Positions 1 to 64,000 of a DNA stretch of 64,000 bases are shown piece after piece. The notes below the pieces were generated by a model that was not told the origin of the DNA, made no database searches, and saw nothing but the letters and a program-made list of their open reading frames with translations. Origin of the DNA: a virus (Duplodnaviria; Heunggongvirae; Uroviricota; Caudoviricetes); IMG/VR virus record IMGVR_UViG_3300012933_000388, positions 1 through 64,000 of that record; one strand, written 5' to 3'. Within the stretch, counting starts at the first letter, position 1, and every line of letters starts with the position of its first letter. The translations under genes were made by a program, and so were the position numbers.

Positions 1-1
1 G

Positions 2-622
2 TGCCGTGGTAACTTCCCTTCATTGATTCCTAAGACTGATCAAGAGCGTGTGCAGAACTTGAAGAAGGAAATTGTATCAGCTCAGAATGATGTGTTCGAA
101 GTCACTGAAAAGATGGAAGGTTCTTCAATGACTGTCTACCAGATGGTCGTTGATGGTGAAATGACATTCGGTGTTTGCTCACGTAACATGGATCTGAAAG
201 AAACACAAGGTAATGCTTTCTGGGATACTGCTCGCAAAGATGACATCGAAGCTAAGATGAAAGCCGTCGATGAGTTCTGGTCATTCGCTATTCAAGGTGA
301 GTTGATTGGTCCTGGCGTTCAAGGTAACATCTATGGTTTGAAAGAACCAATGTTTGTTGTGTTCGATGTATATGACATTCAAGCGGGCGAATACATCCCA
401 CCAGATGCTCGACGTGAGTTGATTGATAATATGGGGTTGAACCATGTGCCAGTGTTGAACGAGCGTTACACTTTGACTCAAACTGTTGATGAGATCCTCG
501 CTTCTGCTGAGGGTCAATCGACCTTCGCTAAAGTGGAACGTGAAGGTATCGTGTTCAAACAAGCGATGGGCGGGTTCTCGTTCAAAGCGATTTCGAACAA
601 GTACCTCCTAGGTGAAAAGTAA
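2..622 (+). CDS. ATP-dependent RNA ligase (PF09414/DRB0094-like); 5' end outside window
   Basis: Frame is open to the window edge. Motif I lysine in EKMEGSS, GELIGPGVQGN, motif IV-like EGIVFK, and C-terminal FKAISNKYLL typical of this ligase family. Confidence 0.65.
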   Translation, partial: CRGNFPSLIPKTDQERVQNLKKEIVSAQNDVFEVTEKMEGSSMTVYQMVVDGEMTFGVCSRNMDLKETQGNAFWDTARKDDIEAKMKAVDEFWSFAIQGELIGPGVQGNIYGLKEPMFVVFDVYDIQAGEYIPPDARRELIDNMGLNHVPVLNERYTLTQTVDEILASAEGQSTFAKVEREGIVFKQAMGGFSFKAISNKYLLGEK

Positions 623-623
623 T

Positions 624-1013
624 ATGAATAGCCGAATAGAAGAACTGGCTAATGATTCGTTTGCATATGCGCAGACGCGTCATAGTCAGCATTCACCTGA
701 ACTAATTCGCACATTCACATCGAAGTTTGCTGAGCTTTTGATCCGCGACGTAATGGAAACACGGAACATGGGCGAGAGCGACCGCGAGCATCTTTGTTCG
801 TACTATGGTCTTGAGTATAAGCCAGTCATGATGAAGCATCCGGAGTATGGGGATCTATATCAGTTGGATGAATGGGACGAGGCAGTAAACGCTGGTTATT
901 TCAATTCAGATGATGGCTCAGGATATTGGGCAACGAAGACAGAATATGCATACGTCTCTTGCTGGGACGAATGCCCAGAATGGGCAACTCACATATTGTG
1001 GTTCAACAAGTAA
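624..1013 (+). CDS. hypothetical protein, FAELLxxEC paralog family member
   Basis: ATG 624 preceded by AGGTGAAAAG. RIEELA...TSKFAELLIRD motif is shared with other ORFs in the window. Confidence 0.6.
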   Translation: MNSRIEELANDSFAYAQTRHSQHSPELIRTFTSKFAELLIRDVMETRNMGESDREHLCSYYGLEYKPVMMKHPEYGDLYQLDEWDEAVNAGYFNSDDGSGYWATKTEYAYVSCWDECPEWATHILWFNK

Positions 1014-1030
1014 CTATTTTCTCCCCTTTT

Positions 1031-1058
1031 GCGCCCGCTTGTCGGGCGTTCTTTTTTT
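1031..1058 (+). terminator. rho-independent terminator
   Basis: GCCCG-cttgt-CGGGC hairpin followed by gttcttttttt. Confidence 0.6.
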
Positions 1059-1068
1059 GGTGTATAAT
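1039..1068 (+). promoter_or_regulatory. sigma70-type promoter, candidate leaderless (TATAAT-N6-ATG)
   Basis: TTGTCG-N18-TATAAT (1063-1068). The ATG of the Toprim gene starts 6 nt after the -10 and no SD is present. Confidence 0.45.
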
Positions 1069-1074
1069 ACTTGT

Positions 1075-1599
1075 ATGGAAACACTAGCACAACACATGAA
1101 GACACGTCACATGGACGTCAATCTCCACCACCCAGTATTGGATGAAGTGGAACGTGTTGCTACGTTCTATCTTTGGAACCTCAGTGGGCAGTTAGTTGGC
1201 TACCAACAATACAGGCCAGAAGGCGAGAAGAAGCCAAACAACAACCCACGAGAAGGTAAGTATTACACATACAGAAAGCAGCCTACGGTTGTTGTATGGG
1301 GTGTAGAATCGCTTCACCTTACACCGCATGTTGTATTCCTGACCGAGGGTGTGTTCGACGCTGCTAGGCTGACAGAACGTGGTGTTAGTGCACTTGCAAT
1401 CCTCAGTTGTAACACAGGCTGGGACTTACGCAACTGGTTAAGCATGCTCAATCGAAAGGTTGTTGCTGTTTGTGATGGCGATAAGGCAGGCGCGCAGCTT
1501 GCCAAGTTTGGTAATGTCAGTCTTTGTATGCTTGGGGGTAAAGACCTTGGAGATGCTGATGATGCGACTGTTGATATGCTAGTGAGGGAGTTTGTGTAA
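1075..1599 (+). CDS. Toprim domain protein (primase/topoisomerase-type fold)
   Basis: Conserved Glu in FLTEGVFDA and DxD in VCDGDKAG, then GGKDLGD. The longer ORF from 910 crosses the terminator, so ATG 1075 is preferred. Confidence 0.65.
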   Translation: METLAQHMKTRHMDVNLHHPVLDEVERVATFYLWNLSGQLVGYQQYRPEGEKKPNNNPREGKYYTYRKQPTVVVWGVESLHLTPHVVFLTEGVFDAARLTERGVSALAILSCNTGWDLRNWLSMLNRKVVAVCDGDKAGAQLAKFGNVSLCMLGGKDLGDADDATVDMLVREFV

Positions 1600-2210
1600 T
1601 GCCAGCCGTGCACCTATCAGGTCAACACAACGTAACATTCGTCCACATTCCTAAGTCTGCTGGTACTAGTGTAGGCAACTGGATAGTGGATCATGCTGAC
1701 GAGAGTGCTGTAATGTTGTGGTGGAATCATCCAACACTCGCTCAGATGAGACGTACTTGCAGTACCAACTTTTCAATTGCGGTGGTGAGGAATCCATGGG
1801 ACAGACTTGTTAGCATGTATCATTATGCTCAGTTTGGCACAAGTCCTCATCCAGCTATCGACTCTGATATGATTCACGAGATGTTTATCAGAGCAAACAA
1901 CTATAAGGTTTGGCCAACGTTCGATGAGTGGGTGTCCAACCTACCTTCATTCTACACTACACCAAACCAACAGGGCATGGATATGTCGCAGATGTATTGG
2001 ATTGGGGATGGAGTCGACTTGGTGATCAAGATGGAGACCATCGAACAGCAGTTTGAGGTGGTACAGGAAATGTTTAAGTGTGGTGATCCACTACCAAAGC
2101 AGAATACAACCAACCATGGTCATTATAGCAAATACTATGATGCTCGAACGAGAGATCTAGTTGCGAGATGGTTTAAGCGTGACATCGAAGCATGGCACTA
2201 TGAGTTTTAA
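1599..2210 (+). CDS. sulfotransferase family protein
   Basis: PAPS-binding 5'-PSB-like FVHIPKSAGTS and 3'-PB-like VRNPWDRLVSMY motifs. ATG overlaps the upstream stop. Confidence 0.65.
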   Translation: MPAVHLSGQHNVTFVHIPKSAGTSVGNWIVDHADESAVMLWWNHPTLAQMRRTCSTNFSIAVVRNPWDRLVSMYHYAQFGTSPHPAIDSDMIHEMFIRANNYKVWPTFDEWVSNLPSFYTTPNQQGMDMSQMYWIGDGVDLVIKMETIEQQFEVVQEMFKCGDPLPKQNTTNHGHYSKYYDARTRDLVARWFKRDIEAWHYEF

Positions 2211-2223
2211 TTAGGAGACAGAT

Positions 2224-2661
2224 ATGACAAGTATGATTTTAGTTCGTGGATTGCCAGGCTCTGGTAAGTCTACTGTTGCGAAGACTTTGATTGGTTTCTA
2301 CATGCACGTGGAAGCGGATATGTTCTGGATCAACGACTGTGGCGAATATGACTTCGATATCAAACGAATCGGAGAAGCACATTCGTGGTGTCAGAACCGA
2401 GTGTATGAGTTGATGGCTGCTGGGTTTAGTGTTGTTGTGTCTAATACATTCACAACATTGAAAGAGATGGCACCATACTTTGAAATGGCCCGCGACTTTG
2501 ATTGTGTTCCACAGATCATTGCCTGCCAAGGACAATATGGTAGCATCCATGGTGTGCCTGATGAGGCAATTACAAGAATGCGAGATCGATTTGTTTGGGA
2601 CGTGTCGCCATTGTATGATCTTGAATCAGCTTTTTGGCAAGATCGTACCTTGCAGCCTTAG
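2224..2661 (+). CDS. P-loop kinase (AAA_33 / polynucleotide-kinase-like)
   Basis: Walker A GLPGSGKST at the N-terminus, EAD Walker-B-like motif, size and layout of small nucleotide/polynucleotide kinases. RBS AGGAGA. Confidence 0.6.
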   Translation: MTSMILVRGLPGSGKSTVAKTLIGFYMHVEADMFWINDCGEYDFDIKRIGEAHSWCQNRVYELMAAGFSVVVSNTFTTLKEMAPYFEMARDFDCVPQIIACQGQYGSIHGVPDEAITRMRDRFVWDVSPLYDLESAFWQDRTLQP

Positions 2662-3277
2662 ACTTCGACCCGAGTACAACAATAATGTGCTCGGGAGTAG
2701 TCATAGCAACACACCAACCAGCTGCATTAGTGAACCCAGTCTTTGACACAGTAACATGGGTAAACTGAGTTAACAGATTATAGTTGGTATTTTGAAGGAG
2801 GGTTAGATGAGCCCTCTTTCCTTTTGGCATAACGGTTTGTACTGTAGGATGAGACGCAGCTCGTATCTCATCAAACTTCATCGCATATGCAATTAGCAGA
2901 GCAACATCCTCAGCAGTCGATATATTCATGCCGAGGCCAGATGGATCAATGAACCTAGTATTGGACATACCAAGCTGTCGAGCTCTAAAGTTCATAGCCT
3001 GGATGAATTTATCGCGACCATATGTTGCTGCGATCGCCTCAGCGGACTTATTATTGCTTTGCACTAGCATGGTGTCGATCAGGTAACGATCGTCGACTCC
3101 CAACTCCAAAGCAACAATTGCCGTCATCAGCTTAGTGATGCTAGCTAGTGGTCTTTGTTGGGATGAATCTTGTTCTACTACTACTTTGTTGTGTCGTATG
3201 TCATATACGAGAATCGATTCCTTGGCTTGCAAGGCTGTAGCGAAAAACAATGAGAAGATGATTAGAAGTCTTTTCAT
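2570..3277 (-). CDS. secreted D-alanyl-D-alanine carboxypeptidase/endopeptidase (peptidase S11, low-MW PBP)
   Basis: Signal peptide MKRLLIIFSLFFATALQA. SxxK (SITK), SxN (SNN) and KTG (SKTGFT) active-site triad. Confidence 0.8.
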   Translation of the reverse strand: MKRLLIIFSLFFATALQAKESILVYDIRHNKVVVEQDSSQQRPLASITKLMTAIVALELGVDDRYLIDTMLVQSNNKSAEAIAATYGRDKFIQAMNFRARQLGMSNTRFIDPSGLGMNISTAEDVALLIAYAMKFDEIRAASHPTVQTVMPKGKRAHLTLLQNTNYNLLTQFTHVTVSKTGFTNAAGWCVAMTTPEHIIVVLGSKSKAARYDLAKKLIQDHTMATRPKQIDLAFL

Positions 3278-3392
3278 AATTAGTGCCCCGTTTATGTCCT
3301 CCCACCTGGCGTAGTGGGATGTAGTAGGACGGGGCCACTCCTTTGTACACCTATCGTAAGTTTAACGGTCCTAAGGTAGGTGTGTTCTTTAG

Positions 3393-3755
3393 TTACCAGG
3401 CCTTGCAGGACCAGTAACGTGCTTTATCTTTTGGACCAGGGTTGTCACAATTGTGACGAGCTCTGAATGAAGAACGACGTGCAGGAATATTCTTCTTGAT
3501 CGTCATGTTCTTATCGCCGAAGTTTACTTTCTTAGCCTTGCCATCACCATCAGGATCGACGTAGACTTTAGACTTCTTAACATCGCCAGCCATTGGCTTG
3601 TTGAGAGGAACCTTCTTACCTTGGTAAGTCGCTTCATCGATTTCAGATTCTTCCTTAACGCAAGAATCTTCAGCGCATGGCTTTGTTCCAGCCTTACGCT
3701 TATACCCCTTCCAACAGGTACAATTCTCACTGATAAAGTATTTGAAAGACAACAT
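3393..3755 (-). CDS. conserved hypothetical Lys/Cys-rich protein
   Basis: RBS AAGGAA upstream of the ATG. C-terminal RRSSFRARHNCDNPGPKDKARYWSCKAW resembles a recurrent phage family I cannot name. Confidence 0.55.
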   Translation of the reverse strand: MLSFKYFISENCTCWKGYKRKAGTKPCAEDSCVKEESEIDEATYQGKKVPLNKPMAGDVKKSKVYVDPDGDGKAKKVNFGDKNMTIKKNIPARRSSFRARHNCDNPGPKDKARYWSCKAW

Positions 3756-3773
3756 CGATTATTCCTTTTTGAG

Positions 3774-3783
3774 TTTATTTATC
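3774..3783 (-). promoter_or_regulatory. T4-late-promoter-like motif GATAAATAAA
   Basis: Minus-strand GATAAATA lies 20 nt upstream of ATG 3755 with an intervening SD. Compare T4 late consensus TATAAATA. Confidence 0.3.
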
Positions 3784-3784
3784 G

Positions 3785-6700
3785 TCATGCGCCACGCAAC
3801 ATACAACCGTTGAACCAAGTAATAGCTGAGTTATTAACTGCCGTAACAGTTACGTTCCCGCCCGAACCTTGCTGAACGTATATTTCAAAGTAATCACCAG
3901 TGCCGTTTGCATACACCAATGAGCTTACTTGCATTGCCCAGAAGTTGGTAGCAATTTGCGCTCCTCTCTGGTTTATGCCACGCTTGTATTCTGTACCGTT
4001 TTTGTAAAGAATAATCATTATTTCGCCAGTGCCACTGGCACCATCTAGTCGAACTTCTGCATTCAATTGATAATAGCCTTCAACCGTAGGGGTGAATCTC
4101 GAGCTAGCGTAATTATTATTGGTGTCAAACTCTTCTACTTGAAATAGGACCTTGGTCTGAACATCAGTTGGAATTGTTTGGAGTGTGTTGTTTGCATATG
4201 CGGAGAATGCAGGACCATTGACTGCTTGCTTACCACCGACGGTGATCGGGCCTGGAACATTTAGCGCGCCCGTATCAGATAAAGAAAATATTGTTGCACT
4301 ATACGCACTGTTAATAATTTCTATTCCACCAACACTATTCAATCGGAACGATTTAGTGTTTGCGGTTGCACCAGCAGTTTTATTTGTGACCTTTAAGAAG
4401 TCAGCATACCCAGTACCGCCTTGCGTATTGGAAGCATTAACAATTAATGGATAACCGGTTGGAGTTGCACCAGCATATGTCAATGTTAAAGTATTGCTGT
4501 TGACGTTGACGGCAGAGATAGCACCGACGAAGCTAATGTTGTTTGAAGTGAGTGACGCAACACCATTAGCATATGCATACTGATTGGCAGCAATGCCGCT
4601 AAGGTATAGTGCGTTGTTAGCAGTGCCGGATATGTTGTCTGGTATCACGATCCCTGACACTTGCTCAACGTTAACAATAACTGCTGGTGTACCAGGTACT
4701 GTTGGTGTTGTACCGGCTGCATATGAAACCAATTTCACATGGCCGCCTTCGGATGAGTGCATCACCTGAACTCTATCACCAGCGTTGACAGTCACCATGA
4801 ACGGAGTAACAGCAATCAAGCTTCCAGGATCCTGACCAGTGTTCTTTCTATTGACTGAAAATCTACTATTAGTGTTTGTTTGATCGGTGCCGTTGATTCG
4901 AATCCACACATTGACGTCGTCGTCGGAATTACCATTATTTTCATACTGGTTGCTATATTCAATGTGGTATGTACCGCTATGTGCAAAGACTATATCGTTG
5001 TTGCTACCGACCGTTACGCCGTTTGTTCCATCATATGATGCAGTAATAGGAACGACGTATGCGTTGGTTGTATTAGATAACGCAACGTTAGCGCCGTTAT
5101 AGTAGAACGCCCCAAAGTATCCAGTAGTGAAGTTGTTAGATGTTCCGTTCTGGTTAATCCACTGGCTAAGCGCAGTGTTGTATGTCAACACTTGATTGTT
5201 CAACGGACCAGTAATAGTAACATCAGTCAGACTATCGATCGTAGTTGGAATCGTTGGCTTATTCTTAATGAAGTCAATCGCTAATGTATTCGATTGATTC
5301 CAATCAGTTTGAATCTGAGATGCAGTGGCATTAGTCCAATATACTCCTGTACCATTGGAGGCTAACACTTGGCCAGCAGATCCTTTAGCATTGTTTGCTG
5401 TAATCGATACAAGGGTTGCGTTGTTGGTATTAATGCCTGTTGAGTCGATAGTTGCTGTAGTGATTAGTGTATTGCTACCTACAGGCGTTGTTTGGAATGT
5501 TATCTTTGTGCCTGTATTGGCAGTATAGAAGTCTTCAGCAGCGTTCAAGTTGATACGAACAATACTACCTACGTACGTGTTGCTACCTGCCGCCCACCCT
5601 TGAGCTGTCAGACGCAACAAAGTATCGCCCGACAGCGTTGGTAGCGGTGAAGCTGCTGTTCCTCGAGCAGCCCTACCAGCAACAGATGCATATGCACCAG
5701 CACCATATGCATCAAAACCAATACGTGCTGGCTGCCCATCTTGCGCAACCGCTTGGATTAACGATCCAGAGAAGTTGCGAGGTTGAATGTCTCCTGTACT
5801 GGATCCGACTATTGTTAATGCCGCCTGTGATGTTAGTAGTGTTGCTGGAGTGTTGATAGTTACCAGACCCTCACGAGTTACACCGAATGTTTGGTTGCCA
5901 GTATCATAGCTGTTTACTACAATCGGGCGGTTGATGACAAGATTGCCAGTCCCTAATGTCGCTCCAATATAAAACGTTGCTTCTGTATTAGTTAACTGTA
6001 TGTAATTGTTTTGCAATAAAAAGTTACCAACACGAAGACCGCCATTAGATTGTTGTGTTGTATTTGCAATCGCAATATAGAATATACCATTAGCAAGTGT
6101 TAACTTTTGATCTGGAAACCCTGTCGTCTGATCTGCAAATGTAACAGAATTACCACCAACCCAAATGGACTCCCAGCGGTTGGTATTATTGCCGAGCGAG
6201 TATGTTAAGCTAGTATTCGGAATGATGGATGATGGAACGTGCAACCAGTCGACTGTTGTATTAGCGCTGATTACTTGATTACTAATTGTAATAGTTGTAC
6301 CGTCAATCTTTACACCACCCTTAGTGGTAGTAGAAGCAGTAGGGAGGACATAACCACCAGGGCCCCCGCCCGTTGGATCTTGTGCGGTCCACTTCTTGAT
6401 AGATTCATTATATGTAAGCACCTGGCCGTCTGTAGCACCAAGAACAGACGAACGAGCAACATCATCCAAGTCTCTTAACCATACTGCACCACCGCCTGGC
6501 CCGGTCATGGAAATCTTACCAACCCAACCTTCCAACAATTTCAACTTCTGTTGAATGTCCTTCAAGTCTCTACCAGTAACTTCTGGAGCAGGCTGGACGA
6601 ACATCGAAGGCGGTTGACCCTTCTTCTTAATTTTCTTAGCTGCCTCTTTGGCAAGTGATGGCTCTTCAATGGGCGCAAGGATCGCTTCCTCAATCACTTC

Positions 6701-7078
6701 TGGAATCTCAACAATACCTTCCAGGACATCCTCAACCTGTTGACCTTGGTCCGCATCCTCGGCGATAGTCACTTGTGGTTCGTCGGAAACTGCATTAGCC
6801 TTGATATCGTCAATCTTCGCGAGCACAGTCGCAAAACGATCTAACAGAGCCTGTTCTTCCGCGCTCTTTTGCTTTTCTTCAGCCATCAGCTTGCTAATCT
6901 GGCCAGAAAGGTCAGCGAACGTAGATTTGAAAACAGCCTTACGTTCTTCTTGTAAAGCAATCTGTTTCTTTTCTTTTTGTTCTTCAGCTATAATCTGGTC
7001 AAACACAGACTGTTCTGTCTCTACACCGAGACGTTCGTTCATTTTGACAATGAGGCGGAGTTCTTTTAGTTTATTCAT
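3785..7078 (-). CDS. long tail fibre protein
   Basis: 1097 aa. N-terminal coiled coil, Gly-rich hinge, STTTKGGVKIDG fibre repeat, long Asn/Thr/Gly-rich beta region, and two C1q/TNF-like jelly-roll-like segments at the C-terminus. Confidence 0.75.
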   Translation of the reverse strand: MNKLKELRLIVKMNERLGVETEQSVFDQIIAEEQKEKKQIALQEERKAVFKSTFADLSGQISKLMAEEKQKSAEEQALLDRFATVLAKIDDIKANAVSDEPQVTIAEDADQGQQVEDVLEGIVEIPEVIEEAILAPIEEPSLAKEAAKKIKKKGQPPSMFVQPAPEVTGRDLKDIQQKLKLLEGWVGKISMTGPGGGAVWLRDLDDVARSSVLGATDGQVLTYNESIKKWTAQDPTGGGPGGYVLPTASTTTKGGVKIDGTTITISNQVISANTTVDWLHVPSSIIPNTSLTYSLGNNTNRWESIWVGGNSVTFADQTTGFPDQKLTLANGIFYIAIANTTQQSNGGLRVGNFLLQNNYIQLTNTEATFYIGATLGTGNLVINRPIVVNSYDTGNQTFGVTREGLVTINTPATLLTSQAALTIVGSSTGDIQPRNFSGSLIQAVAQDGQPARIGFDAYGAGAYASVAGRAARGTAASPLPTLSGDTLLRLTAQGWAAGSNTYVGSIVRINLNAAEDFYTANTGTKITFQTTPVGSNTLITTATIDSTGINTNNATLVSITANNAKGSAGQVLASNGTGVYWTNATASQIQTDWNQSNTLAIDFIKNKPTIPTTIDSLTDVTITGPLNNQVLTYNTALSQWINQNGTSNNFTTGYFGAFYYNGANVALSNTTNAYVVPITASYDGTNGVTVGSNNDIVFAHSGTYHIEYSNQYENNGNSDDDVNVWIRINGTDQTNTNSRFSVNRKNTGQDPGSLIAVTPFMVTVNAGDRVQVMHSSEGGHVKLVSYAAGTTPTVPGTPAVIVNVEQVSGIVIPDNISGTANNALYLSGIAANQYAYANGVASLTSNNISFVGAISAVNVNSNTLTLTYAGATPTGYPLIVNASNTQGGTGYADFLKVTNKTAGATANTKSFRLNSVGGIEIINSAYSATIFSLSDTGALNVPGPITVGGKQAVNGPAFSAYANNTLQTIPTDVQTKVLFQVEEFDTNNNYASSRFTPTVEGYYQLNAEVRLDGASGTGEIMIILYKNGTEYKRGINQRGAQIATNFWAMQVSSLVYANGTGDYFEIYVQQGSGGNVTVTAVNNSAITWFNGCMLRGA

Positions 7079-7082
7079 GGAT

Positions 7083-7093
7083 AATATTTATCT
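7083..7093 (-). promoter_or_regulatory. late-promoter-like motif AGATAAATATT, N6 from ATG
   Basis: Minus-strand AGATAAATATT is identical to the motif at 51912-51922. GATAAATA ends 6 nt before the tail-fibre ATG and no SD is present. Confidence 0.35.
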
Positions 7094-7094
7094 G

Positions 7095-7123
7095 TTGCCA
7101 ATTCCGATTGGTCACTATACAAT
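7095..7123 (+). promoter_or_regulatory. sigma70-type promoter
   Basis: TTGCCA-N17-TACAAT, 30 nt upstream of ATG 7154 with AGAGG SD. Confidence 0.5.
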
Positions 7124-7153
7124 AGACGCCAACACACTTTCAAGAGGTATACA

Positions 7154-7519
7154 ATGTTTTTTGGTAAATCTGCACAATTGCAACACGCAGAGACGCGTAT
7201 TGATTACTTGTCAAAAACAATCGATGAGTTGAACGCTCAGATCAAACAGATGCGTGAAGATGCGGAGAAAGAAAAAGAATCCGATCTACAAACTTCCACA
7301 TTTGCGATCGACTTTAATATTATGCGTGCATTTGCAATTGAGCGTAATATACACAACGGCGTTGTTTGTACTATTGTTGGACACTTCATTTCGGAGCCAG
7401 TCGCATTTACCGATGGTAACGTTGCTGCTAAAGAAGTGACTCGTGAATGGTATATGTATTGCAGCCAAGAACAACACGAGAAGTTGGTTGCAGAATTTAA
7501 CGCATACAAAAAGAAATGA
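7154..7519 (+). CDS. hypothetical protein
   Basis: First plus-strand ORF after the divergent promoter. Coiled-coil-like N-terminus. Confidence 0.6.
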   Translation: MFFGKSAQLQHAETRIDYLSKTIDELNAQIKQMREDAEKEKESDLQTSTFAIDFNIMRAFAIERNIHNGVVCTIVGHFISEPVAFTDGNVAAKEVTREWYMYCSQEQHEKLVAEFNAYKKK

Positions 7520-7695
7520 TTGCTCGAGCATTACTGACCTTCTTGGTCTTATTTGCTGTCTTTTACTTTGGTATTAATGGTTGGCGCCACATGGCTGGCA
7601 AAGACCAATGGCAGTTGGTGAAATCCGTAACTTACAGTATAATCTGTTCAGTGCTTACAATTGTGGTGCTGACCTTCTTTGTAATTTTGTTCTAA
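7516..7695 (+). CDS. small membrane protein (59 aa, below ORF-track cutoff)
   Basis: ATGA overlap with the upstream stop. Two hydrophobic segments (LLTFLVLFAVFYFGI and IICSVLTIVVLTFFVILF). Confidence 0.45.
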   Translation: MIARALLTFLVLFAVFYFGINGWRHMAGKDQWQLVKSVTYSIICSVLTIVVLTFFVILF

Positions 7696-7703
7696 GGAAA
7701 AAT

Positions 7704-8495
7704 ATGAAACGCTTATTTGTAATGTTGATGGTAATTGGTGGCGCATTGCTCACTGGTTGTACCCGTATCGAGACTGGTACTGTTGGTTTGCGTGTCGATA
7801 TGTCACGACAGATCCAAGGTAATGAATTACAACCTGGTACATGGAACCAGACGTTGATCGGTAGTGTGCTTGAATTCCAAGTGCGATCGATTCCTACAGG
7901 TTGGGAAAACTTGACTCCACAAACCGCTGATAACTCTACACTGAAAGACTTTGACGTCAATATTGTGTATGAAGTTAATCCAGCATCTGTCTCTGAATTG
8001 TGGACTACACAATCACGAAGCTTCCACACATATGAGCATGGCGATTATATGCTGATGCGTAACTATATGTCTCAGGTATTGAGCTCTGCTGCAGCTAAAG
8101 CTGTTCGTAAGTACAAGGCATTGGAAGTTGCTGACAATCGTGAGAACATCGAAAAAGCAATCCACGACATCATGGTCAATATGTTGACTGAAGAAAAGCT
8201 CGAGAAAGCTCTTACTATTAGCCAGGTTCGTGTCACTAGTGCCACTCCTGCCGATGACATTGTAGCATCTGCTAACAACGCTGTCCGTGCTCAGAACGAT
8301 CTGAAGACCAAGCAAGTCGAAGTACAGATTGCTCAACAAGAAGCTATCCGTATCCAAACTTTGAACAGCAACTCACAAGCTATTCCATACATGAATGCAA
8401 TGGCTCAAATGGAAATTGCTAAAGCTATCCGTGAAGGTAAGGTCCACACAATTGTTGTACCTCTAGACTTCAAGGGTATTGTAAACGTCAAGTAA
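7704..8495 (+). CDS. SPFH/band-7 domain lipoprotein
   Basis: Lipobox MKRLFVMLMVIGGALLTGC. GTVGLRVD...PGTWNQ...TADNSTLKDFDVNIVYEV is the SPFH pattern. The ORF-track start 7581 was rejected because it overlaps the small ORF. Confidence 0.7.
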   Translation: MKRLFVMLMVIGGALLTGCTRIETGTVGLRVDMSRQIQGNELQPGTWNQTLIGSVLEFQVRSIPTGWENLTPQTADNSTLKDFDVNIVYEVNPASVSELWTTQSRSFHTYEHGDYMLMRNYMSQVLSSAAAKAVRKYKALEVADNRENIEKAIHDIMVNMLTEEKLEKALTISQVRVTSATPADDIVASANNAVRAQNDLKTKQVEVQIAQQEAIRIQTLNSNSQAIPYMNAMAQMEIAKAIREGKVHTIVVPLDFKGIVNVK

Positions 8496-8505
8496 GGAGT
8501 ATATT

Positions 8506-8676
8506 ATGGGAATGTTTGATTCATTGACAGATTTTGCGGCAGCAGTTGTTGCCTCTCCAGTAACCTTGGCGGCGAAAGCCGTTGAAGTAACGGTGGACGC
8601 GGTTGCAGCTGTACCAGATGTGGCTGAGAAGGCTATCGAAAATATCGAGCAAGCCGTCGATAAGATCGGAAAATAA
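8506..8676 (+). CDS. small hypothetical protein (56 aa)
   Basis: Strong RBS AAGGAG 7 nt upstream. Ala/Val-rich helical sequence. Confidence 0.4.
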   Translation: MGMFDSLTDFAAAVVASPVTLAAKAVEVTVDAVAAVPDVAEKAIENIEQAVDKIGK

Positions 8677-8677
8677 T

Positions 8678-8884
8678 ATGGGATGGAGTTCTGGTGGTGA
8701 ATTGTTAGGTGATATCGTTCTGTCCACACAGAAGGCCGTCCCTCCAAAGTACCGTAAAGAGTTATACAAGCTGTTTATCAATCATTTTGAGATGCACGAT
8801 TGTGATGTGATCTACGAATGTAAAGGACTTGACAAAGAGTTCGATAAAGCATATAATGAGTTATACCCTGATGAGGATGAATGA
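8678..8884 (+). CDS. hypothetical protein
   Basis: ATG lies 2 nt after the upstream stop. The ORF-track N-terminal extension overlaps the previous ORF. Confidence 0.5.
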   Translation: MGWSSGGELLGDIVLSTQKAVPPKYRKELYKLFINHFEMHDCDVIYECKGLDKEFDKAYNELYPDEDE

Positions 8885-9057
8885 TGGATATTAAAAAGAA
8901 AATTACTGCTGCTCAGAAACGAGTACAGAAAAAGATCGATGCGTCTTTTGCTAAGTTGGCAGAAGAAACCAAAGCTGCATTTGAAGCAGCTCGCACAGAG
9001 AAGAAATAACCCCCGCAGTGTGCGTAGGGGCAATGTCAATAAGTCCTCTCCGATAAG
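8884..9057 (+). CDS. small hypothetical protein (57 aa)
   Basis: ATGA-type overlap with the upstream stop. Lys-rich helical N-terminus. Confidence 0.3.
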
Positions 9058-9066
9058 GAATATATT

Positions 9067-9318
9067 ATGAAACAACGTGGATTTACACTAATTGAGTTGA
9101 TGGTAGTTATTACTATTGGTATGGTTGTTGTCAGTATTGGCCTTGGATTCCTTGGTGCAACTTCTGGCAATAGCAATATCAGCGTAGGTATCAACGGTGT
9201 AACCGAATCCCGTTGTATTGAGGGTTACAAGTTTGTACTTAGTGCAAGCCATGAGGCGCCTCGTCAGATCATTGACGAGTTCGGTAAGGGTGTTCGATGC
9301 AACGCAATGGTGAAATAA
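9067..9318 (+). CDS. type IV pilin-like / pseudopilin protein
   Basis: Class III signal MKQRG|FTLIELMVVITIGMVVV with Gly-1, Phe+1, Glu+5 and a hydrophobic helix. RBS AAGGAA. Confidence 0.7.
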   Translation: MKQRGFTLIELMVVITIGMVVVSIGLGFLGATSGNSNISVGINGVTESRCIEGYKFVLSASHEAPRQIIDEFGKGVRCNAMVK

Positions 9319-9319
9319 T

Positions 9320-10279
9320 ATGGAACAAAAAGTGAAACGCGGCTTCAAGCGTAAAACAATTGAGCAAACAATTCGCAACCACATCAAAGGCTGGTTGGCT
9401 TCAATCGATGACATCGAATTGCGTGATGAAGTTAAGAAGCACTATATTGTAACTGGTGGTGCTATCACTTCTATGTTGCTTGGCGACTTGCCGAACGATT
9501 ATGATGTATACTTGGATGATGTTGATGTCGCTGCTAAGCTGGCCAACTATTACATCAGCCGATTGTCTACACCTGACAATGAGAAGACTGCTGTTCCGAT
9601 CGTTGAAGTTCCACCAGAACGTAACCGTGTGACTATTAAAGTTAAGTCATCTGGTGTTGCTGGTGAAGATATCAATCAAGCAGACTACCAATACTTTGAA
9701 CAGTATGCTGATGGCGGTCAACGCTCTGCTTCATACTTGGATGCCATGGCATCGCGCGAGACAGGTGCATACAAAGCACTTGCTATTACTACTAATGCAA
9801 TCACGTTGTCTGATAAGACTCAGATCGTGTTGCGCTTTGTTGGCCCTGCCAACGTTATTCACAAGAACTATGACTTCGTCCACACAACCAACTACTTTAC
9901 AGAGTCAGAGGGTGCTGTATTTAACGAACCTGCTCTGGAATCCATCCTTGCCCGAGAACTCAAGTATGTCGGTAGTCTCTACCCGATTTGTTCGATCTTC
10001 CGGATCAAGAAATTCATCAAACGTGGGTGGACAATTACTGCAGGTGAAATGCTCAAGATTGCTTACGACATCAGCAAACTCGATCTCGACAATCCGCTAG
10101 TATTGCAAGAGCAATTGACTGGTGTTGATGCTGCATACTTTGCTCAGATCCTTCAGTTGATTCGACAAGAAGGTAAGCCAATCGATCGTACATATTTGTT
10201 CGAACTGGTTAACCGAATCTTCGATGAAGATTGGGAAGTTGAGCAAGCGATTAACGAATCTGGAATTAATTTAGCATGA
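9320..10279 (+). CDS. Pol-beta superfamily nucleotidyltransferase (CCA-adding/poly(A) polymerase head-like)
   Basis: VTGGAITSMLLGDLPNDYDVYLDD matches the GGxxRDxLLG-x4-DxD head-domain pattern. Confidence 0.5.
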   Translation: MEQKVKRGFKRKTIEQTIRNHIKGWLASIDDIELRDEVKKHYIVTGGAITSMLLGDLPNDYDVYLDDVDVAAKLANYYISRLSTPDNEKTAVPIVEVPPERNRVTIKVKSSGVAGEDINQADYQYFEQYADGGQRSASYLDAMASRETGAYKALAITTNAITLSDKTQIVLRFVGPANVIHKNYDFVHTTNYFTESEGAVFNEPALESILARELKYVGSLYPICSIFRIKKFIKRGWTITAGEMLKIAYDISKLDLDNPLVLQEQLTGVDAAYFAQILQLIRQEGKPIDRTYLFELVNRIFDEDWEVEQAINESGINLA

Positions 10280-10560
10280 ACTACTCTTTAGACTACGACA
10301 ACACATACACGACAGATCCTGTAATGTGGGATGCGCTTATCGATATGATGAAACGCTATGGCCACAAGGTGTATGTTGTTACTATGCGTACACCCGAAGA
10401 AGGCGAAGAAGTACGCAAGTACCTCGCGGATAAGGTTGAGATGGTCATCTGCACATCACGTAAGGCGAAACAAGAATACGTCACTAACATGAATGTCCGA
10501 ATTGACATTTGGATTGATGACATGCCTTGGTTCATTCTCAATGATGCGAGACAGCTATGA
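10276..10560 (+). CDS. hypothetical protein
   Basis: ATGA overlap with the upstream gene. IWIDDMP resembles a HAD motif IV, but the protein is too short to call. Confidence 0.5.
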   Translation: MNYSLDYDNTYTTDPVMWDALIDMMKRYGHKVYVVTMRTPEEGEEVRKYLADKVEMVICTSRKAKQEYVTNMNVRIDIWIDDMPWFILNDARQL

Positions 10561-10781
10561 AGAATTGGATCCTAACACAATGTGCTAAGGTACTACCATA
10601 CCATCGTTGGGCAGCTTTATTGTTTGTTCAGGTTTGGGTGTGGCCACAAATTCTCGACCCACATATGCCCGCAGGTGTTGGGTTCAGTACTATCGTCACA
10701 ATGTTCTTCTGCATAGTTTACAACATTATCAAACTGGTCATTGCATATGAAGACAGACAAAATTCAAAAGCTGTTAGATAA
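10557..10781 (+). CDS. membrane protein
   Basis: ATGA overlap. Two hydrophobic helices. Confidence 0.5.
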   Translation: MKNWILTQCAKVLPYHRWAALLFVQVWVWPQILDPHMPAGVGFSTIVTMFFCIVYNIIKLVIAYEDRQNSKAVR

Positions 10782-10938
10782 AGAAGCTCGACTGGGTAAC
10801 GAGCGTTACGATGTCGTACAGCAAATTAAGCAGCTACGCGGCACTGAGCCACCTGTGTGTTGGGGTCAAGACGATTGCTCTACAATGATGTTGGTCCGCT
10901 GTCCGTGGCGCATCGATTGTGGTAGTCCTAAGGATTGA
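10741..10938 (+). CDS. hypothetical protein
   Basis: Overlaps the previous ORF by about 40 nt, so the start is uncertain (ATG 10741 or 10747). Confidence 0.4.
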   Translation: MHMKTDKIQKLLDKEARLGNERYDVVQQIKQLRGTEPPVCWGQDDCSTMMLVRCPWRIDCGSPKD

Positions 10939-10963
10939 CAAGTTTGCCTAGTGGCAGTATAAT
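10935..10963 (+). promoter_or_regulatory. perfect-consensus sigma70 promoter, candidate leaderless
   Basis: TTGACA-N17-TATAAT. ATG 10970 begins 6 nt after the -10 and no SD is present. Confidence 0.7.
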
Positions 10964-10969
10964 TGCTAT

Positions 10970-11251
10970 ATGAAATTTCTTAAAATCGAAACCATCGAAG
11001 AGGGCATGATCCCTCCACGCGCTCGCATTGCCCTTATTAAGGTAGTCGACACATTCATTAAAGATTGCCCAATTAGCTACGCAATCGTTTTGCGTCTTCC
11101 GTTCAAACGATGGAAGACCTTTTTCAGTATGCGCAACTTCGATAACGATCAAGGGTGGTGCGTGTATACTTGTTTCCTAACATACCACAAATGGCGTCGT
11201 GAATTCAAACGAGGCGGCATGTGGGTCCCAATTGAAACGGATGACCTATGA
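10970..11251 (+). CDS. hypothetical basic protein
   Basis: ORF starts at the predicted transcription start. Coding-like composition. Confidence 0.5.
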   Translation: MKFLKIETIEEGMIPPRARIALIKVVDTFIKDCPISYAIVLRLPFKRWKTFFSMRNFDNDQGWCVYTCFLTYHKWRREFKRGGMWVPIETDDL

Positions 11252-11406
11252 GCGAACGATCGCTAATGTGGATAATGATCAAGAATATTGTACTTGTTAT
11301 ATCCACATGCCTGAGTGTGTATTATATTAGTGGCTGGATGATCTTTATGATGTTGGCCTATACCTCAATCGAAATCAGCCCCAAGAAGGATAAAGATAAT
11401 GAATGA
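11248..11406 (+). CDS. small membrane protein (52 aa)
   Basis: ATGA overlap at both ends. Hydrophobic core IVLVISTCLSVYYISGWMIFMMLAY. Confidence 0.4.
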   Translation: MSERSLMWIMIKNIVLVISTCLSVYYISGWMIFMMLAYTSIEISPKKDKDNE

Positions 11407-11833
11407 CGAAGAATTCAACGAGAATGGCACGTTCAGTGTCAACCTGGATAGGATCATTGCAAGCAAGGACATGCTTGCTGTCACTAAGCTCGTTGCAATG
11501 GAGGCAAAGAATGAAGGGTATGTTACTGTTGGCCGATTCCTCCAGCAGCTGTCCGATCACGACTTGACTGAGTTGTTAGGAATTGCTGAGTCATGCAAGG
11601 ATGAGACTAACGACCGTGTTGGTGAGTTGTTATTGATTGCTGAGATCCTTGCTGCAGGCGAAGGCCTTGAACCAGCCGAGATTGATGAGATTACTAAACG
11701 AATCAATGTGTTCATCGTATTGCTCAACGTCGAATCGTTGCACCGCAAAGGGCTGGTTAAAGCTATTCATAATAATATGTCGCTGGGCGAAGATGCAGGT
11801 AACAAAGTGATCGTAGAGAAAATCAAACCATGA
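11399..11833 (+). CDS. hypothetical acidic protein
   Basis: Packed co-directional ORF. Confidence 0.6.
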   Translation: MNDEEFNENGTFSVNLDRIIASKDMLAVTKLVAMEAKNEGYVTVGRFLQQLSDHDLTELLGIAESCKDETNDRVGELLLIAEILAAGEGLEPAEIDEITKRINVFIVLLNVESLHRKGLVKAIHNNMSLGEDAGNKVIVEKIKP

Positions 11834-12060
11834 CGATTCTGGAATTTCTCAATAACGCTACCAACTTTATTGGTACTGTATTGAAGTATGGAGTCATTGC
11901 CTTCTTAATCGTATTGCTGTATGGGTTCTTCATGCAAGAAGAGTATGATGAAGACTATGTGACGTTCACCGTATCATGTAAGTCTGTCCTAAGCGATACT
12001 GATCATTATCCAGCCAACATTGTAAATTATTGTGTAGAAAATAGGAGCGACATTAAATGA
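11830..12060 (+). CDS. membrane protein
   Basis: ATGA overlap. N-terminal TM FIGTVLKYGVIAFLIVLLYGFF. Confidence 0.55.
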   Translation: MTILEFLNNATNFIGTVLKYGVIAFLIVLLYGFFMQEEYDEDYVTFTVSCKSVLSDTDHYPANIVNYCVENRSDIK

Positions 12061-12239
12061 GTAATCTTTGGAATTATATGGTAGACCAGTTGTCAGGCGA
12101 TTTGGATCACTTGCAGGATGACGACGAACATCTAGCAACAGACAAAGCATCTGTATATGTCGAGCAGCTGTTGCTACCAGAAGATGTGGCAATCACATAT
12201 CACCTCAAGTACGCGGTCAAGGCAGATGATGCGGTATGA
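12057..12239 (+). CDS. hypothetical acidic protein
   Basis: ATGA overlap with neighbours. Confidence 0.5.
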   Translation: MSNLWNYMVDQLSGDLDHLQDDDEHLATDKASVYVEQLLLPEDVAITYHLKYAVKADDAV

Positions 12240-12406
12240 CGGAAAAGGTATTATCATACGAACAATTCCAGGAGCAGTACTACCCACGTCTGACTACTGA
12301 AGCATATCGTAAGGAAATGCTCGAGAAGTATGGCGTCGATATTGATGCCGAGCAGGAAGCAATGACCCGCAAGCAGTATGAGATGTACTTGGATGGTATA
12401 TTATAA
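12236..12406 (+). CDS. small hypothetical protein (56 aa)
   Basis: ATGA overlap upstream. Its stop overlaps the next ATG (TAATG). Confidence 0.45.
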   Translation: MTEKVLSYEQFQEQYYPRLTTEAYRKEMLEKYGVDIDAEQEAMTRKQYEMYLDGIL

Positions 12407-12702
12407 TGGCCACTAAGAAACCAGTCGCTAAACCTGTTGCTAGGCCGGCCGCTAAGAAGGCACCTACGACTCCAGCTGTCGTGACGAAGGCAGCTAAGGT
12501 GGTCAAGCCTGTTGTTCCTGATGTGGAAATTAGTCCACCATTCGTAATGACAGATAAGTGGACGTTCAAATGCAACGATGAGGTCGTGTCTAAATCTGTG
12601 TTCGAGTCTATGATGAAAGACCATGATGCATATGTGGCTGAGCAAGCAAAGGCTGCACTTGCTGCCGATACGCCAGAAAAGAAAACTAGGAAAAAGAAAT
12701 GA
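12406..12702 (+). CDS. Lys/Ala/Pro-rich (histone H1-like tail) protein
   Basis: N-terminal KKPVAKPVARPAAKKAPTTPAVVTKAAKVVKP low-complexity basic repeat. Possible nucleic-acid binder. Confidence 0.6.
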   Translation: MATKKPVAKPVARPAAKKAPTTPAVVTKAAKVVKPVVPDVEISPPFVMTDKWTFKCNDEVVSKSVFESMMKDHDAYVAEQAKAALAADTPEKKTRKKK

Positions 12703-12959
12703 GAAAGAAACTATTTCGTGTTACTGTTGAATTTGATTATGTAATCGTCGCTGATGATGATGGTGACTCGTGTTGGGATGTTGCAGAACAGAATGTGCGA
12801 GACGCATTCAACGATCTAGACCGAAGCCAGTTGTCATTTCATGTAGTCCCATTTAAAATGGCAGATATGAAGAAGACTACAGGATGGGATGAAGAATGCA
12901 TTCCATATGGTGGTGATGGTAACACTCGCACAGGCGAGTATCTCAAAGGGGAAAAGTGA
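12699..12959 (+). CDS. hypothetical acidic protein
   Basis: ATGA overlap. Confidence 0.55.
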   Translation: MRKKLFRVTVEFDYVIVADDDGDSCWDVAEQNVRDAFNDLDRSQLSFHVVPFKMADMKKTTGWDEECIPYGGDGNTRTGEYLKGEK

Positions 12960-13252
12960 TGTTGGCTTTGTTTATAGTTGGTTTAGTCTTTTTTGGTGTC
13001 GTCATTCGTGGCTGGGCACTGTCGACGCTATGGGCTTGGTTCCTGGTGCCAATCGGCTTACCAGCAATCGGTATTGCTACGGCGTTGGGCATTTCTGTGA
13101 TCATTGGATTGTTCACAGTACACCTCAACAACGACAAAATCAAGGTCGATAAGAATTCGAGCTCTGATATGATCGGCACTATCATTGCCAAAGCAATCGG
13201 TGGTCCGTTGGTGTCTGTGTTTATCGGTTGGATTATCACATTGTTCATGTAA
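12956..13252 (+). CDS. membrane protein (3 TM)
   Basis: GTGA/ATGA overlap. Hydrophobic throughout. Confidence 0.6.
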   Translation: MMLALFIVGLVFFGVVIRGWALSTLWAWFLVPIGLPAIGIATALGISVIIGLFTVHLNNDKIKVDKNSSSDMIGTIIAKAIGGPLVSVFIGWIITLFM

Positions 13253-13261
13253 GGATTAGTA

Positions 13262-13708
13262 ATGTCTAAGAAAGAAGTTGCAGTAGCAGCAAATGACCAA
13301 CTGACTCCACTCCAACAACAATTGTTGGATCGTGCAGATTCCATTATGAGTTCGATTGCAACAACAGTCGATAAGGCTAGTACATTTGCTGCGGAACAAG
13401 TACCAGATATCGCATTGCAGTATGTTGCATTTGGACGAGCGAGTATTTCAGCATATGTGGCAATCAGCGTAATTGTATTTTGTATTGCATTCTGGTTGTG
13501 TATTCGAGTTGGTATTATGAACTCACGCGGATATCCAGCTGATGGATATTCGTGGGATGATCGACGCATCGGAGCTACTCTATTCGGTGGCGGTATGGGT
13601 GTTATATCAATCATTGCGTTCTTCATTAACTTGAACAACTTTATCATGGTATGGGTTGCTCCTAAGATTTGGTTGATCAACGAAATTGCACGATTGGTCA
13701 AGCGATGA
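13262..13708 (+). CDS. membrane protein
   Basis: RBS AGGA. Two or three TM helices in the C-terminal half. Confidence 0.6.
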   Translation: MSKKEVAVAANDQLTPLQQQLLDRADSIMSSIATTVDKASTFAAEQVPDIALQYVAFGRASISAYVAISVIVFCIAFWLCIRVGIMNSRGYPADGYSWDDRRIGATLFGGGMGVISIIAFFINLNNFIMVWVAPKIWLINEIARLVKR

Positions 13709-14070
13709 ACGTAATCATTGCAGGTGGCAGAGATGTCACCGATTTTGACTTAGTTGAACGAGCAGTCAACAACTCTGGTTTCGAAATCGAGCAAGTAGTC
13801 TCGGGCGGAGCTAAGGGTGTTGATACGCTTGCTGTACTATACGCTCAGAAGTATAATAAACACTTAGCGTTGTTTATGGCCGACTGGGACCGACATGGAC
13901 GTAAGGCAGGACCAATTCGTAATGGGCAGATGGCAGAGTATGCTGATGCTTTGATTGCGGTGTGGGACGGTAAGTCAAAAGGTACTAAGAATATGATCGA
14001 CCAAGCAACAGCTAAAGGTTTGAAAGTATACATTGAGCGAACAGATCAACCAACTGCATTGGATATTTAA
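13705..14070 (+). CDS. SLOG-fold protein (DUF2493 / YpsA-DprA-LOG-like)
   Basis: MNVIIAGGRD...VVSGGAKGVD...GPIRNGQM...SKGTKNM pattern of DUF2493. ATGA overlap selects 13705 over the ORF-track start. Confidence 0.6.
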   Translation: MNVIIAGGRDVTDFDLVERAVNNSGFEIEQVVSGGAKGVDTLAVLYAQKYNKHLALFMADWDRHGRKAGPIRNGQMAEYADALIAVWDGKSKGTKNMIDQATAKGLKVYIERTDQPTALDI

Positions 14071-14436
14071 ATGAACGAAATTCTCATCTTGATGCTTGCT
14101 TTGTTTACGAAGCATTTGATTGTGGACTTCCCTCTCCAAGGCCCATGGCAGTGGATGAACAAAGGGACATACATGCATCCAGGTGGCATGTTCCACGCAT
14201 TCTTGCATGGTGTTGGTACTATGTTGTGCTTCACACATTATGCACCACAAGCAGCGTTTTGGTTAGGGTTGTTTGATTGTATAATCCATTACCACATCGA
14301 CTGGTTGAAGATGAACATCAACGCTTGGTATGGTTGGAAGTCGGATAAGCATGAACAGTTCTGGTGGGCACTTGGTGTTGATCAGTATCTTCATGCTATA
14401 ACGTATATTGGTTTAGTCGCATTGGTAACGAAATAA
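14071..14436 (+). CDS. membrane protein, DUF3307-like
   Basis: FTKHLIVDFPLQ and HYHIDW His-rich motifs in a polytopic membrane protein. Confidence 0.5.
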   Translation: MNEILILMLALFTKHLIVDFPLQGPWQWMNKGTYMHPGGMFHAFLHGVGTMLCFTHYAPQAAFWLGLFDCIIHYHIDWLKMNINAWYGWKSDKHEQFWWALGVDQYLHAITYIGLVALVTK

Positions 14437-14445
14437 GGAAATATT

Positions 14446-14841
14446 ATGAGCAAGTCAAAACGAATTGTAGCCCCCTTCATCAACGACTTCGGTCAGGTGA
14501 TCCAACCTAACGAGTCAGTGTTTGCTGTCACTACATGCACACATCGTACAAACGTATTCGAAGCCAAATACGTCGGTTATGTTGAGCGTCAGTCATACAA
14601 CTGGAAAGAGAAGAAGCATGAGACGATGAAGTTCGCTCAGATCAGCACTCCTTCAAGCAGACACGTGTACTACAAGAAGGGTACCACAGAGTTGTTCCAA
14701 TGGAGCTCATATGTTAATGGCGTTCCTGGCGACCAGCAATACGACCGTGTAGAAGAAACGTATGATCACATCAGTACATTGCAATACAATCGCATCCTGT
14801 CTAAGAACTCATCATTGCATGAGCTTGCATCTGTAGTATGA
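14446..14841 (+). CDS. hypothetical protein
   Basis: RBS AAGGAA. Packed array. Confidence 0.6.
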   Translation: MSKSKRIVAPFINDFGQVIQPNESVFAVTTCTHRTNVFEAKYVGYVERQSYNWKEKKHETMKFAQISTPSSRHVYYKKGTTELFQWSSYVNGVPGDQQYDRVEETYDHISTLQYNRILSKNSSLHELASVV

Positions 14842-15062
14842 GTCACGTAGTTAGAGACGTCCGCTGGTTCTGTGGCCGTACAATGGTTGGCATTGTGCAG
14901 GTCGAAGACCAGTACGATGGTATCAAGTACTACATCGCTTCTCCTCCTGGCGAGGCGAATGGTCACAACGAGCAGGAAGATATCGACTTTATTGCTGATT
15001 GGGGATCTACGTTTCCGAAGCAAGCGGGCAATCTTTTGTTTGGGTTATGTAATAATGATTGA
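14838..15062 (+). CDS. hypothetical protein
   Basis: ATGA overlap. Confidence 0.5.
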   Translation: MSHVVRDVRWFCGRTMVGIVQVEDQYDGIKYYIASPPGEANGHNEQEDIDFIADWGSTFPKQAGNLLFGLCNND

Positions 15063-15399
15063 TTTCCTTACAGACATCCGTGAGACTTGGAGCATATCTT
15101 ACAAGGCTGCTGTTGAGCGTCGTAAGGAACGCGAGCGTGCCGCTGAGCGCAAGCGATTGGCTGCCGTGTTCAACGACATCTACACATACCGTTATCGCTA
15201 CGATAAGTCGAGCAGCGAACGATTGCCTGGTACCGGAATGTTTGGGTTTGCGGCAGAGACTGGTTATGCTTGGATGTGTCCCAAGTGCAATAAAATACAT
15301 TTAGCTAGTGGCTGTACTGGTATGACTGGTGTACAATATCCAGCATGCTGTGACCATCGTGAAGGTCATAGACTATACGACAACATAAGGACAAGATGA
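15055..15399 (+). CDS. hypothetical protein with CPKC...CC zinc-ribbon-like motif
   Basis: Internal ATG 15055 of the 14872 ORF fits the array. The upstream part overlaps the previous gene. Confidence 0.5.
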   Translation: MIDFLTDIRETWSISYKAAVERRKERERAAERKRLAAVFNDIYTYRYRYDKSSSERLPGTGMFGFAAETGYAWMCPKCNKIHLASGCTGMTGVQYPACCDHREGHRLYDNIRTR

Positions 15400-15659
15400 A
15401 TAAAGAACTAATCGATAAGATCGCTTTCCAACACAACCTCCCATATAGCGAGGCACTTGTTGAGTACACTCGCTCTATCATCCAAGAGTGCGTTGGTCGT
15501 TGCGATGTGGTTGCTGAGGAAGCTCATGCCGCTAAGACTAGCGACTTTACTACAGACATGGGCAAGCAATTGTTCTCTGGTATGTGGGGTGGTGCTATGG
15601 GTTGCGGTAATGCCATTATGATGCACTTTGACATTGAAGTGCCAGAAGAAAGAATGTAA
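15396..15659 (+). CDS. hypothetical protein, distant FAELLxxEC-family member
   Basis: YTRSIIQECVGRC resembles the family core. ATGA overlap. Confidence 0.55.
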   Translation: MNKELIDKIAFQHNLPYSEALVEYTRSIIQECVGRCDVVAEEAHAAKTSDFTTDMGKQLFSGMWGGAMGCGNAIMMHFDIEVPEERM

Positions 15660-16060
15660 TGAAACTCGATATGGAAAAGCTCCGTCGTGAGTATGAGATT
15701 CAAAAGGCTGCAGAGAAGGTCGTCGTCGACAATTTGCTAGCTAAGGGTGAGTTCCTCGATGAGGACGGTTATCCAACATCTGATGCTCTAACGATTGTTG
15801 AGCTATGGCCATTCGAGGATGAGAAGGGTTGGTTCATATTCATTGAGAGCTTGTGGGCAATGAAGCATTTCGGTTGGGCTGAAGGCGAAGCTCCGCACGA
15901 TTGGGATAAAGATAAGGTTGTGTATCTTTATGAATTGTCTACTGCTGGCTGGTCTGGTAATGAAGCTATCATTCGATCGATGGAAGAGAATGATAGCCTA
16001 TGGCATACGACATGGGTACAATCTCGTCGTGGTGGTCATTATATTTTTGAGATAGACTAA
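15659..16060 (+). CDS. hypothetical protein
   Basis: TAATG junction. Trp-rich. Confidence 0.6.
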   Translation: MKLDMEKLRREYEIQKAAEKVVVDNLLAKGEFLDEDGYPTSDALTIVELWPFEDEKGWFIFIESLWAMKHFGWAEGEAPHDWDKDKVVYLYELSTAGWSGNEAIIRSMEENDSLWHTTWVQSRRGGHYIFEID

Positions 16061-16061
16061 G

Positions 16062-16250
16062 ATGACAATTAAATTATTGATAGCTAAGTTGTTCTTCACG
16101 TTTCTCGTGCTGATAGTTCCATATGTGATATACATTGGCAACAAAAAAGCTATTGATGTTCCTCGGTGGGCTCAGTGGCTTGGAGTATTTTTATTTGGTG
16201 GTGCTGCGGTGACACTCTTCGTGGCGATTATGATTGCAATTTGGGAATAG
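16062..16250 (+). CDS. membrane protein (2 TM)
   Basis: Hydrophobic helices. Confidence 0.5.
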   Translation: MTIKLLIAKLFFTFLVLIVPYVIYIGNKKAIDVPRWAQWLGVFLFGGAAVTLFVAIMIAIWE

Positions 16251-16251
16251 T

Positions 16252-16656
16252 ATGGAAGTAACATTAAACAAATCATGGCATCTGTGGCTCGCTAACTTTG
16301 GCGAGAAGCGAATCTACCCCAACTGCGGTACCGACATTTGTGAGTATACACGAGCAGTGATGGTTGGTTCGTTCTGGGCACTCGTTGCAGGAACCTTCAT
16401 CACGTTAGGTACGTTGTGGGTCGGATTCTCTTTCTATGATATTGCTTTGGCAATCTTTACAGGTAGCGCGCTCTTGCCATATTCGATCATCTTCCTCATG
16501 TTGGTTGGGGCGTTTGTGTTGTTGGTGACAATTGTGGCATACAAAGAGTGGCGTAAGATGCAACCAAGTGAGCCTCCAAAGCCACCATCTTTCACTGCAG
16601 TGGCCTACCGTAAGTTCAAAGACAAAACTTGTTTCCGGATTAAATTCAATGAGTAA
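16252..16656 (+). CDS. membrane protein
   Basis: ATG lies 1 nt after the upstream stop. Three TM segments. Confidence 0.55.
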   Translation: MEVTLNKSWHLWLANFGEKRIYPNCGTDICEYTRAVMVGSFWALVAGTFITLGTLWVGFSFYDIALAIFTGSALLPYSIIFLMLVGAFVLLVTIVAYKEWRKMQPSEPPKPPSFTAVAYRKFKDKTCFRIKFNE

Positions 16657-16660
16657 TGTG

Positions 16661-17023
16661 ATGATTCAAGAAGTGATCGAGCGTGCTAATGCATCATTCT
16701 GCAAGAAGTACGGTATGGAAGGAACATACCATAACGACTTCACCCCATTCTTTGCAGAGCACTTGCTCGACCAGGTATGTAAAGATATTTCAGGATGTGC
16801 CGATCCTGCTAGTGCTATAGCATATGTCCGGATGAAGTATCACGTTGGTATGTTCAAGCGTGGCGATCGAGTACGTGCAAGTGAGAATGCTGGGTTCCAT
16901 CGTGGAGCCACCGGTGTGGTTGAATTTGTAGAGCCATCATACAAACGTGTATGGGTATTGCGCGATCATTCAACTTCACCAGTATACTACGCACCAGTAG
17001 AGTTGGAGTATGAAAATGTTTGA
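16661..17023 (+). CDS. hypothetical protein
   Basis: ATG 16661 lies 4 nt after the upstream stop. ATG 16649 is an alternative start. Confidence 0.5.
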   Translation: MIQEVIERANASFCKKYGMEGTYHNDFTPFFAEHLLDQVCKDISGCADPASAIAYVRMKYHVGMFKRGDRVRASENAGFHRGATGVVEFVEPSYKRVWVLRDHSTSPVYYAPVELEYENV

Positions 17024-17414
17024 TACAATACACGTCAATAGGCACTTCAATGCTTCAACTTTGACTGCAACAGTAACCGAGAAGCGAGCACCGACCGATG
17101 CATCGGTTCGCTTACTCAAAGAGATGGAGAAAGCTGCTCGCGATAAGGTGATCGCATCGATCGAGCTTGACTCTAATATTGTCAAAGGCAGAGTATTTGT
17201 AATGAAAGAAGTCCTGTCTGGTAAGAACAACTTTGCTGTGCTGATGGATATCAATGGCAAACGAGTTGAGATCAGAGTATCGACAAATGAATATGAGTCA
17301 CCTGACGCACAACTACAAGAAGTGTATCAGGAGATTGGTCGTCGCATTGCTGCTGAGGTAATGCCTGATGTGTTTGACACTGCTAGAAAAGAATTGCTGT
17401 TTAAAAATGTCTAA
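17010..17414 (+). CDS. hypothetical protein
   Basis: Packed array. Confidence 0.55.
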   Translation: MKMFDTIHVNRHFNASTLTATVTEKRAPTDASVRLLKEMEKAARDKVIASIELDSNIVKGRVFVMKEVLSGKNNFAVLMDINGKRVEIRVSTNEYESPDAQLQEVYQEIGRRIAAEVMPDVFDTARKELLFKNV

Positions 17415-17520
17415 GTTCTGGGATATCTTCTACACTGTTGGGCAGCTTTGTGTCCTTGCTGGCATATTGTATATGTGCTTTCTATTTTTGATGCTAGGAA
17501 AGGCGTTGACTCAATTATGA
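17407..17520 (+). CDS. very small membrane protein (37 aa)
   Basis: Fills the gap between neighbours with overlaps at both ends. Hydrophobic LCVLAGILYMCFLFLML. Confidence 0.3.
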   Translation: MSKFWDIFYTVGQLCVLAGILYMCFLFLMLGKALTQL

Positions 17521-17870
17521 CAGATAAAGAAACCATTGCGTTCATGCAGGACGTACTACGCTCAACACGTGAGCTGATTGTATATGGTTGCAATCCAGAT
17601 CTAACCGAATATCAGAAGCAAGTGATGAAACGGATTGGTCTTGCTACTGCCATGGCTCAAGATGCATTGAACCAACCAGACTCGGTTGATGAGATTACAA
17701 TCTACCAGTATAATACGTTTGAGGATTGGTTCTGTGAGATTGAGAACTACGGTACACGTGGTGAACGATTCTGGGAGTCACTCAACGGCTTCAAGTCCGA
17801 TCTCGGCAAAGAAGCCAATCATATTGTGTGGTTAAAAGCTGCATTTGAATCTGGACGACTATTGGGGTGA
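17517..17870 (+). CDS. hypothetical protein
   Basis: ATGA overlap start preferred over the ORF-track 17448. Confidence 0.55.
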   Translation: MTDKETIAFMQDVLRSTRELIVYGCNPDLTEYQKQVMKRIGLATAMAQDALNQPDSVDEITIYQYNTFEDWFCEIENYGTRGERFWESLNGFKSDLGKEANHIVWLKAAFESGRLLG

Positions 17871-17873
17871 CTT

Positions 17874-18317
17874 ATGTTTTGGGGTGGACTGAACGGTGAT
17901 GGATTCGCTGATGAATCGGATTATGACTATGGAGCTTATGCCGAAGGTCCATATGTACGCAAACGTTTGTCCGTCATGCCAAGGACCAACATAACATGCA
18001 CTCGTTGTGGATATCGTGGTCTGCACTGGAAGAATACCGATAGCGGTTGGCGGCTGGCATATGACTCTGGCTCTCCTTTGTTCGGTAAAATACATGCATG
18101 CGATTTTGAAGGAGAAGATATGGTCAAGAAGAAAGTAAATCATTTCAACGTAGTGCAAGATGTCATCGACCAGGATGGAATTGAATATGCTTTCGAGTCA
18201 TATTCGAACTGGGATGAGATCAAAGATGAGCAATTCCACACATTGCGATTGAACTTCCTGTATGCGATGCAAGAGCTATCGGATTATGTCTCGGGCCATA
18301 CTGACGAGGAAGAATGA
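17874..18317 (+). CDS. hypothetical protein (CxxC...HxC motif)
   Basis: Packed array. Confidence 0.55.
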   Translation: MFWGGLNGDGFADESDYDYGAYAEGPYVRKRLSVMPRTNITCTRCGYRGLHWKNTDSGWRLAYDSGSPLFGKIHACDFEGEDMVKKKVNHFNVVQDVIDQDGIEYAFESYSNWDEIKDEQFHTLRLNFLYAMQELSDYVSGHTDEEE

Positions 18318-18535
18318 TGGCAGTCATCGGCTTCCTATGCGTATGTGCGTTCCTGTTGTATCTCACGATCGTATATGTGCTCTTGTTCCTCGACACGATG
18401 GGCAAGTACAACATCGGGGGCGTTCCTAATACATTAACGTCCAAAGTTATAACTGCACTCGCTGGAGCAGTGTTGTGGTGGTTGTGGACCGAGGCGTTGT
18501 TGTACTCACCATTTGAGGTTATAATCAAATCATAA
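18314..18535 (+). CDS. membrane protein
   Basis: ATGA overlap. Two TM helices. Confidence 0.5.
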   Translation: MMAVIGFLCVCAFLLYLTIVYVLLFLDTMGKYNIGGVPNTLTSKVITALAGAVLWWLWTEALLYSPFEVIIKS

Positions 18536-18554
18536 ACAAACAAAAGAGTATATT

Positions 18555-18965
18555 ATGACGTTGATGGAACAAATTAAACAAAAGCAATTGGCAGCTCGCA
18601 AAGAGGGTTTACCAATTGCTAGCCTGTACACCACATTGCTCGGTGAAGCCGCAATGATTGGTAAGAACGCTGGCGACCGTGAAACTACAGACGCTGAAGT
18701 TGTTGCCGTTGTTAAGAAGTTCATCAAGAACACAAACGAAACAATCGACGCATTGACTACTCGCGGTCAGAATGCTGAGATGTTTGTGATTGAGCGAATG
18801 ATCTTGGAAGAGTTCCTACCAACACAATTGGACGAGGCTCGCTTGAAGGATATTGCATCCACAATGGCGTCGATGCCAGAGTTTATGAAGCACCTGAAAG
18901 AAAACTTTGCTGGTCAGTATGATGGCAAGTTGGCTTCGACTGTGGCTAAAACTGTGTTTGCATGA
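18555..18965 (+). CDS. GatB/YqeY-domain protein
   Basis: LMEQIKQKQLAARKEG...LLGEA...ETTDAEVVAVVKKFIKN follows the YqeY family pattern. Confidence 0.6.
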   Translation: MTLMEQIKQKQLAARKEGLPIASLYTTLLGEAAMIGKNAGDRETTDAEVVAVVKKFIKNTNETIDALTTRGQNAEMFVIERMILEEFLPTQLDEARLKDIASTMASMPEFMKHLKENFAGQYDGKLASTVAKTVFA

Positions 18966-19156
18966 CGGAGACTGAGCAAACATGGAGAGGGACTGAGATT
19001 GAGTTGGAATACATTCAATCTCAGTTTGTCCATCTGCACAACGTTGGCGATAAGAACTGGACACCCGAACAAAAGTTAGAAGCATATAAGCTGCGCAGAC
19101 GCTGCATTGAGCTTGGTGAATATCGCTACTACCTACTAAGGAACAACAATGGCTAA
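18962..19156 (+). CDS. hypothetical protein
   Basis: ATGA overlap. Confidence 0.5.
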   Translation: MTETEQTWRGTEIELEYIQSQFVHLHNVGDKNWTPEQKLEAYKLRRRCIELGEYRYYLLRNNNG

Positions 19157-19373
19157 GAAGAAACAAGCAAAACAGTTTATGTATGCTGTCGGTCACTACT
19201 GGGAAGGTGAGTCTGGATCAGTTGGAACGTATGCATATGGCAATGAACTCTTCTACGGTACTATGGCACAGGCACAGAGCTTCTTGGGGTATGTGCAAGA
19301 AGAGAACAAGAAGAAGAAAGTGGCCGATCGACGTGACTGGCGTATCTTCCAATTGATTGAAGTGCCAGCATGA
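19149..19373 (+). CDS. hypothetical protein
   Basis: Packed array. Confidence 0.5.
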   Translation: MAKKKQAKQFMYAVGHYWEGESGSVGTYAYGNELFYGTMAQAQSFLGYVQEENKKKKVADRRDWRIFQLIEVPA

Positions 19374-19633
19374 GCGATCCATGCTACGAGGGTTGGTCTG
19401 AGGAGGGCGGCAATACGTCGGGAACGTGCTGTTGCAATTGTCGGTATCAGCAACCCATTGTAGGCCATCCTTGGAACAAGGCTCACTTTACTAAAACATC
19501 GATAATGAGTATAATCGGCTATGGATGTTCGATGCCAGAGTCTGATCGTATTGTGTTCTTCGATCAGAAGCATGGTATGTGTGAGATGCATGCACATAAG
19601 GACAACGTTGTCCAGTTAAAGGTTGTGAAATGA
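19370..19633 (+). CDS. Cys-rich hypothetical protein
   Basis: ATGA overlap. CCCNC...C...C motifs. Confidence 0.5.
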   Translation: MSDPCYEGWSEEGGNTSGTCCCNCRYQQPIVGHPWNKAHFTKTSIMSIIGYGCSMPESDRIVFFDQKHGMCEMHAHKDNVVQLKVVK

Positions 19634-19875
19634 AAAAGATTTTAATTGTATTGGGTGTTGTTATGTTGGCTGCTTGCTCGCCGAGCGCCAAGCAGAAGTA
19701 CTACCCTGTCCTTCCAGACGAATTGAAAGACTGTAAGTTCTATCGATTAGAAGATGGTGCTGGTGTTGCTATTACTGTTGCACGTTGTGGTAACGCTACG
19801 GCTGTTCGCCAAAGTGATAAGGCAGGAAACACTACGATCTTGATTGATGGTGTTGAATATGAGCGAAAGAACTAA
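19630..19875 (+). CDS. lipoprotein
   Basis: Lipobox MKKILIVLGVVMLAAC. ATGA overlap. Confidence 0.6.
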   Translation: MKKILIVLGVVMLAACSPSAKQKYYPVLPDELKDCKFYRLEDGAGVAITVARCGNATAVRQSDKAGNTTILIDGVEYERKN

Positions 19876-19877
19876 AC

Positions 19878-20060
19878 ATGATTAATGATGAACCAAGTGT
19901 GAAAGACATGGCACGGCTGTGGGCATTGTGTGCAAAGTTTATTGAAGAGCAAGACATTCACTGTGCTGAAACGATATACCAAACAGATCGTATTGCAGAG
20001 AATGCATTACAGTTGATTGAAGATATCTGCGAGGAAGTTGGGTATAATAATGACGACTGA
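19878..20060 (+). CDS. hypothetical acidic protein
   Basis: Packed array. Confidence 0.45.
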   Translation: MINDEPSVKDMARLWALCAKFIEEQDIHCAETIYQTDRIAENALQLIEDICEEVGYNNDD

Positions 20061-20604
20061 TCGAGTTTCAAAACTGAGTAAGCAAGCGATGGAGTATGCT
20101 GCAGAGCAGTATGGTCCTCAACGTGCTGGCGAGATGGTGTGGGATCCTCTAACATACGATCGTAAGTTCGCTGAGCTGATCGCAGCGGATTGTATTGCGA
20201 TGATTCAATTGCACATGCCACGCAATGGTGTTAGCTCGCCAGAGAATGTAATATCCAAACGCCATATCAACAACATCGCTGACCTATATGGTGTCGCATT
20301 ACCGCTACCTGCATCAGCGTATGAGGATCAGATTGCTAACATCATGGCTGGAGCTGATGCGATGGCAGGCGATGGTGGTTATAGTGAAGCTAGTCTGAAG
20401 ACTCCCCAATTTCTAGAGACTCAAGCGAGATATGAGGCTTTGTACAGCAAGACGCAAATAACAGCCGAAGCTGTACAACATCTGCGTGAAATGACAGATT
20501 GCCCGATGATGGAATGTAAGAAAGCATTAACAGCATGTAATGGCAACATGGATGAAGCGATGGAGTATTTACGCAAAGGCCGTCAATTCCGGACATACAT
20601 CTAA
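20050..20604 (+). CDS. FAELLxxEC-family protein fused to an EF-Ts N-terminal (TS-N/UBA-like) domain
   Basis: C-terminal ITAEAVQHLREMTDCPMMECKKALTACNGNMDEAMEYLRKG aligns with E. coli EF-Ts [42 protein letters not shown]. N-terminal part carries RKFAELIAADC. Confidence 0.7.
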   Translation: MTTDRVSKLSKQAMEYAAEQYGPQRAGEMVWDPLTYDRKFAELIAADCIAMIQLHMPRNGVSSPENVISKRHINNIADLYGVALPLPASAYEDQIANIMAGADAMAGDGGYSEASLKTPQFLETQARYEALYSKTQITAEAVQHLREMTDCPMMECKKALTACNGNMDEAMEYLRKGRQFRTYI

Positions 20605-20619
20605 CCAAAAGGAAAACAA

Positions 20620-21042
20620 ATGAGTGATCAATCTACAAGATATGATGCATTCGAGAAGCGGATGCATGAAGAGTATCCAAAGATGTTCTCACAACCATAT
20701 GGTGGTTTTGCTATTGGTGAAGGTTGGTGGCCAATTGTCGAGATTCTATGCTCACATATTCAACAGCACATCGATTGGATCAACTTCAACATCGACAAGT
20801 ATCCTGAACGAGGCGTAGAGCCAGTTGAGCAAGTAGTTGTTGCACAGATCAAAGAGAAGTTCGGCAGCCTTCGATTCTATTATGATGGCGGGGACGCTTA
20901 TGTTCGTGGATTAGTTGAAATGGCTGAGTCATGGGCTGGTCGTAGTTGTGAGATATGCGGTGAGCGTGGAACACGTGGTGATAATAATGGATGGGTTAGT
21001 ACTTTATGCCCAACACACAGAGCAGAACGGAATGAAGCATGA
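20620..21042 (+). CDS. hypothetical protein with C-terminal CxxC...C zinc-ribbon-like motif
   Basis: RBS AAGGAAAA. GSLRFYYDGG...CEICGERG. Confidence 0.6.
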   Translation: MSDQSTRYDAFEKRMHEEYPKMFSQPYGGFAIGEGWWPIVEILCSHIQQHIDWINFNIDKYPERGVEPVEQVVVAQIKEKFGSLRFYYDGGDAYVRGLVEMAESWAGRSCEICGERGTRGDNNGWVSTLCPTHRAERNEA

Positions 21043-21302
21043 GTGAATTAAGTGATTTGAAAGCATTATTGTTAGAAGCTCCGAGTGATCAATTAGATCA
21101 TTCGATGTTTCCATTGATTGAGGCGTGGGATGCAGAGCCAAAGGCTATCCAGATCCTGGAAGTACTTGATAAGTGTATCTACTATGCGTTGGCTAGTGGG
21201 TTCGCTATCAAGGCGTTGCAGGTTATGTTGGATTATGCACTGACGAATGAAGGCACGACACTCGACCAGGTAGTACAACTAGCGACGTGGCGGACAACGT
21301 AA
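21039..21302 (+). CDS. hypothetical protein
   Basis: ATGA overlap. Confidence 0.5.
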   Translation: MSELSDLKALLLEAPSDQLDHSMFPLIEAWDAEPKAIQILEVLDKCIYYALASGFAIKALQVMLDYALTNEGTTLDQVVQLATWRTT

Positions 21303-21445
21303 TGTACTTCGGTAGTAGTGATATTAGTTGGATTTTTTCCAAATCAACGTGGACAGTTATTGCAATTGCATGTATACTAGCGTTATGGAAGATCGTAGAT
21401 GTTTTCATCTGGATCTTCTCACACATTAGTATATCGTGGAGTTAA
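21302..21445 (+). CDS. small membrane protein (47 aa)
   Basis: TAATG junction. TM WTVIAIACILALWKIVDVFIWIF. Confidence 0.35.
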   Translation: MYFGSSDISWIFSKSTWTVIAIACILALWKIVDVFIWIFSHISISWS

Positions 21446-21448
21446 ACA

Positions 21449-21658
21449 ATGGAACAAGCCAAGCCATGTCCCTTCTGTGGGAGTAGTAAGCTGACATATC
21501 GTTATGAAGGTCAGCCTGCATTGCGCTATGCAATCATGTGTGGTGAATGTGGTGGAACGACTCGTTCTGTCTATGTGGGCGGAACACCGTCCGGTTCTAC
21601 TGTGTTGTTTAATAATCCAGAAGCAACTGAACTATGGAATAAGAGAGCACAGCAATGA
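21449..21658 (+). CDS. Lar-family restriction-alleviation-like protein
   Basis: CPFCG...CGECG zinc ribbon followed by ATELWNKRA, the Lar_restr_allev pattern. Confidence 0.55.
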   Translation: MEQAKPCPFCGSSKLTYRYEGQPALRYAIMCGECGGTTRSVYVGGTPSGSTVLFNNPEATELWNKRAQQ

Positions 21659-21942
21659 ATATCTACAAGGCACGCTATCGCAATGCTCTGAAGAAGGCTG
21701 CGAAGATCAATCGCTATATGAAGAAGGGTTATCATGTATTCTTTGATAGTAACCCCAATCACCTCGGGTTTGTTATAAAGGACAACCAGCTATTGCTACG
21801 TGCCGATCAAAACTGTTCTTATATCTTCTATGAAAATGATAAGGACTGGGATCATGGGTATTGGACTCCAATCAAGCAATGGAATGCTGAGTTCAACGAA
21901 CGATTCGAAGTATACAAACCAGAAGCAAAGGTTGTATTATGA
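21655..21942 (+). CDS. hypothetical protein
   Basis: ATGA overlap. Confidence 0.55.
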   Translation: MNIYKARYRNALKKAAKINRYMKKGYHVFFDSNPNHLGFVIKDNQLLLRADQNCSYIFYENDKDWDHGYWTPIKQWNAEFNERFEVYKPEAKVVL

Positions 21943-22169
21943 ACGAACGAATCCAAGAACTTGATAAGCAGGCTAAACTCTGGGCGATGGATAATACTAA
22001 TTTTCCAATATCGTCACATATTCCTGCAGGTTATACAGAAAAGTTCGCCGAGTTGCTCATAGAGGAATGCATTGGGCAGTGTTGGACGGTGTCTGAATTG
22101 GAATCGAACGGGTATGTTGTCAGCGAGTGTTCGAAGAAGATTAGAAAACATTTCGGAATTGAGCAATGA
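21939..22169 (+). CDS. FAELLxxEC paralog family protein
   Basis: MNERIQELDKQAK...EKFAELLIEECIGQC...IRKHFGIEQ. Confidence 0.6.
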   Translation: MNERIQELDKQAKLWAMDNTNFPISSHIPAGYTEKFAELLIEECIGQCWTVSELESNGYVVSECSKKIRKHFGIEQ

Positions 22170-22411
22170 TAACGAATGAAGATATCCACATTTTAGCTGA
22201 ACAGGCTAAAGTATATGCTAACCAGTTCGAGGAGCATTGGAATGATGGCCCCGATACTGATAAGATATTCAACCAAAAGTTCGCTGAGTTGATAGTTTGG
22301 GAAACATTTGCTGCGCTGTGGACAGATGAATGCATGCAGAGCGATTTGGCATTGGAACAGTTTAACCGTAACGTGAACAACATTAAAAAACATTTCGGGA
22401 TGAAGGAATGA
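22166..22411 (+). CDS. FAELLxxEC paralog family protein
   Basis: LAEQAKVYA...QKFAELIVWE...IKKHFGMKE. Confidence 0.6.
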   Translation: MITNEDIHILAEQAKVYANQFEEHWNDGPDTDKIFNQKFAELIVWETFAALWTDECMQSDLALEQFNRNVNNIKKHFGMKE

Positions 22412-22611
22412 GCAAAACATATTTCCTCACAAACAATGACGGCGACATCATGTGTTGCTGGGACGGTGATCCGGCACGTACGAACATTATTGAGTTTAAA
22501 AGTGAGCGGCCATATACGCCAGAAGAGGTTGCACGACTGATGAACAAAGCATTCAAAATTGGTATGGATGCTAAGGCTCAGGACATAAAGAATGTGTTGG
22601 GGATTCGATGA
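22408..22611 (+). CDS. hypothetical protein
   Basis: ATGA overlap. Confidence 0.5.
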   Translation: MSKTYFLTNNDGDIMCCWDGDPARTNIIEFKSERPYTPEEVARLMNKAFKIGMDAKAQDIKNVLGIR

Positions 22612-22811
22612 GCGACGACACAACCAAGCCAGCTGTCCGTGTATATGGATGGGTGTGGAAGGATAAGCTAGCAGATGATGGATCTTGCTATGTTCCATCA
22701 TACACACCAGCACAACACGTTCCAAGAGGCGAGTTGTTTGCTCTAGTAGATCCTGCTGATTTACATGAGCCACTTAAAAACACGAAATGGCATTACAGGG
22801 AAAGTGAATAA
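22608..22811 (+). CDS. hypothetical protein
   Basis: ATGA overlap. Confidence 0.5.
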   Translation: MSDDTTKPAVRVYGWVWKDKLADDGSCYVPSYTPAQHVPRGELFALVDPADLHEPLKNTKWHYRESE

Positions 22812-22993
22812 TGGATTATAATGAAGCATATGTCCGCCTAGAGATGGGCGCAATCGATGATGTCGATGCTGCTGTATTCAGTGGCGATATCTTCCATGAT
22901 GAAGAGAATCGTAAGCGATTCCGCAAGATGCTCGAACGTTGGACAAAAGAGATGGATGCACTTGATGCGTCTGGATTTGGATTGAACCCATGA
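22811..22993 (+). CDS. hypothetical protein
   Basis: TAATG junction. Confidence 0.45.
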   Translation: MDYNEAYVRLEMGAIDDVDAAVFSGDIFHDEENRKRFRKMLERWTKEMDALDASGFGLNP

Positions 22994-23217
22994 CACAAAC
23001 AATTTACGGATTAACATGCGACTATGGTGATGGCAGTGCCGGCATGCGTTGGTATCGCAACAAAGCAATCGTCGATGCTAAACTAGATGAAGATGGTCCA
23101 GACTGGGATGAGATGATGTATGGTAATGAAGGTGTGCCTAGCATGGTGCTGACGTTCCCAGCCGACTTAGATCTCGAGAAGTGTGGATTCTACTTCGACG
23201 ATGAGGACGATCTATGA
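22990..23217 (+). CDS. hypothetical acidic protein
   Basis: ATGA overlap. Confidence 0.5.
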   Translation: MTQTIYGLTCDYGDGSAGMRWYRNKAIVDAKLDEDGPDWDEMMYGNEGVPSMVLTFPADLDLEKCGFYFDDEDDL

Positions 23218-23417
23218 GTAAAGGTCTAGAAATCCCATATGAGGTTGCCGATGGCATTACATTAGCATCGATGATTGATCAGCATGGGTACTTGAAAGAA
23301 GAGACAAGAGCGCATTTGGAAGATGGTGCATACCTTCATCCGGACGATTTGGGCAATAACATCAGGTTGATTGCTGCATTGGAGTTGTTGATTGCATATT
23401 ATGGTGGTGAAGTATGA
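23214..23417 (+). CDS. hypothetical protein
   Basis: ATGA overlap. Confidence 0.5.
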   Translation: MSKGLEIPYEVADGITLASMIDQHGYLKEETRAHLEDGAYLHPDDLGNNIRLIAALELLIAYYGGEV

Positions 23418-23767
23418 GTTTAGATGTTGATTTGCTGGTAACTAAGCCATCGTCTGTCTTCAGTTACAACATTACGCATAATCTAGGCGCAATGGCTAAG
23501 GCCGTTGTCCTCGATCCTCATACGGATATTCCGTTGACATTGTATCATGTGTTGTGGCGACCAGAAGAATATGATCTTACTTTAGCACATGAGATTGCCG
23601 ATTACTTGAACGTTGGTTTGGGTATCCTAATGGCAGACCCAGAGAAGTATAAGGCACTCAATCCGCCAAATGGGTGGGGTGATTATAACGGGCTGTGTCA
23701 ATTTGTCCGCGAGTATCGCGATGCATGTTGGGACAATCCATTTGCTGAGCTGAGTGTGTCGCGATGA
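23414..23767 (+). CDS. hypothetical protein
   Basis: ATGA overlap. Confidence 0.55.
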   Translation: MSLDVDLLVTKPSSVFSYNITHNLGAMAKAVVLDPHTDIPLTLYHVLWRPEEYDLTLAHEIADYLNVGLGILMADPEKYKALNPPNGWGDYNGLCQFVREYRDACWDNPFAELSVSR

Positions 23768-24096
23768 GACTAATGCTTGGGCGCGCGGGTAGACCAGATC
23801 TTCTTGTTGATGTTAAGCAAGAGATCGCTCCCGACCACTTCGATTTCCGCGTTGTCAATGGACAATGGGATGGCACATACTACAAGGGGTATGTGACTAC
23901 CCATGATGCTCCGAGTGGTGATTATTCTAGTTTGGATAAGGTAGAGATACTGACAGACAACCAAGACCGGTTGCGTAGTGTCCCTTGGTATGAATATCAG
24001 GAAGTGTTTAATAACTTCGACAATCCAGCATATGTCGCACCCAAACCAGCGCCAGTTGTCTATCCGGCCAGCTGGGATGATGATATCCCATTCTAA
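23764..24096 (+). CDS. hypothetical protein
   Basis: ATGA overlap. Confidence 0.55.
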   Translation: MRLMLGRAGRPDLLVDVKQEIAPDHFDFRVVNGQWDGTYYKGYVTTHDAPSGDYSSLDKVEILTDNQDRLRSVPWYEYQEVFNNFDNPAYVAPKPAPVVYPASWDDDIPF

Positions 24097-24105
24097 GGAT
24101 TCAGA

Positions 24106-24372
24106 ATGAACGGAAAAATCTTTGTCATAGCTGGTACCTATGATCAATTCAATATATTTCGCAGAACACTTGCAGGTACGATGATTGAGGAAAATATCGA
24201 TGTTCGTCTAAACGACATTGTGTACGTTCACAGCGACAACTTGTATGGGTATGAAGACATCTGGGGATACAAAGTCGGGACTTGGCAACAACGAAAAGAC
24301 ATTGATGTTATTTGCATGATGTTGCTCGCCTGCCGAAGCTCAATTGATAATTTTATTGAGGTTGAATTATGA
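24106..24372 (+). CDS. hypothetical protein
   Basis: RBS AAGGA. Confidence 0.5.
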   Translation: MNGKIFVIAGTYDQFNIFRRTLAGTMIEENIDVRLNDIVYVHSDNLYGYEDIWGYKVGTWQQRKDIDVICMMLLACRSSIDNFIEVEL

Positions 24373-25097
24373 AACAACTATACTCACACGAAGTACCAAG
24401 ATGGATGAGAATGCTTGGCGTGACTCGAGTACATAAAGAGTCAATCGATTTCAAATGGGGATACTTTGCTCCTCGTCCATCATTTCAGCTACTATTACAT
24501 CGTGGTGGATACTTTGATTCGCGATATGCTATCAGTATTGCACTAGGCTATGGTGTGTTCCACTTCTACCTTCCGTTCAAAACCAAGCTGAAAGAAGGTT
24601 GTGATTTACCACAGTATGGTATTCATATTCATGGTGATACGTTTTGGATAATGATCGGTGGCGATTATGATGAATCAATTGGTCAGGTTCAGGGTAAGAC
24701 GTGGATTACATGGGACCTACCATTCTTCAGCTATGAGTTCGATGGCCATTGGGTCAAAGACAAACAGCAGCGTTGGGCGCTGATGAAGAACTTTGAATCA
24801 TACGAATTCAAAAAGGATCAAGCATACAAAGAGCAACATCCGTTTACCTATGTTCTCAAAAACGGTACAATACAGGAAAGAACTGCGACTTGTACTATTG
24901 AGAAGCGTAAGTGGCATCGTAAGTGGTTTCCATGGCTGACCCGGGTCAGTGAAGTGATTGATGTTGAGTTCTCTGATGAGGTCGGCGAACGGTCGGGAAG
25001 CTGGAAGGGTGGAACGATTGGGTGTAGCTATGAGCTCGAGCCAGGTGATACGATTGAGAGTTGCCTAAGACGAATGGAAAAGGAAAGAAACTTTTAA
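24369..25097 (+). CDS. hypothetical protein (242 aa)
   Basis: ATGA overlap. Trp/Lys-rich with no motif I recognise. Confidence 0.6.
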   Translation: MKQLYSHEVPRWMRMLGVTRVHKESIDFKWGYFAPRPSFQLLLHRGGYFDSRYAISIALGYGVFHFYLPFKTKLKEGCDLPQYGIHIHGDTFWIMIGGDYDESIGQVQGKTWITWDLPFFSYEFDGHWVKDKQQRWALMKNFESYEFKKDQAYKEQHPFTYVLKNGTIQERTATCTIEKRKWHRKWFPWLTRVSEVIDVEFSDEVGERSGSWKGGTIGCSYELEPGDTIESCLRRMEKERNF

Positions 25098-25098
25098 T

Positions 25099-25299
25099 AT
25101 GGATGAAAAACTAATTGAGCGATTGAAGAAACTTGCTAGTAGTGAATGCTTCTATGATGATGAGGACGAAGATAAGATCATTGACGATTATGCTGGTGGC
25201 AACGTTGACGATGCTTTCCAGGTAGGTGAGCATGCAGGTCAAGTATTGCTTGCTCGTGATATCCTGACGGCGTTAAAAGTTCAATGGTGGACGGAATGA
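25099..25299 (+). CDS. hypothetical acidic protein
   Basis: TAATATG junction. Confidence 0.5.
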   Translation: MDEKLIERLKKLASSECFYDDEDEDKIIDDYAGGNVDDAFQVGEHAGQVLLARDILTALKVQWWTE

Positions 25300-25547
25300 A
25301 TGATCGAATCGAAAAACTTGCTAAAGAGCATAGGTTAATTCATATTCACATGAGCACAGGCGAATATAACGATACATTGAAGAAGTTCGAAAAGCTCGCC
25401 GAGCTGATTATCCTAGAGTGTGCTAAGGTATGTGCGGATAATGGAATGCGTGCAGGTGGTGGGAATACCATAGTTGGTGAAACTTTCTTGGATGCATCGA
25501 AGCTGATCAGAGGCAATTTCGGATTAGACACATTTGGGATGTACTGA
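25296..25547 (+). CDS. FAELLxxEC paralog family protein
   Basis: MNDRIEKLAKE...FEKLAELIILECAKVC...NFGL. ATGA overlap chosen over ORF-track 25284. Confidence 0.6.
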   Translation: MNDRIEKLAKEHRLIHIHMSTGEYNDTLKKFEKLAELIILECAKVCADNGMRAGGGNTIVGETFLDASKLIRGNFGLDTFGMY

Positions 25548-25786
25548 TGAACGATCGCACCAAGCAACTTGCTGAGCAGGCTGATCTATATGCTCGGTCT
25601 GATAATTCCAGCATGCTATTCGAAAACTGGAAAAAACAATACACCGAAAGGTTGACTGAGTTGATTGTTCGGGAATGTGCTGATAAAATCGAGCATGATT
25701 ACAAATATGAACGCGGCGAAGATACAAAGTGGATCACAGCATTTGCTATTGCTAGTGATTTGAAGGCACATTTCGGGGTTCAATGA
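25547..25786 (+). CDS. FAELLxxEC paralog family protein
   Basis: MNDRTKQLAEQADLYA...RLTELIVRECADKI...KAHFGVQ. Confidence 0.6.
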   Translation: MNDRTKQLAEQADLYARSDNSSMLFENWKKQYTERLTELIVRECADKIEHDYKYERGEDTKWITAFAIASDLKAHFGVQ

Positions 25787-26010
25787 TGTGGAACGATGAA
25801 GAATTAACCCAAGAAGAACAAAATGCACAATATCTGCAAGACAATCCGCATGTTGAATCTGGGTTGTGGGCAGAGTGGGTAGGGGTTGTATGTGGGTGGG
25901 ATAAGATTCCAACACCTACATCAGAAGAATGGACTAAGTTAAAAGCAAACTTCTATCATGGCAAGGCGCCGATAGAATCGGTTGCTGAATTAAAAAAGAT
26001 GCGGGGTTGA
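25783..26010 (+). CDS. hypothetical protein
   Basis: ATGA overlap. Confidence 0.5.
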   Translation: MMWNDEELTQEEQNAQYLQDNPHVESGLWAEWVGVVCGWDKIPTPTSEEWTKLKANFYHGKAPIESVAELKKMRG

Positions 26011-26013
26011 ATA

Positions 26014-26211
26014 ATGAAGTATAATGTAAAGAAGTTCCATGCTATCCTAGCAAAGGCACATTTGGAGATTGGTCCAAATGCAGATACAACGGCTTTGGCG
26101 GATAAGTTTGCTGAGTTGCTTGTGAGAGAATGTATCGATGTGTTATCGGAAGACGATGGGGCTACTCATCACGAGCAGTTGTTGCTCAATCATTTTGGAG
26201 TGAAACAATGA
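26014..26211 (+). CDS. FAELLxxEC paralog family protein
   Basis: LADKFAELLVRECIDVL...LLNHFGVKQ. Confidence 0.6.
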   Translation: MKYNVKKFHAILAKAHLEIGPNADTTALADKFAELLVRECIDVLSEDDGATHHEQLLLNHFGVKQ

Positions 26212-26336
26212 CATCAGCTCAATTCATGTGTATTATCGGGACAATCTACTTGGTTCCTGATATGAGTAAGGAATACCGGGCATTTGCCGGTATTGTATGT
26301 TTTGTTGTTGCTATTGTGACGGAATTCTTATCGTGA
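26208..26336 (+). CDS. small membrane protein (42 aa)
   Basis: ATGA overlap. Two short hydrophobic segments. Confidence 0.35.
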   Translation: MTSAQFMCIIGTIYLVPDMSKEYRAFAGIVCFVVAIVTEFLS

Positions 26337-26503
26337 CAGAGCAACAAATCATTGATACATACAACAAGATGGTAGCGCACTATGGTGATATGCTACCGAA
26401 TCCAGAACATTGCCCTAAGGAATTTCAATATTATGTCAAACTCTTCGCATACACTGAGAACGCTAATTCTGGAGAGAATCAAGCATATTCGGCCAACAGT
26501 TAA
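26333..26503 (+). CDS. hypothetical protein (GTG start)
   Basis: GTGA overlap with the upstream stop. Overlaps the next candidate in another frame. Confidence 0.35.
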   Translation: MTEQQIIDTYNKMVAHYGDMLPNPEHCPKEFQYYVKLFAYTENANSGENQAYSANS

Positions 26504-26606
26504 TCTATCAGACTTTGATGATCATGGAGACCGTGATCTGTTGGATGATTTTGAAGAGATCCTGACTGAGTATATTGAGCAACAGAGGATAGCTGACGCT
26601 GAATAA
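26433..26606 (+). CDS. hypothetical acidic protein
   Basis: ATG 26433. Overlaps 26333-26503 by 71 nt in another frame, and only one of the two may be real. Confidence 0.35.
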   Translation: MSNSSHTLRTLILERIKHIRPTVNLSDFDDHGDRDLLDDFEEILTEYIEQQRIADAE

Positions 26607-26613
26607 ACAGCAC

Positions 26614-27141
26614 TCAATATCTTCTTAGATAGTCCTTAACCTCAGGACTTCTACCCCATACCCAGCCTTCGGGTAATTCGCGCTTTCGCCCCTCTGATCC
26701 AGTAATAGGATGATGACACCACTTCAATCCAGTCGTAGTCGGCTTACCCATACGAGCCATGGCAACAAGAGCCTTACCCATAGCAGACTTACGACTTCCC
26801 CTAGCATTACTAGGCTTACCACGCTTAGCAATAGCCATCTTCGCCTTAGTCTCATCAGACATAGTCTTACCGGTATTAGCTAACTTAACAGCAGCAACCA
26901 TCTTCATCTTCTCATCTTCAGTGAAGTATTTCCATCCCCACTTCTTCTTTACAATAGCATCCTCATAGACATCAGAGACATTATATTGCTTCTTGAGACG
27001 ATCAATAACACTAGCATAATTGCCAGAATCTTTGATCATTGCTACCTTTTCCCATGCCCGACCATGATCGTTGTAAAATTGTTTATCGCCCTTATCGGAC
27101 GTTCTGAGCGTTCTATCCCGGAGGTAAACAGTGATAAGCAT
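26614..27141 (-). CDS. homing-endonuclease-like DNA-binding protein (NUMOD3-type repeats), no recognisable nuclease domain
   Basis: Opposite strand to the surrounding array. GKTMSDETKAKMAIAKRGKP and GSRKSAMGKALVAMARMGKP NUMOD3-like repeats, plus a C-terminal LPEGWVWGR tail as in T4 Seg/Mob proteins. No GIY-YIG or HNH motif is visible. Confidence 0.5.
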   Translation of the reverse strand: MLITVYLRDRTLRTSDKGDKQFYNDHGRAWEKVAMIKDSGNYASVIDRLKKQYNVSDVYEDAIVKKKWGWKYFTEDEKMKMVAAVKLANTGKTMSDETKAKMAIAKRGKPSNARGSRKSAMGKALVAMARMGKPTTTGLKWCHHPITGSEGRKRELPEGWVWGRSPEVKDYLRRY

Positions 27142-27232
27142 ACGTATATTCCATAATTGATTAATCCTAATATATAGGAAACAATGTATTTTTATGAGAA
27201 ATACTCGTATTACTTCTTGCAGATATTAATAC

Positions 27233-27253
27233 CGCATCTTAAACTAGTATGTA
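27233..27253. repeat. 21-nt direct repeat copy 1 (CGCATCTTAAACTAGTATGTA)
   Basis: Repeated at 27306-27326 with one mismatch and 73-nt spacing. Lies in ORF-free DNA upstream of the minus-strand HEG-like gene. Confidence 0.8.
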
Positions 27254-27305
27254 CGGGAATATAGAATGATGTGCGGGAAAATAGTTCAGTCGTACAGTAT
27301 ATGCG

Positions 27306-27326
27306 CGCGTCTTAAACTAGTATGTA
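27306..27326. repeat. 21-nt direct repeat copy 2 (CGCGTCTTAAACTAGTATGTA)
   Basis: See copy 1. Confidence 0.8.
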
Positions 27327-27370
27327 GCCCCTGCAGTCGACTCTAGGGATAGACCAAAGTGGTCCAGCAA

Positions 27371-27628
27371 TCAGCAGTAGTTCGCTTCACATAGCAGGAA
27401 AGACTCCTCCATAACTGCATCCAAGTCAACGCTAGGCTGTGTCATCATTAGCTGGCAGAGTACGCGCGGAAAGATGTAGCATGTTTGTGTCCCGTGTAGC
27501 TCAGTGCATGACACTAAGTCAGCAGGCAGCTTCTTTACAGTGAAAACGCTACCAGCCTTTAGTGTTAACGTGTTGCTGATTTTGTGTTCAGTTTTCAGCG
27601 TTGAGTACCAAATTTTAGCCATATTCAT
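27371..27628 (-). CDS. hypothetical protein
   Basis: Minus-strand ORF with AAGGATGA SD region, downstream of minus-strand promoter 27748-27776. Confidence 0.45.
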   Translation of the reverse strand: MNMAKIWYSTLKTEHKISNTLTLKAGSVFTVKKLPADLVSCTELHGTQTCYIFPRVLCQLMMTQPSVDLDAVMEESFLLCEANYC

Positions 27629-27660
27629 CCTTGTTCAGTCAAAAGTGCCAGTTTCATTCT

Positions 27661-27686
27661 GGAAACAAAATAGCCACTCTGCCCCC
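27661..27686. repeat. GGAAACAAAA-nn-GCCA-n-GCCCCC motif copy 1
   Basis: GGAAACAAAATAGCCACTCTGCCCCC. Related copies are at 27695-27717 and 29752-29777. Confidence 0.7.
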
Positions 27687-27694
27687 ACAAACCT

Positions 27695-27717
27695 GGAAAC
27701 AAAAGCGCCACTGATCC
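27695..27717. repeat. GGAAACAAAA motif copy 2
   Basis: GGAAACAAAAGCGCCACTGATCC. Confidence 0.6.
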
Positions 27718-27747
27718 TCGCACTAGTCATGCGATTGAATGAATCCC

Positions 27748-27776
27748 ATTATACCACAGTTTTAGTGTATTGACAA
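27748..27776 (-). promoter_or_regulatory. sigma70-type promoter with extended -10 (minus strand)
   Basis: Minus strand reads TTGTCA-N17-TATAAT preceded by TGG (TGnTATAAT). About 120-nt leader to ATG 27628. Confidence 0.5.
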
Positions 27777-27803
27777 CTAGCTAGGAATAGCCAATTGCCC
27801 CGT

Positions 27804-28022
27804 TCACTTTGTAGTACTATATGTGTATACGCCAGAAGGCTTACCAAAGATATTATTTCCATACACTTCCACTCTAACGGTCTTGCCATTTCCGAATGGA
27901 TTAATGCCATATTTGAATGCATTTCGGAATGTTTTATAGCCACTGATAATACAGCGGTTATTCATTCCTACCTCATCATAGCTACCATCTGCATTCTGCT
28001 TAGTCACCAAATAGCTAGTCAT
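27804..28022 (-). CDS. hypothetical protein (72 aa)
   Basis: AAGGAG SD 9 nt upstream of ATG 28022. The ORF-track N-terminal extension was rejected. Confidence 0.55.
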   Translation of the reverse strand: MTSYLVTKQNADGSYDEVGMNNRCIISGYKTFRNAFKYGINPFGNGKTVRVEVYGNNIFGKPSGVYTYSTTK

Positions 28023-28026
28023 TGAT

Positions 28027-28146
28027 TCATTCTCCTTCAAATGCATTGTCGCCATATGTGTCAAACTCAGTACCCTGGTTAGCCCAATAGTCGTACTCTT
28101 CACACAGTGCCACTAATTCTTCCAACTCTTGATCGATATTGCTCAT
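28027..28146 (-). CDS. small acidic protein (39 aa)
   Basis: Starts 1 nt after the stop of 28147-28317. MSNIDQELEELVALCEEYDYWANQGTEFDTYGDNAFEGE. Confidence 0.35.
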   Translation of the reverse strand: MSNIDQELEELVALCEEYDYWANQGTEFDTYGDNAFEGE

Positions 28147-28317
28147 TTACTTCCCCTGGTTATAAATGTCGTTTTCTAAATCACAAAACAGCGATTCAGT
28201 GCCATTGACTAGATCTAGTTCACTTTCATCGAAAATGCCTAATCTTTTGCCATGCCAAATCATTCCGAGAACTAACGAGACTTGCTGCTCGTTTAGTGTT
28301 ACTGTGATCTCTTTCAT
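28147..28317 (-). CDS. small hypothetical protein (56 aa)
   Basis: AGGAGA SD 5 nt upstream. First gene after minus-strand promoter 28340-28368. Confidence 0.45.
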   Translation of the reverse strand: MKEITVTLNEQQVSLVLGMIWHGKRLGIFDESELDLVNGTESLFCDLENDIYNQGK

Positions 28318-28339
28318 CGTTATCTCCTATTGAACCACG

Positions 28340-28368
28340 ATTATCTGACAAAAACGAAAGTTGGTCAA
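28340..28368 (-). promoter_or_regulatory. early promoter cassette, minus strand
   Basis: Minus strand reads TTGACC-N17-GATAAT (ttgaccaactttcgtttttgtcagataat), the same family as the plus-strand cassettes. Confidence 0.55.
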
Positions 28369-28528
28369 CATAGGCGATTAGTATCAGACTGAGCTGTACG
28401 CTTATTCTAAAAGTCATTTGTCCGCAGCCGCCGTCCACCCCAGTTGCTTTCGAATGACCCTATTATACATGGTTTTGGGAAGTCGGCAACTAGGCTGTAA
28501 GTATCAGACTAGAGTTGAAGGGTACTGG

Positions 28529-28557
28529 TTGTACAAATTCCAAAACTATTGTACAAT
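28529..28557 (+). promoter_or_regulatory. early promoter cassette (island variant)
   Basis: TTGTAC-N17-TACAAT, spacer aaattccaaaactattg. Confidence 0.5.
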
Positions 28558-28578
28558 AGTGTTTTAGGAGATAAAAAA

Positions 28579-28917
28579 ATGAATAAAGTTGTTTTTGGTT
28601 TTGGTGTGAGTGTTGATTTTATTAAAAAGAATGTTGATTTTGATTTTGAATTTGAGGGTAGTGGTGTATATGAGTTTGTTGGTGGTAGTGGTGAAATATA
28701 TGGTTATGAGAAGATTAGTAATAATAATGAAGTTGAATTGATGAATGTGGATGATATTCTAAATTCTATTGTTGATGAAGATTTTAGTGAAAAAGATATT
28801 AACAAATTGAAAGAGTTTGTTTTTAGTGATTTTGATGATGATTTGGGTTGTGAGAAAATGAGGTATGTTTGTTGTTATGGTGAGGATGATTTTAGAGAAT
28901 ATTATTATGTGAAATAA
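28579..28917 (+). CDS. acidic hypothetical protein encoded by a nearly C-free ORF
   Basis: TAGGAG SD then ATG 28579. Only 3 cytosines in the ORF, and the product lacks A, P, T, H and Q. N-terminal MNKVVFGFGV resembles 29337 and 30209 ORF products. Confidence 0.55.
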   Translation: MNKVVFGFGVSVDFIKKNVDFDFEFEGSGVYEFVGGSGEIYGYEKISNNNEVELMNVDDILNSIVDEDFSEKDINKLKEFVFSDFDDDLGCEKMRYVCCYGEDDFREYYYVK

Positions 28918-28923
28918 TAACAT

Positions 28924-28980
28924 ACTAAAATGTAAGCTTATTTTAAAAAAGTTGTACAAAATTGAAATTTGTATTATAAT
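28924..28980 (+). repeat. 57-nt direct repeat copy 1 containing promoter TTGTAC-N17-TATAAT (28952-28980)
   Basis: actaaaatgtaagcttattttaaaaaagttgtacaaaattgaaatttgtattataat is almost identical to 29246-29303. Confidence 0.8.
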
Positions 28981-29025
28981 ATATTTGTAATTTGATAAAA
29001 TGTAAACTTTTTAAAAGGGGATAGT

Positions 29026-29208
29026 ATGAAAGTAGCAAAAGTTGTGTTGAACATTGAAGTGTCAATTAATGAAAATGATTATAATGATTTGATGGCAAAT
29101 TTGAAAGATGTTTGTGGGTTGACTAATAAGTGTGACTTAGAAAATTATATTAGTGATGGTTTAGTGTATGATATTGAGAAAAATAATAGTAAGTTTTTGT
29201 TTGATTAA
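29026..29208 (+). CDS. acidic hypothetical protein (C-poor ORF)
   Basis: AAGGGGA SD. 6 cytosines in 183 nt. Confidence 0.5.
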   Translation: MKVAKVVLNIEVSINENDYNDLMANLKDVCGLTNKCDLENYISDGLVYDIEKNNSKFLFD

Positions 29209-29214
29209 AAGTGG

Positions 29215-29238
29215 GAGGGACACGAAAGTGTCCTTTCT
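29215..29238 (+). terminator. rho-independent terminator
   Basis: GGGACAC-gaaa-GTGTCC followed by tttct. Confidence 0.55.
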
Positions 29239-29245
29239 ATACTTT

Positions 29246-29303
29246 ACTAAAATGTAAGCTTATTTGAAAAAAAGTTGTACAAAATTGAAATTTGTATTAT
29301 AAT
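29246..29303 (+). repeat. 58-nt direct repeat copy 2 containing promoter TTGTAC-N17-TATAAT (29275-29303)
   Basis: Differs from copy 1 by one substitution and one extra A. Confidence 0.8.
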
Positions 29304-29336
29304 TGGTTTTCTGTTTAAATGAAAAAGGAATTTGAA

Positions 29337-29714
29337 ATGAATACAAAAGTGTTTAGTTTTGGTGTGGATGAAGATTCGTTAACTTTTGAAACAGAATTTG
29401 ATTCTTTAGAGTCTTATTTTAAAGTGGAAGGAATTCGCTATTGTGGCTATTTCTTAGACAAATATAATACTGAGGTAGTCAATAGTGTTACTGTTCAAGA
29501 TAAAGAGGAACTTTTTGATTATGATGAAGGTGAGTTAGAATTAGCTAAGTTTGATGAAATGGTAGCTAAGTATGATTCATTTTTGAAAAATAATAGTGAT
29601 TATGTGTTAGTCAATTATTGTATTGAATATGATATTTCTTGGATATTAATGAGTAAAGCTGATTATGCTAAGTTTTTAGAATTGTGTGAACTAGAAGTAG
29701 CAAACGAAGAATAA
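29337..29714 (+). CDS. acidic hypothetical protein, paralog of 28579-28917
   Basis: AAAAGGAA SD then ATG 29337. MNTKVFSFGVDEDS parallels MNKVVFGFGVSVDF. Confidence 0.55.
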   Translation: MNTKVFSFGVDEDSLTFETEFDSLESYFKVEGIRYCGYFLDKYNTEVVNSVTVQDKEELFDYDEGELELAKFDEMVAKYDSFLKNNSDYVLVNYCIEYDISWILMSKADYAKFLELCELEVANEE

Positions 29715-29718
29715 AATT

Positions 29719-29742
29719 GGGAACCGAAAGGTTCCCTTTTTT
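29719..29742 (+). terminator. rho-independent terminator
   Basis: GGGAACC-gaaa-GGTTCCC followed by tttttt. Confidence 0.75.
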
Positions 29743-29751
29743 ATCTCTATC

Positions 29752-29777
29752 GGAAACAAAAGTGCCAATCGCCCCCG
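29752..29777. repeat. GGAAACAAAA motif copy 3
   Basis: GGAAACAAAAGTGCCAATCGCCCCC, in the same orientation as copies at 27661 and 27695. Confidence 0.7.
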
Positions 29778-29810
29778 GCCGAGTAAGCTTACACTTTGAT
29801 TGGTTATTGG

Positions 29811-29839
29811 TTGACCAAATTCCAAAACTGTGTGATAAT
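29811..29839 (+). promoter_or_regulatory. early promoter cassette
   Basis: TTGACC-N17-GATAAT, preceded by ttggttattgg. Confidence 0.6.
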
Positions 29840-29868
29840 TCAGTCATCGATTAAATGAAAGGTCTGTT

Positions 29869-30132
29869 ATGACAAAGTTTTTGGTTGAGGTTGTTTCGAT
29901 TGAAGATGGTGAGTATTATTCTGATAACAATGTTTCTGGATCTACTGTGAATGTGACATTACAACGTGGTAGTGACTTTGCTAGTTGTGATCAGATTTTG
30001 TTTTGGGAAGCAACTGATCAAGAAGAGTTAAACGATCTGTTCGATGAGTGGGTCGATTTGGCTATCGGTGGTGAGGAAGGCTATAGTGCTATGATCACTG
30101 AAAATGGTGTTACAAAAATGTATTCTCAATAA
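29869..30132 (+). CDS. hypothetical acidic early protein
   Basis: Single ORF between two cassettes. SD AAAGG. Confidence 0.6.
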   Translation: MTKFLVEVVSIEDGEYYSDNNVSGSTVNVTLQRGSDFASCDQILFWEATDQEELNDLFDEWVDLAIGGEEGYSAMITENGVTKMYSQ

Positions 30133-30156
30133 GCTTCGGCTTTGTATGGTTATTGG

Positions 30157-30185
30157 TTGACCAAATCGAAATTTGGTCTTATAAT
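30157..30185 (+). promoter_or_regulatory. early promoter cassette
   Basis: TTGACC-N17-TATAAT-AGAGTCA. Spacer dyad GACCAAAT/ATTTGGTC. Confidence 0.7.
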
Positions 30186-30208
30186 AGAGTCATCTAAAGG
30201 AGATCAGT

Positions 30209-30517
30209 ATGTCATTCAAGTTCGGTGTTTCTTACAACTGTGAAGTTGGTAGCAATTGTGTTGGTGGAGCAGATGATGGTTATTACAGCACTGATATGCT
30301 TGGAAACGATTTGGGCAAGATTTGTTTACACATTCAAGCAAAAGAAGCAGATCCTGATATGACATTGGTACTTAACGATGACAACTTCATCGGCGAACAA
30401 TGTTCACAAGGTGGCAAGGTTGTGGCTTATTTTGGCTACGATTATAACGGCGATGGTGAATTCTATCCAACTATCGTGATTTACGAAGATCCTGTCGACA
30501 TTGAGATTATCGAATAA
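30209..30517 (+). CDS. hypothetical acidic early protein
   Basis: AAAGGAG SD. N-terminal MSFKFGVS resembles the island ORFs. Confidence 0.6.
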   Translation: MSFKFGVSYNCEVGSNCVGGADDGYYSTDMLGNDLGKICLHIQAKEADPDMTLVLNDDNFIGEQCSQGGKVVAYFGYDYNGDGEFYPTIVIYEDPVDIEIIE

Positions 30518-30541
30518 CCTTACACTCTAGTAAGGTATTGG

Positions 30542-30570
30542 TTGACCAAATTTCGATTTGGTCTGATAAT
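30542..30570 (+). promoter_or_regulatory. early promoter cassette
   Basis: TTGACC-N17-GATAAT-AGAGTCA. Spacer dyad GACCAAAT/ATTTGGTC. Confidence 0.7.
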
Positions 30571-30596
30571 AGAGTCATTGATACAGGAGAAGTAGA

Positions 30597-30860
30597 ATGA
30601 GTACAAAGACACGTTTGGTAGCACGCACAGTTTGTGACCTCACTGGCAAAGGCCATGTGATCTATAATGACAAGATGGCTGATGGTCGCCGCAGTCTGAA
30701 GGTTTGGGGTTGGGGTGAAGACGAATATTACAGAGCTAAGTCATTGCTCGAAGTAATGGGCTGTAATGTCAAGCTGGTTGTGAATGAGCGCTTCGATGCT
30801 CGTTGGGGCGGCAATATCGTTGTGCGTCGATTGCACGTGACTGAGAATGTGACATACTGA
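30597..30860 (+). CDS. hypothetical early protein
   Basis: CAGGAG SD. Confidence 0.6.
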   Translation: MSTKTRLVARTVCDLTGKGHVIYNDKMADGRRSLKVWGWGEDEYYRAKSLLEVMGCNVKLVVNERFDARWGGNIVVRRLHVTENVTY

Positions 30861-30870
30861 GGAGAATGAG

Positions 30871-31242
30871 ATGAGTACACGCAGCTTTATTGGGTATCAG
30901 CATAACGTTGGTGAGTTTCGTGGCATGTACTGTCACTATGACGGCTACCCTAGTCACGTGGGTGCAATTCTAGCAAAGCACCACAGCAGCTTCGAATCTC
31001 TATGTGAGATCGTCTATGGTGGACAGATCCGCAACTTCGATAATGATGGCACAATCGTCCGTTTCGGTGATGAAGGCGACGACAATCCAGAAAGCTTTGT
31101 CAATCTCGCTGAGGTATTGAATGATGTGTATGATTATGCATATCTGTTTGATCAGGGTGAAAATCGTTGGAGATGCTTCGAACGCAATCGTGACCTTCTT
31201 ATTGAAGAAGTCAACATCCCCGTGAATGAGCTTACAGTTTGA
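30871..31242 (+). CDS. hypothetical early protein (YCHYDGYPS motif family)
   Basis: GAGGAG SD. FIGYQ...GMYCHYDGYPSHVG is a recurrent phage/bacterial motif of unknown function. Confidence 0.6.
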   Translation: MSTRSFIGYQHNVGEFRGMYCHYDGYPSHVGAILAKHHSSFESLCEIVYGGQIRNFDNDGTIVRFGDEGDDNPESFVNLAEVLNDVYDYAYLFDQGENRWRCFERNRDLLIEEVNIPVNELTV

Positions 31243-31262
31243 TCTGGTACTTTTAGCCCGAG

Positions 31263-31291
31263 TTGTCCAAATTCCAAATTGGACTGATAAT
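31263..31291 (+). promoter_or_regulatory. early promoter cassette
   Basis: TTGTCC-N17-GATAAT-AGAGTCA. Dyad GTCCAA/TTGGAC. Confidence 0.65.
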
Positions 31292-31317
31292 AGAGTCATC
31301 TTTTAAGGAGTACCCGA

Positions 31318-31662
31318 ATGATTGCATTGCCACATAACCCAGAGTTGTTTGTTCCACACCACACATTGCAAAAGCTGATGTACGATAAGGCGTTGATCAA
31401 GCAATTGGCCATTCAAATCGTTGCAGGGCAAGTGGAGGCTCACATCGAGATGGGTTGCGATATGCCGAGTGAGTACAACAATCACGCAGATACTGCGGCT
31501 ATGATTGGCGATGCTAAAGTAACTGCAGAGGAATACTTCGCAGATTTAGTGACTGAATTCCGCGATGCAGTATATGAGGCAATCCGTACTGTTGAAGTCA
31601 ACGTGAAATCGACTACGTTTTCACCAGAGGGCTTGGAAGATGCAGTTGTGGAGGTGCAATAA
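31318..31662 (+). CDS. hypothetical early protein
   Basis: TAAGGAG SD. Confidence 0.6.
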   Translation: MIALPHNPELFVPHHTLQKLMYDKALIKQLAIQIVAGQVEAHIEMGCDMPSEYNNHADTAAMIGDAKVTAEEYFADLVTEFRDAVYEAIRTVEVNVKSTTFSPEGLEDAVVEVQ

Positions 31663-31841
31663 TGTATACGATCGATGAATTTGAAATGCTAATGAATGAG
31701 TCATACCCTGCGATATTGATTGGCGGCCGCGAGTATGGCCGCGGCACTACATTGCGTGCAGTCGATCCAAAGCAATTCGAAATCGAATTCCATGACTGGA
31801 TGCATTATTTGGATGAGTGTGAAGAAGACCGCGTGAATTGA
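31662..31841 (+). CDS. small hypothetical protein (59 aa, below ORF-track cutoff)
   Basis: TAATG junction with the upstream stop. MYTIDEFEMLMNESYP... Confidence 0.4.
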   Translation: MYTIDEFEMLMNESYPAILIGGREYGRGTTLRAVDPKQFEIEFHDWMHYLDECEEDRVN

Positions 31842-31869
31842 ATACCCTTACAAAGTAGAAGCTTATCCG

Positions 31870-31898
31870 TTGACGGAATGTCGATTTGGACTTATAAT
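31870..31898 (+). promoter_or_regulatory. early promoter cassette
   Basis: TTGACG-N17-TATAAT-AGAGTCA. Confidence 0.65.
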
Positions 31899-31922
31899 AG
31901 AGTCATTGCAAACAAAGGATGA

Positions 31923-32534
31923 ATGATGTATAAGATCGCTGAGTATGATTTGGTCAACATTGGCCGCAACGGTATGGGTTCGATTCGCTGCAAGGTGACT
32001 GGCTTTTGGAGTGGCGATTCAATCACTCTGTATATTGATCGTCGCTTTAGCACGGTAAAAGAACCAGGTTGGAGAATCACATTATCTAACTCTTCTGGAG
32101 GCCGCGATACTGATGAGGTTGCAGACGACCTAGATGCATATAAGAATTATGCAGCCGCACTCGAAGCGATGTGTGACGTCGGTAAGATGGTTCGTATGGA
32201 GCTCCCTAAGATGGAAGCCGCATATCAAGTGCAACGCGAAGCGGACCGTCAAGAGCGTGAAGCTCAGAAGGCTGCAGAACAAGCGAAGGTTGAAGCTGAT
32301 GAGCGATTGACCGAAGTAGGCGCAACTTTGCTGGTGGAAGAGATGGCTCTGACAGGCGCATATGCACACGCTTACTATCGTGGTAGCGATGAAGTGCGAT
32401 TGGTGGAGTGCGTTCGTCGCGAAAAGACAAAGTACTACTTTGCTGGTAGCATCATGGCTAAGAAGGCTCTGATTGCTAAGTTGGCTGAGATGTCGGCACG
32501 TTCACGTATTCCTGCGGAATTGAAGGCAGCTTAA
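31923..32534 (+). CDS. hypothetical early protein with coiled-coil segment
   Basis: AAAGGATGA SD. QREADRQEREAQKAAEQAKVEADE. Confidence 0.6.
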   Translation: MMYKIAEYDLVNIGRNGMGSIRCKVTGFWSGDSITLYIDRRFSTVKEPGWRITLSNSSGGRDTDEVADDLDAYKNYAAALEAMCDVGKMVRMELPKMEAAYQVQREADRQEREAQKAAEQAKVEADERLTEVGATLLVEEMALTGAYAHAYYRGSDEVRLVECVRREKTKYYFAGSIMAKKALIAKLAEMSARSRIPAELKAA

Positions 32535-32561
32535 TAAGCTTCTGAGTTGTAAGGTTACTAG

Positions 32562-32590
32562 TTGACCATTTTGGAATTTGGACTTATAAT
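32562..32590 (+). promoter_or_regulatory. early promoter cassette
   Basis: TTGACC-N17-TATAAT, then agagtcatactaaggagagaacgATG, identical to the leader at 33607-33632. Confidence 0.7.
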
Positions 32591-32613
32591 AGAGTCATAC
32601 TAAGGAGAGAACG

Positions 32614-32760
32614 ATGAATGATTCGATTTTGATGTTTGTGGCACAACGCACGATGCCTAACCAAGTAGCAGCAATCATGGCAAAGACTGAATTGTCATTG
32701 CGTGAGCAGACTACACAATCAGTTAAGCACGAAGCCAAACTCCCAGAGGTGACAGAATAA
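32614..32760 (+). CDS. small hypothetical protein (48 aa)
   Basis: TAAGGAGAG SD. Stop overlaps the next ATG (TAATG). Confidence 0.4.
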   Translation: MNDSILMFVAQRTMPNQVAAIMAKTELSLREQTTQSVKHEAKLPEVTE

Positions 32761-33020
32761 TGTTCAAAACTCAAAGCTCAAGCAAGCCACGTCTGGCAAA
32801 CGACACACTCGGTAACGATGCTCTGACCGCATTGTACGATGCATTCAAGACGATGGACCGTGATTCGTTCCACATCTTCGCTGAGGGGGTAGTCATGGCT
32901 GGAGGTGGAAAACAACCTGTGAAACTGGCAATCTGCGAATCGATGGTAGGCGCTACCAAGGAAAAGATTCTTACGAAAGCACAGAACTTCATCCTCGCTG
33001 GGATGGGATTAGGAGTCTAA
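32760..33020 (+). CDS. hypothetical early protein
   Basis: Coupled to the upstream small ORF. Confidence 0.55.
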   Translation: MFKTQSSSKPRLANDTLGNDALTALYDAFKTMDRDSFHIFAEGVVMAGGGKQPVKLAICESMVGATKEKILTKAQNFILAGMGLGV

Positions 33021-33038
33021 ATCAGAACAAATAAACTG

Positions 33039-33066
33039 TTGACCTTATTCCAAATCTGTGTATAAT
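33039..33066 (+). promoter_or_regulatory. early promoter cassette
   Basis: TTGACC-N16-TATAAT. Confidence 0.55.
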
Positions 33067-33091
33067 TGGTTGTACTGAACAAGGAAACGAA

Positions 33092-33496
33092 ATGGCAAAC
33101 AACGAACACTCAGAATATTTGGACCGTAAACTGGCTCACTACAATGTGTGGCTACTTGACCCTAAACGTGAATTCGGCGTCCCATACAAGGGATTCCCAG
33201 AAGATTTAATTAAGACCAAAGGAAAGAAAATGCAATCAAACGTAATCGCTGATATGACTCAAGTGTTGTCTGGTACTAAGGCTCCTGTGGCCGCATCTAA
33301 GGCTAAAGCCGTCAAAGCTAAGACTGCTAAGAAGTCTGACGGTCCTCGTGCAGGTTCCAAAGGCGATATGGCCTTGGCAATCTACAAGCGTCTGAATGGC
33401 GACAAGACATCTGTGATCTCTGCAATCCAAACTGAGATCGGTATGTCTGCTGCTGGTGCGACGACTTACTTCTACAATGCTAAGAAGTTGGCCTAA
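33092..33496 (+). CDS. hypothetical basic early protein
   Basis: AAGGAAA SD. Lys/Ala-rich centre. Confidence 0.6.
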   Translation: MANNEHSEYLDRKLAHYNVWLLDPKREFGVPYKGFPEDLIKTKGKKMQSNVIADMTQVLSGTKAPVAASKAKAVKAKTAKKSDGPRAGSKGDMALAIYKRLNGDKTSVISAIQTEIGMSAAGATTYFYNAKKLA

Positions 33497-33524
33497 TTAG
33501 CCACTTTAAAAGGTTTCTCCTTTT

Positions 33525-33548
33525 AGCCCGCCTTGCGCGGGCTTTTTT
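33525..33548 (+). terminator. rho-independent terminator
   Basis: GCCCGC-cttgc-GCGGGC followed by tttttt. Confidence 0.75.
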
Positions 33549-33577
33549 ATTGTCCTTCAACTTTGTATGGTTATTGG

Positions 33578-33606
33578 TTGACCAAATTCCAAATTGGACT
33601 TATAAT
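33578..33606 (+). promoter_or_regulatory. early promoter cassette
   Basis: cttcaactttgtatggttattgg-TTGACC-N17-TATAAT-AGAGTCA. Confidence 0.7.
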
Positions 33607-33629
33607 AGAGTCATACTAAGGAGAGAACG

Positions 33630-33836
33630 ATGAACAAGTTTGAGTTTGAGGCTACTGCGACAGACGTAGTGACAAAGAATTTCGAGATCGATGCTGACTT
33701 CTACGCTGGTTCGATGTTTGTGACATGCTCATCAGCTGTTGCAGCAAGAATCGAGACTCTGTTGATCGAAGCTTTGAAGTGTGGTGTGATCGTCAGCAAA
33801 GTTGGTCCTGAATACGCTTTCGACTTCACAGTATGA
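33630..33836 (+). CDS. hypothetical early protein
   Basis: TAAGGAGAG SD. Confidence 0.6.
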   Translation: MNKFEFEATATDVVTKNFEIDADFYAGSMFVTCSSAVAARIETLLIEALKCGVIVSKVGPEYAFDFTV

Positions 33837-33958
33837 AATACATCTTAATCACGAACACAGGTAAGGTGTTCACGTTTTATCTCAAAGCTGTTGCAGAGAC
33901 TTACCAACAAGCATACGGCGGCACAATCATCAACGAACAACAAAAGGAACTAGCATGA
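33833..33958 (+). CDS. very small hypothetical protein (41 aa)
   Basis: ATGA overlaps at both ends. Confidence 0.35.
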   Translation: MKYILITNTGKVFTFYLKAVAETYQQAYGGTIINEQQKELA

Positions 33959-34140
33959 GTACGAATTCAAATTACATCGATGCGCAATTGTTTACGGTAG
34001 CTCCGCTGCCATTGGAAGAAGCAAACTATCCATATGGCTTCGATGTGCAAATCAGTCAGCAAGGCCGGAAGACGAATCACTTGCGAATCACGGCTGAGCA
34101 AATGCGTAAGATTGAGAATGTTTTAAGGGGTATCGAATGA
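33955..34140 (+). CDS. hypothetical early protein
   Basis: ATGA overlap. Confidence 0.5.
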   Translation: MSTNSNYIDAQLFTVAPLPLEEANYPYGFDVQISQQGRKTNHLRITAEQMRKIENVLRGIE

Positions 34141-34334
34141 TAGTAACAGATGTGACGTTTACCGTAATGCCTGACCAAGACTACTGCTACGAAGTGTGTG
34201 CAGGTGAATTGCTGTCCCTCACATACAAAGAGAATGCAGGCCAAGAGATTTACATCGGATTTGGTTCAGTTGGAGAGATGCAAGCAGTCGCTAAGGCAAT
34301 GTTGAAAGCGTGTGAAGTGAAGGAATCGGTATGA
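34137..34334 (+). CDS. hypothetical early protein
   Basis: ATGA overlap. Confidence 0.5.
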   Translation: MIVTDVTFTVMPDQDYCYEVCAGELLSLTYKENAGQEIYIGFGSVGEMQAVAKAMLKACEVKESV

Positions 34335-34558
34335 AAATGAATGACGTATTGCAGTGGGTTGGTTGTCTGTTCTTGATTGGTGGTCACTCACTCAATGCGC
34401 GCGGCCCGGAGGTACATCCATGGAATATCGTCGCTTTCACGCTTGGCACTTTGATGTTCCTTATCTGGACGATTCGTGTCCGTAATGCTCCTCAGATGAC
34501 CGTCAATGCAGTATCAATAACCTTATGCGTTGTAGGCTTATTAAAGGCTGTTGGTTGA
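34331..34558 (+). CDS. membrane protein
   Basis: ATGA overlap. Three hydrophobic helices. Its stop TGA lies inside the next -35 hexamer. Confidence 0.55.
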   Translation: MKMNDVLQWVGCLFLIGGHSLNARGPEVHPWNIVAFTLGTLMFLIWTIRVRNAPQMTVNAVSITLCVVGLLKAVG

Positions 34559-34583
34559 CCAACTTTCCTTTTGGACTTATAAT
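34555..34583 (+). promoter_or_regulatory. early promoter cassette
   Basis: TTGACC-N17-TATAAT-AGAGTCAACAAACAAAGGAA. Confidence 0.7.
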
Positions 34584-34607
34584 AGAGTCAACAAACAAAG
34601 GAATGAT

Positions 34608-34709
34608 ATGAACACCGATCTCAAAGTAATCCTAACAGCATGTGCAGCAGTTGTGTTGGTCTTCTCACCAGCGATTGCTACTGCTGTTTGGTTCATTGCT
34701 ACTCACTAA
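34608..34709 (+). CDS. very small membrane protein (33 aa)
   Basis: AAAGGAA SD. VILTACAAVVLVFSPAIATAVWFIA. Confidence 0.35.
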   Translation: MNTDLKVILTACAAVVLVFSPAIATAVWFIATH

Positions 34710-34719
34710 GGAGCAGAGC

Positions 34720-34908
34720 ATGTATATTGAGATGACAACATACGCGATCCCAACATTCCTAATCAAGCTGATCACTGTGATTGCAGCAGCACTTGTAGTT
34801 TGGTTTGTGTTGGTTATTCTGGGCACGGCTTTGTACAGCTACATGACAGCACGTGCGATTGAGAAACAAATGAAAATCGATGCAGAGATCGATCGTCTCC
34901 ACAAGTAA
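34720..34908 (+). CDS. small membrane protein (62 aa)
   Basis: AAGGAG SD then ATG 34720. The ORF-track start 34642 was rejected. Confidence 0.5.
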   Translation: MYIEMTTYAIPTFLIKLITVIAAALVVWFVLVILGTALYSYMTARAIEKQMKIDAEIDRLHK

Positions 34909-34917
34909 GGAAGCAAC

Positions 34918-35190
34918 ATGATTGTCACTACAGGTCTCCCACTAGGTATGGAATTCGATTGGGAAGGCAACCCACGCTACCAAAAGAGCTGGTACCAGGT
35001 GTTCGAATGTACAGACGCTGATGATAAGTGGAGCTACGGACACACCAAAGTCCTGTTTGAAAGCGCTAACCTAGCATTGGCACACACCTATGCATACAAC
35101 GCGTGGCTTGAAGATGAGACTAGGATCTACACTATCATTCAGGCGTGCGATGAATCGTGTCGTGGTGGCTACGGATTCGCAGAAGAATAA
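34918..35190 (+). CDS. hypothetical early protein
   Basis: AAGGAAG SD. Confidence 0.55.
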   Translation: MIVTTGLPLGMEFDWEGNPRYQKSWYQVFECTDADDKWSYGHTKVLFESANLALAHTYAYNAWLEDETRIYTIIQACDESCRGGYGFAEE

Positions 35191-35214
35191 CCTTCAAGTT
35201 TGTATGGATATCAG

Positions 35215-35243
35215 TTGTCCAAAGTCCAAATTGGACAGATAAT
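35215..35243 (+). promoter_or_regulatory. early promoter cassette
   Basis: TTGTCC-N17-GATAAT-TGAGTCAACAAACAAAGGAA. Dyad GTCCAA/TTGGAC. Confidence 0.65.
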
Positions 35244-35269
35244 TGAGTCAACAAACAAAGGAAAGCAAC

Positions 35270-35545
35270 ATGCGTAATCCACTAGACTTCATTCCACACT
35301 TGATCCTGGGTTGTATCATTGCAGGACCATTGCTGTTGTTGGTCTGTGCGATCGATCATGCAATTGGTACAGACAAGGTGTTGAATACGTGGACGGGCAC
35401 TAAGAGCGTATGTTCACGTCAGCAATACAACTACAGCCTGAAGGTCACTCAATGCAAGGAATATAAGTCTGTTCCTGCTGCTTGCAAGAAGGTTGAGCAC
35501 ACTGGTCCGATCTTTGGTACATTCATTAACGATCGTTGCGAATAA
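35270..35545 (+). CDS. membrane-anchored/secreted Cys-containing protein
   Basis: AAAGGAAAG SD then ATG 35270. N-terminal TM LILGCIIAGPLLLLVCAI. Confidence 0.5.
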   Translation: MRNPLDFIPHLILGCIIAGPLLLLVCAIDHAIGTDKVLNTWTGTKSVCSRQQYNYSLKVTQCKEYKSVPAACKKVEHTGPIFGTFINDRCE

Positions 35546-35555
35546 GGAGAGAATC

Positions 35556-35825
35556 ATGGACAAGTCACAAGGTTACCCAGACATCCCCGGTGCAGCAGAA
35601 TACTACTGCGAAGTGATCAAGCCAAGCGAGATGGTCACTAAGGCATTTGAAGTGATCGAGATGCAATTCTTCACTGCATATGGTGGCTGCACTCGTGGAT
35701 ACTCCTCAGAGCGTAAGGTTGCTGAGGCCTCTACCAAAGAGGTCGCTGAACAGATCGCTAAGAAGTGGTCTGCCGATCGTGGCATTGCCGCACCGTTCTA
35801 TTACTACACAAAGGAAGCGAAATGA
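35556..35825 (+). CDS. hypothetical early protein
   Basis: AAGGAGAG SD then ATG 35556. Confidence 0.55.
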   Translation: MDKSQGYPDIPGAAEYYCEVIKPSEMVTKAFEVIEMQFFTAYGGCTRGYSSERKVAEASTKEVAEQIAKKWSADRGIAAPFYYYTKEAK

Positions 35826-36052
35826 AGCTGACTAGTAAAAAGGATTTCACGGCCAATCACACTGACTACTACACTGTGTTTGATGATGGTGTTGAGATTG
35901 GGTTCTATTCACGTCGACGTAGCGCAGATCCGGTAGAGTTTGCGTTCTTCTTTGACTGTGACAGTATTGTATACGATAGTCCTACTTTTGCTAGCAAGAA
36001 GGAATTGTTTGATCATCTGAATACCCTTCAACTTTGTATGGTTGCTCGTTGA
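35822..36052 (+). CDS. hypothetical early protein
   Basis: ATGA overlap. Its stop TGA lies inside the next -35 hexamer. Confidence 0.5.
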   Translation: MKLTSKKDFTANHTDYYTVFDDGVEIGFYSRRRSADPVEFAFFFDCDSIVYDSPTFASKKELFDHLNTLQLCMVAR

Positions 36053-36077
36053 CCAACTTGGAATTTGGTCTTATAAT
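36049..36077 (+). promoter_or_regulatory. early promoter cassette
   Basis: cttcaactttgtatgg...TTGACC-N17-TATAAT-TGAGTCAACAAACAAAGGAACACTCAAATG. The leader is identical to that at 36773-36802. Confidence 0.7.
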
Positions 36078-36104
36078 TGAGTCAACAAACAAAGGAACAC
36101 TCAA

Positions 36105-36494
36105 ATGTACAGCTTCTATCCAACAGCTCCAATTCCAGTCGATCACACAGGTCTGTTCATCGTAGGCATGGTATGTGCTACATGGCTGGTCGTCTGCTTG
36201 ATGAATTGTGCAGAAGAGTTCTTTGTCAACTTCTTCTTCGTGGCAATCGTCATGGCTATCGGCTATGGTGTTAGCTTCCACTGGACAAGCCAAGAAGTGA
36301 AGACATTCAAGAATGAGAAGGTCACTGCTGAATTCGTTAGCTTTCAACCAGAAGGTTATCGCGAGAAAAGCGGTAAGTCAATGGTCGACAAACACTACAT
36401 GTACGTTGTATACTCAGTGAACGGCGATCCAGTAATCTTGCAAGGTCAGCCTGGCCAGACATATCCACAAACAGTAATCCTCTACAAGAACTAA
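36105..36494 (+). CDS. membrane protein
   Basis: Two N-terminal TM helices. Confidence 0.6.
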   Translation: MYSFYPTAPIPVDHTGLFIVGMVCATWLVVCLMNCAEEFFVNFFFVAIVMAIGYGVSFHWTSQEVKTFKNEKVTAEFVSFQPEGYREKSGKSMVDKHYMYVVYSVNGDPVILQGQPGQTYPQTVILYKN

Positions 36495-36503
36495 GGAGTT
36501 AAT

Positions 36504-36740
36504 ATGAGTCACGAAGGTTATGATACAGCTCACGAAGCAATCAAGGCCGCTATTGAAGCGGGTGGTGTAGACGAGTTTGAGGGGATGAATTGCAACGATT
36601 ACACATTTGATGATGAGACGTCAGAATGCGCTGGTTGGGACGGAGTAGATCGACGTTGTGACTGTGGCAATCGACGTGTTAGTTGGGAAACAGGTCAGTA
36701 TGATAACGGTAAATTCTATGCGTACGCTGTAGCATATTAA
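36504..36740 (+). CDS. hypothetical protein (CxGWDG...RCDCGNRRVSW motif)
   Basis: TAAGGAG SD. Confidence 0.55.
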   Translation: MSHEGYDTAHEAIKAAIEAGGVDEFEGMNCNDYTFDDETSECAGWDGVDRRCDCGNRRVSWETGQYDNGKFYAYAVAY

Positions 36741-36743
36741 CCG

Positions 36744-36772
36744 TTGTCCAAATTCCAAATTGGTCTTATAAT
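36744..36772 (+). promoter_or_regulatory. early promoter cassette
   Basis: TTGTCC-N17-TATAAT-TGAGTCAACAAACAAAGGAACACTCAAATG. Confidence 0.7.
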
Positions 36773-36799
36773 TGAGTCAACAAACAAAGGAACACTCAA

Positions 36800-37180
36800 A
36801 TGGAATTCGTAATCAAAGCCTCTGCTAAGCAACTCAAGTGTATCGCTACTGACCTCGTCGACAACCTCCTTGGGGAGTGGGATGAGGAGATCAGTCGCTT
36901 TGCTGGTGTCTATCATGCTGAGCTGGTTGAGGGAATCCTGGAAAGCTATGAATTCTCCAAGTATGTTGAAAAGAAGATAATGGCACATGGTCCAGACTTC
37001 CTCGACTATCCATTCGACTACGACAACTACATGACTGAGCTGAATGCAATTAATAAGCATATTGATGTGTTCTGTGATATTTGGTGTGAGGCTGAGCATT
37101 CAGACCGTAATGCGGTCAATCAAGAGACTCTCAATGCTGCACTGCACATTGTGCGGAAGGCTGGTTATCAGGTAATCTAA
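36800..37180 (+). CDS. hypothetical acidic early protein
   Basis: Single ORF between cassettes. Confidence 0.6.
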   Translation: MEFVIKASAKQLKCIATDLVDNLLGEWDEEISRFAGVYHAELVEGILESYEFSKYVEKKIMAHGPDFLDYPFDYDNYMTELNAINKHIDVFCDIWCEAEHSDRNAVNQETLNAALHIVRKAGYQVI

Positions 37181-37189
37181 AGTGCTACG

Positions 37190-37217
37190 TTGACCAAAGT
37201 CCAAAACGGTGTATAAT
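37190..37217 (+). promoter_or_regulatory. early promoter cassette
   Basis: TTGACC-N16-TATAAT. Confidence 0.55.
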
Positions 37218-37241
37218 TGGACACATCAACCGGAGAATACA

Positions 37242-37445
37242 ATGAAAATCGAATCCATGTTTTACATCGCTTTAGGTACAGTAGTCGATGAGATTGAGAA
37301 GGCAGATTCCTACAAAGGGTTTGTCGAGTTGGCGGAAACAACAGATGAAGCCAACCGCTATGCTCGACGTGCTCTGAAGTACAAGGCTAAGGCAATCGTT
37401 GGTTTTGATCGTGAAATGGACCGTCTGGTAAAGGAATACAAATGA
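37242..37445 (+). CDS. hypothetical protein
   Basis: CCGGAGAA SD then ATG 37242. Confidence 0.5.
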   Translation: MKIESMFYIALGTVVDEIEKADSYKGFVELAETTDEANRYARRALKYKAKAIVGFDREMDRLVKEYK

Positions 37446-37909
37446 AACGCGGCGAAATGTTAGACAAGATGCTATTGATTGTGACGAACGCTCACCATGG
37501 TCAATTCGACAAAGGCGGAAGCCCATATATCCTCCACCCACTAAAGGTCATGCATTATCTGAAGACGGATGATGAAGAGCTGATGTGCATGGCACTAGGG
37601 CACGACGTAATTGAGGACACTAAGACGACTTATGCTGAATTGCGGGAAGCAGGGATCTCTGAGCGTGTAATCAGTGCAATCAAATGCCTGACAAAGCAGC
37701 CAGGCCAGACTCTGGAAGAATATAAGGACGTGATCTTCAGCAACACAGATGCAATGCGTGTTAAGATGGCCGACTTACGTCACAACTCAGACATCCGTCG
37801 TCTGAAGGGCGTCACAGAGAAGGACCTCGCACGTATGGCAAAGTACCATATGTTCTATCTGGAAATCAAGGCCAGATTAGAGTTGCCTATTGAACATAGG
37901 TCAGTATAA
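37442..37909 (+). CDS. HD-domain (p)ppGpp hydrolase-like protein (small alarmone hydrolase / SpoT-Mesh1 type)
   Basis: AHHGQFDKGGSPYILHPLKV and LGHDVIEDT motifs of the RelA/SpoT HD hydrolase domain. Confidence 0.7.
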   Translation: MKRGEMLDKMLLIVTNAHHGQFDKGGSPYILHPLKVMHYLKTDDEELMCMALGHDVIEDTKTTYAELREAGISERVISAIKCLTKQPGQTLEEYKDVIFSNTDAMRVKMADLRHNSDIRRLKGVTEKDLARMAKYHMFYLEIKARLELPIEHRSV

Positions 37910-37933
37910 TAAGCTTTTTACAAAGGACAGATA

Positions 37934-38155
37934 ATGGCACAGTCAAATAACCCCATCCCCTATACGGGCGTCTTCCACACACCAGCGAATAGCACTGAGC
38001 TGATGGAGTGGATCACACAACACACAGGCCCTGAGCGTAGCATTGCTATGACTGCAGCGTGCATGGCATTCAACCTGGCATATACGCTCGTGGAAGAGAC
38101 CTATGACACGTCTGTGTCCAAACCAGCAAACTACGCTGACGGCACAATGGCATAA
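37934..38155 (+). CDS. hypothetical protein
   Basis: AAAGGACAG SD. Confidence 0.5.
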   Translation: MAQSNNPIPYTGVFHTPANSTELMEWITQHTGPERSIAMTAACMAFNLAYTLVEETYDTSVSKPANYADGTMA

Positions 38156-38335
38156 GCGCTCAGAAAAAGCGCATGGGGGGGTATTTCAGTCTGAGATATC
38201 CCCCAGTGGGTGGCGTATAATAAGGTCCGGAAGAATTCCTGTTGTATACCTTTTTCCAAACCGGATTTGTATAAAACCGAATCGTAAAATTTTTTTGCGG
38301 AAAAACTGACCTAAAAAAGGTCGATAGGAGTTATT

Positions 38336-38548
38336 ATGGTAGAGCAATGTAGAGTGATGTGGTTTGCGAACGAGCCTCAGGATCGTCCTATTCGCAATGG
38401 TGGTACTATTGTTAATGGGCGGATATACACAACTGGTCGTGTTGATTTGACTGATTGTTTATTCCTGGGGGTTGTTGATGTTGAGATCTCGGATGGAATC
38501 AGTGCGATGGATGTATATGTTGGACCTACTGTGGAGCGTGTAAGATGA
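38336..38548 (+). CDS. hypothetical protein
   Basis: TAGGAG SD. Confidence 0.5.
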   Translation: MVEQCRVMWFANEPQDRPIRNGGTIVNGRIYTTGRVDLTDCLFLGVVDVEISDGISAMDVYVGPTVERVR

Positions 38549-38733
38549 AAATCGAAGTTCAAGCTGGTTTAATCACTGCTGGCATTATTGTAGCCGCTGG
38601 CTCACTCGCTACACTAATTGTGTTTATCCCTGAGGTAATCGCTAGTATTGCTGTTGGTGTAATTGCGTCCGTTATCGTCTATCATCTGTACAAGTCTGTA
38701 TTGCATGATTTGCGTGCACGCGATTGGGAATAA
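38545..38733 (+). CDS. membrane protein
   Basis: ATGA overlap. Two TM helices. Confidence 0.5.
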   Translation: MKIEVQAGLITAGIIVAAGSLATLIVFIPEVIASIAVGVIASVIVYHLYKSVLHDLRARDWE

Positions 38734-38793
38734 CACCTATAGCGGTGTATCCACTGCACAATTACACCAGATCTTCCCCACATATCGGTGCTA

Positions 38794-39480
38794 TTATAAT
38801 TCTCCGAATAGTGCGGCCGCCATTTCGTGTGTCTCTATGATTTCTAGCGTTGGGTGATATTCATGGATCGCCATAATCGTGTCAGCATCCCACATATTCC
38901 TAACAGCAATATATGGAACATTCATGCATGCTGCTATATGAGTCCATCCACCCTCTATTCCCACAACATATCTGGATCTAGACATAATATCGACTGACTG
39001 TTGTACTGTTAGTGGTAGACCGAGGATTGGATATAGCTGTGGATTGGACTGTGCTATTTGGTTTATCCTCCTGAGGGCGTGAGAATTAAAAAACTTCCTT
39101 ATTGAATCTGACCCATGCCCCCTATACATCTTGTGTGTAAGGTATAATGCTATTGGCCCGTCTGTATTCGGAATCCATTGTGTCTTGAATGGGTGATATT
39201 TGTGCGGGAGTGTTAGTGATGTTTCCAGCCTGATCAGATCATCTGTATTTTCTCTAATATCAATTAGCTGCTGGCGGTCATGTAGCCTAACCTCATATGT
39301 GTATTGATACTGAGGTTGTTGGAATAGCGGGATCAGCTGATCTATCGTATGATCTATAGGCCTTGCTCGGCTATAGTGGAATATTAGATGCGTCGGTTCT
39401 GTTAATGTGGATAACGCATATGATATCGTTCTGACCAAATCACCAAATCCCGTCATTCCGGATATGTGTTGTATTTTCAT
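38794..39480 (-). CDS. glycosyltransferase family 9 (heptosyltransferase)-like protein
   Basis: C-terminal YVVGIEGGWTHIAACMNVPYIAV resembles the GT9 xGxDSGxxHLAAAxGxPxV motif. Isolated minus-strand gene. Confidence 0.4.
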   Translation of the reverse strand: MKIQHISGMTGFGDLVRTISYALSTLTEPTHLIFHYSRARPIDHTIDQLIPLFQQPQYQYTYEVRLHDRQQLIDIRENTDDLIRLETSLTLPHKYHPFKTQWIPNTDGPIALYLTHKMYRGHGSDSIRKFFNSHALRRINQIAQSNPQLYPILGLPLTVQQSVDIMSRSRYVVGIEGGWTHIAACMNVPYIAVRNMWDADTIMAIHEYHPTLEIIETHEMAAALFGEL

Positions 39481-39502
39481 TAGTTTATTTAGAGTAGGAG
39501 CG

Positions 39503-39531
39503 TTGACCCAAACACTAACTCCGTGTATAGT
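39503..39531 (+). promoter_or_regulatory. sigma70-type promoter
   Basis: TTGACC-N17-TATAGT in the divergent intergenic region. Confidence 0.5.
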
Positions 39532-39569
39532 CAGCCTTGTTGCTGTCAGATACTATTAGAAAGACTAAA

Positions 39570-40004
39570 ATGAAGACATGGGATAATATGTTCGAAGGCC
39601 CTCATACGTTTGATCCTGAGACTCAATTCTATACAAGAGACCGTAGTTTGAATCGTCAGGACTATGCTATGGAAGCAAGGGTTCCTCCTGCATCTATTCG
39701 GTTTAATGTAGAAGAGAATCTACAAGGTGAGATGCGAGCTCGGATTGTTCATCACGTATACCAAGAACAAGTTGGTGTATATTACTACTCTGTACAATGG
39801 CCTGATACATGGGTAGATCACTTTAAACAAGATGTTGTCACTAAATGGGGTAGGTTAGGTGAATGGTTGTTGGACCGCTACCCTATCCAGTATAATAGCA
39901 AGACAGTACAGCTGGACGTACAGGCAATGTATCCAGACTTTGTACCTATCAATGGCTATGGCCAGGTCAATTATATTGTTCGAGAAATGACAAGGAAGAA
40001 GTGA
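39570..40004 (+). CDS. hypothetical protein
   Basis: First ATG downstream of the promoter. Start is uncertain. Confidence 0.5.
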   Translation: MKTWDNMFEGPHTFDPETQFYTRDRSLNRQDYAMEARVPPASIRFNVEENLQGEMRARIVHHVYQEQVGVYYYSVQWPDTWVDHFKQDVVTKWGRLGEWLLDRYPIQYNSKTVQLDVQAMYPDFVPINGYGQVNYIVREMTRKK

Positions 40005-40204
40005 TGAGTTCAGATAAGATCCGCGAAGCTTACATCAAAGCATGCCAGGCGTTCCGTAATCGCCCGGCAATGTATGCACAGGTAAAAATGGACCTTAACG
40101 CTGCTAAGGCACGTGGCGAGATCTCTGAGACCGACTATAAGATCGTCGAACAAATCCATAAGTCATTCGGCATTATCGATACCAAGAGCTCAATCAAGGT
40201 ATAA
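40001..40204 (+). CDS. hypothetical protein
   Basis: GTGATG overlap. Confidence 0.5.
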   Translation: MMSSDKIREAYIKACQAFRNRPAMYAQVKMDLNAAKARGEISETDYKIVEQIHKSFGIIDTKSSIKV

Positions 40205-40206
40205 CA

Positions 40207-40341
40207 ATGGCTCAGAAGCTTTCTGAAATGTCATTCGCAGACTTCATCGATAACCCATGGACATACTGTATCGGCTTGGCCGTTTTCTGTGGAATCTGCT
40301 TCGTAACCGCGCTACTAATCTCAATGGTAATCTGGAAATGA
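40207..40341 (+). CDS. small membrane protein (44 aa)
   Basis: ATG lies 2 nt after the upstream stop. TM YCIGLAVFCGICFVTALLISMVIW. Confidence 0.4.
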   Translation: MAQKLSEMSFADFIDNPWTYCIGLAVFCGICFVTALLISMVIWK

Positions 40342-40583
40342 AAAACATCATCATTCTGTCAGACTTTGAATTTGACCAAATCGCTCCGGATCTCAGCCTA
40401 GAAGCACGTGCCTCTGCATGGGAGCTATGGCGAGACGACCTCACTACTGCGTTGTCCAGAGATCAGCTAATCATCGGTGCCAATAGCATCCTATACTACT
40501 TCGGTTCTAAAGTGCTGATCACTGATGTTGATTGGAGCGCGCCAGACAACTGTTTCCTGTGGGAAGTGGAACAAGACCAATAA
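40338..40583 (+). CDS. hypothetical protein
   Basis: ATGA overlap start preferred over the ORF-track 40257. Confidence 0.5.
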   Translation: MKNIIILSDFEFDQIAPDLSLEARASAWELWRDDLTTALSRDQLIIGANSILYYFGSKVLITDVDWSAPDNCFLWEVEQDQ

Positions 40584-40587
40584 TCTG

Positions 40588-40616
40588 TTGTTGGTCTAAC
40601 GTTTTCGTCATATAAT
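40588..40616 (+). promoter_or_regulatory. early promoter cassette (divergent copy)
   Basis: TTGTTG-N17-TATAAT-AGAGTCA. Confidence 0.5.
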
Positions 40617-40650
40617 AGAGTCATCACTTAACAACACAGAGGTTATTATT

Positions 40651-41601
40651 ATGGCACATATGGTCGAGACGATGGCATACGCTGGTGAAACGCCATGGCA
40701 CGGTTTGGGCGTGCAGGTACCAGCAGACTTATCTCCAGCTCAGATGCTGGAAAAAGCTGGCTTGGACTGGACGGTAGAAAAAGTTCCTGCTTTCGCAGAA
40801 ATCGGCGGGAAAAAAACCTCGGTCGGCTGGAGCGCTCTTGTCCGTAGTAATGATGAGAAAGTATTGTCTGTAGTTTCTAATGATTGGAACCCGGTCCAGA
40901 ACCATGAAGCTTTTGAATTCTTCCATGAATATTGCGCTGTTGGTGATATGGAAATGAATACCGCCGGTTCTTTGCGTGATGGCCAGATCGTTTGGGGCCT
41001 TGCTAAAGTAAAACAGTCTTTTGAGCTCTTTAAGGGCGATACAGTCGAGTCATATTTGCTGTTTACTAACCCTCATAAGTTCGGTCAATCGATTGACGTC
41101 CGCTTTACACCTATTCGCGTCGTCTGTAATAACACATTGACGCTGTCACTCGAGCAAAAAGCCGACCGAGTCGTCAAGAAAAGCCACCGTACACAGTTTG
41201 ATCCTAACATGGTCAAAGAGCAACTTGGCATTGCAACGGATAAACTGGCAAAATACAAGGAAATGGCTCAATTCTTGGGTAGCAAGCGCTACAACAACGA
41301 GTCTCTGACCGACTATTTTAACAAAATCTTCCCTGTTATCGCATACAACAAGGAAAAAGGCCCCCAGCGTAAGATTTTATCTAAGTCTGCCGAGCGTGCA
41401 TTGGAAGTTATCCACACACAACCTGGTGCTAACTACGCTGAAGGTTCATGGTGGCAAGCGTTTAACGCAGTGACATACCTGACTGACCACGAAATTGGTC
41501 GCTCTACCGACACTCGTTTACAATCGGCATGGTTCGGACCCAATAAGAACCTGAAATTAAAGGCGCTGGAGACAGCAGTTGAAATGGCGGAGATGGCATA
41601 A
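40651..41601 (+). CDS. DUF932 / phage-plasmid-like protein (TIGR03299-type)
   Basis: N-terminal MAYAGETPWHGLG...AGLDWTVEK is the hallmark of the DUF932 family. Confidence 0.6.
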   Translation: MAHMVETMAYAGETPWHGLGVQVPADLSPAQMLEKAGLDWTVEKVPAFAEIGGKKTSVGWSALVRSNDEKVLSVVSNDWNPVQNHEAFEFFHEYCAVGDMEMNTAGSLRDGQIVWGLAKVKQSFELFKGDTVESYLLFTNPHKFGQSIDVRFTPIRVVCNNTLTLSLEQKADRVVKKSHRTQFDPNMVKEQLGIATDKLAKYKEMAQFLGSKRYNNESLTDYFNKIFPVIAYNKEKGPQRKILSKSAERALEVIHTQPGANYAEGSWWQAFNAVTYLTDHEIGRSTDTRLQSAWFGPNKNLKLKALETAVEMAEMA

Positions 41602-41931
41602 ATGGAATTCCACTTTACAAAAGTTAAACGTGTGCGTAAAGCACCTGCAGTAACCAAAGCTGAAAAGCTTTTGAAGATGATGCAAAACGGCGAACGAGGC
41701 TCAATGGAGTACTTTGCTCGCAAATTGAAGACTTCTAAGGATGGCGTACGCAGCTTTGTCTGCCACTTGCGCAAGCAAGGCCATAATATCTTCAATCGAG
41801 CTGTTGATGGTTCATTGCGCAAGACAGAATACTTCCTTGCAAAGAAGGGAATGCAGGAACAAGTCGTTCTCAATAAGGTACGCCACACAATGAATGTACC
41901 AAAAGGATCACATATCCTTAAAATTCGTTGA
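41602..41931 (+). CDS. hypothetical basic protein, possible winged-helix DNA binder
   Basis: TAAATG junction. Basic helical pattern. Confidence 0.45.
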   Translation: MEFHFTKVKRVRKAPAVTKAEKLLKMMQNGERGSMEYFARKLKTSKDGVRSFVCHLRKQGHNIFNRAVDGSLRKTEYFLAKKGMQEQVVLNKVRHTMNVPKGSHILKIR

Positions 41932-41957
41932 TTTTGATTGTGAATTGACTATATACT

Positions 41958-41990
41958 GGGGTCAGGGTGCAATGCCTCGACCCCTTTTCT
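41958..41990 (+). terminator. rho-independent terminator
   Basis: GGGGTC...GACCCC hairpin followed by ttttct. Confidence 0.6.
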
Positions 41991-42042
41991 GTCTTTAATA
42001 TTAGGATGCTAGACAGACGTCCGTAACAATTAGGAGTATGTA

Positions 42043-42882
42043 ATGATGTACAATAACAAAATGGTCGCCGTTATCAAGACTGGTGGCAGAGTTCTTCGCG
42101 AAGCGGACAGCACAGTCTACCTTCCATTCGGATGCGAGTATTCGATCCTTCTCAAAAACCTCAACACCGTTCGCGCTGAAGTCAAAATCACAATCGATGA
42201 TGTGGATGTCCTTGGTGGCAATACGATTGTCGTCAATGCTAATGACAGAGTAGAGCTTGAGCGTTTCCTCAAAGACCTTTCTAAAGGTAACCGATTCAAA
42301 TTCATCGAGCGTTCTGCTAGCGTAGAAGAGCATCGTGGCGTCGGTGCTACCGATGGCCTGATCCGCATTGAATGGCAATTCGAAAAGCCACGTCCAATTT
42401 ATACCGCTCGCCCAGATCCATTCCCACAATGGGGCGGCCAAACACCATCGCAATGGCTTACCGCTTCTGGGTATAATGTCAACGGTGTGATGCGTAGCGT
42501 CGATTTCAGCAATGGTGAGGCTACTAAGGCATATGCATCCGCTGCTGCAGATGTTACATTAGCACAGATGGGGTATGCGACAAACAGCGAAGTGCATGAT
42601 GGCATGGCAACAATGGATTGTGCATTTGCCGCACCTGCTAATGATGTTGGTATTACTGTTCCAGGATCAATGTCCGGTCAGAAGTTCACTACAGTCGCTT
42701 CGTTCCCATTGGAAGAACAAAAATACGCAATGGTGTTGCAACTGAAGGGCGAAACAGCGGATAATAAGGTAACGGCTCCTGTGACCGTAAAGGCTAAACC
42801 AAAGTGTGTAACTTGTGGTAAGGTAAATAAGGCCACAGCAAAGTTTTGTTCTAATTGTGGAACAGCATTAGAGATCGTATAA
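42043..42882 (+). CDS. hypothetical protein with C-terminal zinc-ribbon
   Basis: TAGGAG SD. C-terminal CVTCGKVNKATAKFCSNCG. Confidence 0.6.
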   Translation: MMYNNKMVAVIKTGGRVLREADSTVYLPFGCEYSILLKNLNTVRAEVKITIDDVDVLGGNTIVVNANDRVELERFLKDLSKGNRFKFIERSASVEEHRGVGATDGLIRIEWQFEKPRPIYTARPDPFPQWGGQTPSQWLTASGYNVNGVMRSVDFSNGEATKAYASAAADVTLAQMGYATNSEVHDGMATMDCAFAAPANDVGITVPGSMSGQKFTTVASFPLEEQKYAMVLQLKGETADNKVTAPVTVKAKPKCVTCGKVNKATAKFCSNCGTALEIV

Positions 42883-43025
42883 TGAAAAGCATGAAGCAAG
42901 CAGCTAATTTTAAGATGCGTGGTAGAATTACCATGCGTTGCCATTGCCGCTGCTGCGAGGTTTTTAATCCGAAGTGGGCATATCGTATGAAAATGGCTGC
43001 CAAGGATATAAAAGAATTGTTGTAA
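42882..43025 (+). CDS. small basic Cys-rich protein (47 aa)
   Basis: TAATG junction. CHCRCC motif. Ends immediately before the tmRNA acceptor piece. Confidence 0.35.
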   Translation: MKSMKQAANFKMRGRITMRCHCRCCEVFNPKWAYRMKMAAKDIKELL

Positions 43026-43080
43026 TCCCTTCAAAGAGAAGGACTTCTGGACGCGGGTTCGACTCCCGCCATCTCCACCA
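43026..43080 (+). ncRNA. ssrA: tmRNA acceptor piece (3' half of a permuted ssrA gene); 5' boundary uncertain
   Basis: GCGGG-TTCGACT-CCCGC T-arm, 3' acceptor strand CATCTCC and encoded ACCA (43077-43080). Complementary to GGGGATG at 43219. Confidence 0.8.
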
Positions 43081-43218
43081 AAAGTAATCACCGAAGTGAC
43101 TAGGAATAAAAGCGGTCATCGAGTTAGGGCATCAGGTCAAGACTGTGTTAGTAGTGTGGACAGCCTCCCTAACCGACCACTAAGGCGAGTGGTTGAGAAT
43201 GCAACGATTACTTTTGAT
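43081..43218 (+). other. structured intervening segment of the permuted tmRNA precursor
   Basis: AAAGTAATC (43081-89) pairs with GATTACTTT (43206-14). Internal helices GTTAGGG/CCCTAAC and ACCACT/AGTGGT. Confidence 0.6.
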
Positions 43219-43455
43219 GGGGATGCCATGGTTTCGACAGGGGTAGATATTAGAGACGGCAACACGGTAGGCGATGACCGCAAATCAAGCAAATAAAAGT
43301 AACTGCAAACGAAAGCTCTTACGCATTGGCAGCCTAAACGCTGACTAGGGTTTCGGATGGTTTCCTCGTAACAGAATAACCATCCACTAATATATCAGAC
43401 ACGTTGCCCATTAGAGGCCCTGTATGGTCTAGCAGTACCATCAAAGAAACTGCTA
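43219..43455 (+). ncRNA. ssrA: tmRNA coding piece (5' half of the permuted ssrA gene); 3' boundary uncertain
   Basis: GGGGATGCCATGGTTTCGACAGGGG 5' end. Tag ORF GCAAACGAAAGCTCTTACGCATTGGCAGCCTAA (43305-43337, ANESSYALAA*). Helix 43355-62/43378-85 and H-type pseudoknot 43424-43455. Confidence 0.8.
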
Positions 43456-43503
43456 ATATTGCTTATCATAAGTAATAGACCAAATCAAATAGATGGAGAT
43501 TCA

Positions 43504-43644
43504 ATGTCGCTCATCCCACAAGATAAACTAGCAACAGATTTCTGGCAACACAACTGTGAAGCAAAAGAAGGTGCTGTAGTTTATAACGAAAAGGGCAAAC
43601 CTTGCCCCTACTGCTCGGCAACCGAGCCCAAGCCAACCAAATAA
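43504..43644 (+). CDS. small hypothetical protein (46 aa)
   Basis: GATGGAGA SD then ATG 43504. CPYC motif. Confidence 0.4.
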   Translation: MSLIPQDKLATDFWQHNCEAKEGAVVYNEKGKPCPYCSATEPKPTK

Positions 43645-43701
43645 GGCTTGTTAACCCCAATGATTCGCTAGTGCCACTTTTGTGGTGAGTACACATGCCA
43701 G

Positions 43702-43730
43702 TCGACTTTTCGGCTTGGGCATAGTATAAT
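43702..43730 (+). promoter_or_regulatory. sigma70-type promoter
   Basis: TCGACT-N17-TATAAT upstream of the lysis genes. Confidence 0.4.
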
Positions 43731-43755
43731 AGCTGATCTGACTAGGAGGTGCATT

Positions 43756-44328
43756 ATGCATTCAACAGCTGTAAACGCTGTCGATAAGACGGTGGTACAA
43801 CTTATCAGGGCCGTGTGCTTTGTTATTGGTGTAACTGTCGTTATATCTGCTTTAAGACTCGCTATTGACTATCGTACTGAAAATACAGTTGCGCCAGTAG
43901 TCAATACATCCGCAAGAGAAATCGAAACCCAGCTTACGTGCCTAGCACGGAACATTTACTGGGAAGCTGCATCCGAACCTTTTGAAGGCAAGGTCGCTGT
44001 AGCACAAGTCACAATGAACCGCATGAATAGCGGTAAGTTCCCAGACACAGTCTGTGGAGTTGTCCACCAGAAGACGACTGTGTATAATAAGATCGTCTGC
44101 CAATTCTCGTGGCTATGTGAAAATAACTATCGTACACGTCCCATACACCGTAAGATGTATGAGGAAAGTGAAGAAGTTGCTAAGATGGTGATGTTAGAGG
44201 GCTTCCGTTTGAAGACATTGAACGATGCTTTGTATTATCACGCTGATTATGTCAACCCACGATGGAAGTTAGACAAAGTTACGCAGATTGGTCGTCATAT
44301 TTTCTATAAGGAAAAGAGCAATGGATAA
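43756..44328 (+). CDS. SleB-type cell wall hydrolase (Hydrolase_2) endolysin with N-terminal membrane anchor
   Basis: TAGGAGG SD. N-terminal TM IRAVCFVIGVTVVISALRLAI. NIYWEAASEPFEGKVAVAQVTMNR...CGVVHQ...QFSW family pattern. Confidence 0.7.
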   Translation: MHSTAVNAVDKTVVQLIRAVCFVIGVTVVISALRLAIDYRTENTVAPVVNTSAREIETQLTCLARNIYWEAASEPFEGKVAVAQVTMNRMNSGKFPDTVCGVVHQKTTVYNKIVCQFSWLCENNYRTRPIHRKMYEESEEVAKMVMLEGFRLKTLNDALYYHADYVNPRWKLDKVTQIGRHIFYKEKSNG

Positions 44329-44608
44329 GTTGGAATCTATTAAAGAGTATCTCCGTCATATCTCGACGGAGACTATCGGATGGCTAGCTGTGATTATGAT
44401 TCACTGTAGTACGATTCCTCCTATCCTCGCTCTTCTGCTCGGCGTATCAGACCACCTACCTTCTATTGATGTGGTAGCGTTTATGTGGTTCGGTTTAATC
44501 TTGCTTTTCATCAAAGCTCTGATTACCAAAGATATGTTGAATGTTATTACTATTGGCGTGGGGTTCATCATCCAAGCCATGTTACTCGGATTATTGGTAT
44601 TCAAATAA
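44321..44608 (+). CDS. holin candidate (3 TM membrane protein)
   Basis: Overlaps the endolysin stop. Three hydrophobic helices. Position is the main argument. Confidence 0.5.
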   Translation: MDKLESIKEYLRHISTETIGWLAVIMIHCSTIPPILALLLGVSDHLPSIDVVAFMWFGLILLFIKALITKDMLNVITIGVGFIIQAMLLGLLVFK

Positions 44609-44847
44609 TGGAAGAACAAATCAATCAACTCATTAACGTCCAGGACTTCTTATTAAAGATCGAATCGATCTCACGCGAGAAGCGTTTAGACGCTATGGAC
44701 GCAGTACTGTGGTATTGTGCCAACTCAGGCCTCGAAATTGAGACCGCTGCTGAGCTTATTCGTAAGAATGCAAAGATGAAAGCTCGCATCAAAAACGATG
44801 CAGAGAACAATGGATATTTTCCTAAGACCGCAAAGCTACCAATTTAA
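44608..44847 (+). CDS. gp33: late transcription coactivator (T4 gp33-like)
   Basis: TAATG junction. LDAMDAVLWYCANSGLEIETAAELIRKNAKMKARIKNDAE parallels the T4 gp33 core (MSYLEATTAFLEENSIPETQFAKFI...). Confidence 0.5.
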   Translation: MEEQINQLINVQDFLLKIESISREKRLDAMDAVLWYCANSGLEIETAAELIRKNAKMKARIKNDAENNGYFPKTAKLPI

Positions 44848-44891
44848 CCTGAATTGATAATAATTTAAAATTATCACGAATTGATTATATT

Positions 44892-45476
44892 ATGAATGGA
44901 TACGAAGCGTACAAGTTATATGTTGCGATGAAGAACCACTTCAATTCGCAATCATATGACTACTTCAAGTACGGTGGCAAGACTCGGGCAAGTTTAGCCG
45001 CGTTTGAGAAACGGAACGATAAGCATTTCTTCAATGTCATTGGACGACATAAGGACTGCCAGAACTATATCCTCGCTAACATTGTTGAAGGTGGTCCCGA
45101 TCTTTGGGTCGGAGACATTGCCAACGAGCAACAAGCAGAGAGTGTGTATCTAAAGTGGAAAGCAAAGAACGAATCATTGACGTATAACTTTACGAATGAC
45201 TTGGATAAGATGCTTCCATCGTATGATGATAATTTGCTGGTGGAGCAGGGCCAGCATCCCCACTTATTGAAATTAGCAATGAGCAAAACAATTAACATTG
45301 AGACGCTCGTTATACTAAACGATATGTGTGGGTTCTTTAAGTATTGGTCTCGAAACATTACGGATCCTGTTGTTTGGCCTCGGTATAAGATGCTCGTCAA
45401 GAAGTACCGACCATTCGTTACATTTGATCAACAAAAAATGAAAAAAATTGTTGTAGATCACTTCAAAACCCAGTAA
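44892..45476 (+). CDS. gp59: helicase loader (T4 gp59-like)
   Basis: YEAYKLYVAMKNHFN..YDYFKY...AAFEKRNDKHFF...LANIVEG..DLWVGDI aligns with the T4 gp59 N-terminal domain. Immediately upstream of gp32 as in T4. Confidence 0.7.
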   Translation: MNGYEAYKLYVAMKNHFNSQSYDYFKYGGKTRASLAAFEKRNDKHFFNVIGRHKDCQNYILANIVEGGPDLWVGDIANEQQAESVYLKWKAKNESLTYNFTNDLDKMLPSYDDNLLVEQGQHPHLLKLAMSKTINIETLVILNDMCGFFKYWSRNITDPVVWPRYKMLVKKYRPFVTFDQQKMKKIVVDHFKTQ

Positions 45477-45559
45477 AGTAAGCTAAATAAACATGCAGGT
45501 TGCAAGACTTGCAATACAACGTTTATATTTTTAATACTCCGCATATATAAGGAAATACA

Positions 45560-46486
45560 ATGGCAGATTTTAGCTCCCTCAAGAAAAACAGCAAGTCACA
45601 ATTCGACAAGCTCGTATCAGAAGTTCAGAAACTGAACGCACCAGCCCAAGGCGGCAACTCCCAAGACGAAGACAAGTACTGGAAACCAGAAGTAGATAAA
45701 GCTGGTAACGGCTACGCTATTCTCCGTTTCTTACCAGCACCAGGTGGTGAGGACCTTCCATACGTCCGTATCTTCGACCATGGCTTCCAAGGCCCAGGTG
45801 GATGGTACATCGAGAAGTCTTTGACTACGCTTGGTGAAAAGGATCCAGTATCCGAATACAACAGCCAGTTGTGGAACTCAGGCATCGAAGCAAACAAAGA
45901 ACTCGTGCGTAAGCAAAAGCGTCGTTTGTCTTTCGTCTCTAACGTGTTGGTCGTTAAAGATCCAGCACACCCAGAGAACGAAGGTAAGGTCATGTTGTTC
46001 AAGTATGGCAAGAAGATCTGGGACAAGATCGAACTCGCTATGAACCCAGAGTTCGAAGATGAACAAAAGATCAACCCATTTGATATGTGGGAAGGTGCAA
46101 ACTTCAAACTCAAGATCCGTAAGGTTGAAGGCTATCGTAACTACGATAAGTCAGAGTTCGAAGCAGCAGCTCCTATCAGTCAAGATGATGATGAGTTGGA
46201 AGCAATTTGGAAACAAGAGCACTCACTTGCTGAGTTGGTCGATCCAAAGAACTTCAAGTCTTATGATGAATTGAAGGCCCGTCTCCACAAAGCCTTGGCT
46301 TTGGATGGTCGCACTCAACCACGTACGACGGCAGAGTCTTCAACTGCTCCATGGGACGACGAACCAGCAGCTCCAGCAGCTTCTGCTCCAGCGTTCAAGA
46401 CAGCAGCAGCTCGCCCAGCTCCAGCAGCAACAGTAGATGACGATGATGATTCATTGGACTTCTTCAAGAAGCTCGCAGAAGAGTAA
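45560..46486 (+). CDS. gp32: single-stranded DNA-binding protein (T4 gp32-like)
   Basis: DKAGNGYAILRFLPAP...HGFQGPGGWYIE...LVVKDPAHPENEGKVMLFKYGKKIWDKI aligns with T4 gp32. Acidic C-terminal tail DDDDDSLDFF. Confidence 0.85.
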   Translation: MADFSSLKKNSKSQFDKLVSEVQKLNAPAQGGNSQDEDKYWKPEVDKAGNGYAILRFLPAPGGEDLPYVRIFDHGFQGPGGWYIEKSLTTLGEKDPVSEYNSQLWNSGIEANKELVRKQKRRLSFVSNVLVVKDPAHPENEGKVMLFKYGKKIWDKIELAMNPEFEDEQKINPFDMWEGANFKLKIRKVEGYRNYDKSEFEAAAPISQDDDELEAIWKQEHSLAELVDPKNFKSYDELKARLHKALALDGRTQPRTTAESSTAPWDDEPAAPAASAPAFKTAAARPAPAATVDDDDDSLDFFKKLAEE

Positions 46487-46491
46487 AAAGT

Positions 46492-46516
46492 AAGGCCCCT
46501 TTCGGGGCCTTTTTTA
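46492..46516. terminator. bidirectional rho-independent terminator between convergent genes
   Basis: AAGGCCCC-tttc-GGGGCCTT flanked by A-run and T-run. Confidence 0.8.
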
Positions 46517-46519
46517 TTG

Positions 46520-49015
46520 TCATATGGTTCCACCAGATGTATACCACGTCTGTCTTTGACCGAAGGAGTGCTTCTCCTTATACTGGCTAACTGGCGGCAC
46601 TGATGGTGGCGTACGGTTGCTGTTGCCGCCTGATGGTGCAGCTCCACGATTGCCTCCTCCATCGGATGGTACTGTCATTCCAGCGAAGTTACCTTGTAGT
46701 ATACCTTGCATCATGTTGCCTAGGTCTTGATACTCGCGAATCGAATCTTGTAGCCCAGTAATATTCTTTATTTGTTGATCGTCCAATCCCAGTGCTTTGA
46801 GGTTACCAGTATCAAACCCTGTTGCGCTAGATACAGTCGTAGACATATTTCCACGACCCTGTGCATTACTTGCTCTGTTTTCGAGATCGGCTAAGGTAAT
46901 GCTGCCTTTATTGTCTGAATCGAGTCCCTTATTTGCCTCATACTCCCTCGATCCTTTGCTATACATCACAAAGTCTTTGTTCTTTAGAGCAGCTGGCTTG
47001 AAGATAGACGCGTATATTTGTCCTTTGGTTGCACCATGTGGTAGGCCAACTTTGTCGAAGTATTTGTCTACCCACTTCATCTGGCCAGCACGGGACATCC
47101 CAGCCAATTCAGTAGTCGATGTACCTAACCACTTTGCGGTCTTGTCCATAAACTGTATGAGGCCAGTTGCACTACTATTTGGGTTCTTACGCGACGGATC
47201 GAATGTGCTGTTCTCTGCCTTCATCACACTGAGTAGGTCCGATACGCTGATTCCGTGCTTATCAGCCACTCGCTGAACTTCGGCCATAAATGCCTTATCA
47301 GCAAGCACATCTTTAGGTACAAATGATAGGTCGCCTTGTTGTGTTGTATTAGACGAACCAGCTGGCATGCTATTAGGAGTGATGTTATTATCTCTTCCTG
47401 CTGATGTGTCGTTGCTATTATTGATGTTAGTTGCGGCAACGTTTGGCGTCTTTGTTCTAAATTGGTCAGCAAGCAAGCTTGAGCCTACTCCTATACCCAT
47501 ACTAACACCGAATCCCAAACCACCTGTCAGGCCTGTTGCAGCTAGAGATGCTGCGACACCAGTCGCTGTGATTGCAGCAGCTGCATAATCGCCGTTTTGT
47601 ATGTCTTCATATATGCCAGGCAACGACATTGCTACGTTCAAAGCTCCGAAGATTTTACCTGAGTTCTTAGCAATCATGCCGCCAGCTTCTTTGCCTAGAT
47701 CGCTAGCTTTGCTGATTGCGCCGCCGATTGTGGCTTGAGTCTTGCTCAGCGTGCTTGCTTGTTGCTCAGCTGCTCTCTCCATTGCTAAACGACGAGCTTG
47801 TGCTTGAGCACCTACAGTGCCGTAATCGGACAACTTGACGGCGCTTCCTATTTCTGGAGTAGCGACAGGAGGAGCCTTTTTAAATAAATTAGCAAGCCAT
47901 GGGCTACCAGTAGCAGATCCCGTTGCTTGAGGAATAGCATCAGCCGCGCCGGCGGAAGGCTTTACTTTACCCTTAGAAAGGAAATACATCGCAGCAGCTG
48001 GCAATGCAATTGAACCTGCAGCCGCCAACCCAGGCGACTCTTGTGATGCTGCATAACCACCCAATGCGCCTAGCGATCCAGCTGCAGTCTTACCCATGAA
48101 TCCTGTAAGGCCGAGCATTTTGAGTACCGGGTATTTCTTGGCGAGTAGTGCAAGTCCCCCTACGCCGAGTGCTCCTCCAACTAACGGAGCTGCATCATTT
48201 GCAAAGTCCCGAGGATCAGACTTCCCTGTATATGACCACTCTTTAGTCTTCTTATCCTGCTCGAATCCCAACAACTTACCGATATCGTTTTCAGCGCCAG
48301 TCGCAATCTTTCTACCAATAGCAATGCCGAGAGCTTTCGTGCCCGACCAAACCTGGCTCGCAATGAAGTCGGCAATGTCGCCACCCTTCGCTGCTAGCTT
48401 TTCCTGTAGGTCTTTGCTCAATTCTTCCTTAGCTGGGAGCTTAGCTCCTCTTAGGAAATCATCAACAAATCCTTCGATCTTATCTTTGTTTTGATATGCG
48501 TATCCAGCACCAGCAACAATACCAGCACCCATCAACGCCTTCTTTATAGCACTAGCAATCGCATCGGCATTGGTTGAAGCAGCTGAGGCCTGTTTGTCTT
48601 GGATATCGTTTGTGACAATTACTGATGATCTATTGAACGACGTGTCCTTGATGTTCGCTCCGACCTTCATTGCTTGAAGCTGAGCGATGTTGATCTTTCG
48701 AATGTCGCCGAGGATATTATTCATCGCACGCAATTGAACATTCATTTTATTGAGGCTGTTCTTGCTAGTAGCGGTCATCGTCTTGATGTCTACTACATCC
48801 TTTGCGGTTTTCTTAGCTTCCTTCTCGGTACTCTTGCCTTGTTGTTTCTTATACTCAGCTACGGTCTGTCTAATTAGAGGCCCAACACCAAGCCCGAGCC
48901 CATATATCGATTTACGTGGGTCGAACTGGCTCATTACGCTTTCTTTTGCGTCTTTGGCAGTTGTTGCTACTCGGTTCTTTGCGCCTGTAGCTAATGCATC
49001 TAATAGACTGGCCAT
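46520..49015 (-). CDS. tail tape measure / baseplate hub protein (gp29-position) with lytic transglycosylase (SLT) domain
   Basis: 831 aa. Gly/Ala-rich hydrophobic repeats. SLT motif LSVMKAENSTFDP...SSATGLIQFMDKTAKWLG in the C-terminal third. Confidence 0.6.
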   Translation of the reverse strand: MASLLDALATGAKNRVATTAKDAKESVMSQFDPRKSIYGLGLGVGPLIRQTVAEYKKQQGKSTEKEAKKTAKDVVDIKTMTATSKNSLNKMNVQLRAMNNILGDIRKINIAQLQAMKVGANIKDTSFNRSSVIVTNDIQDKQASAASTNADAIASAIKKALMGAGIVAGAGYAYQNKDKIEGFVDDFLRGAKLPAKEELSKDLQEKLAAKGGDIADFIASQVWSGTKALGIAIGRKIATGAENDIGKLLGFEQDKKTKEWSYTGKSDPRDFANDAAPLVGGALGVGGLALLAKKYPVLKMLGLTGFMGKTAAGSLGALGGYAASQESPGLAAAGSIALPAAAMYFLSKGKVKPSAGAADAIPQATGSATGSPWLANLFKKAPPVATPEIGSAVKLSDYGTVGAQAQARRLAMERAAEQQASTLSKTQATIGGAISKASDLGKEAGGMIAKNSGKIFGALNVAMSLPGIYEDIQNGDYAAAAITATGVAASLAATGLTGGLGFGVSMGIGVGSSLLADQFRTKTPNVAATNINNSNDTSAGRDNNITPNSMPAGSSNTTQQGDLSFVPKDVLADKAFMAEVQRVADKHGISVSDLLSVMKAENSTFDPSRKNPNSSATGLIQFMDKTAKWLGTSTTELAGMSRAGQMKWVDKYFDKVGLPHGATKGQIYASIFKPAALKNKDFVMYSKGSREYEANKGLDSDNKGSITLADLENRASNAQGRGNMSTTVSSATGFDTGNLKALGLDDQQIKNITGLQDSIREYQDLGNMMQGILQGNFAGMTVPSDGGGNRGAAPSGGNSNRTPPSVPPVSQYKEKHSFGQRQTWYTSGGTI

Positions 49016-49154
49016 TTTTATTTTTGTCTCGCTTGTTGAAGTCTGTCAGCCTCTGTCTCTAGGTAGTCTTTTAATAAGTCAACGTAGATGTCTCTTTCAT
49101 ATGGCATCATGTTCTCTATTTCCGAAATTGAGTAATGATGGTGCTGAGCCAAGT

Positions 49155-49178
49155 TAAAAAGCAACTGGTAGTAGTTGC
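49155..49178 (-). terminator. rho-independent terminator (minus strand)
   Basis: Minus strand reads GCAACT-actacc-AGTTGC then ttttt. Confidence 0.45.
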
Positions 49179-49193
49179 TTATCGTGTTGTGGC

Positions 49194-49901
49194 TCAGCCC
49201 AATATAAAAAAATCATTGAGGTTTTGAAGGACCACTTTCTTTTCTACGCCTTCGCTATTTGTATACGATGTCTCGTAGTGTAGCTTTGGCATTGTTTCTA
49301 GGAACTTTTGAACTTCTTTGAATGTCGTTACATCAAGTGCAGTTACAAACTCAGTCAATTCTTCGTCTGTGTAATCTTTTGCTTCGTATACTTCGTTTTC
49401 GTCATATACCTTATCGATGCAATACTTAATTACTTCAAAATACAAATCAACTTCTGTAGTTGCAGCCTCGACTGCCTTGAGCATGTCGGTCTTTGGATAA
49501 CGTAAAACAAGTCCAACCTGATCGTTGATCTTGACATTAGGATTGTGGTCAGGATCGTTGACAATTTCCACCTTATCTAAGTCGATCTGAAGCTTGTAAT
49601 CCAGTTCATCATCAGGGTCACGGTATGTGACATCGATAACGTTGTTAATCGATCTTCCACGCAATTTAATAAACAGATACTCGAGGTCAAATGTGGCTAA
49701 TTTTTCTACATCCACATTGTCGAGCAAACAATTGTTCACGACCTGCTTGATGGCTAACACCACATCGCGTGAGTTGCCTGTAGTTTGTGCAGTCAATAGT
49801 ACCTTTTCCTCTTTAACGAGGAACGGGCGCATTTTGACCTTCGCCTTAGACGAAGGAATTGTCACTTCAAAGATAGGATAATTGATTTTAGGAAGACTCA
49901 T
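49194..49901 (-). CDS. virion/tail assembly protein of unknown role
   Basis: GAGGTG SD. Located in the structural operon just upstream of the tape measure. Confidence 0.5.
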   Translation of the reverse strand: MSLPKINYPIFEVTIPSSKAKVKMRPFLVKEEKVLLTAQTTGNSRDVVLAIKQVVNNCLLDNVDVEKLATFDLEYLFIKLRGRSINNVIDVTYRDPDDELDYKLQIDLDKVEIVNDPDHNPNVKINDQVGLVLRYPKTDMLKAVEAATTEVDLYFEVIKYCIDKVYDENEVYEAKDYTDEELTEFVTALDVTTFKEVQKFLETMPKLHYETSYTNSEGVEKKVVLQNLNDFFILG

Positions 49902-49914
49902 GTTTTCACCTCAG

Positions 49915-50856
49915 TTAATAGTCAAGTCGGGTTGGTAATAATGTTTTCAGCAGTGTCGATCCGGTATTGACGACATTCAATACGTCGTTTACGTTGCGTG
50001 GGCTCTTCACCGCACTGATCGTTTGCAACACAGATGCACCACGCATAATATTGTCGAATAGCGACACATTCTGCGAAGCGAGTGTTTGTTGGTTTGGCTC
50101 ACGTAGTTGCATTTCGAGGCTACCATCGTATGCCCAGTGCGAGTATGTGAATGTAATAGGAATCCGTACAAGGTCGTTAATGTTAGACCAGTCGCGTTGT
50201 ATTTCGCCCAAAGATATTGGGTAGGCGTTGTATAGTTTAATGACGCCTATTTTCTTTTGTATCTCATCGTATGTTACGATGTCGATTGTTGTTTTGTATG
50301 AGTCGCGGTAGCTGAGTTCGAACGGCTTACCATAGAAGGAGTCAACGCCAGCGCCGGCATGTGGCATATTGCCGAACCCGATGATTGAATTCATCCACAC
50401 ATAGAAGAACTGATGGATTACTCCACGAGCATCGCCAATGAACGATATAGACACATCATTGAACCCTGCAGAGAAAGGCTTCTTTTCGAGAGGTCCCACA
50501 CCATGACGTCTAACACTAGAAGTCATTAGCTGCACACCTGGCTGGTTGACACGCTCGGCGCGCAAGGTTACGAGCTTATCTAATATTGCTCCAGCATCTG
50601 GTACGACGGCTTGTCTAGTGTTGATATTATCTGTGAAAATCTTAGGAGCGGAGATGCCGATATATGTCAATGACGGCTTTTCAATGCCCCACTTACGGAT
50701 ACCTGCCCGGACCCCCTCGGACGCTTTTGCAAACGGCTCGGCTTGTCTCTTTTCGCCAGTCGTTTGTCTAAACCCACCGAGTAGACGGTTGGCAGCGCCC
50801 CCTGCCAGGCTGATTGCGCCTAGTATTTGTTGGTTACGTTCGTTTAGGGATGCCAT
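49915..50856 (-). CDS. tail-tube-fold protein (gp3/gp54/gp48 class; exact orthology unresolved)
   Basis: VNQPGVQLMTSSVRRHGVGPLEKKPFSAGFNDVSISFIGD...FFYVWMNSI resembles the T4 gp19-fold pattern. Follows gp4 and the gp2-like gene. Confidence 0.45.
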   Translation of the reverse strand: MASLNERNQQILGAISLAGGAANRLLGGFRQTTGEKRQAEPFAKASEGVRAGIRKWGIEKPSLTYIGISAPKIFTDNINTRQAVVPDAGAILDKLVTLRAERVNQPGVQLMTSSVRRHGVGPLEKKPFSAGFNDVSISFIGDARGVIHQFFYVWMNSIIGFGNMPHAGAGVDSFYGKPFELSYRDSYKTTIDIVTYDEIQKKIGVIKLYNAYPISLGEIQRDWSNINDLVRIPITFTYSHWAYDGSLEMQLREPNQQTLASQNVSLFDNIMRGASVLQTISAVKSPRNVNDVLNVVNTGSTLLKTLLPTRLDY

Positions 50857-51464
50857 TATCTCTTTCTAGTTTTTCGTATGCTGTCTTCATATACTCGTGC
50901 TGAAGATGCCTTCTGGAATCTTTCGAGTGGTAAGAATAACGCTACACTCCACTCGGTTGCTGGAATAGTGACCAAGTTGGAGGCTAACCCCTTATTTAGG
51001 TAGTGCTTCACGCATGGCTCGAAATAACGATTCTTGGAAATGTTCTGAAGTACGCTATACGACAATTGGAGCTTGGTTCTGGCGTTTGTCAATTCGCCGG
51101 ATGCTGCAGTTAACAAAGCATCCATTAGAACGGCTCTCATTTGGTATGGCAAATAATGCATGTTGATTCCCCACATCCCTGTACTATCGGTGTGGAATGG
51201 GAATACTAAAGGAAATTTATCCCAATATGGTAGATCCTTTGCTGTAGTTGCCTCATATTGAAACAACACCATTTGACCTATGATTGAACTTACTGGCCCA
51301 CCTTTTTGTAAGGTGGATGGGGCAGACTTAATCACAGTCTTTGGATTCTTCATTGCATTAGTGGCTGCTTGTTGGACCCACGTTTGCGCTTCAGCTGTTC
51401 TGAGAGGGATAGATCTCGACTGCACGTTTTTCTGAAGAAGGTTTGCGAATATGCCAGTAGCCAT
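50856..51464 (-). CDS. DNA end protector-like protein (T4 gp2-like)
   Basis: GQMVLFQYEATTAKDLPYWDKFPLVFPF...GMWGINMHYLP pattern and position next to gp4. Confidence 0.4.
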   Translation of the reverse strand: MATGIFANLLQKNVQSRSIPLRTAEAQTWVQQAATNAMKNPKTVIKSAPSTLQKGGPVSSIIGQMVLFQYEATTAKDLPYWDKFPLVFPFHTDSTGMWGINMHYLPYQMRAVLMDALLTAASGELTNARTKLQLSYSVLQNISKNRYFEPCVKHYLNKGLASNLVTIPATEWSVALFLPLERFQKASSARVYEDSIRKTRKR

Positions 51465-51907
51465 TATTTAATTCCTAGGTGTTGCTCGGTCAGTATGCGA
51501 AATTGCCACGACTTCTTGTGACAAAACTCGGTAGCCGCCTGCCATTTAGCTGAGTTTACGCCCCATGTCATTACCTCGTTAATATACCTTTTCGTACGTC
51601 GTGTCTGTACAGGAGGAGGTTCTGTCTGCTTCTTTGGCTTGATCTCGACCACGATTATCTCTTCGACGCCGTGTACGTTGCGTTGTCTGATCCAGAAGTC
51701 TGGGAAATATCTATGCACGCGGCCATCGATCGGAGATCTATAAGGAATGCAGAATTCCTCACTCGACCATTCCAATACGTCTGGGTGCGCGTCTAAATAT
51801 GTCATAAACTTTAGTTCCCACGACGACCTGAAAACGATGCCAGACGGATCGCCTTTGTATTTTGTTGGATTTTTGGGACGGTAACTTCCCTTGTAACTTT
51901 TACTCAT
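51464..51907 (-). CDS. gp4: head completion nuclease (T4 gp4-like)
   Basis: YKGSYRPKNPTKYKGD...VFRSSWELKFMTYLD...WSSEEFCIPYRSPIDGRVHRYFPDF, a PD-(D/E)xK-type pattern of gp4 homologues. Confidence 0.6.
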   Translation of the reverse strand: MSKSYKGSYRPKNPTKYKGDPSGIVFRSSWELKFMTYLDAHPDVLEWSSEEFCIPYRSPIDGRVHRYFPDFWIRQRNVHGVEEIIVVEIKPKKQTEPPPVQTRRTKRYINEVMTWGVNSAKWQAATEFCHKKSWQFRILTEQHLGIK

Positions 51908-51911
51908 ATAG

Positions 51912-51922
51912 AATATTTATCT
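51912..51922 (-). promoter_or_regulatory. late-promoter-like motif AGATAAATATT, N6 from ATG
   Basis: Identical 11-mer to 7083-7093. GATAAATA ends 6 nt before the gp4 ATG and no SD is present. Confidence 0.35.
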
Positions 51923-51926
51923 AAGC

Positions 51927-53369
51927 ATGGCAAACAAATATACACAATATGGCGCCGCAGTAGCTGGTGCTGTTGCGATTCCTGCTGCTGTTAGTGGTAT
52001 TAAGGCCGCGTCTACTGCCTGGAATGCGTTTGGCGGCGCACAAAGTCAGATTGCTCAATCAGTTGATGCAGGCGGCACAGCAGCCGATGCGCTCGGAGCT
52101 ATGTCAAGCTCAGCCGTTGATGCTGGAACCTCGGCTATGGGGTCGGCGTTAAGTTCCACACTTAACAATCCTGCGTTCCTTACGTCCATCGGTGTGGGCC
52201 TCGTCGGTCTTGCTCTAGGGTCTGGATCGAAGACTCCTTCTCTCAATCTACCAAATTTGGCAGCTACTGCGGCTGTTGCGCTAAGCGTTAGTTCAATGCT
52301 TAAGCAAGGCAAAGCGGCCGCAGCAGCCAATGAGCGTGCCGCGGCAGCACGCGGTGGCGCTTTAACTTCTCCATCTAACTTCAAGACGGTCGCAGCAAGC
52401 GATCCGAACGTTGCAGTTATGAATGAAAGACAGAAAGGAGTTACACTCCAGATGTCGTTCCCGAAGACGCTCAATTCAGATTATTGGATGCGCTTCTCGG
52501 TCCGTAAATATAGTCGCTCCACGTCTCAGGACAATGCAGCTAGCACGTTATCTGATTTCCACACAATGATAAAGCTACCGTTACCTACCAATTTGGTAGA
52601 CGCGTTGAAGCTTTCATATCAGGAAGTCGGGCTAGGGATGTTTGGGGGGCCTGGTATGCAAGCTGGCGATGCGGCATATGAAGCATTCAAGAATAGCGGG
52701 GGATCTACGGGCGATGCACTGGGTGCCGCAGCACGTGCCGGAGCCGGTAAAATGTCCACTCTGCTAGGTCAGGATGGGGTCAAGGCAGCGTTAGCTCGTA
52801 AAATGCTAACAAATAGTATGCCAGCAGTTGCAACTGCAATGGACATGATCACTGGTAATGCTCCTAACCCACACATGGCTGTGACTTTCAATGGCGTAAA
52901 TTTAAAGAAGCACCAATTCTCATGGCGCCTATCGCCAGATAACTATGCAGAGAGTAGAGAGCTTGAAAATATCATAAGACAGCTACAAGCTGCAGCACTG
53001 CCATGGACTGAGGGGGAGTTTGCATTAATGCTTCAATTCCCTGACGTTGTTATTGTTGAAATGAATCCAAGCAACTTAATACCATTCAAGCCATGTGCAA
53101 TTGACTCGGTTGGTATTAATTATGCCCCTAACGGTGTTCCTTCATTCTTCAGAGCAGATAACCCATCCAATGATGATGGTAAGAGATATCCAACTGAAGT
53201 AGAGCTGACGATTGTGCTACGTGAATTGGATATCCATACTGGTAACATGCCATTCTATGAGGAGGCACGTAAAGGTCAGATGGAGTTCTATGAGGGAGCT
53301 ACGCCAACATCCGCAACTCAAACATCCGAGGCTACACAGGCTCGTGATGATAGCATACAAAGCGCATAA
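51927..53369 (+). CDS. baseplate-tail tube junction protein candidate (gp48/gp54-like)
   Basis: Ala/Gly/Ser-rich N-terminus. C-terminal MAVTFNGVNLKKHQFSWRLSPDN..ESRELENIIRQL resembles tube-fold proteins. First gene of the baseplate operon. Confidence 0.4.
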   Translation: MANKYTQYGAAVAGAVAIPAAVSGIKAASTAWNAFGGAQSQIAQSVDAGGTAADALGAMSSSAVDAGTSAMGSALSSTLNNPAFLTSIGVGLVGLALGSGSKTPSLNLPNLAATAAVALSVSSMLKQGKAAAAANERAAAARGGALTSPSNFKTVAASDPNVAVMNERQKGVTLQMSFPKTLNSDYWMRFSVRKYSRSTSQDNAASTLSDFHTMIKLPLPTNLVDALKLSYQEVGLGMFGGPGMQAGDAAYEAFKNSGGSTGDALGAAARAGAGKMSTLLGQDGVKAALARKMLTNSMPAVATAMDMITGNAPNPHMAVTFNGVNLKKHQFSWRLSPDNYAESRELENIIRQLQAAALPWTEGEFALMLQFPDVVIVEMNPSNLIPFKPCAIDSVGINYAPNGVPSFFRADNPSNDDGKRYPTEVELTIVLRELDIHTGNMPFYEEARKGQMEFYEGATPTSATQTSEATQARDDSIQSA

Positions 53370-53371
53370 CC

Positions 53372-54235
53372 ATGTCACGTTATTTTGAAAACTTTAATAC
53401 TGCCCAATATAATGGGGAGATTTGTAGAGTGCTTACACATCGCGCAGGTATTACTCGCGATGTTATGAGCCGTGCATCTGTATTTTATCCATACCAAACC
53501 CGTGAGGGCGAGCGTCCTGATACGTTGTCGCATCTATACTACGACGATTCGGCTATGGAATGGTTGGTGTTCTTTGCCAATGGCATTATCGATCCATATT
53601 ATGGGTGGTATCTGACTACAGAACAGTTCAATCAATATATTATCAGTAAATATGGTTCGCTCGTTGAGGCTCAGCTAAAGATTCATCACTACCAAGTCGA
53701 TTGGACAAATGATAGCCGCAGACTTACTATTGCAGCATACAATGCATTAGACAGTGTAGCTCCTATCAACCTCAAGCGCTACTGGGCACCCGTACTGAAC
53801 GATTATGGTAGCGTCGTATTTTACCAGCGCGCTGCAGTGGAACTAATATCTACAACCAACAAAGTTTTGAAGCTTAGCGTTACTAGTACAGCAGGATTCG
53901 AAGTTGGTGAATTGGTTAGCCAGCTTAATGGAGATACAGTATCTGGATATGGCGAGATTGTAGCCATGGATGATATTAGTATCACTATTCAAAATATCAC
54001 CGGGGTGTTCATTGGTGGTACGGCCATTACTGGATTCACTACAGCAACTCAGACCATTCCCACAACGGTGACTCTACTAACAGAGAGCATTCCATCAGTT
54101 GAGCAATCCTACTGGCGTGCAATTTCAATATACGATTATGAGGAACTGCTAAATGAGCAGCGTAAGACTCTACGTATGATTGACAAGCGATATGCAGAGC
54201 AAGCGCAACTCAACCTACAGGCTGTAATGAAGTAA
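53372..54235 (+). CDS. gp53: baseplate wedge protein (T4 gp53-like)
   Basis: GERPDTLSHLYYDDSAMEWLVFFANGIIDPYYGWYLTTEQFNQYIISKYG parallels T4 gp53 ...YWVLLMCNDNYDPYYGWITSQEAAYQASIQKY. Confidence 0.65.
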   Translation: MSRYFENFNTAQYNGEICRVLTHRAGITRDVMSRASVFYPYQTREGERPDTLSHLYYDDSAMEWLVFFANGIIDPYYGWYLTTEQFNQYIISKYGSLVEAQLKIHHYQVDWTNDSRRLTIAAYNALDSVAPINLKRYWAPVLNDYGSVVFYQRAAVELISTTNKVLKLSVTSTAGFEVGELVSQLNGDTVSGYGEIVAMDDISITIQNITGVFIGGTAITGFTTATQTIPTTVTLLTESIPSVEQSYWRAISIYDYEELLNEQRKTLRMIDKRYAEQAQLNLQAVMK

Positions 54236-54236
54236 T

Positions 54237-55559
54237 ATGGCAGAATCTACACAGAACGTACTCGGCCGAGCAATTATCAAAGAGGCATACATCTATAACA
54301 AGGATGGGGTAACTCTATCAATCACAGACAATCTAGTGTCTGTTGAAATTTATGAAGACATTTACAATCCATTCGTGAGTTGTGAAATGATGCTCGTCGA
54401 TTATGACAGTCTTGCTAAGCAATTCCCATTAGTTGGAGAGGAATTCTTTAGATTCTCCTACAAGAGCATTGAGGGGAAGATTGTTACGTATGAATTTTTC
54501 TTAGGTACTAAAGACACAGCTGCTATGACGGAAACAAACGCCGCCAAAGCATATGTTCTTCGTGGTGTAACTAAGGAGCGTGCATTCGATACTGCTAAAA
54601 CTGTCAGTCGCGCGTTCGTAGGAACATATGCATCTATTGCTGGCCAGATATTTGACGACTTCATTAAGGTCGATAGTGACGGATATGGGTTTGATTTTGA
54701 ACCAAGCCGCGGCGTCACTAGATTTACTGTTCCTCAACTGAGTCCACTGCAAGCAATTGAGTATTGCAAGTCGCGTGCTATAGCTACTGGTGAGGCACGC
54801 ACACCATTCACATTCTTCCGTAGTTCTGAGGGATACTCGTTCACTTCCATTAGTGGTCTGTTTAACAGAAAAGGCTCTGAAGCATCGGCTGGCGTCACTC
54901 ACACATATGCAGCTCGTCAATTGCCGGCTGAATATGATGAGAAGTTATCTAATGGAACGAAGGTTGATATCGTCAAGTTTGATATCGCCTCATTCTATGA
55001 CACTACGGAGAAGATCGATCGTGGATCGTATAATGGCGACTGCTATTCTTTCGATCTCACTACCAAAGCATTCACGCTGAAGCAGAGATACAACCTTGTC
55101 GACCAAGGTAATAAATTCCAATTGGGTGGGCAAGGTTATATCAACCGAGCCGATTTTGCTGGATCGTTTGCAAATACTAGATGTGTTGCTTATTATGTTC
55201 CGACCGATTGTGCTTGGGAGATTAATGGCGATCAAAGTACACAGAAGGATCTATACCCTGACTATGTTGGTGAGATGTCTGCATACTCGAACCTAATATC
55301 GGAGTACAACATTCATTACACAATATATGGCGACTCGAATGTTACTGCTGGCCAGGTAATGAAAATCAACGTGCCACAATCACGTGAGCAAGCAGGCAAG
55401 GGAACAAATCGCGGAACTCAGGATAAGATGTATTCGGGATCTTTCCTATGTGCTCGAACAGTGCATACTTTTAATTTTAATGAAAACGTGGACTACTACG
55501 TACATATTAGCGCAATCAATGGCGCACGTAACCACAGTATTGAGGATCTAAGAACATGA
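54237..55559 (+). CDS. gp27: baseplate hub protein (T4 gp27-like)
   Basis: Size and position upstream of the gp5-like gene. The C-terminal region GDSNVTAGQVMKINVP...FLCARTVHTFN resembles the gp27 C-terminus. Confidence 0.5.
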   Translation: MAESTQNVLGRAIIKEAYIYNKDGVTLSITDNLVSVEIYEDIYNPFVSCEMMLVDYDSLAKQFPLVGEEFFRFSYKSIEGKIVTYEFFLGTKDTAAMTETNAAKAYVLRGVTKERAFDTAKTVSRAFVGTYASIAGQIFDDFIKVDSDGYGFDFEPSRGVTRFTVPQLSPLQAIEYCKSRAIATGEARTPFTFFRSSEGYSFTSISGLFNRKGSEASAGVTHTYAARQLPAEYDEKLSNGTKVDIVKFDIASFYDTTEKIDRGSYNGDCYSFDLTTKAFTLKQRYNLVDQGNKFQLGGQGYINRADFAGSFANTRCVAYYVPTDCAWEINGDQSTQKDLYPDYVGEMSAYSNLISEYNIHYTIYGDSNVTAGQVMKINVPQSREQAGKGTNRGTQDKMYSGSFLCARTVHTFNFNENVDYYVHISAINGARNHSIEDLRT

Positions 55560-56458
55560 TAGAAATGGGTAAAATGGGGTTTGTGTGGTGGTTTGGTATA
55601 GTGGAGGACGTAATGGACCCACTTCAGATCGGCCGTGTAAAGGTTCGAGTGTACCACTTCTACTCGCTAAACGATTCGGTGCTACCTACTGATGAACTGC
55701 CATGGGCTCACGTCGTGATGCCAACAACCAGTGCAAGCTACCAAGGCAAAGGATGGAGTCCTACGTTCATCCGCCCAGATAGTACCGTGTTCGGGTTCTT
55801 CGTTGATGGCCCAGAAGGACAGATGCCGATTGTGTTAGGAACGTATCCTGGCATTCCACAACCCAATCCAGACTTCACAGATACTGATAACCTCAGCGTA
55901 GACACACATGATGTTAGTCAACTCGCTCGTGGTGTTAATAAGCTAGCTACAGCAAAAGAAGAGATCCGCTCGAAGGAGCGCTCGAAGGAGTCTGAGCCGA
56001 TGGAGCCGCCTCCATCAAATACGTTCAGAGCACAATACCCATATAACAAAGTGTTTGAGTCAGAACGTGGTCATGCCGTTGAAATGGATGACACACCAGG
56101 CGCCGAACGAATCCATGTATACCACAATAGTGGCTCATTTATTGAGATGAATACTGGATTGACGATCGATAAAACTAACGGTATTCGAGTCAACACTGCG
56201 ACTGTTGGGCATTGGACTAAGAGTAACGGAGATATGTTCCTCGTTGCGGACGGAGCATTGCAGATATTCGCCAAAGGCGCAATAACGATATCTTCGGAAA
56301 AACAAATATCGATGAATGCCCCACTGATAAATATAAGCGGCACGATTGCTACATCGATTACTGGGGGAGCAACTCTTTCTATGTCGTCTACAGGTATGAC
56401 GACTGTTAGTGGATTAGTTGCGTTGTATCTGAACCCAGGCGCAGTAAGTGCAGCATAA
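55556..56458 (+). CDS. gp5: baseplate central spike (gp5/VgrG-like OB-fold + beta-helix), no lysozyme domain
   Basis: FGIVEDVMDPLQIGRVKVRVYHF...LPWAHV OB-fold N-terminus. Repetitive beta-helical C-terminus. Only 300 aa. Confidence 0.7.
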   Translation: MIEMGKMGFVWWFGIVEDVMDPLQIGRVKVRVYHFYSLNDSVLPTDELPWAHVVMPTTSASYQGKGWSPTFIRPDSTVFGFFVDGPEGQMPIVLGTYPGIPQPNPDFTDTDNLSVDTHDVSQLARGVNKLATAKEEIRSKERSKESEPMEPPPSNTFRAQYPYNKVFESERGHAVEMDDTPGAERIHVYHNSGSFIEMNTGLTIDKTNGIRVNTATVGHWTKSNGDMFLVADGALQIFAKGAITISSEKQISMNAPLINISGTIATSITGGATLSMSSTGMTTVSGLVALYLNPGAVSAA

Positions 56459-56475
56459 GAATAAACGGAGATTGT

Positions 56476-56748
56476 ATGGTAAGACCAGTAGGACGAGTTG
56501 GAGTAGATTTAGCGGGGGGCGTACTTGCTACCCCACTGTATCCTAACGTCACCGTCAACGGTGCCCCAATCGCCGTCGTTAAAACAAAAATTACACCACA
56601 TGGGCCTTCGCCTCACAACGTATCGATGATGGCTACTGGTAGTCCTAATGTATTTGTTGGGGCAGCAAGAACTCCAGTGTGCTCTGCGGGCGATATTGCA
56701 ACTTGCGGACACCCTCTAATATCAAAATCAAACGTGTTTGTAAACTAA
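56476..56748 (+). CDS. PAAR-repeat spike tip protein (gp5.4-like)
   Basis: 90 aa. HGPSPHN...GSPNVFVGAARTPVCSAGDIATCGH pattern. Confidence 0.7.
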   Translation: MVRPVGRVGVDLAGGVLATPLYPNVTVNGAPIAVVKTKITPHGPSPHNVSMMATGSPNVFVGAARTPVCSAGDIATCGHPLISKSNVFVN

Positions 56749-56749
56749 C

Positions 56750-57178
56750 ATGACAATAACAACAGTAGCAGATAGATACACATCGACTGACATTAAGACC
56801 GAGCTATTCAGCGATCTAGGCGTCAACTTTCAATTGCATCCCGGTAAGCGGGATCTCGTTCGTTTAACGGATGAGAGCTCTGTCAAGCGATCGATTGTTA
56901 ATTTGTTATTGACTGACTATCACGAGCGATTCCATCAGCCATATCTTGGCGCTAACATTAAGCATTTGTTGTTTGAACCGGCCACTGAAGACACATTGTC
57001 CCTACTAAGACATAGAATTTTGACTTGTATTAGTAAATTCGAGCCACGCGCAAATGTAATCTCGTTGAGAGTGACTACAACCCCTGATGAGCACCACGTT
57101 CAAGTGAATATGGTGTTTAGTGTAGTGAACACCTCAACCCCTGTATCACTTAACCTCCTTCTTAATAGAGTACGATAA
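56750..57178 (+). CDS. gp25: baseplate wedge protein (GPW/gp25 family)
   Basis: VKRSIVNLLLTDYHERFHQPYLGANIKHLLFEP is the gp25 signature. Confidence 0.8.
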   Translation: MTITTVADRYTSTDIKTELFSDLGVNFQLHPGKRDLVRLTDESSVKRSIVNLLLTDYHERFHQPYLGANIKHLLFEPATEDTLSLLRHRILTCISKFEPRANVISLRVTTTPDEHHVQVNMVFSVVNTSTPVSLNLLLNRVR

Positions 57179-58986
57179 TGGCCAATAGTAACGGTTCAGT
57201 CAACCTTGTCAATCTAGACTTTGATACCCTAAAGTCATCATTTAAATCATATCTGAGCTCACAGACGGCGTTTCGGGACTACAACCTCGAAGGATCGAAC
57301 CTGAGTGTGTTGCTCGATGTGATGGCATACAACACATATATCAACTCATTCTACTTAAACATGGTAGCGAGCGAGATGTATTTGGATACAGCACAGCTGA
57401 GAGCTAGTGTAATATCGCACGCTAAAGAATTAAACTATACTCCTCGTTCGTTTAGATCGGCCAAGGCTATTGTTAATCTAGCCATTGCGCCAACCAATCC
57501 GACCGGAATTACTACAGTTACTGTTCCGCGTGGAACATCCTTCACTAGTAAGGTTGGCTCAAACACATATACGTTCACAGTTCCAGATAACTTGCTGATC
57601 ACTGGTTCGATCGATGGCGTCTTTTATGCAAGCAACGTTGCGTTGTATGAAGGATCGTTGATTACTGACACGTTTGTATATAACTCATCTAACGAGGGAC
57701 AGCGTTTCATCTTGTCAAACCCGACCGTAGATACCACAAGCCTGCGTGTATATGTTACTGAGAACAATGGTAGTTCGGTATTGCAATATCAACAAGCAAC
57801 ATCATACTTGGGCATGACAGCATCGACCCAAGGATTCTTCGTGCAAGCTGCTGAGAATGATTTGTATGAGATATTATTCGGTAATGGCGAGCAAGGACGT
57901 ATGCCTAGCCATGGAGCAATTATTTCCGTCGTATATCAAGTAGGTAATGGTGAGTTGCCAAACGGATGTAGTATATTCTCCAGCGATGATGCTATTGACG
58001 GCCACACCAATGTACGCGTGACTACAGTTCAAGACGCAATGGGAGGAGCCGTCCACGAAACGACACAGATGATTAGACGCAATGCGCCTAGATTCTATCA
58101 AACTCAAGAACGTGCCGTTACAGCCACCGACTACCAAACACTGCTCCAGCTTGCATATCCTGAAATTTCTGCAATTTATGTGTATGGGGGCGAAGAAGCT
58201 CAACCACCCCGATATGGTAAGGTGTTGGTATCTGTCGACATCGATAACGCCGATGGTGTATCTGACTCGAAGAAGGAAGAGTACAGAAAGTTTCTCAAAA
58301 CTAGATGTCCATTGACGATTGATCCTATCTTTATCGATCCTGAATTCCTGAACGTGGAAGTGTATAGCAATGTGTCTTATAACATCAACACGACTCCTGT
58401 ATCTGAGTCTGAGCTCATTTCAGCAATCAAGACTAAGGTTAGAGTATTCAACGAGCAAACGCTGAATGACTTCAACGCGGTATGTCGCTATTCAAAGCTC
58501 GTCAATGAAATCGATGCTACATCAGAGCACGTCATTAGTAATAGCACAGATCTGATGGTGTATAAGGAGTTGAATCCTACACTAAACTCTACAGAACCGT
58601 TTACGGTCAGCTTTTATAATAAACTCAAGTCGACACAGTCGTCTAGCACGCTTCACTCGTATACAGACAGTCACACAGTATCATCTACGTATTTTACATA
58701 CCAAGGCAACACCTGTAAGATAGAAGATGATGGGTATGGTGTGATACGTATCGTGGCACTCACCTATGGTACCACTGGTCATACTACTATAGTTAATATT
58801 GGTACTGTTGATTATGATACTGGTACTATTGTATTTGAGGGCGGTCTGCCGATCTCTGCATATGAAGGACCGTATATCCGCCTGCGTGTTGTCACTGATA
58901 GTAAGGACATCGACGCATCGCAGAATAACATTATCAGAATCAAGGATGATGACATTTACATCAACGTAACTGGTGAGCGTGCATAA
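57178..58986 (+). CDS. gp6: baseplate wedge protein (Baseplate_J / T4 gp6-like)
   Basis: TAATG junction after gp25. 602 aa. FDTLKSSFKSYL...SNLSVLLDVMAYN N-terminus typical of J-like proteins. Confidence 0.7.
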   Translation: MANSNGSVNLVNLDFDTLKSSFKSYLSSQTAFRDYNLEGSNLSVLLDVMAYNTYINSFYLNMVASEMYLDTAQLRASVISHAKELNYTPRSFRSAKAIVNLAIAPTNPTGITTVTVPRGTSFTSKVGSNTYTFTVPDNLLITGSIDGVFYASNVALYEGSLITDTFVYNSSNEGQRFILSNPTVDTTSLRVYVTENNGSSVLQYQQATSYLGMTASTQGFFVQAAENDLYEILFGNGEQGRMPSHGAIISVVYQVGNGELPNGCSIFSSDDAIDGHTNVRVTTVQDAMGGAVHETTQMIRRNAPRFYQTQERAVTATDYQTLLQLAYPEISAIYVYGGEEAQPPRYGKVLVSVDIDNADGVSDSKKEEYRKFLKTRCPLTIDPIFIDPEFLNVEVYSNVSYNINTTPVSESELISAIKTKVRVFNEQTLNDFNAVCRYSKLVNEIDATSEHVISNSTDLMVYKELNPTLNSTEPFTVSFYNKLKSTQSSSTLHSYTDSHTVSSTYFTYQGNTCKIEDDGYGVIRIVALTYGTTGHTTIVNIGTVDYDTGTIVFEGGLPISAYEGPYIRLRVVTDSKDIDASQNNIIRIKDDDIYINVTGERA

Positions 58987-61900
58987 TGAGTATACTTCTA
59001 CACGATAAGATCTCGCCTTTAATTGAATCGCAGTTTCCTGCCTTTTATAGGGAGGAAGGTCCTCAATTCGTTGCATTCGTAAAGGCATATTATGAATGGC
59101 TCGAGCAGACGAATAACCCACTGTATCATTCGCGCCATCTGCTGGACTATAAAGACATCGACCTCACGCTGGATGAGTTCGTACCTCACTTTGCATACAA
59201 ATACTTACACGGAACACAAACTTCAAAGATCGCATCTCAGCGTGATCTGATTAAACACTCACATGATCTTTACCAAACTAAAGGGACGATACAGTCGCTT
59301 GAGTTGGTATTTCGGATGTTGTTCGATCAGGATATTGAAGTGTATTATCCTGGAGATGATATTCTCCGAGCATCCGATGGTGTGTGGATTATCCCAAAAT
59401 ATATCGAGTTGTCTGTTAGCGACAAGGCTAGAGAGTTCGTCGGTAAGGATATTATAGGTAACTTGTCTGGATCAAGAGCGTTCGTTGAACGTGTCGATCG
59501 TAAAGTATTTGATGGTCGCGTTATCGATGTTGCATATTTGTCTAACGTACAACCAAACGTTGATACTGGTGCCACGTTCGTTTATGGTGAATATATCTCG
59601 ACTGATGGTATCATCAAGGATGCACCACGTGTAGTCGGATCATTAACTCGTGTTAACATCACGTCCTCAGGAAGTGGTTTTGCTGAGGGTGAAGTTGTAG
59701 ATATCGTATCTGACCGTCGTGGCCATAAAGGTACAGCGCGTGTAACTTCCGTTGGTAATAGAACTGGTGAAGTTAACTATAGATTGCTAGATGGGGGATA
59801 TGGGTATACGTTGAACGCCAACGTGTCTGGTATTTCCCAGAAGGTGTATGTGTCAGCCAACGTGCTATCGCTCACGTCGTTCACAAGCAGTAACACCTTC
59901 ACTAAAGGATTTCCAGAGTTTAGTACAATCGTCCAGCCTTTGACTGAGTTGTCATTCAGCACAGCCAACACCACATTCGCTGCGGGCGATATGATATATG
60001 GTACTACCAATACAACATCGAATGTCATAACTACTGGTTTTGTGTTGTCGGTTTCGCAAGCATTGGGATCTGGTACTCTATTGATATCCCCTCACACTAC
60101 AGCATTTGTTGATATCGATACTGTACAATTTGCTAATACGATCACGGGATCGTTTGCACTTGGCGAATCCATATATCAAACGAACAACAGCGGCAACTCA
60201 GCTGTTGGTGTTATCGTCGAAGCTAACTCTACGGTGATTGTTATTGATCAAAAGTATGGTCCTTTTGCAAATGGCGAACTGCTTGTTGGTAGCACGTCAG
60301 GAGCAACGGCCAACGCAACTGCTGTTAACACACGCGTATCTGACAACACCAATTTTACAGATAGTAATGTTACTCGAATCGTGATTGGTGAGACTGATCA
60401 GGGAGCGTATGTAACGGGAGCAACCGACGAGACGGCTTCAGCTAACGTCGTTGGATCCAATACTGGAGCTGTTGGGGTATTCAACATAACTAACAATTTC
60501 CGTGGCGGATCGTTTGCGCGCGTATACTCTCCTACCACTGGAGCGACGGCTGATATTACCGTAACAAGTAGTGGATATCCGGGACAATTTAAGATCGGTG
60601 CTATTGCAAACACGGAAGTTGTGTACCTTGGTGCGGATATGTTGAATGCTAATAATTCATCCAACGTGAGCTTCCTATCAGTCAATCTCGACGATCCTAC
60701 GTATGGGTTTTCAGCTAATGCTTCGGCAAACCTATCATCCGTACTTGCGTCTGCGTTCACTAAAAACCCATATACAATTGGTACGATTTTGTCGTTGACT
60801 GAACGTAACCCTGGTTTCGACAACACAGCTAAGCCGTTTGTTGTGGAGATTGAGCAGGTTGTGGCATCGTATGGTAAACGTAGCCGACTGACAGCAGGCG
60901 TAATTAATAGAGTGGGATCATACGGTATCGGCGAGACTGTAACTCAAACAATTAGCCTACCGCTTGCCAACGTTGGTATTACTAATGCAAGCAATACGTT
61001 CAATTTTAGCAGTAGAGAAACTATCAAACAAGTGCGTGCAGATGGGCACACTACATTTGGTGACCTATACACAACATCTGTTGTGGGTGCGAATGGATCA
61101 ATACGAATATTTGTTGCGAACACAGCGAACACATTTGACGCCTCAAACACGATCGTAGGTTTGGTATCCGGAAGTACTGCTAATGTGGTGTCGGTCGGTA
61201 TCACTAATACGAATATCGTTGCAGCGGGCATTGTTCGAGGTACTTTTGAAAATCAAATCGACATTCAACGAACCACGTTCACAGACTTCGTCAGAGATCT
61301 GCAGCTTTATGGATCTGAAACAGGTACAACATCTACTGTGATCACGCTCCAGGAAGATTCTTCCTCTGGGGTACTCGGCAATAATGCTTTCGTCGATCCA
61401 GAAGCAGGCATCTCCGACGGTCGAATTAATACACTCGAAGTGTTAGACTCAGGGTTCCTATATGAGGAAGGTGAACCGGTAATTGTGTCGGCACCAGGCA
61501 ATCAGATTACCGCTGCCGGTATTGCTCGTGTTGAGACTTATGGTACCTCACAAGGATATTGGAGAGGGGATCGTGGCACACTCGATAGTACTAAACGAAT
61601 TCAAGACAATGAATATTATCAAGAATACTCATATGAGATCCAGACTGGTCTTGATAAAGACAAATATGAGTCAGCAGTCAAGAGTCTAGCGCACGTCGTC
61701 GGCACAAAGATGTTTAGCAAATATGTCAACGTTTCTACGTCTAGTAAGCCTGTAGCAGCCGCTAATGCCACATACAATCGTATCACAACACTAACACTAA
61801 CGGGTGTATCGGGCACGTTTGCAAACAACGAAGTAGTTTCGCAGGCCGCCAATACTGCAAACGGTCGTGTTATATCGTTTAATGCGTCGCTAAATACATT

Positions 61901-62006
61901 GCAGCTAGTTGACACTACAGGATCGTTTATTGCAGCGGGAGTAGTAACAGGAGCAAACTCAACAGCTACCGGTACGATCTCCAGTACAAACCTTTTGTTT
62001 ATATAA
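58986..62006 (+). CDS. large baseplate wedge protein (gp7 position)
   Basis: 1006 aa between the gp6 and gp8 homologues. No motif-level match that I can verify. Confidence 0.45.
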   Translation: MSILLHDKISPLIESQFPAFYREEGPQFVAFVKAYYEWLEQTNNPLYHSRHLLDYKDIDLTLDEFVPHFAYKYLHGTQTSKIASQRDLIKHSHDLYQTKGTIQSLELVFRMLFDQDIEVYYPGDDILRASDGVWIIPKYIELSVSDKAREFVGKDIIGNLSGSRAFVERVDRKVFDGRVIDVAYLSNVQPNVDTGATFVYGEYISTDGIIKDAPRVVGSLTRVNITSSGSGFAEGEVVDIVSDRRGHKGTARVTSVGNRTGEVNYRLLDGGYGYTLNANVSGISQKVYVSANVLSLTSFTSSNTFTKGFPEFSTIVQPLTELSFSTANTTFAAGDMIYGTTNTTSNVITTGFVLSVSQALGSGTLLISPHTTAFVDIDTVQFANTITGSFALGESIYQTNNSGNSAVGVIVEANSTVIVIDQKYGPFANGELLVGSTSGATANATAVNTRVSDNTNFTDSNVTRIVIGETDQGAYVTGATDETASANVVGSNTGAVGVFNITNNFRGGSFARVYSPTTGATADITVTSSGYPGQFKIGAIANTEVVYLGADMLNANNSSNVSFLSVNLDDPTYGFSANASANLSSVLASAFTKNPYTIGTILSLTERNPGFDNTAKPFVVEIEQVVASYGKRSRLTAGVINRVGSYGIGETVTQTISLPLANVGITNASNTFNFSSRETIKQVRADGHTTFGDLYTTSVVGANGSIRIFVANTANTFDASNTIVGLVSGSTANVVSVGITNTNIVAAGIVRGTFENQIDIQRTTFTDFVRDLQLYGSETGTTSTVITLQEDSSSGVLGNNAFVDPEAGISDGRINTLEVLDSGFLYEEGEPVIVSAPGNQITAAGIARVETYGTSQGYWRGDRGTLDSTKRIQDNEYYQEYSYEIQTGLDKDKYESAVKSLAHVVGTKMFSKYVNVSTSSKPVAAANATYNRITTLTLTGVSGTFANNEVVSQAANTANGRVISFNASLNTLQLVDTTGSFIAAGVVTGANSTATGTISSTNLLFI

Positions 62007-62008
62007 GC

Positions 62009-63769
62009 ATGTCAAAAATATTCACTACAAAATTTAGAACAGCGGTTGTTGGTAGAATTATAACTACCAATCCAATATTCTACATGTTCCTTGGGAAGTC
62101 GCAAGAATTCCCAGACGACCTCAATCCTCCTGTGCCTACCGATCGTATATCGGAGACATATACAGGAGCATATGATTCGATGATCGTTGCTAAGTCCATC
62201 AAGACTACTGATATGTCTCCTATGATTCCACGCATTGACTGGCAAGCTGGGGTAGGGTATAAGGCATATCGTCAAGATTCTGGCTCGCTGTATGGAAACA
62301 ACTTTTATGTGTCCGTCAACTCCGGTAGTGGGTATGATGTGTTTAAGTGTTTAAGTAACAACGGCGTATTGTCTACCGTTCCACCGGACGCTACTGCAAC
62401 ATCCCCTTCCGATGATGTATATGAGACGTCGGATGGGTACCAGTGGAAATTCATGTACACTGTACCTAACGCAGTATTTACAAAATTTGCATCTAAAGAT
62501 TATATCCCAGTTTTTGCAAACGCCGCAGTCGTGGCCGCCGCCCAGCCTGGATCGATCGATTATGTTCAAGTAACGTATGGTGGATCAAATTACGACGCAA
62601 ACGCAAACGGCACCATTCAGGCAACGTCTGTTGGTGGTAATGCTCTAGTGCACATCATCGAATCTTCAGCATCCTCAAATGCTAACTTCTATACTGGGTC
62701 AGCGTTCAAGCTCACTACAGGGACAGGCGCCGGTCAGCAACGTACGGTTGCAGGATATCTGGTGTCAGGATCCACCAGAACTATTGTATTAGACCAGCCG
62801 TTTGATACGTCCCCAGATACCTCATCCACATACGAAATCACACCAAACGTGATAGCAGTTGGTAGTGGTAGCGATTTCCAAGCGCGCGCATTAATTAATA
62901 CAGCTGCTTCAAACTCTGTGTATAAGGTAGAGATTACCAATAGAGGCGTTGGGTATACTCACGGATCCCTATACGTTGCAGGTAACACAGGCGGTGTTAC
63001 AAACTCTGCCGCTGTAGAAGCTATCATTGGTCCTAAGGGTGGCCATGGATCAGATCCCATTAACGAGCTTGGTGGTAGGTATTTGTGTATCACTACCACA
63101 TTTAGTACAGCTGACGTAGAGGCAAACAACAAGGTACTCGACACAAGCAAGTTCCGTTCGATTGGTATTATATCCAATCCACTAATGGCCAACATCGAGT
63201 TGTCCTATACTAGTGCTACCGGTACCTTTATCGTTGGTGAGACCATCACTCAGCCAACCACAAATGCTGTCGGTAAGGTTGTAACCTACTCTGCTAATAC
63301 CATCACTCTGACTAACGTATCACGACACTTCCGCACTGGTAACTCCTCGGTGAATTATATCGTCGGTGGTAATTCTAGTGTGACTGCAGAAGTACTTGCT
63401 GTGAGAAACAACGGTAGTGCTAATCTGGTAGCAAACGTATCATATGCATGTCAACTCACTAAAGTTAATATATCGAGTCTTACAGGTGCGTTCGTACCTA
63501 ATGAGACTGTTACAATGACGGGTAACGTTGCAACATCCAATGCTGTTGTATATTTTGCTAACACATCCCAAGTGTGGTTAACTGAAGTTAGAGGAACTGT
63601 GGGTACCACAGTAGCTAGCTTGACTTCGGGGGCTTCTGCTCCTGTCGATTCCGTAATACCTCCTGATATTATATACGGAACTGGTGATATTTTCTATATG
63701 GAGAATTTTTCGCCGATAAATAAGTCATCAGGTCAAACAGAATCAATCAAAGCTATTATAGAATTCTAA
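62009..63769 (+). CDS. gp8: baseplate wedge protein (T4 gp8-like, enlarged)
   Basis: TTKFRT, NPPVPTD, MIPRIDW, YDVFKCL, DGYQWKFMYTVP, FRSIGIISNPL and GDIFYMENFSPI...TESIKAIIEF match the conserved blocks of T4 gp8 in order. Confidence 0.75.
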   Translation: MSKIFTTKFRTAVVGRIITTNPIFYMFLGKSQEFPDDLNPPVPTDRISETYTGAYDSMIVAKSIKTTDMSPMIPRIDWQAGVGYKAYRQDSGSLYGNNFYVSVNSGSGYDVFKCLSNNGVLSTVPPDATATSPSDDVYETSDGYQWKFMYTVPNAVFTKFASKDYIPVFANAAVVAAAQPGSIDYVQVTYGGSNYDANANGTIQATSVGGNALVHIIESSASSNANFYTGSAFKLTTGTGAGQQRTVAGYLVSGSTRTIVLDQPFDTSPDTSSTYEITPNVIAVGSGSDFQARALINTAASNSVYKVEITNRGVGYTHGSLYVAGNTGGVTNSAAVEAIIGPKGGHGSDPINELGGRYLCITTTFSTADVEANNKVLDTSKFRSIGIISNPLMANIELSYTSATGTFIVGETITQPTTNAVGKVVTYSANTITLTNVSRHFRTGNSSVNYIVGGNSSVTAEVLAVRNNGSANLVANVSYACQLTKVNISSLTGAFVPNETVTMTGNVATSNAVVYFANTSQVWLTEVRGTVGTTVASLTSGASAPVDSVIPPDIIYGTGDIFYMENFSPINKSSGQTESIKAIIEF

Positions 63770-63780
63770 GGAAGAGCTAC

Positions 63781-64000
63781 ATGCCATTAGACAAACAGGC
63801 AACGACCCTAAGACAGTCGCCATATTTCGACGATTACGACGAAACGAAAAATTTCCACAGAGTGTTGTTCAAGCCCTCGGTGGCTGTACAGGCTCGTGAG
63901 TTGACTCAACTGCAAACCATCTTGCAGTCGCAGATTGAGCGATTCGGTGATAACATTTACCAGACAGGAACAATCATCAAGGGTTGTTCCTTGATTACAG
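63781..64000 (+). CDS. baseplate/fibre-associated structural protein, 3' end outside window
   Basis: AAGGAAG SD. SPYFDDYDETKNFHRVLFKPSVAVQARELTQLQTILQ is a recurrent N-terminus of myovirus baseplate proteins (DUF4815-like). Confidence 0.45.
   Translation, partial: MPLDKQATTLRQSPYFDDYDETKNFHRVLFKPSVAVQARELTQLQTILQSQIERFGDNIYQTGTIIKGCSLIT

Follow-up and report, generated by a model that had tools for sequence, protein, structure and literature searches.

In its permuted tmRNA gene, a T4-like phage separates the encoded CCA from the mature 5' G by 138 nt, which raise a simple question: does this spacer serve only the maturation of the tmRNA, or does it also deliver an RNA of its own? Two-piece tmRNA genes of beta-proteobacteria were reportedly described by Keiler et al. 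in 2000 and by Sharkady and Williams in 2004. The intervening sequence (IVS) of two-piece tmRNA genes has so far been treated as disposable, and Rfam models represent it by an unstructured loop. Already published are permuted tmRNA genes with their IVS, along with two isolated examples of an IVS with cargo (PMC11915505), and two-piece tmRNAs in aquatic myophages (PMC9004378). We analysed the spacer within a 64-kb stretch of phage DNA, referred to below as the window, together with its relatives in other genomes.

Boundaries of the spacer and its tmRNA gene

The source phage is T4-like; the window encodes gp32, gp59 and the late-transcription coactivator, and its gp32 gene shares approximately 69% DNA identity with cyanophage gp32. 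Two Rfam models, tmRNA_permuted (RF04321; 147.5 bits versus a gathering threshold of 47; 43018-43337) and beta_tmRNA (RF01850; 140.1 bits versus a gathering threshold of 84; 42974-43397), matched the locus, and ARAGORN reported a permuted tmRNA with the tag (VT)ANESSYALAA*. The parts of the gene follow one another in permuted order, namely T arm, acceptor 3' strand, ACCA, IVS, acceptor 5' strand and tag-bearing body. Rfam, ARAGORN and our own parsing place the acceptor piece at 43018..43080 (+), where it includes the P2 3' strand, the T arm (43053-43069, +), the acceptor 3' strand CATCTCC (43070-43076, +) and ACCA (43077-43080). The coding piece (43219..43397, +) comprises the acceptor 5' strand GGGGAUG (43219-25), the tag (43305-43337) and a 3' hairpin. 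The acceptor strands GGGGAUG and CAUCUCC contain the G3.U70 alanine identity pair, and a G.U at acceptor pair 3 was present in all 44 of 44 sequences. The tag frame resumes at GCA and ends in ALAA followed by a stop codon (ANESSYALAA*, 43305-43337).

As the encoded CCA ends at 43080 and GGGGATG begins at 43219, the IVS occupies 43081..43218 (+). These results show that 43081-43218 is the IVS of a functional-looking, beta-type permuted two-piece phage tmRNA gene, and the initial annotation of the region as the spacer of a permuted tmRNA precursor is thus confirmed by Rfam, ARAGORN and the CCA and 5' G boundaries. Its description as unusually long holds in comparison with bacterial beta-type genes, in which the IVS measures 23-42 nt; among related phage and metagenome contigs, the window IVS ranks 49 of 53 by length (recorded as the '49th longest'). 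Its position, flanked by the encoded CCA on one side and the mature 5' G on the other, is that of the beta-type IVS described previously (PMC11915505), and like that IVS it would be missing from the mature RNA.

A closing helix and leader shared with bacterial genes

The ends of the IVS form a helix, P1. Its 5' arm, AAAGUAAUC (43081..43089, +), lies directly 3' of CCA and pairs, with a probability of 0.56-1.0, with the 3' arm GAUUACUUU (43206..43214, +). In the DNA, AAAGTAATC (43081-89) and GATTACTTT (43206-14) are exact complements, and the chance probability of a perfect 9-bp complement at the fixed P1 register is approximately 4e-6. The last 4 nt, UGAU (43215..43218, +), make up a 5' leader with U at -1 that lies opposite ACCA, with which three pairs and a C.A mismatch are possible. 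Through this ACCA/UGAU pairing, C.A mismatch included, the predicted precursor fold contains a near-continuous helix of approximately 20 bp in which the acceptor stem is prolonged into P1.

Relatives were gathered via the neighbouring 279-aa protein, the conserved tmRNA 5' arm, and ARAGORN together with our own parser, giving 78 loci with 53 distinct IVSs of 23-385 nt (median 79). When IVS nt 1-12 were compared with nt -5 to -16 in 44 distinct IVS constructs, the P1 register was paired in 89.8% of cells, a value that none of 500 shuffles reached and that compares with 42-61% in slid controls, and compensatory changes on both strands occurred at 11 of the 12 positions. Nearly all IVSs open with AAAG or a close variant directly 3' of CCA, and most close with CTTT-TGAT or a near variant immediately 5' of G1. 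The next 5-8 positions beyond AAAG vary among IVSs yet remain complementary. TGAT precedes the mature 5' G in 45 of the 53 distinct IVSs, and T stands at -1 in 52 of them. Bacterial RNase P prefers U(-1), and the near-universal U at this position fits that preference; we infer that UGAU is an RNase P leader.

The earlier proposal that the complementary ends extend the acceptor stem is thus borne out, both by the exact complement and by covariation across 44 IVS types. P1 would fold the insert back on itself, bringing the two acceptor strands together and allowing formation of the tRNA-like domain. In the initial annotation, a processing scaffold and an independent small RNA had been offered as alternative readings of the spacer. 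The scaffold reading holds for the closing helix, and the two readings are therefore not mutually exclusive.

In beta-type genes of Rhodocyclaceae, among them those of Dechloromonas, Azonexus and Thauera, the IVS consists of a hairpin alone, 23-42 nt long, for example AAGGACAUUC-GAG-GAGUGUCCUU plus a leader of 4-5 nt or AAGGACATTC-GAG-GAGTGTCCTT-GCGAT. A pattern scan of genome contigs returned 120 matches, most of them one-piece tmRNAs, and yielded approximately 15 permuted beta-type genes. Most bacterial beta-type IVSs consist of an 8-10 bp helix and a 4-5 nt tail ending in T, and the corresponding elements of the window are the 9-bp P1 and UGAU; as in the Rhodocyclales-type hairpin frame, the helix starts from the first IVS base and U stands at -1. 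The window IVS thus resembles those of Dechloromonas, Azonexus and Thauera in its closing hairpin (AAG-R-CAU...) and its short leader ending in U. However, it is approximately five times longer than the bacterial IVSs of 23-42 nt, a conserved three-hairpin module takes the place of its hairpin loop, and this module also exists outside tmRNA genes. Since the bacterial IVS is a bare hairpin, the phage IVSs are expansions of the hairpin loop. As far as sequence comparison reaches, these data show that P1 and the 4-nt UGAU leader are a conserved IVS frame of the gene family, and that this frame goes back to the bare hairpin that makes up the IVS in Rhodocyclales-type bacteria. In the cultured phage Melnitz, the IVS (MZ577095.1, approximately 44.96-45.10 kb) measures 142 nt and follows this design, UAAACACUU...AAGUGUUUA UGAU, with an insert unrelated to that of the window. 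The bacterial hairpin frame may already have been described in the founding two-piece tmRNA papers; those two papers aside, no description of the conserved P1 and UGAU frame was found in the literature searched.

A conserved RNA module in the interior

Three further helices are predicted inside P1. In the minimum free energy (MFE) structure given by RNAfold, helix A (43092..43121, +) pairs CGA..UGACU (43092-94 and 43097-101) with GGUCA.UCG (43114-121) around a 12-nt loop. Helix B (43123..43173, +), formed by GUUAGGG (43123-29) and CCCUAAC (43167-73), encloses a variable apex with the hairpin B2 (CAG, 43133-35, and CUG, 43143-45; +). Helix C (43174..43195, +) pairs CGACCACU (43174-81) with AGUGGUUG (43188-95) across the loop AAGGCG, with a pairing probability of 0.94-1.0. 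In addition, AGGC in loop C (43183-86) and GCCU (43163-66), just 5' of the helix B 3' strand, constitute a pseudoknot candidate. The interior repeats listed in the initial annotation fared differently. GTTAGGG/CCCTAAC (43123-29/43167-73) and ACCACT/AGTGGT (43176-81/43188-93) are exact complements, and the former pair is helix B, which covaries in the IVS family. TCAC-cgaa-GTGA is likewise present as a complement at 43088-99, but its pairing probability is 0.0 and it is not structural; this hairpin competes with the closing helix and helix A.

The 116-nt interior without P1 had a folding-energy z of -1.0 (34 of 200 shuffles) and the whole IVS a z of approximately -2, and a longest stem of at least 7 arose by chance with P = 0.17 in shuffles. 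With an interior z of -1.0, folding energy alone leaves the matter undecided and, without homologues, would have led to the wrong answer. The earlier description of the spacer as highly structured can thus be upheld by comparison with homologues but not by folding energy alone.

An IVS identical to that of the window (138/138 bases) occurs in locus L063, and three diverged relatives share 70-91% identity with it, two in other tmRNA backgrounds and one free-standing. The family derives from the IMG samples 3300012933, 3300046367/313/319, 3300046779 and 3300034065. Variant V2, recovered from three samples (L231, L232 and L233), is 142 nt long and 87% identical to the window IVS. V3 (L235; 141 nt, 87% identity) lies in a gene with a different acceptor stem, CAGGTCC/GGGCCTG. 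The free-standing V4 (L242:14503-14636), also present in L243 and L244 and thus in three independent assemblies, is 71% identical and scored 106 bits (E = 3.6e-28) with R1, our covariance model of the module. It was first met cut off in L234 and was recovered whole via its DUF932 neighbour. V4 belongs to an array of 24 tRNA genes, where it has tRNA-Leu(caa) on one side and, on the other, a small ORF and then tRNA-Ser; its flanks contain no T arm or CCA upstream, no GGGG..GGTTTCGAC downstream and no adjoining tmRNA pieces. R1 was built including the window sequence, so that the score of 159.5 bits for the window IVS, with helices P1-A-B(B2)-C and conserved junction sequences, is high by construction; independent support for the model comes from V4 at full length, since the training alignment did not include the 3' P1 arm of that copy. 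Two IVS cargos stand in tandem in L235, with an alanine-type minihelix (GGGCCUG-CAAUG-CAGGUCCACCA) between them.

A first viral pattern scan that included the T arm gave no match, one interior 18-mer matched only the identical L063, and a 20-mer scan of metagenome contigs gave no match. By these early exact-pattern scans the interior looked unique or present only as an identical copy; scans with other 18-mers recovered the diverged relatives. Neither the IVS nor the free-standing variant had a match in GenBank phage genomes, even at E <= 10. In Rfam (15; riboswitches, ribozymes, sRNAs and group I introns), only the tmRNA models matched the window IVS at E <= 10, and nothing better than E = 1.7 was found for the free-standing copy. 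The module RNA was absent from the contigs with DUF932 homologues (P0003, P0005, P0006 and P0014).

Across the four variants, helix B carries substitutions at pair 1 (GC to AU), pair 4 (AU to GC) and pair 6 (GC to AU), and pair 5 appears as GC, GU, AU or UA; four pairs are thus altered on both strands and none is disrupted. Hairpin B2 takes the forms CAG/CUG, CCAG/CUGG, CGGG/CCCG and CAGUA/UACUG. In V4, helix C is one pair shorter, with G-C as the loop-closing pair, a register change that retains pairing, and has one mismatch at its outer end; P1 is kept as AAAAUAAUC/GAUCAUUUU, in which pair 4 has changed from G-C to A-U and one A.C mismatch is present. The other differences are confined to loops and junctions and to the variable apex of B. 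The stem of helix A is invariant in all four variants, its loop ranging from 12 to 8 nt with one A/U position, and as the stem never varies there is no covariation for or against it. Helix A, most of C and most of P1, being invariant, are thus neither supported nor refuted within the family. In the counted alignment, which was fitted to the model and has low statistical power since it holds only four distinct variants, 95.2% of cells were paired (26-49% in slid controls), four pairs covaried (5 of 500 shuffles), three of them in helix B, and the covariation score was 0.135 versus 0.064 (2 of 500). RNAfold, run independently on the window, V2 and V3, gave the P1/A/B/C fold each time; in V4 it kept B, B2 and C, and the MFE structure swapped P1 and A for an alternative pairing. 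In V4, the positions of the pseudoknot candidate read UGGU/ACCA in place of AGGC/GCCU. It was found post hoc and is thus a lead only, by which the module possibly contains a loop-C pseudoknot.

According to the initial annotation, a lack of covariation in related phages would have spoken against these helices; P1, helix B and the apical hairpin all covary. Sequence comparison among the variants shows that the interior, with helices A, B (B2) and C, is a discrete and conserved RNA module, which has an evolutionary history separate from that of the tmRNA and occurs with and without one. No description of a conserved RNA family inside the IVS, of a free-standing copy of an IVS RNA in a tRNA array or of cassette-like diversity of the IVS slot was found in the literature searched.

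Exchange of inserts and possible roles of the module

The 53 IVSs fall into approximately 42 unrelated insert families, some with small ORFs. Many of the approximately 42 other IVS types have unremarkable folding energy, so that an IVS need not carry a functional RNA. In the pairs L051/L060, L048/L052 and L057/L062, tmRNA bodies that are 85-95% identical contain unrelated IVSs, and L057 and L062 break exactly at the AAAG and CTTTTGAT borders. Conversely, near-identical IVSs occur in otherwise unalignable genomes (L050/L053 and L001/L062). The window and L063 have an identical IVS, yet their other tmRNA parts are 37-94% and their neighbouring proteins 40-63% identical, whereas L063 and L231 have IVSs only 87% identical and, by eye, nearly identical sequence from the IVS to the tag. 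This contrast indicates reassortment of IVS modules, for which recombination between the near-identical tRNA-like arms is the simplest route. An assembly chimera joined at shared flanks of 38 and 57 nt could instead account for the identical IVS of the window and L063; conserved arms (31-57 nt identical) can mislead assemblers, and a flanking-protein search for strain variants of the window phage yielded short Logan contigs alone, which break off at the tmRNA on either side of the IVS. V3 and V4 are independent of this caveat. The L001-type IVS contains a 62-aa ORF with no relatives in Pfam, PHROG or GenBank phages and only one near-identical cluster in 5.8 billion proteins, and its coding status rests only on two synonymous and two conservative differences.

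Since the interior is a conserved folded RNA that also stands alone among tRNA genes, the spacer probably delivers a separate RNA, and the free-standing homologue in a phage tRNA array favours the independent-RNA reading. By analogy with T4 rnaC/rnaD or 3'ETS-leuZ, this is most likely a stable small RNA set free by tRNA-type processing. We propose the following scenario, which we consider reasonably probable, for the conserved frame and its module. The module would be co-transcribed with the tmRNA, released by an RNase P cut 5' of G43219 and by 3'-end processing after A43080, survive as an RNA of approximately 138 nt because P1 sequesters both ends, and act in trans. With the module transcribed and released in this way, the tmRNA gene would serve as its expression and processing vehicle. 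No promoter was found within the IVS, and no complementarity of at least 13 nt was found between the IVS and the rest of the window.

Species 1 and 2 of T4 (rnaC and rnaD) are small stable RNAs of 139 and 119 nt encoded among T4-type phage tRNA genes, and they mature together with the tRNAs. The free-standing copy of the module has a setting like theirs, by analogy only and with no detectable homology: R1, run with filters off over T4 69.5-74.5 kb, gave no match at the rnaC/rnaD coordinates, and homology was rejected. The 3'ETS-leuZ of Escherichia coli, reportedly characterized by Lalaouna et al. in 2015 as a short Hfq-dependent sponge, is a functional RNA that arises as a by-product of processing a tRNA-type precursor. 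Unlike 3'ETS-leuZ, the window module is multi-helix, approximately 138 nt long and paired at its ends; no target or Hfq-type features were identified in it. Among published permuted genes, one from a nominally archaeal MAG carries a tRNA-Ala in its IVS, and another, with a repetitive element in its IVS, is the longest gene in the database (PMC11915505). Such cases demonstrate that an independent RNA gene can reside in an IVS, but they are single curiosities, whereas the cargo described here is an undescribed RNA family and the slot is systematic in a phage lineage, with approximately 42 insert types. In phage Melnitz, a glutamine riboswitch lies beside the two-piece ssrA (PMC9004378), a comparable case of a structured RNA in physical linkage with a permuted phage tmRNA gene; unlike the window module, however, it sits 3' of the tmRNA (L254:5147-5195) and not in the IVS.

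The IVS might instead be a processing scaffold or neutral filler, in which only P1 and the leader matter, serving acceptor-stem folding, RNase P and 3' trimming, while the interior is a tolerated hairpin-loop insertion that is degraded after excision and owes its conservation to recent shared ancestry and lateral transfer. The modest folding energy of the interior (z = -1.0), internal stems no longer than expected by chance (P = 0.17), the bare bacterial hairpins, the spread of the relatives' interiors over approximately 42 unrelated families of 23-385 nt and the clean swaps at the AAAG/CTTTTGAT borders (L057 versus L062) all speak for this. However, all substitutions in helix B and B2 keep pairing in variants down to 71% identity, and the module persists with its own P1 in a tRNA array, a setting without an acceptor stem to scaffold, which makes filler rather unlikely. 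We regard as less probable still a cis-acting regulator, a ligand or temperature sensor that times precursor cleavage and hence tmRNA activity. Conserved unpaired segments, the covarying loop-C pseudoknot candidate, the ACCA/UGAU pairing, whose approximately 20-bp helix would mask the RNase P site, and the glutamine riboswitch directly 3' of the Melnitz tmRNA (PMC9004378) point in that direction, but the free-standing copy has no attached tmRNA to regulate, and no Rfam riboswitch or ribozyme matched even at E <= 10.

Inverted IVS termini, the identical IVS in a distant phage and cassette-like exchange could also suggest a selfish element, MITE-like or of homing type, with P1 as its terminal inverted repeats and the CCA/5'-G junction as its target. 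Such an element seems very improbable: the termini are not conserved but differ and covary from one IVS type to another, each genome region has a single copy, with no further one across the 64-kb window and approximately 1.1 Mb of related loci, neither a transposase nor a target duplication was seen, the hairpin was already present in the bacterial ancestor, and recombination via the near-identical tRNA-like arms suffices for exchange. Hardly credible is translation of the open frame at 43096-43296 (66 aa), even though the frame exists and some other IVSs carry plausible small ORFs. Its GTG start lies inside helix A with no visible ribosome-binding site, its last 26 codons are a tmRNA-body frame (..DGDAMVSTGVD..RKSSK) that is open in many relatives, and neither Pfam nor PHROG gave a match. 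Indels of 3 nt and 1 nt between the IVS variants break the frame, and substitutions follow helices, not codons. The initial annotation had already considered a protein product unlikely, and the ORF, given the frame shared with the tmRNA body and the indels, is an artefact.

Beyond the release of a small RNA favoured above, we can only tentatively extend the proposal, with somewhat less than even confidence, to the phage tmRNA IVS as a general cargo slot, in which the window module would be a trans-acting RNA that has a new biochemical function and folds into a complex structure, a multi-helix junction together with a pseudoknot. The tRNA-like arms would then act both as punctuation for RNase P and 3' processing and as recombination arms, and the tmRNA promoter would drive diverse small structured RNAs and micro-ORFs that are then excised and exchanged among phages. 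The tandem cargos of L235 and the copy of the window module in a tRNA array are consistent with such a slot.

Within one widespread group of T4-like phages from fresh water, the IVS thus combines a conserved frame with the capacity to carry its own conserved RNA, and the module provides a concrete candidate for a new small phage RNA that can be put to the test. This suggests a cheap way for phages to express accessory RNAs, through attachment to tRNA-type processing signals, and offers a new angle on the long-unexplained species 1 and 2 RNAs of T4. The locus also bears on annotation, since ORF callers put false genes across phage tmRNA IVSs, and assemblies break at the conserved arms or may turn chimeric there.

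Content of the intervening sequences

The intervening sequence (IVS) of the permuted tmRNA gene holds, in some related loci, cargo other than the RNA conserved in the window. In the metagenomic locus L235, a sequence reading of positions 1500-1960 (minus strand) revealed a tandem arrangement of cargos, located downstream of a strong predicted sigma-70-type promoter. The array starts with a tRNA-like acceptor piece followed by a first IVS cargo of the window's family, a 7-bp minihelix, GGGCCTG-CAATG-CAGGTCC-ACCA, in which G3.U is present, and a second, unrelated IVS of approximately 130 nt. This second IVS is followed by GGGCCTGCCATGGTTTCGACAGAC, without a tag region, and further on by a second, complete permuted tmRNA carrying a third cargo, of the 105-nt type found in locus L051. 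Judged from its sequence, the L235 array looks like an operon in which alanine-type acceptor helices separate the cargo RNAs as punctuation.

Small ORFs fill some of the IVSs and start directly 3' of the 5' arm of P1, the helix that closes the IVS (..AAGAAAATT ATG). The ORF-bearing IVSs are 200 nt long in loci L001, L049, L062, L069, and L105, 115 nt in L087 and L110, 88 nt in L093, 208 nt in L106, and 385 nt in L007. The L001-type ORF would encode 62 aa and stops at the TGA within the TGAT leader, and its L001 and L062 versions differ by two synonymous and two conservative changes. Of the nine codons that differ between L087 and L110, five do so synonymously; their predicted peptide is rich in Cys and His, and its frame continues into the 5' end of the tmRNA. 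The ORF of L093 would encode a hydrophobic peptide of 26 aa, and those of L106 and L007 would encode 61 and 113 aa, respectively. The two ORFs tested, of 62 and 113 aa, were without relatives in Pfam, PHROG, and GenBank phages.

Reading frame and assembly at the tmRNA locus

The frame ..DGDAMVSTGVDxRDGNTVGDDRKSSK* is open through the 5' body of the tmRNA at 43219-43296 of the window and in the same region of many loci, and in many relatives its stop codon lies a few bases 5' of the resume codon. This open frame leads to spurious ORF calls running out of the IVS.

The Logan contigs L238 and L239, independent assemblies of the window's own phage, break around the IVS: they stop approximately 155 nt past the upstream gene (about 43037 of the window) and resume within the 3' part of the tmRNA (about 43326). 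The breaks were likely caused by the conserved tRNA-like arms, which are 31-mers common to co-occurring phages, and they warn of chimeric joins at this locus.

Genomic surroundings of the RNA region

Both in the window and in L242, the contig with the free-standing copy of the module, the RNA region is preceded at a distance of 1.5-3.5 kb by a gene of the DUF932 family (TIGR03299-type; window 40651-41601, L242:10001-10969). Downstream of it are the tmRNA in the window and a tRNA array with the free-standing module in L242; the site of the module, a tRNA/tmRNA region, is thus roughly syntenic. In the same array, as represented by contig L234 (517-642, minus strand), an Rfam tRNA match (46.9 bits) spans 126 nt, from which an insertion of approximately 50 nt was deduced, and ARAGORN made no call there. 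This gene could be an intron-containing or a disrupted tRNA beside the free-standing RNA.

No tRNA gene is present in the 64,000 nt of the window. In approximately 30 of the loci L001-L047, which belong to related phages, a tRNA with a CUA anticodon (amber suppressor; labelled 'Pyl' by ARAGORN) is located near the tmRNA and the Zn-ribbon protein gene, for example at L011:3835-3908 and L026:3722-3796, and may indicate TAG recoding or suppression in this phage group.

Intervening sequences in Melnitz and in bacteria

In the cultured phage Melnitz (L254), the 142-nt IVS (L254:4826-4967; MZ577095.1, about 44.8-45.0 kb) has the same frame as that of the window, UAAACACUU...AAGUGUUUA plus UGAU; the two-piece tmRNA of Melnitz is of the alpha type. 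The published glutamine riboswitch of Melnitz (L254:5147-5195; PMC9004378) lies directly 3' of the tmRNA, outside the IVS.

In L128, L135, L152, and L208, metagenome-assembled genomes of Accumulibacter and other Betaproteobacteria or Pseudomonadota, a spacing of only 3-4 nt separates the T arm, acceptor, and ACCA from a downstream GGGGGTG..GGTTTCGAC. These genes contain either a minimal, hairpin-less IVS or two tmRNA pieces joined in tandem; if this is real, processing would not everywhere need a closing hairpin.
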